In this document: one piece after another, positions 1-38,925 of the stretch
How the letters are laid out: every line of letters starts with the position of its first letter
How positions within the stretch are numbered: the stretch's first letter is position 1
Source of the DNA: a virus
Taxonomy: Duplodnaviria; Caudoviricetes
Direction: 5' to 3' (one strand)
Length of the DNA stretch: 38,925 nucleotides
IMG/VR virus record: IMGVR_UViG_3300042988_000558
Span: 1-38,925 of that record
Program-made: the position numbers and the translations under genes
The notes under the pieces: generated by a model
Databases searched by the model: none
What the model was told of the DNA's origin: nothing
Seen by the model: only the letters and a program-made list of their open reading frames with translations

Positions 1-127
1 AAAGACCCTGAGACCGGCGCCCGGCGCTACGTCGACCGGCCGCGCCATGAGTGGCAGGTGCGCGATGCGCCCGAGCTGCGCATCGTCGACGAGGCCACCT
101 GGCGCGCGGTGCGCGAGCGCCAGCGCA
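1..127. repeat. Terminal direct repeat, copy 1 (assembly overlap indicating a circular contig)
   Basis: 1-127 is identical to 38799-38925, and the integrase frame is continuous across the join. Confidence 0.97.
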
Positions 128-852
128 GCGGCCCGGCCCGCGGCACACGCACTGGCGCCGGTGCCCCGCTGCGCACCCTGTTCGCCGGCGTGCTGCGCTG
201 CCCCGCCTGCGCCGGCCCGATGACGGCCATCGACGCGCGGCGCTACGGCTGCAACGTGCACCACGACCGCGGCGCCAGCGTCTGCGGCAACGCCACGGCC
301 TACCAGCGCCGGGCGGTCGACCAGGCGCTGCTGACGGTGGTGCGAGACGAGCTGCTCAGCCCGGCGGCCATGGCGGATCTGCACCGCGCCGTGCGCGAGG
401 CGCTGGCCAGTGCGCAGCGTGGCGGCAGGAAGGCCAAGCCGGCACGTCAGGAAGCCCTGCAGGCCGAGATCGCGCGCCTGGTCGATGCGGTGGCCCAGGT
501 TGGCCTGTCCGGTGCTCTGCAGGCCCGCCTGGCGGAGGCAGAGGCCGAGCTTGAGGCGCTGCGCCAGGCCGCGCCGCCGGTGGCTGCACCGGCGCCCACC
601 GCCGCGCAGATCATGGCGGCCTACCGGCGCCAGATGCTGCAGCTCAGGGACGCGCTGGAGAGCGACGCCGATCGGGACCGCACCCGCGCGCTGCTGGCCG
701 GGCTGCTCGGGCCGGTGCAGCTGGTGCGCGACGCTGCAGGAGCGTGGGCAGAAATGGAAGAGCCCGCCGCGCGTCTTGCGCTGGCGGGCTCGCCTGTGGG
801 AGTGGTTGCGGGGGCGTGCAATGGCTACCGGAGGCGGGTGCGGATCAAGTGA
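1..852 (+). CDS. int: Large serine recombinase/integrase, C-terminal part (zinc ribbon and coiled coil); continues from 38052, 532 aa in total
   Basis: LFAGVLRCPACAGPM...YGC...C zinc ribbon followed by a coiled coil; in frame with the resolvase domain starting at 38052. Confidence 0.95.
   Translation, partial: KDPETGARRYVDRPRHEWQVRDAPELRIVDEATWRAVRERQRSGPARGTRTGAGAPLRTLFAGVLRCPACAGPMTAIDARRYGCNVHHDRGASVCGNATAYQRRAVDQALLTVVRDELLSPAAMADLHRAVREALASAQRGGRKAKPARQEALQAEIARLVDAVAQVGLSGALQARLAEAEAELEALRQAAPPVAAPAPTAAQIMAAYRRQMLQLRDALESDADRDRTRALLAGLLGPVQLVRDAAGAWAEMEEPAARLALAGSPVGVVAGACNGYRRRVRIK
791..836. other. attP: Predicted attP inside the integrase 3' end; core matches the tRNA-fMet 3' end
   Basis: TGGTTGCGGGGGC (803-815) is the reverse complement of GCCCCCGCAACCA; imperfect dyad CGCCT/AGGCG and TTGC/GCAA centred on GG 813-814. 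Confidence 0.75.
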
Positions 853-855
853 TCG

Positions 856-2295
856 TCAATCTCCGGTTTCGCTGAAAAGCTGGTAGTCGAGCACGCCGGC
901 TTGAACGTATCCAGCATACTGTTTACGCCCGCCTGCTGATTTTCCTTCAGGTGGAATATTTTCGTCTGCCCATCCAATTTCAATGGTGGCCACGTTAAGG
1001 CGCAGCGTTTGATCTAAAGTGCGCGCGCGGACTTCAAATGTGCTTAATGGCCTTGGACCAGAATACCCGGTTTCACCGGCAGCTTCAAAAGAAACATAAG
1101 CTGTAGCACCATCAATAAGCGGAAGTGCTGGAAATCTAAATGCCATTTGAGAAGGTCGCATAACTATGATGGTGCATGTGACCTCTTCAACGACCCCAGG
1201 GTATAACTCCCACTCTCTAATAAGAGCTGAATATTCTTCTTCATTTCCACCAGGAAAATCATTAACAAGCTCTATCCAGTCACCTCTATTTTCTCGAACT
1301 TCAAACGTAGCAGAACTGAGCAGTTCATACGAATCTTCTGAAAACGCGGCAAAGAATGGACTTAAGCGGCCTACGCTTATATACCCGCCGCCGATCATCA
1401 TCCAATTGCATGCCCGCGGGTTGTCCAAGAACCCAATTACGCGCGGCGCATTCCAATCTTGTCCTTGGAATTCAACGACGACATTGTCACCAACTTCAAA
1501 TACTGAAGCGTTGCATGTCATATAGACGATCGGGACGTTCGTCAACGTTGACGCCTGATTGACCGACAACCGCTGCGCGCTGGATGTCGACGCGAACAGC
1601 GTCACCGATGCCGTGTCGGCGTCTTCGTCCAGTGCCGTGATCGTGCCCCACCGATATGTCGGCTTGAACTTCTGCCAGCCCGGCAGGATCGCAGCGTTGA
1701 AGTACGCCTGCCATGGCGCCATCAGGTTTCGTGACAGGAAAGCACCGTCTGTGCTTAGCACTGGCTGCCGGCCGCCAGGCGCGATCAGCAGCAGATCGGA
1801 CTCTCCGGGGATGTCCAGCGTCGCCACGTACCCGGTGGCGTCTTCCGTGAAGTCCGTGCACCAGGCGTCGCGCGTCTCGGTCAAGACTTGGGCCTGCCAC
1901 CCTGCAAGCGCCTTGTCGATGGTCGTCTTGGCGTGAGAGAGCATGTTGCGATTTGCCAGCGCGGCAGAGTGGTCAGCCTTGGCTCGGATGTACGCGGCCT
2001 GCGCTTGGTTGTAGCGGTCGACGATCGCTATGAACTCTTCTTCGTCTTCTGGCTCAATCTCCCCGCGCTGCAACGCGATGTAGGCGTCCGTCGCTTCGTT
2101 GTACTCCGTGGTTGCCTCGTTCAGCGTGACCGTCTTTGCATCAAGCTCAGCCTGCGCAACGGTAAGCCGCTCTTGCGCTGCCGAGGCTTGCTGTGTGAAG
2201 CGCGTCACCAGCGCGTCGCGCATCGCTTCGCCGATGTCCAGCGAGATGGTGTAGCGACCGTCCGTGCCGCCGCCGACGATCAGCGCGTAGCCCAT
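856..2295 (-). CDS. Tail-tip/spike-like protein: coiled coil, gp5/gpV-type OB-fold-like segment and low-GC C-terminal domain
   Basis: 479 aa, last gene of the tail operon; motif GDNVVVEFQGQDWNAPRVIGF; 3' part is AT-rich. Confidence 0.6.
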   Translation of the reverse strand: MGYALIVGGGTDGRYTISLDIGEAMRDALVTRFTQQASAAQERLTVAQAELDAKTVTLNEATTEYNEATDAYIALQRGEIEPEDEEEFIAIVDRYNQAQAAYIRAKADHSAALANRNMLSHAKTTIDKALAGWQAQVLTETRDAWCTDFTEDATGYVATLDIPGESDLLLIAPGGRQPVLSTDGAFLSRNLMAPWQAYFNAAILPGWQKFKPTYRWGTITALDEDADTASVTLFASTSSAQRLSVNQASTLTNVPIVYMTCNASVFEVGDNVVVEFQGQDWNAPRVIGFLDNPRACNWMMIGGGYISVGRLSPFFAAFSEDSYELLSSATFEVRENRGDWIELVNDFPGGNEEEYSALIREWELYPGVVEEVTCTIIVMRPSQMAFRFPALPLIDGATAYVSFEAAGETGYSGPRPLSTFEVRARTLDQTLRLNVATIEIGWADENIPPEGKSAGGRKQYAGYVQAGVLDYQLFSETGD

Positions 2296-2298
2296 AAA

Positions 2299-3696
2299 TC
2301 AGGTCGTCCTGTCGCCGACGTCCATGTACTGATCGAAGCCCGGAACGTAGTAGTTGATGTATCGCACGATGATCTCCTCCTGATCAAGGAACGCCCTGTT
2401 GCCTGGGCGCAGGAGCCAGTCGATGCTGCACCTGACGCGCGTGGTGCCGCTGTTGCGCGACACGGTGCGAATGCCGGTCAAGACGCGATCCTGTGCCGCA
2501 GACGGGTCTTCGTTGTAGGTCAGCGATGCGGTGTAACCGCTGAGCGTTGCGGTGTAGTTGCTCGGACCATAGTCGATGGAAACCGTCTGATTCTGAGCAC
2601 GCGCCATTTCGTACTCGATTTCGTTTCCGTCAAGCAGCTGGCCTCTGCGCGAGATGACGAACTCGGTGGCCGCTTCGATGTCAGGCACCCAGGCCGCGGC
2701 GGCAGGCACGACGCTCTGCACGTAGCTCTGCACGTCTGTTTGCAGCGTGGCCTGCCAGCTCGATATGGGCACGCGCACCAGACCGCCTGGCGTCACCAGG
2801 TCCATGACGTAGCGCGTTGGCGCAGTTTCATCGATGGCATCCGTAAAGTCGTGCCATGCGACCACTTGCGCCGCGCCTTCTAAGATGTTTGGAAGCGAGG
2901 CGCGAGCGTATAGGGCGTGCGCGCGCAGCGCTGGCGCTCCGAGCAAAGTATCGACAGCGACGAATCCATACAGGCTGTGCGCCAGGACTTCAACGTCTTG
3001 ACCAAGAATGGCCGCGACAGCGACAACGCCCTCTGGTGTCGGTGGGCCTTCGTCAGGGAAGGCTTCTGTCTGTGCCGTGTAGCCAGCCGTGTACCGACCG
3101 ATGCCCTTGGTGATGCGGACCTCGTCGAAACGGCCGACGAAGCCTTCGCCGGCCGCAAGGAAATTGATGTCCGGCTGATAGTCGGTCGAGTCGGATGCCG
3201 AAGCGACCTCTACCCCGTTGACGAAAAGCTTCAGGGTGCCGGAAGCCCGCGACGCGGCCCACGACACCCAAGAGCCAGTATTGACCGCAGCCGAAGTTGC
3301 CCCGGCGATCTTGACTGCGGCTCCAATCGCCGGGTAACGCCACCACTCCAGATAGCCCGAAGCGTTGATTAGGACGTACCAGCGCCAGTCGTCTTGATCT
3401 GAAGGAAGGGCGTTCAGAATCGGCACGCTGGAAGCCGTGGTCTTCACTTGCCCTTCGACAGTGAAATCGCCAGTGCCGAAATTGAACTCGGTAGACGAGT
3501 CGACGGCAATCTGCCACCCAGGATCGGTGGTCATGTTCAGCGCCGCGGTGCCGAATGCCGGCGACGTTGTCGAAAGCGTGGCTCCAGAAACGGTGACAGA
3601 CCAGCCGACGGGACTGCTGTCTACAGTCGTCGTTGCGCCATTCGTCCCGTCGAAATGCAGCAGCAGGACGACGCTAGAGAAGTAGTCGTCGTACAT
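2299..3696 (-). CDS. Tail protein with N-terminal LamG/concanavalin-A-like domain
   Basis: SVVLLLHFDGTNGATT...FGTGDFTVEG...LKLFVNG...GRFDEVRITKGIGRYTAGYT is typical of phage LamG-like domains. Confidence 0.8.
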   Translation of the reverse strand: MYDDYFSSVVLLLHFDGTNGATTTVDSSPVGWSVTVSGATLSTTSPAFGTAALNMTTDPGWQIAVDSSTEFNFGTGDFTVEGQVKTTASSVPILNALPSDQDDWRWYVLINASGYLEWWRYPAIGAAVKIAGATSAAVNTGSWVSWAASRASGTLKLFVNGVEVASASDSTDYQPDINFLAAGEGFVGRFDEVRITKGIGRYTAGYTAQTEAFPDEGPPTPEGVVAVAAILGQDVEVLAHSLYGFVAVDTLLGAPALRAHALYARASLPNILEGAAQVVAWHDFTDAIDETAPTRYVMDLVTPGGLVRVPISSWQATLQTDVQSYVQSVVPAAAAWVPDIEAATEFVISRRGQLLDGNEIEYEMARAQNQTVSIDYGPSNYTATLSGYTASLTYNEDPSAAQDRVLTGIRTVSRNSGTTRVRCSIDWLLRPGNRAFLDQEEIIVRYINYYVPGFDQYMDVGDRTT

Positions 3697-3702
3697 GCGG
3701 CT

Positions 3703-4095
3703 TTACCCGATGGTGGCGCTCAGGATCTCCACCGGTGCTCCGCTGACGATGGTCAGCGTGTTCAGCACGATCTTCCCGGCTACGGCCACCGTCCCGGCCT
3801 GGGCCGGCAGCGCCAGGTGCACGTCACCATCGCTGTCGCAGAACTCGGCATAGGCTGCCGTGCCGCTGGCGTTCGCGCTCTCGTCGCGTCCATTGAAGGA
3901 GAACGTGAGCTGCCCTGTCGTTCCGTGCACGCTGCCGCATGGATCGGCCAGCGGGCACACGGCCAGCAGCACGTCGGCCGAGCTGCGGATGTTCACGTAG
4001 CCGGCGCCGCTCCCGCTGTCGATCAGGTCACGAAACGACGTGTGAGCGGCAACGAGTGCCGCGCCAGAGTAGGTCGCAACGCTTGGTACTGCCAT
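3703..4095 (-). CDS. Virion structural/tail protein
   Basis: 130 aa, beta-rich, within the tail-tip gene cluster. Confidence 0.6.
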   Translation of the reverse strand: MAVPSVATYSGAALVAAHTSFRDLIDSGSGAGYVNIRSSADVLLAVCPLADPCGSVHGTTGQLTFSFNGRDESANASGTAAYAEFCDSDGDVHLALPAQAGTVAVAGKIVLNTLTIVSGAPVEILSATIG

Positions 4096-4107
4096 GGTTG
4101 GCTCCTG

Positions 4108-4461
4108 TCAGGTTGTCAGTTTCTCGATCACCAGAAGCCGCAGCTGAGACTCGTCTGTGCCTGGGGTGTAGGACTCCACCGCGACCAGGTACATGGCGCC
4201 GTCGATGGACACGTTCAGGCGCCCGTACAGCCTCGCCAGGCGGTCGATGGCCGCCTCGGTGACGCGATCTGTCGGCTCCCACGCCAGCGCGATGGTCTTG
4301 TCGGCCTCGGCATAGCCGAAGTCGTTGATCACGGCCCCGCCGTCGAGCGTGGCGATGCGGTTCACGCGCCGGCGGCGTTCCTGAAACGCACTGCCGGGCC
4401 TGACCTGCAGCGTCAGAAATCCTGCCGGATCGAATTCGAGTGTAGAGATCGTGGCCAGCAT
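4108..4461 (-). CDS. Putative distal tail protein
   Basis: 117 aa immediately after the tape measure gene; RRVNRIATLDGGAVINDFG motif. Confidence 0.55.
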   Translation of the reverse strand: MLATISTLEFDPAGFLTLQVRPGSAFQERRRRVNRIATLDGGAVINDFGYAEADKTIALAWEPTDRVTEAAIDRLARLYGRLNVSIDGAMYLVAVESYTPGTDESQLRLLVIEKLTT

Positions 4462-4464
4462 GTT

Positions 4465-6435
4465 TTACACCCCCAGCAGCATGGCCAGCCCGTCGGCGTT
4501 CACACGGACCTGGATCGTCTTCAGGATCTCCCACATGAACGCCTCCAGGTGCGGCTGCAGCCCGGCGCCGTCGATCTTGATGATCCCCTCGCCCTGCTGC
4601 ATGGCAGTGGTGCGGGCCTTGATCTCTTCGATCTGAGCCTCGGTCAGTTTCTTCTGCAGATCGAGCGCTTCTTCGCGGCGTTTGTTCTCAAGGTCCAACT
4701 GCCGCTCGATGATGTCGAATGCAGCCGTGTTCGGAGTCGCATTGGCAAGCACGCCGAACAGGTCGCCGATCAGGTCGGCGGTGCTGTTCACCGTGTTGTC
4801 GATCGACGAGAACGCGGCCTTGATGCGCTCGGTCTGCGCTTCCAGGTCGGCCACCTTCAGCGTGACCACGGCCTCGATGTTCTTGATCCGCTCGTTGCTC
4901 GCGATCTTCTCCATCTCGATCGCGAATTTCTGCGCCGCTTCTTCGGCCTTTTTCGTCTCGTTGGCCGTCTTCTTCATCGAGTCGGTCTGCTTGTCAGCCG
5001 CCTCGGTGGTCTTGGTGAACGACGGTGACAGGTCGTCTTGCTTGACCTTGAGCAGCTCCAGCGCCACGCTGAAATCATCGGCCGACAGCTTGCCCGACTC
5101 GAACGCCTTGTTCAGCGCCGCTTCGATCCCGCCCAGGTCCGCGCCGGCCGGCAGGTTCTGCAGCGCGCCGACCAGGCCGACGATGATCTGCTCGCCAGAT
5201 GCCGCGACGTTGGTGGCCAGACCCTGGAAGGCCTCGACGATCAGCTTGATCGGGTCGTCGAAAATCTTGGGGTCGATGCCTAGGGCCTTCAGTGCCTTGT
5301 CGACCTCGGCAGAGGCCTTGGTCATGTCGGTGGCCGACGCGGCGCCCTTGGCCATGCCATCGGCGATGGCGTCGCCGGCATCTTTGCCGGCCGTGGCCAC
5401 GTCCTTGGTCTGGTCTTCTGTGCCGGCCAGCGCGTCGATCAGGCTCTTGGTGCCGCCGGCCGCCTTGTCAAGCGCCTCGCGGAAGCGATCACCGAATCCG
5501 CTCCAGTCGCCGGTGTTGACGCTGTAAGCGAAATTTCCGAACGTCTCGCCAAACAGCCTGATGGCAGAGATGGCACCCGTCAGTATGGCCGTGACCGCGT
5601 TCACGCCGACGATCAACGCATCGAATGCGCCAGCGTTGCCGAGGTCGATGAACGCCAGCGAAATCGCTGTCCGCAGGTTGTTCATCGACGCCACGTAGCC
5701 GTCGAACGATGCGCCGCCGAATGTCTTGTTCAGCTCGTCTGCGAACTTCGGCAGGAAGTCCTCGGCGATGATCTTGCCGCCCTGCAGCAGCTTGCCGAGT
5801 TCCTCGGTCGTGACGCCGACGGCGTTGGCCGCGACCTGGAAAGCGCCCGGCAGCCGCTCGCCCAGCTGGCCGCGCAGTTCCTCGGCACTGACCGTTCCCT
5901 TGGACACCATCTGCGACACGGCCAGCAGAGCGCCCTCGGTCTCTCCGCTGCTCTTGCCCAGGGCCGCCATGGCGCGCGACACGGCCTCGAACACGTCGCG
6001 CGTGGCCTTGCCTTCGAGCACGGTGCCCAGGGTGGCGGCTGACAGCTGCGCGTAAGCGTTCGCGGTCGAGAACAGGTCCAGCCCAAGCTGCTGCGCGAAG
6101 CCGCTGATGTAGTCGAACTCTTCGGCCGCGGCCGCGCTGCTGCCCTTGAGCAGCGTCATCGTCCGCTCGAACTTCTCGGCTTCGACGTTCGCGTCGATGA
6201 ACGCCTTGACGATCAGCGACGCGGCCAGGGCCTTGAGCGCCGTCGTGACGGTGTCTATGCCGGCGCTTTTCTTGCCGAGGTCTTCCACCTCGGTCCCGAG
6301 CTTGCCTACATCCGTCGTTGCGCCTTCCGCCTCGGCGCCGACGGCGGTGAACGTCTTGGCGATCTTGTCGGTCGTGACCGTGATCTGGTCATCGCCCTGG
6401 AAGATGATCGAGACCGTCTTGGTCAGGTCAGCCAT
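4465..6435 (-). CDS. Tail tape measure protein
   Basis: 656 aa, Ala-rich and helical, with ALLAVSQMVSKGTVSAEELRGQLGERLPGA tape-measure motif; follows the chaperone genes. Confidence 0.93.
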   Translation of the reverse strand: MADLTKTVSIIFQGDDQITVTTDKIAKTFTAVGAEAEGATTDVGKLGTEVEDLGKKSAGIDTVTTALKALAASLIVKAFIDANVEAEKFERTMTLLKGSSAAAAEEFDYISGFAQQLGLDLFSTANAYAQLSAATLGTVLEGKATRDVFEAVSRAMAALGKSSGETEGALLAVSQMVSKGTVSAEELRGQLGERLPGAFQVAANAVGVTTEELGKLLQGGKIIAEDFLPKFADELNKTFGGASFDGYVASMNNLRTAISLAFIDLGNAGAFDALIVGVNAVTAILTGAISAIRLFGETFGNFAYSVNTGDWSGFGDRFREALDKAAGGTKSLIDALAGTEDQTKDVATAGKDAGDAIADGMAKGAASATDMTKASAEVDKALKALGIDPKIFDDPIKLIVEAFQGLATNVAASGEQIIVGLVGALQNLPAGADLGGIEAALNKAFESGKLSADDFSVALELLKVKQDDLSPSFTKTTEAADKQTDSMKKTANETKKAEEAAQKFAIEMEKIASNERIKNIEAVVTLKVADLEAQTERIKAAFSSIDNTVNSTADLIGDLFGVLANATPNTAAFDIIERQLDLENKRREEALDLQKKLTEAQIEEIKARTTAMQQGEGIIKIDGAGLQPHLEAFMWEILKTIQVRVNADGLAMLLGV

Positions 6436-6616
6436 GCTTGGCCTCCGCTGCCTTGCGCTCGTAGTAGGCCGCCCACAGGCCGAGTTCCTCGTCCGTCAGG
6501 AAGCCCTGCGGGATGATGTCGGGCCGATGCTCGTGGAGGAAGCCGCCGCGCTGTTCGAGCAGCTGCATGCTGACCCTCAGTCCGTGGTCTGCAGCGAGGC
6601 GGCTGGCGCTTTTCCC
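6428..6616 (-). CDS. -1 frameshift extension of the tail assembly chaperone (gpGT-like)
   Basis: Slippery G GGA AAA at 6616-6610; the -1 frame stays open (KSASRL...LWAAYYERKAAEAKHG) to TGA at 6430-6428. Confidence 0.8.
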   Translation of the reverse strand, partial: GKSASRLAADHGLRVSMQLLEQRGGFLHEHRPDIIPQGFLTDEELGLWAAYYERKAAEAKHG

Positions 6617-7035
6617 AGGTCGAAGCCCTTGCCCGTCAGCTCCGTGATCTCGTTCGTGAGCGTCAGGAACTCGATCGGGAACGCCTCGGCCAGCTTCACG
6701 GCGGCCGGCAACTCGATCGCCGGCGCCACGGACCCCATGACCAGCATTTCCAGGCGCTTGGCGATCTCGCCCGGCGTGTCTGCCGTCAGGCCCAGGGCCT
6801 TGCGCACCGCCTGCGCCTGGTCGCCGCTGGCGGCCAGGGCCTTGACGATGCTCTCGATGCTGCCCTGACGCTTGCCGGCTTCCATGGCGCGGTGCAGCTC
6901 GCTCGACGTGAGCCCGCGCACCTGCCAGGCCGGCGCCTCGCCGTCGTCGAAGAACGGCGCCAGGGCTGGCACCGCCACCGTCGCGCGGCGCGGTTCCAGC
7001 TTCGCGCGCTCGAACTTCGCCGCGTCGAAGGCCAT
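6577..7035 (-). CDS. Tail assembly chaperone (gpG-like)
   Basis: 152 aa from ATG 7035 (TGATG overlap with the major tail gene); lies between tail tube and tape measure genes and ends in a slippery site. Confidence 0.8.
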   Translation of the reverse strand: MAFDAAKFERAKLEPRRATVAVPALAPFFDDGEAPAWQVRGLTSSELHRAMEAGKRQGSIESIVKALAASGDQAQAVRKALGLTADTPGEIAKRLEMLVMGSVAPAIELPAAVKLAEAFPIEFLTLTNEITELTGKGFDLGKAPAASLQTTD

Positions 7036-8009
7036 CAGTTCACCTCGGCCGCTGCAGCCGAGGCCGAGATCGTGCACGCGGCCTGGATCGAATCGCCGGC
7101 CGGGAACGTGCGCGAGATGCCGAGCTTGCCCTGCGCCAGGATGTACGGCGAGGCGTAGCGGTCTGGGAAGAACTTGAACCACAGGGTCAGGTTCTTGAGC
7201 AGTACCAGCGCGTCGGCCACACCGTTGTTCAGGTAGGCCGTAAAGCTGCCCTGGCCGAGCGTGCTCGAGGTGGCGCCCAGCGTGGTGCCGTACACCTGCG
7301 TCGAGCTGACCGAGTGCGAGGTCTCTGGCGGCACGAAGTCGCTGGACAGCGCCACGTCGGCGAAGATCGGCGAGGCATAGCTCGCGTAGACCTTCTTCGG
7401 CACGGCGCCGGTGTGGATTTCTGGCAGTGCGCCGAGAAAAGTCACGGTGCCGCTGCCGTAGTTCACATCCCACAGCGGAAAGTCGGCGCGCTCGGTGTGC
7501 AAGCCCACCACCTGGAAGATCTCGGAGGCCGCCACCGCCCCAGCGGCTTGAGTCGTCACGCGAACCTGTGCGATCTCGACCGACCCGACCGGGATCAACG
7601 GCGGCCCGCCGTTGGCGGCGCGAGTCTCGCTGAATGCCGTGCTTCCACTGTCGGCGCCGGCAACCACCGCAATGGCGCCGCTGCTGTTGATGGTGATCGA
7701 GCATACCTTCGCAAATGCGCCGGCCGGTCGCGTGATGGTGGCGGTGCCCGCACCCACCGACGTGACGACGCCGGCCAGGTTGAGCGTCAGCGCAGCGACG
7801 GTGACCTTGTCGTTGTCGGCGTGCACGGACACCGCGCCGCCGGTCAGCAGGCCGTTAGGCCGCACGACAGGAGCGTATCCAGAGCGTGCCGACCAAAGCG
7901 TCGCAGCGCTGGTGAACGTGGTTTCGTCGCCGCTGTTTGTCAGCTCCGACATGGCGACGGCGTTCTGCCCCGCCTCGTATTGCAGTTTCGCATTCTCAGC
8001 GGTTGCCAT
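7035..8009 (-). CDS. Major tail (tube) protein
   Basis: 324 aa, beta-rich, upstream of chaperone and tape measure genes; tube-like C-terminus (GSFTAYL...LWFKFFPDR...ISRTFPAGDSIQAACTIS). Confidence 0.75.
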   Translation of the reverse strand: MATAENAKLQYEAGQNAVAMSELTNSGDETTFTSAATLWSARSGYAPVVRPNGLLTGGAVSVHADNDKVTVAALTLNLAGVVTSVGAGTATITRPAGAFAKVCSITINSSGAIAVVAGADSGSTAFSETRAANGGPPLIPVGSVEIAQVRVTTQAAGAVAASEIFQVVGLHTERADFPLWDVNYGSGTVTFLGALPEIHTGAVPKKVYASYASPIFADVALSSDFVPPETSHSVSSTQVYGTTLGATSSTLGQGSFTAYLNNGVADALVLLKNLTLWFKFFPDRYASPYILAQGKLGISRTFPAGDSIQAACTISASAAAAEVN

Positions 8010-8202
8010 TTTGGGCTCCTTGGTCCTTGCGTGGGCGGCCTGGGCCGCGCTTCATGGGTTGATCGGATTCGGGCTGTGGCACTGGATGGTCGACCAGTTC
8101 GTGCCTGGACGGGTCATAGTGCGCGGCGGCGATCCAGTGCCATCCGCGCGGGCCGTCGCGCTTCACGCGCAGCTTGGCCGAAGGCGTGAACACGTCAGCC
8201 AT
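7996..8202 (-). CDS. Small protein with AT-hook motif
   Basis: 68 aa from ATG 8202 (TGATG overlap); contains KRGPGRPRK. Confidence 0.65.
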   Translation of the reverse strand: MADVFTPSAKLRVKRDGPRGWHWIAAAHYDPSRHELVDHPVPQPESDQPMKRGPGRPRKDQGAQNGNR

Positions 8203-9323
8203 CAGACGATGCGCCTCGCGCGCAGCGTGCCGAACGCCGTCAGTGTGCCGGCCGAGAAGAGGTCGATCACCACCAGGTGGATCGTCGTGGCCTCTGTGAT
8301 CACCAGCCGCGTCTCCGGGATGACCGTCGCGAATGACCCCGTGACCGTCGTGCCGAACGTGGCGAACTGCGTCACGGTTCCGGTCGTCCCGAGCCCAGAT
8401 CCGCCGCCGGCTGGGGCCACCGTATCGGCGGTGAGCGAGATGGATGCGGCATACCGCGTCGCCGTCACGCCGGTGAGATTGCGCTCGACCACGGCCGACA
8501 GGTCCCACTCGCCCGCCGGGAGTTCGAGCGTGCACACATCTTTGGCCGTGTTCGTCGTGATGCTGACGGCGCTGGCGAACGGCACATAGGTCGACAGGAA
8601 CTGCCCGTTGGCGTGCCAGTCAGGCACCAGGCGCGTGCCGCCATTGCGGTAGACGGCACCGTTGGTCGTGTCGATGCACAGCGCACCAGGTCGCGCGATG
8701 CCGATTCCTGTCCCAGCCCCGCCTGCCAGCGCAGTCGAAGCGATCGCAGTGACGACGCCAGATCCATCATCGCCGTCACCGGAGTCGGACGTCATGATGG
8801 CGACCGTCACCAGCTCGTTCGCCGCACCGTGCGCCTCGATGGCCGCCAGCACTTCCGCCGCCGTGCTCTCGATCGCGCCAGCTACGCCTGTCTTCAGGCT
8901 GACCCGAATGGCATTCCCTGCCACCGTCACAGCCAGTGCAGCGTCGTTTGCACCCGGATCGACGTAGGTCACAGTGATGGCGTTTCCGCCGGCGCCGTAC
9001 TGCCGCGCCGTGAACGTCAGTCCGTTGTCGTTGCCCGTGGGGTTGACGTTGATCGTGGCCTGCGTCGCATCTTCCGGCGCACCGTCAGACACCAGCAACA
9101 GGCCGCCGAGCGAAGCTCCGACGGTCGACGCTGCGGTCGAAGCAGTCGCATCGCCGCGCACGGAGAACGTCCGCGGCATGAGGTACGGCCCCCATGTGCG
9201 AGCCGAGCGGATCAGCGCCGACTCGCCGCTGTCTTCCGAGCACGCCACCGACACGACGCGAGCGCCGGTGGTCGGCGTGACCGTCAGGGCATATCCAGGC
9301 TCCAGCCTGTATGAAGTGGTCAT
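8202..9323 (-). CDS. Putative head decoration/structural protein with tail-sheath-like insertion domain
   Basis: 373 aa directly downstream of the capsid gene; LTFTARQYGAGGNAITVTYVDPGANDAALAVTVAGNAIRVSL...TALAGG segment. Confidence 0.55.
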   Translation of the reverse strand: MTTSYRLEPGYALTVTPTTGARVVSVACSEDSGESALIRSARTWGPYLMPRTFSVRGDATASTAASTVGASLGGLLLVSDGAPEDATQATINVNPTGNDNGLTFTARQYGAGGNAITVTYVDPGANDAALAVTVAGNAIRVSLKTGVAGAIESTAAEVLAAIEAHGAANELVTVAIMTSDSGDGDDGSGVVTAIASTALAGGAGTGIGIARPGALCIDTTNGAVYRNGGTRLVPDWHANGQFLSTYVPFASAVSITTNTAKDVCTLELPAGEWDLSAVVERNLTGVTATRYAASISLTADTVAPAGGGSGLGTTGTVTQFATFGTTVTGSFATVIPETRLVITEATTIHLVVIDLFSAGTLTAFGTLRARRIV

Positions 9324-9374
9324 GTCGTGTTCCTTGGGTGGTGAGGAGCAGGCCCGTTGCCGGGCCCGTCCCTA

Positions 9375-10538
9375 TTAGCCCAGCAGGATCGCGATGTGCT
9401 CCGGCTTCACGGCCTTGCTGCCCCACGCGATGCCGACTTCGTATGCCACGCGACGGCGCTGGCGATACATCGCGATCTGGAAGGCCAGCCCGGAAACCGG
9501 GTCTTGCACTTCGATCACGTCGTCGGCAGCGTCTCCGCCGGCCGGCATTGCAGGCGCGCGGGTGATCAGGTGGATCGCCGAGCGCGAGAACGCCAAGTTC
9601 GCGGTGTAGCTGTTGCCGATCGTCAGTTCGTTCGCATCGACGCCGGCAACCAGCAGCCCGGGGGCGCCGATCACGATGTCGCCGCTGGTCGCGGTAAGGC
9701 CAGTCTTCACAACGTACTTGTTCACCGAGTCGCCAGCATGCGTCACGATGTCGCCGGCCTTGAAGCCGGTGGAGTTGACCGTGCCGCCTTCCAGGGTCAG
9801 CGTGGTTTGACCGATGGCCTCTCCGCCACTGGCGAAATCGTAGCCGGTGCCGCCGCCCTTGGTGTGCGCCTTGATCTGCGCCGACTCGCGAACCATGAAG
9901 CCGTGGATGTCGAGCAGCACGCCGCGGCGCAGCAGATCGGACGAACCTTCGGCATCGACACCACGGCCGCCTTGCTTGCCGCGCAGGTTCGCGCCGGCGC
10001 CGGTGGAGACCACCAGCTGCAGGTCGCCCGTGGGGGCGCCGTTGTCGACGAGGATCTTGCGGACGTAGGCCCCATCGGTGTAGTCGCCAGCCGTACCGAA
10101 CGGCGTGGTGGCCGCGGTGCCATAGGCGCGCGAGGCGTAGACGTACAGGCCGGCCAGTTCCAGCTCGATCTTGTTGACCAGGGCACGCATGGCCTGCGTG
10201 AACTGATCCCGCAGGATCTGGTTGTAATACCCGGCGTTGTTCAGGCCGCGCTGTTCTTCGCCGTTCCACCAGAACGTCACGCTCTCGCTCGAAGAGATCG
10301 ACATCGTGTCCGAGCCGATGTCCGAGTCGGAAGGATCGGGGCCAGTCGCCGCCGACGTGATCGCCGCCGGCGTGTAGGCGGGCACGACCGGGAAGCGGAT
10401 CGTCTCGGCCAGTGCAGCTCGCGCAGCACTCGAGTTGCGCGTCACGGCCGGGATGAGCCCGGTCAGTTCGCGCGAGACGGTATCGGCCGCCGTTTCGATC
10501 GTCGGGATCAGGTTGGTCAGTGTATTTGCGGTGCCCAT
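9375..10538 (-). CDS. Major capsid protein (P22-coat-like, HK97 fold)
   Basis: 387 aa after the scaffold gene; ANTLTNLIP...VSRELTGLIPAV N-terminus and WGSKAVKPEHIAILLG C-terminus. Confidence 0.9.
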   Translation of the reverse strand: MGTANTLTNLIPTIETAADTVSRELTGLIPAVTRNSSAARAALAETIRFPVVPAYTPAAITSAATGPDPSDSDIGSDTMSISSSESVTFWWNGEEQRGLNNAGYYNQILRDQFTQAMRALVNKIELELAGLYVYASRAYGTAATTPFGTAGDYTDGAYVRKILVDNGAPTGDLQLVVSTGAGANLRGKQGGRGVDAEGSSDLLRRGVLLDIHGFMVRESAQIKAHTKGGGTGYDFASGGEAIGQTTLTLEGGTVNSTGFKAGDIVTHAGDSVNKYVVKTGLTATSGDIVIGAPGLLVAGVDANELTIGNSYTANLAFSRSAIHLITRAPAMPAGGDAADDVIEVQDPVSGLAFQIAMYRQRRRVAYEVGIAWGSKAVKPEHIAILLG

Positions 10539-10562
10539 ATATTCCTCAGCAGTGGATAGGTG

Positions 10563-11240
10563 TCAGTCGACCATGGAGACCGTTTTCCAGTCGATCGCCG
10601 CTTTCTGTTCCAGCGTCATCGAGTCGTACTGGGTACGTGTCAACGTCTTCGCGCCGCCGCTGCCTCCAGCATTGGACTGACGCACCCCGGCACCTCCAGT
10701 GCCTTGAGGCTTGAGCAGCTCGGGCCGCGTCTTGGCGATCCCGGCGACTCCGTCCTTGACGGGAATCAGCTTCCCGTCGTCGGACTTGAACAGCAGATCG
10801 TCGCCTTCCCAGGCCAGCCGCTGGCTGACGTAGGTCTCGACGATGTCGCGGGCAACGAAGTCATGCCCGCCGAGCGCTTCCGCGATGGCCGCCTTCTGCA
10901 GGCTGCCGCGATATTTCCCGCTTGCCTCTTCTGCCGTCTTCTTGGCCTCGTCGCGCTCTCGCTCGGCGCGCTTGATGCGCGCGTCGAGCTGCTTCGCAGC
11001 GTCGGCCATGCCCTTCACGTCTGGCAGGGCTTCCAGCTCTTCAGCCGACGACAGGCCAAGCTTTTCCAACAGCGCGGCCTGCTGCGCTTCGAGCGCATCG
11101 ACCTTGCCCTTGAGGCTCTTTCTGCCGGTGATCGACTCGTTGCGGGCAGTGTCGCGCTGCCCGATGAGGTCGGTCACATAGCCGTGCAACTGGGCGAACT
11201 TCTCGTCCCCCAGGGCTTCCTTGAGCGTGTTGATGTCCAT
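10563..11240 (-). CDS. Capsid scaffolding protein
   Basis: 225 aa, charged coiled coil, Gly-rich linker and C-terminal TLTRTQYDSMTLEQK helix; upstream of the capsid gene. Confidence 0.8.
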   Translation of the reverse strand: MDINTLKEALGDEKFAQLHGYVTDLIGQRDTARNESITGRKSLKGKVDALEAQQAALLEKLGLSSAEELEALPDVKGMADAAKQLDARIKRAERERDEAKKTAEEASGKYRGSLQKAAIAEALGGHDFVARDIVETYVSQRLAWEGDDLLFKSDDGKLIPVKDGVAGIAKTRPELLKPQGTGGAGVRQSNAGGSGGAKTLTRTQYDSMTLEQKAAIDWKTVSMVD

Positions 11241-11287
11241 CGTTGGCGTCGCGCCGTAGTGGTTGCGGTTCGCAGGCTAAGACCGGG

Positions 11288-11308
11288 CTGTTGCATCTTT
11301 TGCAACAG
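11288..11308. promoter_or_regulatory. Palindromic site in the divergent late promoter region
   Basis: CTGTTGCA-TCTTT-TGCAACAG, a perfect 8-bp inverted repeat between the divergent scaffold and portal genes. Confidence 0.6.
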
Positions 11309-11349
11309 GTGCGGAACAAACTGTCTTTGTAGGGCGACCACCGGACCGA

Positions 11350-12789
11350 ATGCCAAACACTGCTGCCAGCCGCTTTCAATTCATCGCCCACGCGCTGCGC
11401 GGCGATGGCCCGTTCGCGCCCACGGTCTCGCGCGACGTGAACGGCGGGGCGGCGCTGTCGAGCGCCAGCTACCTGGTCGCCTACCCGCGTGAGAGCGACG
11501 CGAAGTTCGCGCGCCGCAACGAGGTGGCCTTCTACGCCTCGCCGCTGGCGCGGGCCTGCAGCCGATTCGTCGGCTACATGAGCATGCGCCCGCCCGTGCG
11601 CGAGCTGCCCAACGAGCTGTATTTGGCCATCGCAGACGACACCGACGGCCGCGGCAACGCGATCGACGTGTTTACGCGCCAGTTCAGCGTGCAGGCCAAG
11701 GCGCGCGGCAGCATGCTGCTGCTGGTCGACATGCCGAACGCGCTGGCCAGCAGCCTGGCCGAGCAGTTGCGCACGCGCACGGTGCCCTACTGGACCATGA
11801 TCGCGCCCGAGATCGTCAGCGATTACCAGATCGGCGACGACGGCAAGTTCGACTGGGTCGAGTTCGCCGGAAACTACACCACCGAAGGCGGAAAGCGCGT
11901 GCCGTGCATCTGGCACTTCGACCGCCAGGCGTGGTCGGCCTCCGACGACAAGGGCAACGAGCTGGCCGGCGCAGACCACCCGCTGGGAGAGTGCCCCGTG
12001 CTGATCTTCACCGAGGGCGGCGAATTCCCAAGCTTCGGCCCGTTCTCTGCCATCGCCGATCTGTCGCGCCGCCTGTTCAACCTGGACAGCGAACTGGACG
12101 AGATCCTGCGGGCGCAGACGTTCTCGCTGCTGACCATGCAGGTGCCGGACGGCAGCACCGACGCGCAGAAGCTCAGCGCGGCGCAGGTGGCCGGCGAGAC
12201 CATCGGCACCTCTAACCTGATGGTTCACAGCGGCAGCACGCCGGCCTTCATTGCGCCGCCGGACGGCCCGGCTCGCGTGTACCTGGATCGCATCAAGGAC
12301 ATTCGCGAGCAGATCGACGAGATCGGGCTGAACGTGGCCACGGTGAACCAGCAGGAAAGCGGCATCGCCATGACGATGCGCTTCCAGTCGATCAACGGCG
12401 AGTTGTCGGCGTTCGCTTCGAGCATGGAAGACCTGGAGCGCCGGGCCTGGGAACTCAGCCGGCGCTGGCTGACGCTGACGCAGTCGCCCACCATCCGCTG
12501 GTCGCGTGATTACAACCTGGCCGACGTGCAGATCGAGCTGGGCATCCTGGCCGAGATGCAGTCCACGGCCATGCCGCAGGAGGTGATCGTCGAGCAACAG
12601 CACCGCATCACGTCGGTGCAGTTCGCCGGCCTGGACGTGGAACGTCAGGACGAACTGGCCGCGGCGATCGACGAACAGCTGCTTGAACCCGACATGCCTG
12701 CCAACGTGGTGCCGCTGCGGCCCGACCCAAATGCCGAGCTGCGCGCCGCCGTCGTCAAGACCCTCGGGGCGGCCAGTGGCAGCGCGTGA
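11350..12789 (+). CDS. Portal protein
   Basis: 479 aa; YLVAYPRESDAKFARR N-terminus and QESGIAMTMRFQSINGELSAFASSMEDLE motif; size and context fit. Confidence 0.85.
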   Translation: MPNTAASRFQFIAHALRGDGPFAPTVSRDVNGGAALSSASYLVAYPRESDAKFARRNEVAFYASPLARACSRFVGYMSMRPPVRELPNELYLAIADDTDGRGNAIDVFTRQFSVQAKARGSMLLLVDMPNALASSLAEQLRTRTVPYWTMIAPEIVSDYQIGDDGKFDWVEFAGNYTTEGGKRVPCIWHFDRQAWSASDDKGNELAGADHPLGECPVLIFTEGGEFPSFGPFSAIADLSRRLFNLDSELDEILRAQTFSLLTMQVPDGSTDAQKLSAAQVAGETIGTSNLMVHSGSTPAFIAPPDGPARVYLDRIKDIREQIDEIGLNVATVNQQESGIAMTMRFQSINGELSAFASSMEDLERRAWELSRRWLTLTQSPTIRWSRDYNLADVQIELGILAEMQSTAMPQEVIVEQQHRITSVQFAGLDVERQDELAAAIDEQLLEPDMPANVVPLRPDPNAELRAAVVKTLGAASGSA

Positions 12790-13342
12790 CGACACCGACG
12801 CGCTGATCGCCGCCGCGCTGGCGGCCAAGGCGCTGCAGACGGCGCAGGAAGCCATGCGCCGCGCGGCGGTGCCTGGGCCTGCCGGCCCGCCTGGTGCGGA
12901 TGGCGTCGACGGCAAGAACGGAGCCGCCGGCCCGAAGGGCGACCCAGGTCCGCCAGGTGTCGATGGCGCACAAGGACCGCAAGGCGAGCGCGGCGAAGCC
13001 GGCCCCCGCGGTCTGCAGGGCTACCAAGGACCAGCCGGCGACGATGGCGCCACCGGGCCAGCTGGGCCGCCAGGCGCGCAAGGTGAAGCCGGGCTGCAGG
13101 GTGAGCCAGGCCCAGCGGGGCCGCGCGGCCGGCAAGGGCTGCAGGGCGAGCCTGGACGCGACGCCATGACGCTGGCGCCGTCGCGAGCCGTGTTCGAGCG
13201 CGACCCGCGCACGCGCGTAACGCTTCGCCTGGTCGTGCCATCCGCCGACGGCGCCGGCGGCTTGCAGGCGGTTCCCGTGCGCGGTCCTGATGGGCTGATG
13301 GTGGCTGCCGAGATCAGCCTCATCGCCGCCGAAGCTGCATAG
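12776..13342 (+). CDS. Collagen-like triple-helix protein
   Basis: 32 consecutive Gly-X-Y triplets (GPA GPP GAD ... GEP GRD); GTG start overlaps the portal end. Confidence 0.85.
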   Translation: MAARDDTDALIAAALAAKALQTAQEAMRRAAVPGPAGPPGADGVDGKNGAAGPKGDPGPPGVDGAQGPQGERGEAGPRGLQGYQGPAGDDGATGPAGPPGAQGEAGLQGEPGPAGPRGRQGLQGEPGRDAMTLAPSRAVFERDPRTRVTLRLVVPSADGAGGLQAVPVRGPDGLMVAAEISLIAAEAA

Positions 13343-13347
13343 CTGAG

Positions 13348-13614
13348 ATGGACCACCGTGACATCGAAGAGCGGCTATCGGTGCTTGAACAGCACGCCGT
13401 GCTGCGCGAGGAACTGCCGGCTGAGATCGAGCGCGTGGCATACCGACTGCGCGACGACTCCGACTTTTCGCATCCGTACTGGCAGAAAGGCCTGGAAGTG
13501 ATGACCGATCACGGTCTCACGAAGATGGGCCGCAAGGCGCTGATCTACGTTGTCGGCGCATGCGCTGCGGCATTTTTGCTCTGGCTCGGCTCACTCGGAA
13601 TCTTCTTCAAATGA
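13348..13614 (+). CDS. Small membrane protein, possible holin
   Basis: 88 aa with a single C-terminal TM segment (ALIYVVGACAAAFLLWLGSLGIFF), upstream of the endolysin. Confidence 0.5.
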   Translation: MDHRDIEERLSVLEQHAVLREELPAEIERVAYRLRDDSDFSHPYWQKGLEVMTDHGLTKMGRKALIYVVGACAAAFLLWLGSLGIFFK

Positions 13615-14072
13615 ACGCCGTCGTGCGGAAGCGAATCACTGACGTTGTGTGGATGACGCTCGGAGCCATCTCCATGCTGGTCCTCGCTCCGATCGTCCTT
13701 GAGTCATGGAACTGGCTTCAGGAGTGGTACGACAAAGCCAACCCGCCGGCCACCGCCTCGCTTGTGTCGCATGAGATGGCCAACCCGACCACGCTGCGCC
13801 TGCGGTTCCTTGTGAGGCGCAGCGCCAGAGAGTGCGAGTTCGTGCGCTTGAATGGCTATACCGGAGCAGACACGCGGCAGATGCAGATTGCCACCACGCT
13901 GCGGCGCGAGGATGGGCTGGACCCGGCCAGCTACCCGGCTGGCGTGACGGTGACAAGCCAGCCGTGGGTGTTGTCCCCCGTGTACGGCACGCGGATTCTT
14001 CTCGTCGGGCACTACGACTGCAGCGGGCGCTTAGTGCGCGCACGGCTGATTGATGAGGATCTGTCGCAGTGA
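13611..14072 (+). CDS. Membrane-anchored protein with putative periplasmic domain (lysis cassette)
   Basis: 153 aa from an ATGA overlap; N-terminal TM segment and two Cys in the soluble domain. Confidence 0.6.
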   Translation: MNAVVRKRITDVVWMTLGAISMLVLAPIVLESWNWLQEWYDKANPPATASLVSHEMANPTTLRLRFLVRRSARECEFVRLNGYTGADTRQMQIATTLRREDGLDPASYPAGVTVTSQPWVLSPVYGTRILLVGHYDCSGRLVRARLIDEDLSQ

Positions 14073-14323
14073 CCGACGACCTCTACAGCACGCGCTTGCG
14101 CTTCAACGGCCGCAGCGGCATCGCCAAGCTGCACGGCCTGTGCATCGCGCTCGACGCCGGCCCTGACCTGGGCAGCGGCCCCGTGTGGTTCGTCGACTAC
14201 CGGCCCGAGGTCGGCCTGGCGCTGGTGCAGCCGCGGGCCATCGAACCGGTGCGCGACATGACGCTGCACGAACGGCGCGCTGCGGATGAGCTGCTGCGCG
14301 CGGTGGTAGGGGCTGCGGTGTGA
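14069..14323 (+). CDS. Hypothetical protein
   Basis: 84 aa with GTGA overlaps on both sides. Confidence 0.6.
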   Translation: MTDDLYSTRLRFNGRSGIAKLHGLCIALDAGPDLGSGPVWFVDYRPEVGLALVQPRAIEPVRDMTLHERRAADELLRAVVGAAV

Positions 14324-15510
14324 AGATCACCCCCGGCCTGCTGATCGCCGCTGTCGGCTGCACCGCGGATCGTGCGGTGCTGTTCGCGCCGCTGCTCGAC
14401 GAGGCGTGCAGGGCGTACGGCATCGACACGCCGGCGCGGCTTGCGGCCTTCCTGGCGCAGGTCGGGCACGAGTCGGGCAGCTTCCGCTACACCGCCGAGG
14501 TGTGGGGTCCGACGCCGCAGCAGGAGCGCTACGAGGGTCGGCAGGACCTGGGCAACACCCAGGCCGGTGATGGTCGCAAATTCGCGGGCCATGGCCTGAT
14601 CCAGACCACTGGGCGTTTCAATCACCGCGCGGTGCGCGATAGGTTGCGTCAACGAGGCCACGACGCTCCCGACTTCGAAGCCGCCCCGCAGCTGCTGGCC
14701 GAGCCGCGTTGGGCCGCGTGGTCGGCGTGCGACTACTGGGACTGGAAGGACTGCAACACGCTTGCCGACGCCGGCAGCTTCGAGGCCCTAACGCGCAAGA
14801 TCAACGGAGGCCTGAACGGCCTGGCCGATCGCATCGAACGGTGGGAGAAGGCCAAGTCCGCGCTAGCCAGCGAGGTCGGCCAGCCGGCGCCGGCGCCCGT
14901 ATCGCAACCCGCGCCCACGCCGGCCCCGCAACCAAGTGACATCTACGGCCAGGAGCACAGCATGCCCATCCCCATCGCAGGCATCGCGGCGGCGTTGCTG
15001 CCGACACTGATCGAGTCGATCCCCAAGCTGGGCAAGATCTTCGGCTCGGGCTCGGAGGTCAGCGAGCGCAACCAGGCCGCCATCGGCACGGTGCTGGAAA
15101 TCGTGCAGACCGCAACCAAGTCGGTCAACGCCCAGGCCGCCGTCGAGGCCGTGAAGGACAACCCGGTGGCCAGGCAGGCGGCCGAGCAGGCGCTGGAGTC
15201 GCGCTGGTTCGAGCTGGTCGAAAGCGGAGGCGGTGGCATTGCCGGCGCCCGCGAGGCCAACGCGGCCTACGCTGCGCCCGGCGGTTTGCAGTTCTGGCTG
15301 AACCCTGCATTCTGGGTCAGTTGCATGCTGCTGATGATGGTGATGATGCTTCTGGTGGACGTGTTCTACGTCCACCCTGAAGCCTACATCGACGGCCTGC
15401 GAACACAGATTGTGACCGCGCTGTTGCTCATCATCGGGATGGTTGGCGGCTATTGGATTGGAACTAGCCATAGCAGCGCGCGCAAGACCGAACTAGGGGT
15501 CGGACGGTGA
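14320..15510 (+). CDS. GH19 (chitinase-like) endolysin fused in frame to a holin-like membrane domain
   Basis: RLAAFLAQVGHESGSFRYTAE...GHGLIQTTGRFN...LTRKINGGLNGLADR GH19 motifs; Pro-rich linker; C-terminal TM helices ending YWIGTSHSSARK. Confidence 0.9.
   Translation: MKITPGLLIAAVGCTADRAVLFAPLLDEACRAYGIDTPARLAAFLAQVGHESGSFRYTAEVWGPTPQQERYEGRQDLGNTQAGDGRKFAGHGLIQTTGRFNHRAVRDRLRQRGHDAPDFEAAPQLLAEPRWAAWSACDYWDWKDCNTLADAGSFEALTRKINGGLNGLADRIERWEKAKSALASEVGQPAPAPVSQPAPTPAPQPSDIYGQEHSMPIPIAGIAAALLPTLIESIPKLGKIFGSGSEVSERNQAAIGTVLEIVQTATKSVNAQAAVEAVKDNPVARQAAEQALESRWFELVESGGGGIAGAREANAAYAAPGGLQFWLNPAFWVSCMLLMMVMMLLVDVFYVHPEAYIDGLRTQIVTALLLIIGMVGGYWIGTSHSSARKTELGVGR
14962..15510 (+). CDS. Nested holin-like protein from an internal start
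   Basis: AGGAG at 14951-14955 precedes in-frame ATG 14962 (MPIPIAGIAAALLP...); 182 aa with hydrophobic helices. Confidence 0.6.
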   Translation: MPIPIAGIAAALLPTLIESIPKLGKIFGSGSEVSERNQAAIGTVLEIVQTATKSVNAQAAVEAVKDNPVARQAAEQALESRWFELVESGGGGIAGAREANAAYAAPGGLQFWLNPAFWVSCMLLMMVMMLLVDVFYVHPEAYIDGLRTQIVTALLLIIGMVGGYWIGTSHSSARKTELGVGR

Positions 15511-15701
15511 AGGCGCCGCGCCGAACTGCAAGGTACGAAGTGTTCAAGGACGCGCAGAACGAATTTCGCTGGCGCCTTGTGGCTTCGAGCGGCGAGATCG
15601 TGGCCGCCAGCGAAGCGTACAGCCGCAGGCGAGACGCCAAGCGCGGCATCGCTGCGCATCAGCGCGCGGCGGCGACCACCACTGTCGTCGTCCTGGACTG
15701 A
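15507..15701 (+). CDS. YegP/DUF1508-family protein
   Basis: YEVFKDAQNEFRWRLVASSGEIVAASEAYSRRRDAKRGI motif. Confidence 0.85.
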   Translation: MKAPRRTARYEVFKDAQNEFRWRLVASSGEIVAASEAYSRRRDAKRGIAAHQRAAATTTVVVLD

Positions 15702-15703
15702 CC

Positions 15704-15997
15704 ATGGCCCTCTTCGCCGTTGACGTTTTCCACCACCTTCCCGTCCCGCCGGAGCTTCCGGCTTCACTCACTGAAAGGCTCGATTCCATCATGACCACCC
15801 AAGCTGAACTCGCCGTCCAGATCACCGAACTGACGGCCCAGAACGACAAGGCCCGCGCCGAAGTCTTGGCGAAGATCGCCGACCTGCAGACCGCCCTGGA
15901 CGCTGCCGCCGCGGTGGACCCCGCGGTGCTCGAAGCGTTCGCCGCGCTGAAAGCCAGCGTGCAGACCGACGACGACATTGTGGCCGACCCGGTCTGA
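15704..15997 (+). CDS. Hypothetical coiled-coil protein
   Basis: 97 aa, acidic and heptad-rich. Confidence 0.6.
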   Translation: MALFAVDVFHHLPVPPELPASLTERLDSIMTTQAELAVQITELTAQNDKARAEVLAKIADLQTALDAAAAVDPAVLEAFAALKASVQTDDDIVADPV

Positions 15998-16049
15998 ACC
16001 TGCGAGCCGGCCAGGCTGGCTCTGAACCACACCAACACAGGAGCCCATC

Positions 16050-16541
16050 ATGGCCGCATCAATCGCCTTCCGACTTTCTGGAGGCTCTGGCAACACCGAC
16101 CCCGCTGCATCGCTCGGCGGCGTCATGTCATCGACTGCTGTCGGGACGAACACCCTGTTCGACACCGTGAGCGCCGCCGAGGCGCTGGCCGGCGACACCG
16201 AATATAGGTGCTTCTTCATCTACAACGACGGGGACAAAAGCCTGACGAACGTCCGGCTCTGGATCAGCGATGAGCCGGCGACCGGCACCTACGCGCTGGC
16301 GCTGGACGGCAACGGCAAGAACGCCGATGCCGAGGTCGAGAGCGACGAGAGCACCGCGCCGACCGGCGAGACTTTCGACGACACGCTGAACCCGATCGGC
16401 AATGCCATCACCGTCCCAGACTTGGCGGCCGGCGACAGGCATGCGGTCTGGGCGCGGCGCGTCATCGGCGCCTCGACGGCCGGCGTGGCGCTGGCGTCGA
16501 ACGCCGCGGAGTTTCGGGTGGACTACGAGTACATCCCGTAA
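16050..16541 (+). CDS. Putative virion structural protein
   Basis: AGGAG RBS; 163 aa, LSGGSGNTDPAASLGG...LFDTVSAAEALAGDTEYRCFFIYN, beta-rich. Confidence 0.65.
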   Translation: MAASIAFRLSGGSGNTDPAASLGGVMSSTAVGTNTLFDTVSAAEALAGDTEYRCFFIYNDGDKSLTNVRLWISDEPATGTYALALDGNGKNADAEVESDESTAPTGETFDDTLNPIGNAITVPDLAAGDRHAVWARRVIGASTAGVALASNAAEFRVDYEYIP

Positions 16542-16747
16542 TGACCGACCCCCTTGTCATCGTCGGTGCTGACGGTCACGCCTACGTGAGCGTGGCCGAA
16601 CACGAGCGGCAGCGGAGCAAGAAGGAAATCTTCAAGCGCTGCCTCGTTGACATCGCGCACCGCATGAATCAAATGGCCGACGAAATCGAGCAACTGCAGG
16701 CCGAGCCGTGGACTGATGCCACGGCGCCTGCGCCACTTGGAGATTGA
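16541..16747 (+). CDS. Hypothetical protein
   Basis: 68 aa, TAATG overlap with the upstream gene. Confidence 0.55.
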   Translation: MTDPLVIVGADGHAYVSVAEHERQRSKKEIFKRCLVDIAHRMNQMADEIEQLQAEPWTDATAPAPLGD

Positions 16748-16750
16748 CAC

Positions 16751-17224
16751 ATGCTCACGACTGAACAACTCGCAACGCTGCGCGCTGACGTTGTAGGCAA
16801 CGCCGACACTCTGACGCTCTACAACGCGGGCGACAGGGCCGGCCTTGCCGACGCCTACAACGCCAATGCATCGCCTGCGTTCACCGTCTGGAAAACCCAG
16901 GTCACACGGGCCGAGGCGCAAGCATCGGGTTTCGATTGGACCCAGGTGGACAACCTGACGACAGGGCAAGCTCGAATCTGGTTCGATGGGCTGTTCTTGG
17001 ACGGCATGATTGACCCGAGCGACGTAGGCCAGCGTGCAGGAATCTCCGAAGCGTGGAAGGGCACGGCCGCAAAGACGGCGGTTGCCACGTTCGTGCTTGG
17101 CGTGTGCAAGCGGGCGGCATCGCGCTTTGAGCGGGTGTTTGCCCAAGGAGTCGGCAGTGCGGCCAACCCTGGAACGCTCACGCTGATCGGCCCGGTCACG
17201 CCCGAACTGTTCATTGACGTTTAA
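16751..17224 (+). CDS. Hypothetical protein, probably structural
   Basis: 157 aa with GGAG RBS, in the accessory structural cluster. Confidence 0.6.
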   Translation: MLTTEQLATLRADVVGNADTLTLYNAGDRAGLADAYNANASPAFTVWKTQVTRAEAQASGFDWTQVDNLTTGQARIWFDGLFLDGMIDPSDVGQRAGISEAWKGTAAKTAVATFVLGVCKRAASRFERVFAQGVGSAANPGTLTLIGPVTPELFIDV

Positions 17225-17230
17225 GCCGCC

Positions 17231-17848
17231 ATGACGACTACCACACTGACAAAAACGGCAGGCACAAGCCTGCTGACGCACCAAGCAGTCACGCACCCCG
17301 ATACGGTCAAGGGGTCGGCCACCGACGTGTCTACCAAGATGGGCGCGACGGTGTTCCTGTTCCACGCATCGGTTGAGGCTGCAGCCAACACCAATAGCGG
17401 CATTTTCCGTATTGAGGGCAGCGCGTCAGGCAGCGGCGATGAGGATTGGGTGCCGCTGTATCAGGTCGCAGCGACGGTCAGCACGGCAGACACCGAGGCC
17501 ATGACGGCGACGGAGCCGAGCGGTGAAACCGTGCTGGCTTGCGCATCGACAACTGGATTCGTCGCTGGTGACGTGCTCTACATCCAAGACACCGGCACGC
17601 TGGCGGATTCCGAGTGGGCGCGCTGCCAGGAAATAGTTTCCAACACTTCAATCAACCTCGTTGACGGGCTGACAACCGGCAAGGACTCAAGCGACGTGAT
17701 ATGGAATGACGCCGACACATGGGCAATCTACATCGATCTGTCGGCCATCACGCGTGTGCGTGTCGTTTTCCAGCATGAGGGTGCGACAGGAGCGAACTGC
17801 CACGTCAAGGCGATGATGGTGTCGCTCGATAGCGCATCGACTACCTGA
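17231..17848 (+). CDS. Putative virion beta-rich protein
   Basis: 205 aa, Thr/Ser-rich with beta-strand patterning. Confidence 0.6.
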   Translation: MTTTTLTKTAGTSLLTHQAVTHPDTVKGSATDVSTKMGATVFLFHASVEAAANTNSGIFRIEGSASGSGDEDWVPLYQVAATVSTADTEAMTATEPSGETVLACASTTGFVAGDVLYIQDTGTLADSEWARCQEIVSNTSINLVDGLTTGKDSSDVIWNDADTWAIYIDLSAITRVRVVFQHEGATGANCHVKAMMVSLDSASTT

Positions 17849-17860
17849 TCGAGCCCCGAC

Positions 17861-18709
17861 GTGCTGATACTCAAACGGCCGTGGGCGCAGCAGCCGCAGA
17901 CCTATGCGGCCCCGGCCGTTGGCAAGGCAATATCGTTTTTGTGGACCCCTAGCCTTGGCTTGCTGTCGCCTGTACTTGGAGACGTGCTTTCTAACACCGG
18001 CCCAGTCACGTTAAAGACATCTTCCTATGGCGTGACTGCGGATATGGCATCTGGTGCGTATTTGAGGGGGCCGAGTAATAAACCTCAAATCGTAACGTCC
18101 AATGGTGCCGGCACTGGTGATTTCTCGATCCTTACACTCTGCCGGCTCCCATATTCAAGCGCCACTTTTAATCGCGCGCTTGCGTCGCAGCGGTCCAACA
18201 CGTCAGCGACTTTTAATCAGGCAACTATTCAAGGCAACGCGAATTCGGCTGGTGCTGTGACAGCCGGGTCGTTGCACTTTTCGACATATTCGACAGCCTA
18301 CACGGCTGTAGCGGCCACAGTCGCGCACGGTGTGTGGGCAGTTGTTGGCATGTCTCGGATTGGCAGCCTCATTTCAGGTTACTACAACGGCGCGCTCGTG
18401 GCGACCGTATCTGGCACGGCCAGAAGCATAGTCGCGGCGGACTCACAATTTGGCATCGGAGTGGCGCCTCCAAACTTTAGCGGTGTCGAAACGCTCGAAT
18501 CGGCTCTAGTCGCGTGCATGAATCGCGGCATGACAGATGTCGAAATGCGTGAGGCGTATAACAATGTTTGGCGATATTGTTTTGCACCGCGGACTCGCTA
18601 CTTCCCCACGACCAGCGCAGCCGCTGCGGTTCCGACGCTATCAGCCAGCACTTACGTCACCGGATCTTTGACTAGCACCGGCTGGCGCCCGCAGATCACG
18701 GCGAGCTGA
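17861..18709 (+). CDS. LamG/concanavalin-like lectin-domain protein (putative adhesin)
   Basis: GTGDFSILTL...VWAVVGMSRIGSLISGYYNGALVAT pattern; GC lower than flanking genes. Confidence 0.65.
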   Translation: MLILKRPWAQQPQTYAAPAVGKAISFLWTPSLGLLSPVLGDVLSNTGPVTLKTSSYGVTADMASGAYLRGPSNKPQIVTSNGAGTGDFSILTLCRLPYSSATFNRALASQRSNTSATFNQATIQGNANSAGAVTAGSLHFSTYSTAYTAVAATVAHGVWAVVGMSRIGSLISGYYNGALVATVSGTARSIVAADSQFGIGVAPPNFSGVETLESALVACMNRGMTDVEMREAYNNVWRYCFAPRTRYFPTTSAAAAVPTLSASTYVTGSLTSTGWRPQITAS

Positions 18710-18710
18710 G

Positions 18711-19775
18711 ATGGCCGTCACGCTATACTGGATCGTTCAGGCTGATGCAACGGCCACGCCTACTGGCGCGCAGATCGTCGCGGGGCAGGACGGCACAGGG
18801 TCTGCTGCTCTAGCGTCGGGCAGCGAGGCGTACACCAGCGCAGGGAACTACAGCGAAGCGAGCGCGATCAGCAGCCTGTCGGCTGGCACGGCCTATGAGC
18901 AAGCGTGGGTCGCGTATGACGGCTCGACGTATTCGACTGTCGTCACGGCGACGATCACGACGGCTAGCATCGGCAACGCCGTCGCAGCAGTCGGCTACGC
19001 TGTTAGGTCCAGCGGCAGCGCCACGGCCGCGGTGGGCTACCCGGTGCGCGCCTCTGGCTCGGCAACGCTTGCTGCTGGCTTCAGCGTCAACGCATCCAGC
19101 AGCGCCACCGCAGCGGTCGGCTACGCAATCCGCAGCAGCAGCTCGGCAACAGCCGCAGTCGGGTTCGAGGTTCAGGCGTCTGCTGGCGTCGGGTCTGCCA
19201 TCGCTGCCGTGGGCTATGCTGTCCGCGAAGCTGGCAGCGCGACAGCCTCCGTTGGCTTCGCGGTGCGCTTTCCCGAGGCCGCGGCAAGACTGCTTCATGT
19301 CGGGTATGCAGTGCGCGCCAGCGGATCGGCCACGCTCGGCGCCGGCTACGCCATCAACGCCGCAAGCTGGGCCACGCTTGCCGCCGGGTTCGAGATCCGC
19401 GCCGCAGGGTCGGACACGGTGCCCGTGGGCTACGTCGTGCGCAGCGCCGGCTCGGCCGCTGTCGATGTCGGCTTCGGCGTCGGCTTCGGCGGCTTCGCCA
19501 CGCTGCCTGTCGGCTTCCGCGTTGAGGGCGTGGGCGCGGCCGGAGCGGCTGATGTCTGGGCCTACGTCCTGAGCAACGGCAAGACGGCCGAAGAGACGCT
19601 TGTCGAGAACAACGAGATGTTGCGCATCATCATGGCCGCCGTGGCAGGCAAGTCGGCCGGCGTTGGGACCGCCACCGAGACCTACTTCGGCGCGGACGGC
19701 ATCACGCCGCGCGTCATCGCAACCTTCGACAGCGCCGGCAACCGCGCGACGGTCATCACGGACGGAACGCCATGA
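18711..19775 (+). CDS. Fibre-like protein with about 13 tandem 14-aa repeats
   Basis: Repeat consensus VG(Y/F)AVRxxGSATxA; 354 aa. Confidence 0.75.
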   Translation: MAVTLYWIVQADATATPTGAQIVAGQDGTGSAALASGSEAYTSAGNYSEASAISSLSAGTAYEQAWVAYDGSTYSTVVTATITTASIGNAVAAVGYAVRSSGSATAAVGYPVRASGSATLAAGFSVNASSSATAAVGYAIRSSSSATAAVGFEVQASAGVGSAIAAVGYAVREAGSATASVGFAVRFPEAAARLLHVGYAVRASGSATLGAGYAINAASWATLAAGFEIRAAGSDTVPVGYVVRSAGSAAVDVGFGVGFGGFATLPVGFRVEGVGAAGAADVWAYVLSNGKTAEETLVENNEMLRIIMAAVAGKSAGVGTATETYFGADGITPRVIATFDSAGNRATVITDGTP

Positions 19776-19978
19776 CCGGCGAGTTCCGCGGCAAGCAACT
19801 CTTTGCCGGGCGCCTGTTCGTCGGGCGCCTGTTCGGGCCGGCGCGCGGCCAGTTCGGCGGCGGCCTTGGTCAGCGCCCAGACAGGACGATTTCCACGCGC
19901 CGCCTGCGCGAGATCGACGAAGAAGATCAGCTGTTGCTGGTCATGACGCTGGCCGCTGGCGTCGGGGTGCTGTCATGA
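19772..19978 (+). CDS. Small hypothetical protein
   Basis: 68 aa with ATGA overlaps on both sides; LFAGR-LFVGR-LFG repeat. Confidence 0.6.
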   Translation: MTGEFRGKQLFAGRLFVGRLFGPARGQFGGGLGQRPDRTISTRRLREIDEEDQLLLVMTLAAGVGVLS

Positions 19979-20415
19979 GCCTGTTCGTCAAGTTCGAGGG
20001 CCTGTCCGAAGTCACCGGCACACTGCGGCGGCTGCCAAAGCACCTGGAGACGACGACGATCAATCGCATGTCGCAGGTGGCCTATGACGAGGCGCAGCGC
20101 GGCGCCGGCCGGCACGTCAAGACCGGCGCGCTGGTGCAGTCGCTTTTCAACCGCGCCATCCCGAATGGCCGCGAGGTCGGGCACGACCCACAGCGGGCGC
20201 CGCATGCCATCTTCGTGCAGCTTGGCACCAAACCGCACGAGATCCGGCCCAAGACCAAGAAGGCACTGCGCTGGGCCGCCGGCGGCAAGTTCGTCTTCGC
20301 CGGCAAGGTCAAGCACCCCGGATACATCGGCGACGCCTACCTGATCAAAGCCGCCACGCTGGCCGTGCAGGAGTTCTCCGCCATCCTCTCCCAAGCCATG
20401 AAGGAGGCCCCGTAA
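19975..20415 (+). CDS. HK97 gp10-like neck/tail-completion protein
   Basis: KTGALVQSL...APHAIFVQLGTKPHEIRPKTKKALRW...VKHPG...YL motifs. Confidence 0.8.
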   Translation: MSLFVKFEGLSEVTGTLRRLPKHLETTTINRMSQVAYDEAQRGAGRHVKTGALVQSLFNRAIPNGREVGHDPQRAPHAIFVQLGTKPHEIRPKTKKALRWAAGGKFVFAGKVKHPGYIGDAYLIKAATLAVQEFSAILSQAMKEAP

Positions 20416-20741
20416 TGGCCACGACCTACACCTACCCAGACGCCTACCTGGCGAAGTTCGCCACAGAGGAACGCGAGACCCGCGCGCTGGCCGACGTCGA
20501 GCTGATGGCCGGAGACGCCACGCTCAGCGACGACTGGACCGAGCGCCTGACCATCGTGCAGGTCTACATCCTCGCTTGCCTGGAGAACCAGGCCGACCCC
20601 GAAGACCTGTTCACGGCCAAGCTCAAGAGCTACCGCCAGCAGCTCGACACGCTGCTGCCGCAGGCCATCGCCGCAGCGCGCACGGAGGCTGGCACCATCT
20701 CCAATATCGGCTTGATGTCGCTCCCGCTGGAGCGCAGCTGA
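20415..20741 (+). CDS. Putative head-tail adaptor/head completion protein
   Basis: 108 aa, helical, between neck genes. Confidence 0.55.
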   Translation: MATTYTYPDAYLAKFATEERETRALADVELMAGDATLSDDWTERLTIVQVYILACLENQADPEDLFTAKLKSYRQQLDTLLPQAIAAARTEAGTISNIGLMSLPLERS

Positions 20742-21550
20742 TGAGCGCGATGGACACCCTGGGAATCTACCGCGACGCGCTCGGCGCGCTGGCCGGCGTC
20801 GCGTCGTGCAAGATCGGCCTTGAGGCGAACATCGGCCCGGCCGATTACCCGCTGATCCGCCTGGTGCCGTCGCGCCTGACACCCGGCAAACCATATTCCG
20901 GCCGCACGATCGAGACGCTGATCTACTTCGGCGCACAGACGACGCTTTCCGAGGGCCTGGAGACCGTCTACAGCGACCTCTTCGACATCGAGGCGTTGAT
21001 GCTGGCCGAGATCAAGGCCATGGGCGGCCGGTACGTCGAAACGCTGACCGATGAGGACCGGCTCGACGCATACAAGCTGATGACCATCCGCGCCGAGCTG
21101 GGCGATCCGCAGGGCTGGTCGAAGTGCCTGATTGCGTGCTCAGCCACCACCGAGACGCTCGGCGCGTCGCCAGTCGTGCTGGCGCCATTCACGTCGACAC
21201 CGCTCAACAGCGACACCGACGACTGGGGCCCGTCGCTCGTCAACGGGTCTATCACGCGGCTCCTGAACGGCGCGGCCTTGACGCTGACCAAGATCACGGT
21301 ATCTGGCACCGTGGCCGGCGCGAATGCGTCCGAGGTTTCCATCGGCGTCTACAAGGACGGCGCGCTCGTCGGCCATCGCGTCACGGTCGTGACCACCGGA
21401 GCAGCGAACGCCATCGCGTTCACCATCTCTGTCGTCGCATCGGCAACGCGCTCAGTCATTTTCGATGTGCGCGCCACCGGAACGGCCGGCGCCTTCACGT
21501 TCAGCGACGTGACCGTGTCTGCGGAAAAGACGACAGACCGCGCTTCGTAG
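20741..21550 (+). CDS. Putative tail terminator with extra C-terminal beta domain
   Basis: 269 aa from ATG 20741; N-terminal ~120 aa terminator-like (DYPLIRLVP...LIYFG), then a beta-rich extension. Confidence 0.5.
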   Translation: MSAMDTLGIYRDALGALAGVASCKIGLEANIGPADYPLIRLVPSRLTPGKPYSGRTIETLIYFGAQTTLSEGLETVYSDLFDIEALMLAEIKAMGGRYVETLTDEDRLDAYKLMTIRAELGDPQGWSKCLIACSATTETLGASPVVLAPFTSTPLNSDTDDWGPSLVNGSITRLLNGAALTLTKITVSGTVAGANASEVSIGVYKDGALVGHRVTVVTTGAANAIAFTISVVASATRSVIFDVRATGTAGAFTFSDVTVSAEKTTDRAS

Positions 21551-21893
21551 CCTGCTGCTCAGGCGATGGAGTGTCCGTGCTGGCCAGCATGCGCCGGCCG
21601 ACAGGCGAGTCCGGCTTGACCAGCGCCGTCGCGCCGCACGACTCGCACACCAGGCCGCGCGTCGACAAACGCCAGATCGAATAGATCAGGCCCGGCAGCA
21701 GGAACGCCAGCCATAGCACCAGCTCGATCATCAGCGAGCCGCGCGTCAAGGTGCGCGCCGGGCCGCAGTGCCCGCAAGTCGTGCAGACCATGACCGCGCC
21801 TGGCGCCGGCTTGAGCATGCGGAACAGGCCCCAGAACAGGCCGACCGTCATGGCGATGACAGCCAGAAGCGCGATGAATGATGGCAGCGTCAC
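21501..21893 (-). CDS. Membrane protein with LITAF-like CxxC-hydrophobic-CxxC zinc ribbon (moron-like)
   Basis: N-terminal TM segment; CTTCG...LMIELVLWLAFLLPGLIYSIWR...CESCG; GGGAGG RBS. Confidence 0.7.
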   Translation of the reverse strand: MTLPSFIALLAVIAMTVGLFWGLFRMLKPAPGAVMVCTTCGHCGPARTLTRGSLMIELVLWLAFLLPGLIYSIWRLSTRGLVCESCGATALVKPDSPVGRRMLASTDTPSPEQQATKRGLSSFPQTRSRR

Positions 21894-21982
21894 TGGAAAC
21901 CTCCCGTTTCAGTGTGCGGCGATCATATGCCTGTACTGCGCAGAGACGGCGGCGGCGGTGCAAAGGTCAGTCATGCTTGATC

Positions 21983-22186
21983 TCATTGCATAGCCGCATC
22001 AGCCAGCGCCCGCATCGACACCCGCAGCAACCTGCTCAACCGAGCGCACAAACAGATGCCGGGCTCAAGCAGGCCGCGCTCGATGCGGCTGAGGGTGCTC
22101 GGGCTCATGCCGGTGATTCCAGCAACGTCACGCAGGCTCATGCCGAGAGCTATTCGCCGGGTGCGGATAAGGTCACCTATGGTCAT
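21983..22186 (-). CDS. XRE-family HTH transcriptional regulator
   Basis: IRTRRIALGMSLRDVAGITGMSPSTLSRIERG. Confidence 0.85.
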   Translation of the reverse strand: MTIGDLIRTRRIALGMSLRDVAGITGMSPSTLSRIERGLLEPGICLCARLSRLLRVSMRALADAAMQ

Positions 22187-23271
22187 GCTCCAACGCGCCG
22201 GATGAAATACTGCGGATCCCGCCCCGAATTCGTCACCGCCTCTGCAGACGTGCCGCGCAGCACCGCATCGCGTTTCGCCTGGCTGCCCATGATCCGCGCG
22301 GCGATCGGTGCGTCCAGGCGCTGCAGGAAATAGCGGTCGCCGTCAGGGTTCGCTTCCTTCGCCTTCTTGCCCGTCAGGTCCAGCCGCGGCGACATCACGC
22401 ACCGGCAGTGCGGATGGAACGGCGGGCGCGGCGCCAGAGCCTTCGGGTACACCCCAGGCCCCAGACCGTACAGGTCGCGGCCTGTCATCAGCGAGCAGAT
22501 GCAAACCCCGCCGCCTGGCGTGCGGCGGATCTGGATGAACTCCACGTCGGCGTCGAGCATCAGCCGCAGCGCCTCGGCATCGCTGTAGGCCCGGTGCAGC
22601 TCGGTACGCGCGATGCGCGCCGCGAAGTAGCGCATGCGCTCGAAAAAGGCCACTTCCAGGCGCTTCTCCAGCAGCTTGGTCCCTGCCCCATCTTCCAGCG
22701 CGTCCAGGGCCGCCAGCGCCTCGCTGTAGGCCGCGCGCAGGGCCGGCGTGCTCAGGTTGTCCACCTGCAGCCGCGCCAGCGCCCGCTCCAACCCGTCGCG
22801 CATCTTTGGATCGGTCAGCAGCGCCCTGCGCATGTACTCCGGCAGCCGCGGGTTCGTCGGGTTCATCCGCAGCGGCTCGGCGCCCGGATCGCGAAACCCG
22901 TAGCCCTCGAACAGCTCCAGCGCCAGCCGGCGGGCGTCGATGAAGCCCTGCACGTGCCTCGTCACCACGCTCTGCACCGTCTCGCTCACCGACGCGCTTT
23001 CGGCCCACAGCTTGCGCGACAGCGACACGGCGCCGACCTGCAGCTCCATGACATCAGTGGCGCCCACCGCCTGGCCGAGAATGCCAGACAGAGCAACGGC
23101 CATCGTCTCGGCCATCGTGCCCTGAAACGAATCCATGACCTGCTGCACCGCGTCACGCGGCGCCATGCCGCCCTGGATCAGCTTCACCAGCTCGGCGAAG
23201 GCGTCACGCAGCTCGTCGTCCAGGCCGGCGACGGTGGCGTCAAGCAGCGCCAGTTCTTGTTCAGGAGTCAT
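22183..23271 (-). CDS. Head morphogenesis protein (MuF/SPP1 gp7-like)
   Basis: AARIARTELHRAY...CICSL...PPFHPHCRC motifs. Confidence 0.85.
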   Translation of the reverse strand: MTPEQELALLDATVAGLDDELRDAFAELVKLIQGGMAPRDAVQQVMDSFQGTMAETMAVALSGILGQAVGATDVMELQVGAVSLSRKLWAESASVSETVQSVVTRHVQGFIDARRLALELFEGYGFRDPGAEPLRMNPTNPRLPEYMRRALLTDPKMRDGLERALARLQVDNLSTPALRAAYSEALAALDALEDGAGTKLLEKRLEVAFFERMRYFAARIARTELHRAYSDAEALRLMLDADVEFIQIRRTPGGGVCICSLMTGRDLYGLGPGVYPKALAPRPPFHPHCRCVMSPRLDLTGKKAKEANPDGDRYFLQRLDAPIAARIMGSQAKRDAVLRGTSAEAVTNSGRDPQYFIRRVGA

Positions 23272-23501
23272 TTACGCCCGGGTACTTTCACTCTACGCCA
23301 CTCTTTTCTATCGACAAACTTAGAAGTCCATTCGCCACACACGTCGTTATCACAAACATGCGGCTGTATCCAAACTGAATCAATTTGGCTTTCACCTTCT
23401 CGCACTGTCATAGGTGGGTATCTAACGCAATTACCAAGCTCCTCATTAAATAAATACTCTGCAAATCCAATGAAATATTTGCAGTCCTTGCATATATTCA
23501 C
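23268..23501 (-). CDS. Small Cys-rich hypothetical protein (low GC)
   Basis: 77 aa, CKDCKYF...GNCVRYPP...CGEW; AT-rich patch; 4-nt overlaps on both sides. Confidence 0.65.
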   Translation of the reverse strand: MNICKDCKYFIGFAEYLFNEELGNCVRYPPMTVREGESQIDSVWIQPHVCDNDVCGEWTSKFVDRKEWRRVKVPGRK

Positions 23502-23719
23502 TTCTCAGTCCCCATTTGTCCGGCCATGTCGCTCGCCATGTCCACGATCCGCCACGCTTCGATCCGGTCGACAGCGAACCGCACGCGGATGATGCTGCGC
23601 ACGTAGCCGTGCGCCATCCCGCCGCGCAGCATGGCGATAGCCAGCGCCAGGCGCCGGGCGCGCTCCAGCGTGCCGGGGTTCAGCGTCTGCACGCACTGCA
23701 GCAGGTCGTCGGCGGTCAT
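23498..23719 (-). CDS. Hypothetical protein, possibly HTH-like
   Basis: 73 aa from an ATGA overlap with the terminase stop; helical (IIRVRFAVDRIEAWRIVDMA). Confidence 0.55.
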   Translation of the reverse strand: MTADDLLQCVQTLNPGTLERARRLALAIAMLRGGMAHGYVRSIIRVRFAVDRIEAWRIVDMASDMAGQMGTEK

Positions 23720-25119
23720 AGCCCCTGCACCCTGATCCCGGCCGGGCTGGCGTCCTGAATCCCGATCAGCCCGGCGAAGGCGCGCGACAGCGCGTCGACC
23801 TGGTCGTCTTGCTTGCCGTTCGGGAACATGCGCATTTCGTCGATCAGCGCCGCGTTCCACGGCCCGCGCATCATCAGCACATTGCCGACGTTGACCTGCG
23901 ACGCGAGCGGCTCGGCGCGCGTGATCTTGTCGCCCGTCTCCGGGCTGGTGTGCACGCTGTAGCCTGCGAGCTGGCGCGACAGGTGCAGCACCTGGGTCTT
24001 GCCGGCCTGGCCGGGGTCTTGCGGTATCGAGACCCGCACGCCCACGCCGTCGCGGCTGGCCGTGTTGCGCAGCGCCGCGTCTCGCTCGTCCGGACCGACG
24101 CGCAGGCGCACCATGTCGCTGATGACGAACCGGCCGTCCCGCAGCTTGCCCAGCCGGGCGCCGGCCGTCCAGTCACCGTCCGTCGTCGATGCCAAGTCCC
24201 AACCGCGCAGCCATTCGGTCGGCAGCGCCGGCAGAGCGTCGACGATCTGAATCTGGTCAGGCTTGAACAGCCCGCCCTCGGGCGGCGCCGGCCGCTGGCG
24301 GTACTGCCCGGCGAAGGTGTATGGGCTGGCCGTCTCCATGCGGCGCAGATCCTCCACGTTGTGCTTCTCGGGCCACAGCGGGCTGCCGTCGTCCTGCCAG
24401 GCCGACAGGCACAGATGCTCCCACGTCTCGCCGTTGCCGCCGGCCAGCAGCCAGCCGCTTAGGTCGTCCTCGTGCAGCCGCTGCATGATGACGATGATCG
24501 GCGTGCGCTCCGGGTCGTTCTTCCGGCTTTCCAGCGTGTTGCTGAACCAGTCGAGCACGCCCTGGCGCACCAGGTCGCTGCGCGCCTCGTCGGCCTTGTG
24601 GGGGTCGTCGATGATGATGGCGCCGCCGAACCCGTCGCGCATCTTGCCGGCGCCGAATCCGGTGATGGTGCCAGCGGCGCCCGTGGCGTACATCACCCCG
24701 CCGGCGGTCGTCGTCCAGTGCGCGCGGGCCTCGTCGGCCAGCTGCACGCCGGGGAAGATCTCCCGGTACGCCTCGTGCTGGATCAGGTCGCGCACGTTGG
24801 CGCTGTTGCTTGCAGCCAGGGTGGCGCTGTAGCTGGTGTGGATGAACTCGGCGTCCGGCACCTTGCCCAGCGCCCAGGCGATGAACATCACGACGGCCAA
24901 CTCGGTCTTGCTGTACCGCGGCGGGATATTGATGATCAGCCGCCGGCACTCTCCGCGGAAGACGCGCATGAGGGCGTTGCAGATCAGCCGGTGGTGCGGC
25001 GCCCGGCGCCACTGATACCCGCGGCGCTTGCCGAACATCCAACGGGCGAAGAAGTACAGGTCTTGCCGCGCCATCTCGGCGGCGACGAAGCGCTCGCGAA
25101 GTTCATGCTCGGCGTGCAT
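23716..25119 (-). CDS. terL: Terminase large subunit
   Basis: RLIINIPPRYSKT Walker A, IIIDDPHK Walker B, IVIMQRLHEDDL, GWDLA and FPNGKQDDQVDA nuclease motifs. Confidence 0.97.
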   Translation of the reverse strand: MHAEHELRERFVAAEMARQDLYFFARWMFGKRRGYQWRRAPHHRLICNALMRVFRGECRRLIINIPPRYSKTELAVVMFIAWALGKVPDAEFIHTSYSATLAASNSANVRDLIQHEAYREIFPGVQLADEARAHWTTTAGGVMYATGAAGTITGFGAGKMRDGFGGAIIIDDPHKADEARSDLVRQGVLDWFSNTLESRKNDPERTPIIVIMQRLHEDDLSGWLLAGGNGETWEHLCLSAWQDDGSPLWPEKHNVEDLRRMETASPYTFAGQYRQRPAPPEGGLFKPDQIQIVDALPALPTEWLRGWDLASTTDGDWTAGARLGKLRDGRFVISDMVRLRVGPDERDAALRNTASRDGVGVRVSIPQDPGQAGKTQVLHLSRQLAGYSVHTSPETGDKITRAEPLASQVNVGNVLMMRGPWNAALIDEMRMFPNGKQDDQVDALSRAFAGLIGIQDASPAGIRVQGL

Positions 25120-25565
25120 CAGATCCGCCCAGCCACCTCGGCCGCAATCCGCGCGAACTCGTCCGGGGTCATGCTCACCGACTGGATCGGGCCGCCGCCG
25201 GGGCCGGTGACCTGCAGCTTCTCGGTGAAGGCCCCCAGGTGCTTGCCTTCCAGCTCCAGCGCTTTCAGCGCGTCCTTGTGGCTCAGCATGACCTGGGCGC
25301 CGGTGTCCGGGTCCGTGATGACCTGCATGGCATCGTCGCGCACCCGGCCGATGTCAGCCATGACGGCAGCCACGCTGCGGCCGGTCTGAAAAGCCTTCAA
25401 CTGGCGCCCCGCGGCGACAGCTTCCGAAACCTTCCGGCTTGCCAGCAGTTCGCACGCGGTGCGCTCTGCGCGGCTGGGCTTGTACCCGCAGCGGATCGCG
25501 GCCTGCTTGCCGTTCAGGTCGACGAGGTATTCATCGACGAACCGCTGCTGTTTCGGCGTCAGCAC
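25119..25565 (-). CDS. terS: Terminase small subunit
   Basis: LTPKQQRFVDEYLVDLNGKQAAIRCGY...KALELEGKHLGAF; GTG start with GGAGG RBS. Confidence 0.92.
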   Translation of the reverse strand: MLTPKQQRFVDEYLVDLNGKQAAIRCGYKPSRAERTACELLASRKVSEAVAAGRQLKAFQTGRSVAAVMADIGRVRDDAMQVITDPDTGAQVMLSHKDALKALELEGKHLGAFTEKLQVTGPGGGPIQSVSMTPDEFARIAAEVAGRI

Positions 25566-26158
25566 GCCGCCACCTCCACCCGCACGAACCCGCCGATGCG
25601 GCTTCGGTCGACCTCGAAGGCCAGCCGCCACCGGCTGTCGTCGACCCCCAGCACGTCGGCCAGGCCGTCCAGGCCGGCCTTCATGGCCGCGAGCATGTTG
25701 TCCGCGTCCCGGTGCCGCTTGTCCGGCGGCACGAATACAAGGCCCACGGCGAGCCAATCTGCCGTCAGGCTACCAACCCCCTGGGACCGGGCCTGAAACG
25801 CACAGGCGGCCCGGAATACGCGCTTGGCGCGGGCAAGCTGCGACCAGTGGCTGTGCCGCGTATTCGGTGACAGCGCCGTCGGCGGCCAGGGGAGGATGCA
25901 GGAAGCCGCGGCCGGAAAATTGCCGACAACGCCGACAGAAAGCCGACGCTCTGTCGGCGCGTAAACGCTAGCACTGGCGCGGTCTATCTCCTCATTGACT
26001 ACACCCCCCCCCCCTCTCTCTCCCTTTCTATATTCTTTGGCAGAGTCAGGGGGACACACTGACCCCGTCGGCGTTGTCGGCGTTGGTGAGATAACCCGCA
26101 TGGTTGCTAGCTTTTCTGCGCCGACACCAGTGTCGGCAGTTGTCGGCGGTTTAGTCAT
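25559..26158 (-). CDS. rusA: RusA-like Holliday junction resolvase with long N-terminal extension
   Basis: LPWPPTALSPN...FVPPDKRHRDADNMLAAMKAGLDGLADVLGVDDS; start position uncertain. Confidence 0.85.
   Translation of the reverse strand: MTKPPTTADTGVGAEKLATMRVISPTPTTPTGSVCPPDSAKEYRKGERGGGGVVNEEIDRASASVYAPTERRLSVGVVGNFPAAASCILPWPPTALSPNTRHSHWSQLARAKRVFRAACAFQARSQGVGSLTADWLAVGLVFVPPDKRHRDADNMLAAMKAGLDGLADVLGVDDSRWRLAFEVDRSRIGGFVRVEVAAC
25921..26148. repeat. Iteron-like GCCGAC repeat cluster, putative replication origin
   Basis: Nine GCCGAC/GTCGGC units, two GCTAGC sites and a central pyrimidine/AT-rich tract with C11, just downstream of the primase gene. Confidence 0.65.
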
Positions 26159-28388
26159 TCGATCCTTCCGGGGAATTGAGGCCGTCGGCGTCGGCGATTT
26201 CGGCCACGGCCACCCAGGCGACCCGCTTCTTGCCCTTGCCGGCGCTGGTCGGCGGGAACTCCACGCGCTGGATCTCGCCCACGAAGGCCAGGCTGTTGAG
26301 CACCTCCACCTGCTGGCGCTGCGGCATGGCCGAGAACTTACGGCTGCTCTTGTCCAGGTCGCGCTCGGTCATGCCCCGGCTGCCGGCCCGGACGATCAGC
26401 GCCAGCGCCTGCTTCTTGGTCAGCTCGAACGGCGAGTCGGCCACGGTCGTCTCCAGCCGCCGCGCGGTGCGCAGCGCGTGGTGGCGCACGTAATTGATCG
26501 CCCAGGCCGCGTGCGGCCCGTCGATCGTGGCGGCGCCGCACCCCAGCGCGACCACCAGCGCCAAGCGCATGGCGGTCTCGTTGCTGCGGCCGAACATATC
26601 GGCCAGGCCCTTCACCTCGTAATCGTTCATCAGCCCAACGCACTCATGGTCGAACTGGCGGAACAGGTCCACAGCCGACCGCGAGAACGGCACCTCCACG
26701 GCCTCCGGCGACAGCGACGGGTTGCCGTCCGCGGCCACCAGGCCGCCGGCGCTGGCCGCGCGAATCGCCACGGTCCAATCCTTCACCGCCTGGGGGATGG
26801 GCAGCGTCTCGCTGTGGTTGCCAGCCTGCCGGCCGACCTCGCTCTCGACGATCAGGAAGCGGTTCAGGAACCCGTCGCGCGCCGCGGCCGAGCCGATGGC
26901 CTCGAAGAACGTGTCCGGCGTCGTCATGGCCAGCAGCGTCAGCGCCGGGTTGCGCACCGCGCGCTCCTTGAACGCCGACACGTCCTTGGCCGACATGCCG
27001 AATGTGCTGTAGCCCTGAGGGCGCAGCACGCCGTCGGCGCGGCCCCAGACCTCCATGAGCGCCGTCAGCATCGCCCGGTCGCGGGCGTTGTTCTTCACGC
27101 TGGCGTTGTCCAGCGCCTTGCCGAACTCGTCGATGATCGTGATGTGCGTCGGCTGGTCGTGCAAAGCAGACAGGACGCCGGCGCTGCTGGTGTACCCGGC
27201 CGGGCCAATCAGGTGCGGCAGCTCGCAGCCTTCGAGAAGCCGCTCGACGGCCCACTTGCCATGCTCCTTGCCACTGGCGCTCTTGCCGATGTTCAGCAGG
27301 TACAGGCTGGGCCAGTTCCGGTGCGTCGACACGAACCGCCGGCCGAGCACCGCGCAGCAGAAGGCGATGGCCGACTGCACGTCAAACAGCGGCTGCGGCT
27401 TGCGCGACGTGGCCCCTATCCACTCGGCCACAGTGCCGAGCATGCCCGGCGGCGACAGCAGGTCGGCCGGCTCGAAGATCACCGGCGCCGGCGCGGCCAC
27501 CGTGACCAGGTGCACCGGCACCGCCGGCGGTGGTGCCTCTGCGGCTGCCATCGGGTTGACCCATCCAGCCTGCTGCGCGGCGAAGAAGATGCTCTCGATC
27601 CGCGCCGCGCCGGGTTTGAAGCTGCGCCACTTCGAGATCTGCCGCGGGTCGTACTTCGTGGAAGTCTTGCTCCATTCGTCCCACAGCATGAATCCGGCCT
27701 GGCCCAGCTCCGACAGCGCATTGCCGAACAGCACCCACTGGTGATAGTCGTCGGCCGGCAGCGTGGCCAGCGCGCTGCGCAGTTCCTCCACCTGCTTCGG
27801 GTCCACGTAGCGCGTGGCCACGATCACCGGCGCCGCCGGCGCCGCGGCGCGTGACAGGTCGCGAATCCACCCCGGCAGAGTGCTGGGCACCACGCCGTGC
27901 AGCGGGTCGCTGCTGGCCTCCCAGACGTATTGCTTTCCGCTCGGGTGGATGCTCGGCTCGACGACGATGAACCCGTCGGCCTTCACGTCGACGCCAGGCC
28001 CCAGCTTGCCGGGCAGGTTCTCGACCAGGCCGGACACGAAGACCCGGTGCTCGCCACCGCCGCCGGTGTAGGCCAGCACGTCCGACACCATGGCGCCGTG
28101 CTGTTCCTCCAGCCGCTCGATCGTCTCAAGCCCGCCGTTGCGAGGGTCGATGTCGATCGTCACCAGGCCGGATGCCTTCTGCGCCACGCCGATGCCGGCC
28201 GACGGGTAGGCTGTCCACCAGCGCCGGATGATCGCCTCGTCAATGGTGGCCTCGTGGTGCCCGCGCGGCACCAGGCGCCCCAGCGGCTTCTTCGTGCCCG
28301 GCTCGATCGGCAGCACATGCCAGCCGAGTCGCGCATACGCGAGCGCGTAGGAAAGCGTCGTGCTCAGGCTGGGCACCGGATCTGCCAT
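26151..28388 (-). CDS. Bifunctional primase-polymerase (Prim-Pol, PriCT-2, DUF3987-like helicase/ATPase)
   Basis: ALAYARLGWHVLPI...LVTIDIDPRNGG...TGGGGEH...VVEPSIHPSG; DDYHQWVLFGNAL PriCT-2; GKSASGKEH and IIDEFG ATPase motifs. Confidence 0.92.
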   Translation of the reverse strand: MADPVPSLSTTLSYALAYARLGWHVLPIEPGTKKPLGRLVPRGHHEATIDEAIIRRWWTAYPSAGIGVAQKASGLVTIDIDPRNGGLETIERLEEQHGAMVSDVLAYTGGGGEHRVFVSGLVENLPGKLGPGVDVKADGFIVVEPSIHPSGKQYVWEASSDPLHGVVPSTLPGWIRDLSRAAAPAAPVIVATRYVDPKQVEELRSALATLPADDYHQWVLFGNALSELGQAGFMLWDEWSKTSTKYDPRQISKWRSFKPGAARIESIFFAAQQAGWVNPMAAAEAPPPAVPVHLVTVAAPAPVIFEPADLLSPPGMLGTVAEWIGATSRKPQPLFDVQSAIAFCCAVLGRRFVSTHRNWPSLYLLNIGKSASGKEHGKWAVERLLEGCELPHLIGPAGYTSSAGVLSALHDQPTHITIIDEFGKALDNASVKNNARDRAMLTALMEVWGRADGVLRPQGYSTFGMSAKDVSAFKERAVRNPALTLLAMTTPDTFFEAIGSAAARDGFLNRFLIVESEVGRQAGNHSETLPIPQAVKDWTVAIRAASAGGLVAADGNPSLSPEAVEVPFSRSAVDLFRQFDHECVGLMNDYEVKGLADMFGRSNETAMRLALVVALGCGAATIDGPHAAWAINYVRHHALRTARRLETTVADSPFELTKKQALALIVRAGSRGMTERDLDKSSRKFSAMPQRQQVEVLNSLAFVGEIQRVEFPPTSAGKGKKRVAWVAVAEIADADGLNSPEGSND

Positions 28389-28648
28389 CACCTGGTCGCC
28401 CTCTTTGCGGGCCTGGGCATCCACGCCGGCTTCACCTGATCCTGCGGCGTCCTCGGCATGTACATCGTGCCGCTGCCCCAGCCGCCGTGCGCATTCAGCG
28501 GCCGGCCCAGCTTCGGTTTCTCGCCCGTGTTGATGGTGTGCAGCCGCGGCTCGAACCTTGGCGGCCAGCGGTGCTTGTGGATCAGCTCGGTGAAGAATCC
28601 GGCCGGGTAGGCCGGCGCGGGTGTCGCTGGTGCCTTGCGCCTGGTCAT
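28388..28648 (-). CDS. Hypothetical protein
   Basis: 86 aa with coupled start/stop overlaps on both sides. Confidence 0.55.
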   Translation of the reverse strand: MTRRKAPATPAPAYPAGFFTELIHKHRWPPRFEPRLHTINTGEKPKLGRPLNAHGGWGSGTMYMPRTPQDQVKPAWMPRPAKRATR

Positions 28649-28857
28649 TCCCTGGCCGTCCCCGTGATTCCCATGCGCGCGAACCGCATCGCGGCTACCT
28701 TCACGGCATGCCCTTCGCCCAGCAGCGCCCGATGCAGCAGGTCCGCCGCGACGACGGACTTGTCAGAACTGCCCACCTGCGCCAGCAGCTCCAGCACCGC
28801 GTCGGCCTCGTCGCAGATCCTGACATGCACGGAGTGCTCGCGCTTGGGGGCCACCAC
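28645..28857 (-). CDS. Small putative DNA-binding protein (RHH/CII-like)
   Basis: HSVHVRICDEADAVLELLAQV...KSVVAADLLHRALLG strand-helix-helix pattern, in the cII position. Confidence 0.5.
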   Translation of the reverse strand: MVAPKREHSVHVRICDEADAVLELLAQVGSSDKSVVAADLLHRALLGEGHAVKVAAMRFARMGITGTARE

Positions 28858-28872
28858 GTCAGCCGGCCCATG

Positions 28873-28909
28873 AAAAAAAGGCCCCGGCCGGTATCACCGA
28901 GCCTGGGCC
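28873..28909 (-). terminator. Rho-independent terminator (tR1-like)
   Basis: GC-rich hairpin 28880-28909 followed by T7 on the minus strand. Confidence 0.8.
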
Positions 28910-28916
28910 ACAACTC

Positions 28917-28981
28917 GCTCGCGCCGCGCACCAGGAGGGGAGAGAAGGCGCGGCGCCGGATAGGCCGGCACCAGTGCGAGC
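28917..28981 (-). ncRNA. Candidate structured RNA element (three-way junction with CU-rich loop)
   Basis: Outer stem GCTCGC/GCGAGC encloses hairpins GCCGG/CCGGC and GCCGCGC/GCGCGGC; loop CUUCUCUCCCCUCCUGGU. Confidence 0.4.
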
Positions 28982-28999
28982 AGGAGACGACTGCATGTG

Positions 29000-29335
29000 T
29001 CAGGCCGCTTCTTTCTGTTCGGCGGGAACGCGCCAGATGGCCGGGCCTCGCATGAGGTTGCAGGACCTGCATACCGGCTGCACGTTCAATGGCCGAAGGT
29101 AGCTGCGATGCTCGTAATCACGCGCCTGGCCTCCACAGTAGTGGCAGGTCTGCGTCTCGATTTTCGGGATCGCGCCCGACTTGATGGCGGCCTTCACGGC
29201 CTTGCCAGCCACCTCGCGAGCAGCGAGCACCGCCTTATCGCAGGGCCAGCAGCGCCAGGAGCGTATGTCTCTGCGGTGCGGCTGCCCGCACTCGATGCAG
29301 GTCTTGCGGTCGTGAAACGGGAGGCTGCGTGCCAT
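29000..29335 (-). CDS. Zinc-finger/HNH-like protein
   Basis: CIECG...CWPC...CHYCGG...YEHRSYLRPLNVQPVCRSCN; TGATG overlap with cro. Confidence 0.7.
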   Translation of the reverse strand: MARSLPFHDRKTCIECGQPHRRDIRSWRCWPCDKAVLAAREVAGKAVKAAIKSGAIPKIETQTCHYCGGQARDYEHRSYLRPLNVQPVCRSCNLMRGPAIWRVPAEQKEAA

Positions 29336-29550
29336 CACGCGGCCTCGCGCAGGATGGCCGCTGTGTTCGTCTCTTTCTTCAATGACTTCTGCAAGTCGCG
29401 CAGCGTGGAAAATCCAGGATTCGGGATGTGCCCGTTGACGAACTTGCTGATCCACGAATAGCTGACGTTCGACACGTCGGCGATGCGCTTCCACTCGCCC
29501 TTGCGATCCATCAGCAGGCTGCGCACTTCAGCATCAAGGTCTTCGCTCAT
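29335..29550 (-). CDS. cro: Cro-like HTH repressor
   Basis: 71 aa, WKRIADVSNVSYSWISKFVNGHIPNPGFSTL; divergent from the repressor. Confidence 0.8.
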   Translation of the reverse strand: MSEDLDAEVRSLLMDRKGEWKRIADVSNVSYSWISKFVNGHIPNPGFSTLRDLQKSLKKETNTAAILREAA

Positions 29551-29557
29551 GCAGCAC

Positions 29558-29600
29558 ACGATAGCAAACTCTTGCTATTTGAGCAAGCAGCACTTTGCTA
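29558..29600 (-). promoter_or_regulatory. Early promoter towards cro with two operators
   Basis: TTGCTC-N17-TATCGT on the minus strand; operators TAGCAAACTCTTGCTA (29562-29577) and AAGCAGCACTTTGCTA (29585-29600). Confidence 0.8.
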
Positions 29601-29623
29601 AGGCATCGTCCGACCATGAGGGC

Positions 29624-29935
29624 ATGCCGAAAATCCCCATCGTCGAGGTGTTCGCCGCCTGCCTTCGGCATCACATGACAGACCGCGGAGTCACCCAGGC
29701 CGAACTGGCCAAGCGTTCCGGCATCGGACAGACGACGATCAGCCTGTACCTGCGACCCAAGGCCCGAGGCGATACCGCATCTGGAAAAACCGGCTCGCCG
29801 ACGCTTTCAAACGTGGAAGCGCTGGCCGACGCCCTGGGCGTCGAGGTGTGGGAAATGCTGCGCGTGGTGACGCCGGCCGAGCGCGAGCTGCTGCGCGCCG
29901 TGGCCCGGATGTCGAAGAACACCGACCACCACTGA
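29624..29935 (+). CDS. cI: CI-like XRE HTH immunity repressor (no peptidase domain)
   Basis: 103 aa, RGVTQAELAKRSGIGQTTISLYL...SPTLSNVEALADALGV; flanked by operator pairs. Confidence 0.85.
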   Translation: MPKIPIVEVFAACLRHHMTDRGVTQAELAKRSGIGQTTISLYLRPKARGDTASGKTGSPTLSNVEALADALGVEVWEMLRVVTPAERELLRAVARMSKNTDHH

Positions 29936-29955
29936 CCGAAGATTTTTTGCTCGCG

Positions 29956-29998
29956 TAGCAAAAATCTGCTTGCGCATCTAGCAATCCTTTGCTATCGT
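29956..29998 (+). promoter_or_regulatory. Early promoter of the plus-strand operon with two operators
   Basis: TTGCGC(29970-29975)-N17-TATCGT(29993-29998); operators TAGCAAAAATCTGCTT (29956-29971) and TAGCAATCCTTTGCTA (29979-29994). Confidence 0.8.
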
Positions 29999-30050
29999 TC
30001 TCTCCACACCCCCAGAAAGCGCCATCCCGGCGCGGGGTCTGGAGACCAGG

Positions 30051-30331
30051 ATGCAACTCGGAACCTTCGTCGTCGTGCGCACCTACAGCGCAGGCGTTCA
30101 TTGCGGCACGCTGGCCGCGCAGGACGGCAAGAACGTCACCCTCAAGGGAGCGCGGCGCATCTGGCGCTGGTACGGCGCGAACACGCTGAACGAGCTGGCG
30201 CTGAACGGTGCGGACAAGAACGGCACCCGCATCAGCGAACCGGCGTCCGAGATCGACCTGACCGAGGCCATCGAGGTCATCGCTTGCACCAGCGAGGCGC
30301 GCGACAACCTGAGCCAGTCGAGGTGGGCGAA

Positions 30332-30335
<4 letters not shown>
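30051..30335 (+). CDS. DUF6948-like small beta-barrel protein
   Basis: VVVRTYSAGVHCGTL...GARRIWRWYGANTLNELALNG...EIDLTEAIEVIAC; family recalled from memory. Confidence 0.7.
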
Positions 30336-30532
<197 letters not shown>

Positions 30533-30538
30533 AGCGCG

Positions 30539-30733
30539 ATGAGCACACCCACCGACAGCCAGAGCCACTGGGAGCCCACGGCCCCGGCCGCGCTTGACGA
30601 CCTGCCGCTGCCCACCCCGGCGAACTGGCCGCCGCGCTTCATCCCCGTCGGCGAGGCGCGCGAGCTGACCGGCCGCGCCGCCATGGCCGCCTGGACCAAG
30701 GCTGTGCAGGCGCAGAAGGAGGACGCGCAATGA
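30539..30733 (+). CDS. Hypothetical protein
   Basis: 64 aa in the early operon, ATGA overlap with the next gene. Confidence 0.55.
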   Translation: MSTPTDSQSHWEPTAPAALDDLPLPTPANWPPRFIPVGEARELTGRAAMAAWTKAVQAQKEDAQ

Positions 30734-30921
30734 ATGCCCTGCCTGAGCACCGCCGCATCGTGGCCGGCCGCACGCACGGCCGCGCCTGGCGGCCTGAGGA
30801 CTGCGACCCGATGCAGTACTTCCCGGCGATCACCCGCGCCGAGCGCATTGCCGGCGTGGTGCTGGCCGTCGTGATCGGCATTGTCGGCGCGGCGCTGCTG
30901 GCGCACTGGTGGGCGTCATGA
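30730..30921 (+). CDS. Small membrane protein
   Basis: 63 aa with C-terminal TM segment; GGAGG RBS. Confidence 0.65.
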   Translation: MNALPEHRRIVAGRTHGRAWRPEDCDPMQYFPAITRAERIAGVVLAVVIGIVGAALLAHWWAS

Positions 30922-31157
30922 ACAAGCCGATGGACTTCGTTCCCGCCTGGTACGCCGAACTGAAAAGCGGCGGCCAGTGCTGCGGCGACTGCCTGCAAGG
31001 CGACCTGCCGTGCAAGTCGCCGCAAGCCTGCCGGCTGCCGGAGGACAAAGACGACAGCGAGTTCGGCGCACTGGAAGGCATGACCAGATCCGCCCCGGTG
31101 TGGATCGCAGCGTGGGTGGCCATCGTGGCCTTCATCGCGCTGATCGTCTTCTTCTGA
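30918..31157 (+). CDS. Small Cys-rich membrane protein
   Basis: 79 aa; CCGDCLQGDLPCKSPQAC plus C-terminal TM segment. Confidence 0.65.
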   Translation: MNKPMDFVPAWYAELKSGGQCCGDCLQGDLPCKSPQACRLPEDKDDSEFGALEGMTRSAPVWIAAWVAIVAFIALIVFF

Positions 31158-31209
31158 TCATCTGCCCGACCGCCGGCGCGGGCTGACACGCCGGCAAGGA
31201 GACCCCTTC

Positions 31210-31632
31210 ATGAGTGCCGTACTTTCGCCCATCGTTTCCATCAGCACCGCCGACGCGGCCGTCGCCGCGGTCAAAGCCTACATCGACGCCAAGCGCGACG
31301 AAGACGCCGCCAAGGCCCGGCGCATCGCAGCCGAGGACCGCATCCTGGCCCTGCTGCCGCCCAAGGAAGAAGGCAGCCAGACCGTCTGCGTCGGTGGCTA
31401 CAAGGTCACGCTGACCGGCAAGCTCACCTACAAGTGCGACGACCCGCGCGGCCTGGCCGCCGCGTGCGTCGGTGCCGGATGGGCCGACAGCATGGTGCCC
31501 GTCAAGACCGAGATCCGGCTCGACGAAACCGGCGCGAAGTGGCTGCGCCACAACGAGCCCGAGGCGTGGCACCTGGTCGCGCAGTACGTCGAGGTCAAGC
31601 CGGCCAAGACCGCCGTCAAGGTGGGCGTCTGA
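31210..31632 (+). CDS. Hypothetical protein of the recombination module
   Basis: 140 aa with AAGGAG RBS, upstream of the Sak4-like ATPase. Confidence 0.7.
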   Translation: MSAVLSPIVSISTADAAVAAVKAYIDAKRDEDAAKARRIAAEDRILALLPPKEEGSQTVCVGGYKVTLTGKLTYKCDDPRGLAAACVGAGWADSMVPVKTEIRLDETGAKWLRHNEPEAWHLVAQYVEVKPAKTAVKVGV

Positions 31633-31634
31633 TC

Positions 31635-32408
31635 ATGGCATTCAACCTCGCATCCCTGCAGAAGAACGCCGCGAAGCCGCCGCGGATCATCATTCACGGC
31701 GACCCAGGCGTCGGCAAGACCACCTTCGCCGCCTGCGCGCCCAGCCCCGTCATCCTGCAGACGGAAGATGGTCTTGGGAACCTGGACGTCACGGCGTTTC
31801 CGCTGGCCAAGAAGTTCGAGGACGTGCTCGACGCCATCGGCAGCCTCTACACCGAGCCGCACGAGTTCGGCACGCTGGTGGTCGACAGCCTGGACTGGCT
31901 GGAGCCGCTGGTCTGGGACAAGGTCTGCCGCGAGTCCAAGGTCGACAGCATCGAGAAGCTAGGCTACGGCAAAGGGTACGTCGAGGCCCTGACCTACTGG
32001 CGCCAGTTCTATGACGGCATCACCGCGCTGCGCGACAGCCGCGGAATGGTGGTGATCATGACGGCGCACAGCCAGATCATCCACGTTGAAGACCCCAGCT
32101 TGCCGGCCTATGACTCGCACGACCTGAAGCTGCACAAGCGCGCCGCCGCGCTGGCCGAAGAGTTCGCCGACGTGATCCTGTACGCCGCGGTGCAGACCAA
32201 CACCGTGACCGAGGACGCCGGCTTCAACAGCAAGCGCGTTCGCGCCACCACCACCGGCGCCCGCGTCATGCACACGGTGGGCCAGCCCGCCTTCCTGGCC
32301 AAGAACCGTTACTCGCTGCCCTCGCCGCTGCCGCTGGCCTGGGAAGCGTTCGCGGGCGCGATGTGGCCGGCGGCCACGCCGGAGCCCGTCGAGCTGAAAG
32401 CGGCATAG
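31635..32408 (+). CDS. Sak4-like AAA_24 ATPase (recombination)
   Basis: IIIHGDPGVGKTTFA Walker A, TLVVDSLDWLE Walker B, AKNRY arginine finger. Confidence 0.9.
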   Translation: MAFNLASLQKNAAKPPRIIIHGDPGVGKTTFAACAPSPVILQTEDGLGNLDVTAFPLAKKFEDVLDAIGSLYTEPHEFGTLVVDSLDWLEPLVWDKVCRESKVDSIEKLGYGKGYVEALTYWRQFYDGITALRDSRGMVVIMTAHSQIIHVEDPSLPAYDSHDLKLHKRAAALAEEFADVILYAAVQTNTVTEDAGFNSKRVRATTTGARVMHTVGQPAFLAKNRYSLPSPLPLAWEAFAGAMWPAATPEPVELKAA

Positions 32409-32437
32409 CACCCAACCTCCCACAAGGAACCTGAACC

Positions 32438-32926
32438 ATGGAACTGAACTTCAATGCATCCGGCGTCGACATCACCAACCGCTTCGAGGCCCTGCCTGCC
32501 GGCGACTACGTGGTCATGATCACCGAAAGCCAGGAACGCGCGACCAAGACCGGTGACGGCAGCTACCTCGAACTGACGCTGGAGATCCAGTCTGGCCCGA
32601 TGACCGGCCGCAAGGTCTGGGACCGCCTGAACCTGCACAACCAGTCGGCCAAGGCCGTCGAGATCGCACAGCGCCAGCTGGCGCAGATCTGCCACGCCGT
32701 CGGCGTCATGGCGCCGCGCAAGAGCGAGGAACTGCACTTCAAGCCGATGGTGGCCATGGTCAAGGCCAAGCCCGACGAGCGCAGCGGCGAGATGCGCAAC
32801 GAGGTCAAGGGCTACAAGGCCGCTGGCACCGCCGCGCCGGCCGTCCAGCAGGCAGCACCGTCCGCACCGCGCGCACCCGTGGCGGCAGCCAAGCCCGCGA
32901 TGCCCTGGGCGACGGCGAAGGCCTGA
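32438..32926 (+). CDS. DUF669-type phage single-stranded DNA-binding protein
   Basis: FEALPAGDYVVMITES...GRKVWDRLNL...RNEVKGY; Pro/Ala tail ending PW. Confidence 0.85.
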   Translation: MELNFNASGVDITNRFEALPAGDYVVMITESQERATKTGDGSYLELTLEIQSGPMTGRKVWDRLNLHNQSAKAVEIAQRQLAQICHAVGVMAPRKSEELHFKPMVAMVKAKPDERSGEMRNEVKGYKAAGTAAPAVQQAAPSAPRAPVAAAKPAMPWATAKA

Positions 32927-32928
32927 CG

Positions 32929-34005
32929 ATGGCCGACCTCGCCATCCGGGCCGACCTGAAGCTGGCGACGCTGACGCTGGCCGCTGTCGACGCGGCCACC
33001 GCCGCGGCGGCGGAAGACGGCCTGCGCCCGCACCTGGGCGCCAGCCTCATCGGCCGCGCGTGCGACCGCGCGCTCTGGTACGGCTGGCGCTGGGCCAGCG
33101 CGGCCGCGCACGAGCCGCGCGTGCTGCGCCTGTTCAAGCGCGGCCAGGACGAAGAGCAGCGTTTCGGCGACCTGCTGCGCGCGGCAGGCATCACCGTGCA
33201 CCTGGTCAACCCGGCCACCGGCCGGCAGTTCAGCTTTGCCGGCGTCGGCGGCCACTTCGGCGGCAGCATGGACGGCGCTTGCGTCGGCGTGCACGACGCG
33301 CCGAAGACCTGGCATTGCCTGGAGTTCAAGACCGCCAGCGCCAAGATGTTCAACGACCTGGCCGCCAAGGGCGTGCAGGCCAGCAAGCCCGAGCACTGGG
33401 CGCAGATGCAGTGTTACATGGCATGGGCCGGGCTGGAGCGCGCCCTGTACTGCGCCGTCTGCAAGGACGACGACCGGCTGCACCTGGAGCGCGTCGACTT
33501 CGACCGCGAGTCAGCCGACGCGCTGTTCGCCCGCGCCGAGCGGATCATCACCGCACCCACGCCGCCCGACGGCATCAGCACCGACCCGGCGTGGTACGAA
33601 TGCCGGTGGTGCGATCACCGCGAGCTGTGCCACGGCCAGGCCGCGCCGCTGCCGACGTGCCGCAGCTGCAGCCACGCCACGGCAGAAATGGACGGGGCAG
33701 GAACCTGGACCTGCGCGCGGCACAGCGGCAAGACCCTGAGCACGGCCGACCAGAAGGCCGGCTGCCAGGCGCACCGCTACATCCCGATCCTGCTGAAGAA
33801 CATCGCCGAGCCGGTCGACGCCAGCGACAAGGACAACTGGGTCAAGTACCGGCTGAAGGAGGACGGCGCCGAGTTCGTCAACGGCACGCCGCCGGCCGGG
33901 TTCGAGAGCACGGAGATCCACGCATCGCAGCACAAGACGATGCTGGCCGACCCGCAGGTCAAGGAGATCCGCAAGGCGTGGCAGAGGGCGAGGGTGACGG
34001 CGTGA
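32929..34005 (+). CDS. Cas4-like PD-(D/E)XK exonuclease
   Basis: RPHLGASLIGRACDRALWY, GSMDG, LEFKT, AQMQCYM, and CRWC...C cysteine cluster. Confidence 0.85.
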   Translation: MADLAIRADLKLATLTLAAVDAATAAAAEDGLRPHLGASLIGRACDRALWYGWRWASAAAHEPRVLRLFKRGQDEEQRFGDLLRAAGITVHLVNPATGRQFSFAGVGGHFGGSMDGACVGVHDAPKTWHCLEFKTASAKMFNDLAAKGVQASKPEHWAQMQCYMAWAGLERALYCAVCKDDDRLHLERVDFDRESADALFARAERIITAPTPPDGISTDPAWYECRWCDHRELCHGQAAPLPTCRSCSHATAEMDGAGTWTCARHSGKTLSTADQKAGCQAHRYIPILLKNIAEPVDASDKDNWVKYRLKEDGAEFVNGTPPAGFESTEIHASQHKTMLADPQVKEIRKAWQRARVTA

Positions 34006-34403
34006 GCGGCATCACCTACGTCAACGTGCACGGCGAGAAAATCGAGCCTGGCGAGCTGCCGCGCGCCACCCTAGCGCCGAAGACTCCGGCCCTGAAGCGC
34101 GTGCACGACCCGAAGAGGGTCACGCGGCATTTCGGCTTCGAGGTCGTCGGCGTGTCGGTCGAGCGGCTGAGCATGGCGCGCGCAGAGCATGAAGCCCGCG
34201 CGAAGCATGCCGCCGAGGCCTGCGCCCACATCCTCGCCGCGTTCGACGAGCAGGCCTGGCTGGCCAAGCAGAAGCCCAGGCGCGCGATCCCTAGCGTCTA
34301 TTCCATCCCCGAGGCCGCCGAGCAAGCCGCTGGCATGGTACGTGCGGGGGGGGGGCTGGCTCCGGGTGCAGGTCGTCCAGATCTTGAAGGGCTGACGGCG
34401 TGA
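34002..34403 (+). CDS. Hypothetical protein with a G10 tract near the 3' end
   Basis: 133 aa with GTGA overlaps; G10 at 34346-34355. Confidence 0.6.
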   Translation: MSGITYVNVHGEKIEPGELPRATLAPKTPALKRVHDPKRVTRHFGFEVVGVSVERLSMARAEHEARAKHAAEACAHILAAFDEQAWLAKQKPRRAIPSVYSIPEAAEQAAGMVRAGGGLAPGAGRPDLEGLTA

Positions 34404-36028
34404 ACTTCCTCCTGCGCACCTACCAGCAGCGCGTGCTCGACCAGCTTTACACCTGGTGGACGACGCACCCCGGCGTCGAGGAGGCGCCCATCTGCGTCAT
34501 GCCCACCGGCAGCGGCAAGAGCATCGTCATCGCCGAGCTGGCGCGGCTGTTGTTCGACACCTGGCCCGAAGAGCACCCGCGCACCGTCGTGCTAGTGCCC
34601 AGCAAGGAACTGGCCGAACAGAACGCCGCCAAGCTGGTCGCCATGCTGCCCACGCACATTGGCGTCGGCTACTACAGCGCCAGCCTGGGCCGCAAGGTGC
34701 CCGACGCCGACGTGATCGTCGCCACCATCGGCAGCATCTACCGCGACGCGCACCTGCTGGGCACCGTGCGCTGCGTGGTGATCGACGAGTGCCACCTGGT
34801 CAACCCCAACGGCGCCGACGCCGGGCGCTTCCGCAAGTTCATCGCGCAGCTGTCCAAGCTCTGCGCCTTCCGCGTCGTCGGCTTCACCGCCACGCCGTTC
34901 CGCGGCGACGGCGTGTGGCTGACCGACGGCGAAGATCCGCTGTTCACCGGCATCGCCGCCAACGTGACGGTGCAGGAGCTGCTCGACAGCAACCACCTGG
35001 CGCCGCTGATCCGGCCGATGGACACCATCGAGACGCGGATCGACACCAGCGGCATCAAGACCACGAGCGGCGACTACAACCTGGCCGAGCTGGCCGAGCG
35101 CGTCGACGCCTACCTGCCCGCCGCGGCGGCCGAGGCCGTCGAGCTGGCGGCCGACCGGCGCAAGTGGATCTCCTTCTGCAGCACCGTCGCCAACGCGCAG
35201 CACCTGGTGCAGCTGCTTCGCGGCCACGGCATCGCCGTAGATCTGGTCTGCGGCGAGACGCCGGCGGCCGAGCGCGCCGAAAGCATCGACGCCTTCCGCG
35301 CCGGCCGACTGCGCTGCCTCGTCACCGTGCTGGCGCTGGCCACCGGCTTCGACGTGCCCGACGTCGACTGCATCCTGTGGCTGCGCCCGACTCAGAGCCC
35401 GGTGCTGTACGTCCAGGGCGCCGGCCGTGGCCTGCGCATCGCCGACGGCAAAACCGACTGCCTGTGGCTGGACTTCAGCGACACGACAGAGCGCCTGGGG
35501 CCGGTCGACGCCATCAAGGGCCGCAAGAAGCGCGGCAAGACCGAGAGCACCGAAGCGCCGTGCATCGTGTGCGACAACTGCGGCGCCCGCGTGCGCCCGG
35601 CCAGCACGATCATCTGCCCCGAGTGCGGCCACCAGATGCGCGACCCTGAGGCCGAAGAGCCGCGCAGCGCCAGCAACGCCGCGATCATGGCCAGCCAGGC
35701 GGCGCCGAAGATCGTCGTCTATCCCGTCGACCGCGTCACCTACGCCGTGCACAGCAAGCTCGGCAGCCCCGACAGCCTGCGCGTCGAATACTGGAGCGGC
35801 CTGCGCATCGTGGCGCGCGAGTGGGTCTGCATCGAGCACGGCGGGTTTGCGGGCGAGAAGGCGCGGATGTGGTGTCAGCGCCGCCGACCGATTGGCATTG
35901 TTCCGCGCACCGTTGCCGAGGCGCTGGAGCTGGACTATGACCAGCCCACTGCCATCCGCGTCAACGAGACCGGCAAGTACCACGAGATCTGCGGCTTCCA
36001 TTGGGAACCACTGGAGGTCGCGGCATGA
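34400..36028 (+). CDS. SF2 DExH helicase, RadD/YejH-like, with zinc ribbon
   Basis: LRTYQ, PTGSGKS, DECH, TATP, TGFDVP, QGAGRGLR, CDNC...CPEC. Confidence 0.93.
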   Translation: MNFLLRTYQQRVLDQLYTWWTTHPGVEEAPICVMPTGSGKSIVIAELARLLFDTWPEEHPRTVVLVPSKELAEQNAAKLVAMLPTHIGVGYYSASLGRKVPDADVIVATIGSIYRDAHLLGTVRCVVIDECHLVNPNGADAGRFRKFIAQLSKLCAFRVVGFTATPFRGDGVWLTDGEDPLFTGIAANVTVQELLDSNHLAPLIRPMDTIETRIDTSGIKTTSGDYNLAELAERVDAYLPAAAAEAVELAADRRKWISFCSTVANAQHLVQLLRGHGIAVDLVCGETPAAERAESIDAFRAGRLRCLVTVLALATGFDVPDVDCILWLRPTQSPVLYVQGAGRGLRIADGKTDCLWLDFSDTTERLGPVDAIKGRKKRGKTESTEAPCIVCDNCGARVRPASTIICPECGHQMRDPEAEEPRSASNAAIMASQAAPKIVVYPVDRVTYAVHSKLGSPDSLRVEYWSGLRIVAREWVCIEHGGFAGEKARMWCQRRRPIGIVPRTVAEALELDYDQPTAIRVNETGKYHEICGFHWEPLEVAA

Positions 36029-36228
36029 CGCTGGCCCAACTGCACGCCTACCGCATGGCGCTGCGCGACAAGCTGCGCCAGCTCGACGGCATATCCACCA
36101 CCTGCCACGGCTGCGAGCACTTTGCCAGCGGCAAGGTCTGCGCGAAGTTCGACGCCGTGCCGCCCGATGAGTTTCAACGCACGCCGGACGCCTGCCAGGG
36201 ATGGCAGCACGACGGAATTCCTTTCTGA
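36025..36228 (+). CDS. Small four-Cys protein ending in DGIPF
   Basis: 67 aa; CHGC...C...C; ATGA overlap with the helicase and GGAGG RBS. Confidence 0.75.
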   Translation: MTLAQLHAYRMALRDKLRQLDGISTTCHGCEHFASGKVCAKFDAVPPDEFQRTPDACQGWQHDGIPF

Positions 36229-36243
36229 CCAACCAAGGACACC

Positions 36244-36732
36244 ATGACCACCACCCGCATCTATGCCGTCTCGCTGACGGCCATCACGGACGAACCCGGC
36301 GTTGTCTCGCGCCTGGTGCGCGCCGGCAATGCTTCGCAGGCGCTGCGCCATGTGGCGCGCGACACGCTCACCGTGAAGGTGGCCAGCCAGGACGACCTAG
36401 TGGCCAACCTCAGCGCTGGCGTCAAGGTCGAGACGGCCGGCGATGAAGCTGAGCCGGCGCCGGCGCCGACCGAAGAGAAGTCGCTGCCGCTGTGGCCCAT
36501 GCCTGGCCAGCAGGCCCAGTCGCCAGATGAAGACGGCGATGACGAAGAGGCTGCACCTGCTTCCATCCGGCCGCCCAAGCGTCTGCCCGCGAAGTACCGC
36601 GACGAACTGACCGGCAGCACCTGGTCGGGCCGCGGCCTCATGCCGACCTGGCTGAAGGTGGCGCTGAGCAACGATCCCGGCCGCAAGCTGGACGACTTCC
36701 TGGTCAAGGAAGAAGCGCCGCAGCAGGCCTGA
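36244..36732 (+). CDS. Protein with C-terminal H-NS-type DNA-binding domain
   Basis: PAKYRDELTGSTWSGRGLMPTWL...LDDFLV; N-terminus unrelated to H-NS; acidic linker. Confidence 0.85.
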   Translation: MTTTRIYAVSLTAITDEPGVVSRLVRAGNASQALRHVARDTLTVKVASQDDLVANLSAGVKVETAGDEAEPAPAPTEEKSLPLWPMPGQQAQSPDEDGDDEEAAPASIRPPKRLPAKYRDELTGSTWSGRGLMPTWLKVALSNDPGRKLDDFLVKEEAPQQA

Positions 36733-36735
36733 CCC

Positions 36736-37422
36736 ATGGCCAAGTCCCGCCACATTCTGCCGCCGAAGCGCTGGTGGACTGCCGAGGAAGAGGCGTACAT
36801 GCGCCAGCACTACGCCGACACGCTCACGGTCGACATCGCTCGGCATTTCGACTGCAGCATTAAGCGCGTGCTTGCCAAGGCCCACGCCATGGGCCTGCAC
36901 AAGTCCATCGAGCTGATCGCCGAGACGGCACGCCAGCGCACGCTGCAGCCTGGCCATGGCAGCCGGCGCACGCGCATCCAGCCCGGCCAGGAGCCGTGGA
37001 ACAAGGGCCTGCCCGGCAGCACGGGGCACCACCCCAACACGCGCGCCACGCAGTTCAAGCCCGGCACGATGCCGCACACCTGGAAACCGATCGGCTCGTA
37101 CCGCGTCATCGAAGGCCAGGTGCAAGTCAAGGTCAATGACCTGCCGGGGCCGAGCGCCGTTCGCTGGCATCCGGTCTCGCGCGTGGTGTGGGAAGCCGCA
37201 CACGGGCCGATCCCCGACGGGCACAAGGTGGTCTTCAAGCCGGGCCGGGCCGCCGTCGACCCGGCGCTGATCACGCTGGACGCCATCGAGCTGGTGAGCT
37301 GCGCCGAGCTGATGCGCCGCAACAGCTACCACACCACTTTGCCGCCAGAGCTGGCGCGCGTCGTGCAACTGCGCGGCGTTCTAAGCAGGGTGATCAACCG
37401 CAAGATCAAGGAATCCGCATGA
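36736..37422 (+). CDS. HNH endonuclease-like protein with N-terminal Myb/HTH-like segment
   Basis: WTAEEEAYMRQHY...; PWNKG; TQFKPG; RVVWEAAHGPIPDGHKVVFK...ELMRRN (degenerate HNH_3-like). Confidence 0.75.
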   Translation: MAKSRHILPPKRWWTAEEEAYMRQHYADTLTVDIARHFDCSIKRVLAKAHAMGLHKSIELIAETARQRTLQPGHGSRRTRIQPGQEPWNKGLPGSTGHHPNTRATQFKPGTMPHTWKPIGSYRVIEGQVQVKVNDLPGPSAVRWHPVSRVVWEAAHGPIPDGHKVVFKPGRAAVDPALITLDAIELVSCAELMRRNSYHTTLPPELARVVQLRGVLSRVINRKIKESA

Positions 37423-37682
37423 GCACCAAGACCATCGACGACCTGTACGCCAGCCTTTTCGACACCATCGACCGCGTGAAGGCCGGCACGATGGAGCCCG
37501 AGAAGGCGCGCGTCATCAGCGACTTGAGCCAGGTCATCGTGAACACGGCCAAGGTGCAGGTCGACTATCGCCGCGTGGCCGACCAGGCCGAGGCGCGGTT
37601 CCTGAGCCTGCCGGCCGCCGAGCCGGTGGCGCTGCCCAACGGCATCACTGGCATCCGTCGGCACGTCTTGAAGGACAGCTGA
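37419..37682 (+). CDS. Hypothetical phage protein
   Basis: 87 aa from an ATGA overlap; KARVISDLSQVIVNTAKVQVDY. Confidence 0.7.
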   Translation: MSTKTIDDLYASLFDTIDRVKAGTMEPEKARVISDLSQVIVNTAKVQVDYRRVADQAEARFLSLPAAEPVALPNGITGIRRHVLKDS

Positions 37683-37683
37683 C

Positions 37684-37959
37684 ATGGGATCGTGCACAGA
37701 CCCTATCGGCACTGACATGCCTCGATCTTGGTCTGTCGCGTCTGAATTGCTCGAATGGCACTCCGTAGCCAACGGTCTGCCCAACGCCGACATGACCGTC
37801 TTGATGTGGGTGGAGGACGGGCGCGAGCGCGATTGGGCCAGCGGCTGGTGGGACGGCGAAGCCTGGCGCGCATGCAACTCTGGCGGCGTGGTGGCCGGTA
37901 CGGTGACGCATTGGGCCGATCCTGCGGGGCCGTGCCATCATGACCCCGCCCACTCCTGA
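37684..37959 (+). CDS. DUF551-like hypothetical protein
   Basis: WHSVANGLPNADMTVLMW...VTHWADP pattern; start uncertain. Confidence 0.6.
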   Translation: MGSCTDPIGTDMPRSWSVASELLEWHSVANGLPNADMTVLMWVEDGRERDWASGWWDGEAWRACNSGGVVAGTVTHWADPAGPCHHDPAHS

Positions 37960-38116
37960 CGCCCGCGACGCGGCCCGCCAGCATCTGGTGCGGCTGCTGG
38001 TCGAGCGCATCATGCGCGAGGCCGCCACCATTGCCCAGAGAGAACCCGCCGATGCCACGCGCAGCCCTGTACGCCCGCTACAGCACCGACCAGCAGCGGC
38101 AGACCAGCCTGGCTGA
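37940..38116 (+). CDS. Small ORF overlapping the integrase start
   Basis: 58 aa, MTPPTPDARDAARQHLVRLLVERIMREAA..., translated by hand. Confidence 0.45.
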   Translation: MTPPTPDARDAARQHLVRLLVERIMREAATIAQREPADATRSPVRPLQHRPAAADQPG

Positions 38117-38925
38117 CCAGCTGCGCGCGGCACGGGAACGCGCGGCGCGCGAAGGCTGGCATATCGTGGCCGAGCATGCCGACGACGCCGTCAGCGGCAG
38201 CGTGCCGGTCGCCCTGCGCGCCGGCGGCAAGGCGCTGCTGGCCGACGCCTTGGCCGGTCGCTTCGACGTGCTGCTGGTCGAGGGCCTGGACCGCCTGAGC
38301 CGCGAGATCGGCGAGGCCGAGACGATCACCAAACGGCTGGAGCATCGCGGCATTCGCATCGTCGGCACCGCCGACGGCTACGACAGCCAGGCGCAAGGCA
38401 GAAAGGTCATGCGCATCGCCCGCGGCCTGGTCAATGAGCTATACCTCGACGACCTGCGCGAGAAGACCCACCGCGGCCTGGCCGGCCAGTTCGACCGGGG
38501 CTACCACGTCGGTGGCGTCTGCTACGGCTACCGCAGCCGGCCCAGCGACGACGGCCGGGGCCGCCAGCTCGAGGTCGACCAGGCGCAGGCCGACGTGGTG
38601 CGGCGCATTTTCGCCGACTTCGCCGCCGGCCACAGCGCCCGCGGCATCGCGCACCGGTTGAACACCGAAGGCGTACTCAGCCCGCGCGGCGGCACCTGGG
38701 CCGTGTCGGCGCTGGTGGGCGACACCAAGCGCGGCGCCGGCGTGCTCAACAGCGAGATCTACGCCGGCCGGCTGGTGTGGAACCGCCGCCAGTGGCTGAA
38801 AGACCCTGAGACCGGCGCCCGGCGCTACGTCGACCGGCCGCGCCATGAGTGGCAGGTGCGCGATGCGCCCGAGCTGCGCATCGTCGACGAGGCCACCTGG
38901 CGCGCGGTGCGCGAGCGCCAGCGCA
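38052..38925 (+). CDS. int: Large serine recombinase/integrase, N-terminal resolvase and recombinase domains (continues at position 1)
   Basis: MPRAALYARYSTDQQ catalytic Ser; DDAVSG; FDVLLVEGLDRLSRE; GGVCYGY; RGIAHRLNTEG; missing from the ORF track because it crosses the window end. Confidence 0.95.
   Translation, partial: MPRAALYARYSTDQQRQTSLADQLRAARERAAREGWHIVAEHADDAVSGSVPVALRAGGKALLADALAGRFDVLLVEGLDRLSREIGEAETITKRLEHRGIRIVGTADGYDSQAQGRKVMRIARGLVNELYLDDLREKTHRGLAGQFDRGYHVGGVCYGYRSRPSDDGRGRQLEVDQAQADVVRRIFADFAAGHSARGIAHRLNTEGVLSPRGGTWAVSALVGDTKRGAGVLNSEIYAGRLVWNRRQWLKDPETGARRYVDRPRHEWQVRDAPELRIVDEATWRAVRERQR
38799..38925. repeat. Terminal direct repeat, copy 2
   Basis: Identical to 1-127. 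Confidence 0.97.

What the first reader, a model, noticed from the sequence alone, without database searches (positions are those of the whole stretch)
791..852. attP lies inside the integrase gene, so integration into tRNA-fMet would rewrite the integrase C-terminus
Seen: TGGTTGCGGGGGC at 803-815 sits in an imperfect ~46-bp dyad (CGCCT 791-795/AGGCG 832-836; TTGC 806-809/GCAA 818-821) centred on GG 813-814. Known: this 13-mer is the reverse complement of the proteobacterial initiator tRNA 3' end (GCCCCCGCAACCA), and serine-integrase attP sites are ~50-bp dyads around a central dinucleotide. Inference: crossover at GG restores the tRNA, and the integrase then reads into antisense tRNA. Its end would change from ...VVAGACNGYRRRVRIK (free phage) to about ...VVAGAGFEPATFGL (prophage). 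Two state-specific isoforms could differ in stability or directionality, analogous to attP-in-repressor switches in mycobacteriophages. It also implies this contig is the excised form.
Basis: partly seen in the sequence, partly recalled or inferred. Interest (0 to 1): 0.8.

Follow-up and report, generated by a model that had tools for sequence, protein, structure and literature searches.

The report
Integrase that swaps its own tail
This phage's insertion site lies inside the end of its own integrase gene, so inserting into the host's initiator-tRNA gene would replace the enzyme's conserved last 11 residues with about 9 read off the back of the tRNA, as seen in integrated relatives, which likely acts as a built-in switch between insertion and excision; similar layouts are already known in other phages and islands.

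Summary
Observation confirmed, geometry supported. The window is a circular 38.8-kb temperate phage whose 532-aa large serine integrase crosses the origin and ends at 852. Homologues end either like this one (VVAGA-xN..RRRVRI, 38 of 69) or in antisense initiator tRNA (28 of 69), and both ends are mixed across the tree, so they are states, not lineages. In 19 integrated relatives with both junctions, the shared block narrows to window 804-814, reconstructed attP symmetry peaks at 813/814, and the cut-off tail sits at the far junction. New here: the free tail is under protein-level selection (kept even when the frame shifts), is predicted to be a beta-strand beyond the canonical fold, while the prophage tail is predicted disordered and varies; the last codons also encode, antisense, a conserved hairpin that likely replaces the tRNA terminator; a conserved 58-aa ORF overlapping the start is a directionality-factor candidate. 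Function is untested. attP inside an integrase gene is known (Mx8, SSV, DsiB, rumA ICEs), and this scan noted the same design before on other DNA. New variant of a known kind.

The parts
38052..38925 (+). 5' part of the large serine integrase gene (catalytic Ser11, Resolvase and Recombinase domains); continues across the circular junction
1..852 (+). 3' part of the integrase gene (Zn-ribbon domain with four invariant Cys, coiled coil, C-terminal extension), stop at 850-852
789..838 (.). attP: about 50-bp imperfect dyad inside the integrase coding sequence
803..815 (+). 13-bp identity to the antisense 3' end of tRNA-fMet (tRNA positions 76-64); block shared by all 19 junction pairs of relatives is 804-814
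813..814 (.). inferred crossover dinucleotide GG (tRNA C66/C65, acceptor-stem/T-stem junction)
791..797 (-). distal attP motif, left arm (positions 16-22 from the centre; likely zinc-ribbon-domain binding site)
   Evidence: PMC3783163 passages
830..836 (+). distal attP motif, right arm; its DNA dictates the Arg-rich codons 526-528
817..852 (+). codons 522-532 plus stop: the free-form tail (CNGYRRRVRIK) that integration would cut off; predicted beta-strand 526-530
750..791 (-). antisense hairpin (760-791, 13 pairs) plus U-rich run, 12 nt behind the restored tRNA CCA; likely replacement terminator or processing hairpin encoded within codons for EEPAARLALAGS
37940..38116 (+). conserved 58-aa ORF with an amphipathic-helix pattern, overlapping the integrase start in another frame; candidate recombination directionality factor (untested)
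38799..38925 (.). 127-nt terminal repeat of 1-127: circular assembly

Best explanation
The phage's attP lies in the last codons of its large serine integrase gene, and recombination at GG 813-814 with the 3' end of the host tRNA-fMet gene would restore the tRNA while swapping a conserved, predicted beta-strand tail for a short tRNA-derived one, which likely leaves the prophage with a less integration-prone enzyme that excises together with a separate directionality factor. Shown: attP position, target, the two tail states, the orphan tail at the far junction, the antisense hairpin. Strongly inferred (about 0.95 for the layout, 0.85 for the exact dinucleotide): crossover and tRNA restoration, with the phage arm supplying CCA and a new hairpin in place of the host's. 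Inferred (about 0.75): the free tail matters as protein. Inferred by analogy to Mx8 (about 0.5): losing it changes activity or direction, so the DNA state sets the enzyme's state. The small upstream ORF as the excision factor is a guess from position, size and conservation.
For: Two tail classes among 69 homologues: 25 FE(L/P)xTFGL, 3 GCGGRI, 38 free-type, 3 unclear. 7 of 7 genome loci have tRNA-Met overlapping the integrase end; of 57 distinct loci at 42% identity or more, 37 end in the tRNA, 13 free-type, 7 other. Tail type needs 18 changes on a 66-protein tree built without the tails (shuffled mean 21.4; 11 forced by strong branches). 19 junction pairs, 3-58 kb apart, seven of them 38-58 kb: shared block never fails between tRNA positions 75 and 65, differs at 64 in 6 of 19; reconstructed attP dyad mean 13.1/24 at this centre against 5.4-7.2 at eight neighbouring centres, sole peak in 16 of 19; central dinucleotide GG 16, AG 2, GA 1, always equal at both ends. 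Distal motif at 16-22 in both attP arms, where PMC3783163 places the ZD motif (16-24). Basic-hydrophobic-x-hydrophobic motif in the integrase frame in 21 of 30 tails, 0 and 2 of 30 in the other frames; second-position T in 20 of 25 at both 839 and 845 with variable flanking positions; four of five -1-frame relatives keep an RRIRL/RRVRV tail in their own frame. AlphaFold2: strand 526-530, pLDDT about 69-83, in the free form; residues 510-529 below 50 with no structure in an integrated form. Hairpin z -3.3 here; z below -2 in 46 of 52 relatives, native halves beat swapped halves in 49 of 52; host hairpin displaced in 19 of 19 (lenient shuffle). A wetland-metagenome relative's contig leaves the window at 815 and runs into antisense tRNA. 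Mx8 precedent: prophage form less active (PMC4701971; PMC6070905).
Against: Solved serine integrases mostly align only to about residue 511 (furthest 520), so both isoforms keep a complete canonical fold and the swap could be harmless. Part of the tail's conservation is DNA-driven (832 A and 818 G in 25 of 25). The peptide motif was chosen after seeing the tails, and 9 of 30 tails fail it. The two models are different proteins with different alignments, and the strand's partner was not visible. Identity alone cannot place the cut within 75-65; 3 of 19 pairs lack a sole dyad peak; L004, L010 and L066 are near-copies. 12 of 29 records searched for a far junction gave none (mostly fragments or trimmed proviruses, but G262 is a long contig searched for 60 kb). 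RNAalifold found no consensus hairpin and the terminator scan called none; the U-run here is weak. No experiment on any member.
Confidence: 0.55

Rival explanations
1. Neutral overlap: attP sits in a dispensable C-terminal extension for compactness, both isoforms work alike, and direction is set only by an ordinary directionality factor.
For: Canonical fold ends near 511; SPbeta's last residues were disordered in cryo-EM maps (PMC11722253); Arg-rich codons coincide with the DNA motif; McMurdie et al. found DsiB divergent there; a candidate factor gene is present.
Against: Hydrophobic alternation at 529/531 lies beyond the DNA motif, shows a codon-position pattern and survives a frame shift; predicted strand.
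Confidence: 0.25
2. Stability switch: one tail is a protease tag, so enzyme level rather than specificity changes, as for the BPs repressor and integrase.
For: Prophage tail is predicted disordered and ends in nonpolar FGL; precedent in mycobacteriophage BPs (PMC3694055).
Against: The prophage end is fixed by tRNA sequence and differs wholly between frames (FGL versus GRI); the free end varies in its last residues and is predicted folded, unlike a terminal tag.
Confidence: 0.15
3. This contig is not a free phage but a mis-circularised prophage or a tandem-island junction, where the integrase reads into a neighbour's orphan tail.
For: Tandem arrays at tRNA-Met exist among relatives (G079, L081); PMC3146451 raises that possibility for dsiB.
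Against: 127-nt terminal repeat, no tRNA or host flank seen, one att core, phage head, terminase and repressor genes; a contig from a second study spans 769-929 with no mismatch; a 13-bp core is too short to collapse an assembly with 127-nt overlaps (inference).
Confidence: 0.04

Closest known systems
Myxococcus phage Mx8 IntP (tyrosine integrase)
   Same: attP inside int; integration gives a new C-terminus (112 residues replaced by 13) and a less active or altered enzyme (passages in PMC4701971, PMC6070905, PMC4383910; primary papers not read).
   Different: Tyrosine, not serine, enzyme; far larger swap; experimentally tested.
Dehalococcoides ssrA-island serine integrase DsiB (PMC3146451)
   Same: About 540-aa serine integrase whose 3' end overlaps attL/attP and reads into the antisense of the target RNA gene; authors suggest it may be fully functional only on the circle.
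   Different: Target is tmRNA; islands with a second recombinase DsiA; no conserved tail, hairpin or crossover mapping appeared in the passages I saw.
Streptococcal rumA-targeting ICE serine integrases (PMC4701971)
   Same: att within the serine integrase gene; integration changes C-terminal length and sequence.
   Different: Protein-coding target with reciprocal 3' exchange; ICEs.
Phage large serine integrases (SPbeta SprA, Bxb1, phiC31, LI/A118, TP901-1)
   Same: Domain order, catalytic Ser, four-Cys zinc ribbon, coiled coil, fold; about 50-bp dyad attP with distal motifs.
   Different: Their attP lies outside int and their targets are not tRNA genes (recalled); this enzyme has a 21-residue extension past the shared fold.
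Paracoccus phage vB_PamS_Pami6
   Same: Active phage with a serine recombinase predicted to integrate at tRNA-Met (PMC6536676 passages).
   Different: No att-in-gene overlap mentioned in the passages seen; relationship to this integrase not tested.
SSV-type archaeal integrases; mycobacteriophage BPs repressor switch
   Same: attP inside a gene so that integration changes the product.
   Different: SSV: tyrosine integrase split into two pieces. BPs: the gene is the repressor and the effect is loss of a degradation tag.

Membership tests
Large serine integrase | Resolvase catalytic domain with N-terminal Ser | tested here: met
   PF00239 E 1e-25; S11 nearly invariant
Large serine integrase | Recombinase domain, four-Cys zinc ribbon, coiled coil | tested here: met
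   PF07508, PF13408; C316, C319, C333, C344 invariant; model and fold matches to SPbeta, Bxb1, phiC31
Large serine integrase | About 50-bp dyad attP with distal motifs around a central dinucleotide shared with attB | tested here: met
Large serine integrase | attB carries the distal motif shifted 5 bp inward | tested here: inconclusive
   B' scores -1.0 at position 11 and -0.3 at 14 against +6 in attP arms; B arm has no peak
Large serine integrase | Unidirectional recombination reversed by a directionality factor | not testable with these tools
   candidate ORF only; no family match
attP-in-integrase elements (Mx8, DsiB, rumA ICE type) | att core inside the integrase ORF, different C-terminus in free and integrated states | tested here: met
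attP-in-integrase elements (Mx8, DsiB, rumA ICE type) | The two isoforms differ in activity (shown for Mx8) | not testable with these tools
   indirect only:
SSV-type split integrases | Tyrosine recombinase split into two fragments by integration | tested here: not met
   serine enzyme; only 11 residues past the canonical fold are lost
Integration-dependent immunity switch (BPs) | attP inside the repressor gene | tested here: not met
   repressor-like gene is at 29483-29935, far from attP
tRNA-targeting integrative elements | Target tRNA restored, displaced 3' fragment at the far end | tested here: met
Intrinsic terminator | G+C-rich hairpin followed by a U run that stops transcription | tested here: inconclusive
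   hairpin met; scan called none; U run weak here; no RNA data

The most novel reading that the evidence does not exclude
The free-form tail is a built-in anti-excision strand: it docks on the zinc-ribbon domain where the directionality factor binds, so the enzyme made from the circle integrates even though the factor gene overlaps its start and is made with it, while the tail-less prophage enzyme is free to bind the factor and excise. The same 30 codons serve at once as protein, attP and the tRNA's replacement terminator, across a large family of Proteobacterial phages and islands.
Probability: 0.25. Interest if true: 0.75.

Novelty: new variant of a known kind. Interest (0 to 1): 0.45.

Why it matters
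It offers a simple, testable way for a serine integrase to read its own DNA state, in an enzyme class whose direction control is a central question and a widely used tool. Practically, databases mined from prophages hold the tail-less isoform (28 of 69 here), which may be the wrong one for engineering, and provirus calls often end exactly at that stop. The target, initiator tRNA, is conserved across many Proteobacteria. The principle is not new, so the value lies in the precise mapping, the evidence for selection on the tail and the triple-use sequence.

Tried and rejected
Reads of this phage split at 813-815: only assembled contigs were available; none showed this exact phage joined to a host, which proves nothing. 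No RNA holder listed. RNAalifold on 32 hairpin regions gave no consensus because the arms slide in register; the synonymous-codon control was milder (z below -1.64 in 23 of 51, against 18% of control blocks). Terminator scan negative. Far junction not found in 12 of 29 records. The pattern scan of viral contigs required GCAA, so I did not use it as evidence for that motif; several true arms lack it. The 17 most distant homologues (P0072-P0088) were left out of the tail counts; the tree is the quick version. The small ORF has no Pfam, PHROG or Atlas match, and its binding to the integrase is open. Mageeney et al. 2020 (TIGER) was not held, and may bear on novelty; supplements were not read. Literature searches found no paper describing this tRNA-fMet clade's tail swap or its antisense hairpin, in an open-access library only. 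VarioGold and the Mesorhizobium and Sinorhizobium papers were checked by passages and do not describe it. Durrant preprint passages had no mention of tRNA.

Full report
Context. The window is the whole record, circular by a 127-nt terminal repeat, with terminase, major head, tape-measure, primase, helicase and repressor-like genes and no tRNA: a temperate phage of 38,798 bp. The ORF ending at 852 begins at 38052 and gives 532 aa, identical to P0003, a large serine integrase by Pfam, invariant residues and fold. Named relatives at 55-66% are in Ramlibacter, Pelomonas, Roseateles, Piscinibacter and other Burkholderiales.

Observation. The 13-mer and the dyad are as described; the centre 813/814 scores 15 of 24, top 0.085% of the window, and the 13-mer occurs once. 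Alone this is only suggestive; the relatives decide it.

Two tails. Of 69 homologues (P0003-P0071), 25 end in FE(L/P)xTFGL, 3 in GCGGRI, 38 in a free-type tail like the window's and 3 are unclear. All 7 genome loci have tRNA-Met on the opposite strand over the integrase end. Among 57 distinct loci at 42% identity or more, 30 end in the tRNA in this frame, 7 in the -1 frame, 13 are free-type and 7 are broken or other; 25 of 26 full tRNAs pass an initiator filter and the 26th differs at its called boundary and last base. On a tree built without the tails the label changes 18 times, near the shuffled mean of 21.4: states of one gene, not lineages. More distant members reach other tRNAs (Glu, Ser and another Met type).

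Crossover. I found both junctions for 17 of 29 records searched plus 2 metagenome loci. In these 19 pairs the shared block always spans tRNA positions 75-65 (window 804-814), and position 64 differs in 6. Reconstructed attP symmetry averages 13.1 of 24 at 66/65, 5.4-7.2 at the eight neighbouring centres, and is the sole peak in 16; attB shows none (6.3). The central pair follows the host allele (GG 16, AG 2, GA 1) and matches at both ends. Both attP arms carry a motif 16-22 bases out, where the LI structure places the zinc-ribbon contact (PMC3783163, passages). The far junction carries the cut-off tail, for example ACNVRRKLIRAAS in Ramlibacter humi. Three pairs are near-copies, and three with long shared blocks (G079, G546, G607) could belong to neighbouring islands. 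For this phage, residues 522-532 would be replaced by nine; the closest integrated relative (L063, 77%) has the same 25 bases before the core and ends ARFELATFGL. Contigs from a second study span the intact site without mismatch, and a relative's contig leaves at 815 into antisense tRNA; no junction of this exact phage was seen.

Is the tail doing something? Part of it is DNA-driven: the Arg-rich codons are the distal attP motif. But the hydrophobic positions 529 and 531 lie beyond it, keep T at the second codon position in 20 of 25 arms each while positions 1 and 3 vary, and a basic-hydrophobic-x-hydrophobic motif (chosen after inspection) is in the integrase frame in 21 of 30 arms against 0 and 2. 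In relatives shifted by one base, the free or orphan tail still ends RRIRL or RRVRV in the shifted frame (L072, L107, L108, L009; L190 has QILIRR), while GCAA stays at its DNA position in L072, L009 and L190. AlphaFold2 gives a strand at 526-530 in the free form and disorder over 510-529 in an integrated homologue; solved integrases mostly align only to about 511. So the free tail looks selected, the prophage tail is whatever the tRNA spells, and the switch, if real, is presence or absence of one strand.

Extra layers. On the tRNA-sense strand, 12 nt behind the restored CCA, window 760-791 folds into a 13-pair hairpin (z -3.3) followed by a modest U-rich run. 46 of 52 relatives have z below -2 there despite changed amino acids, and native halves fold better than swapped halves in 49 of 52; the host's own hairpin is displaced in 19 of 19 pairs. 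Alignment-based covariation failed and the terminator scan was negative, so 'replacement terminator' is likely, not shown. A 58-aa ORF (37940-38116) overlapping the integrase start recurs in the 34 loci I picked for alignment out of the 52 printed, with an ARxQLIxLLAxxLV pattern, and a similar frame lies upstream in RR1-A. It has no family match; its size and helix recall the 58-aa SPbeta factor that binds the zinc-ribbon domain (PMC11722253, passages). That is a lead only.

Mechanism. The free genome makes the long form, which recombines attP with tRNA-fMet at 66/65; the phage arm rebuilds the acceptor end and supplies a hairpin; the prophage makes the short form, the only one available for excision, likely with the small protein. 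I put the layout at about 0.95, a protein role of the tail at 0.75 and a regulatory change at 0.5.

What is known. attP within int is established for Mx8 (PMC6070905, PMC4701971, PMC4383910; passages; primary papers not read) and SSV (PMC5861418 passages; PMC7253208 listing), and noted for serine integrases DsiB (PMC3146451, passages) and rumA ICEs (PMC4701971). Islander stated in 2014 that serine integrases were not known to target tRNA genes; a Paracoccus phage at tRNA-Met was later listed (PMC6536676). The BPs switch involves the repressor (PMC3694055). Nine searches found no paper on this clade's swap or hairpin; one relevant paper (TIGER 2020) was not held. Eight earlier notes of this scan describe the same design on other DNA; they gave me the DsiB and Mx8 leads, which I checked, and are not counted as support.

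Verdict. Real, well mapped, widespread; a new variant of a known design with untested function. Interest 0.45; 0.75 if the tail proves to block the directionality factor.

Noticed in passing
window 37940-38116 (+): Conserved unannotated 58-aa ORF overlapping the integrase start by 65 nt; directionality-factor candidate; a similar frame is unannotated in RR1-A and Mae-JY30.
   Followed up: partly
window 30337-30538 (+): Tandem 6-nt repeat (GGCTCC/GGCTAC/GGCGAC), a Gly-Ser/Tyr/Asp-type repeat tract ending at a stop.
   Followed up: no
window 853-1500: G+C drops to 47% (76% in the integrase); it is the 3' part of ORF 856-2295 (-), a 479-aa protein without Pfam or PHROG match, perhaps with a swapped C-terminal domain; its stop abuts the integrase stop.
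   Followed up: no
window 36244-36732 (+): Small protein with an H-NS C-terminal domain (PF00816).
   Followed up: no
L036 about 2400-2480: Two stacked att-like cores in one integrase end that differ at the central dinucleotide (AG and GG).
   Followed up: partly
L004, L007, L010, L066, L070 (6-7.4 kb elements): Small non-phage-sized elements use the same integrase and site; possibly satellites or islands; gene content not examined.
   Followed up: no
L010 4570-4625: The host hairpin behind tRNA-fMet in Pelomonas aquatica closely resembles the integrase-encoded hairpin of L006/L077, hinting that the integrase extension was captured from a host terminator, or is a remnant of an older insertion; no integrase remnant seen in the 400 nt upstream.
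   Followed up: partly
L009 9237-9240; L125, L089: Some phage arms rebuild the tRNA end as CCC or CCG instead of CCA.
   Followed up: no
L207 (Rhizobium phage RR1-A) and L208 (Mae-JY30): Deposited phage genomes with distant integrases that hold a tRNA-3'-end-like core in their last 20 codons; L209 does not.
   Followed up: partly
IMG/VR proviruses L101-L106, L143, L144 and others: Provirus records often end exactly at the tRNA-derived stop codon of the integrase.
   Followed up: no
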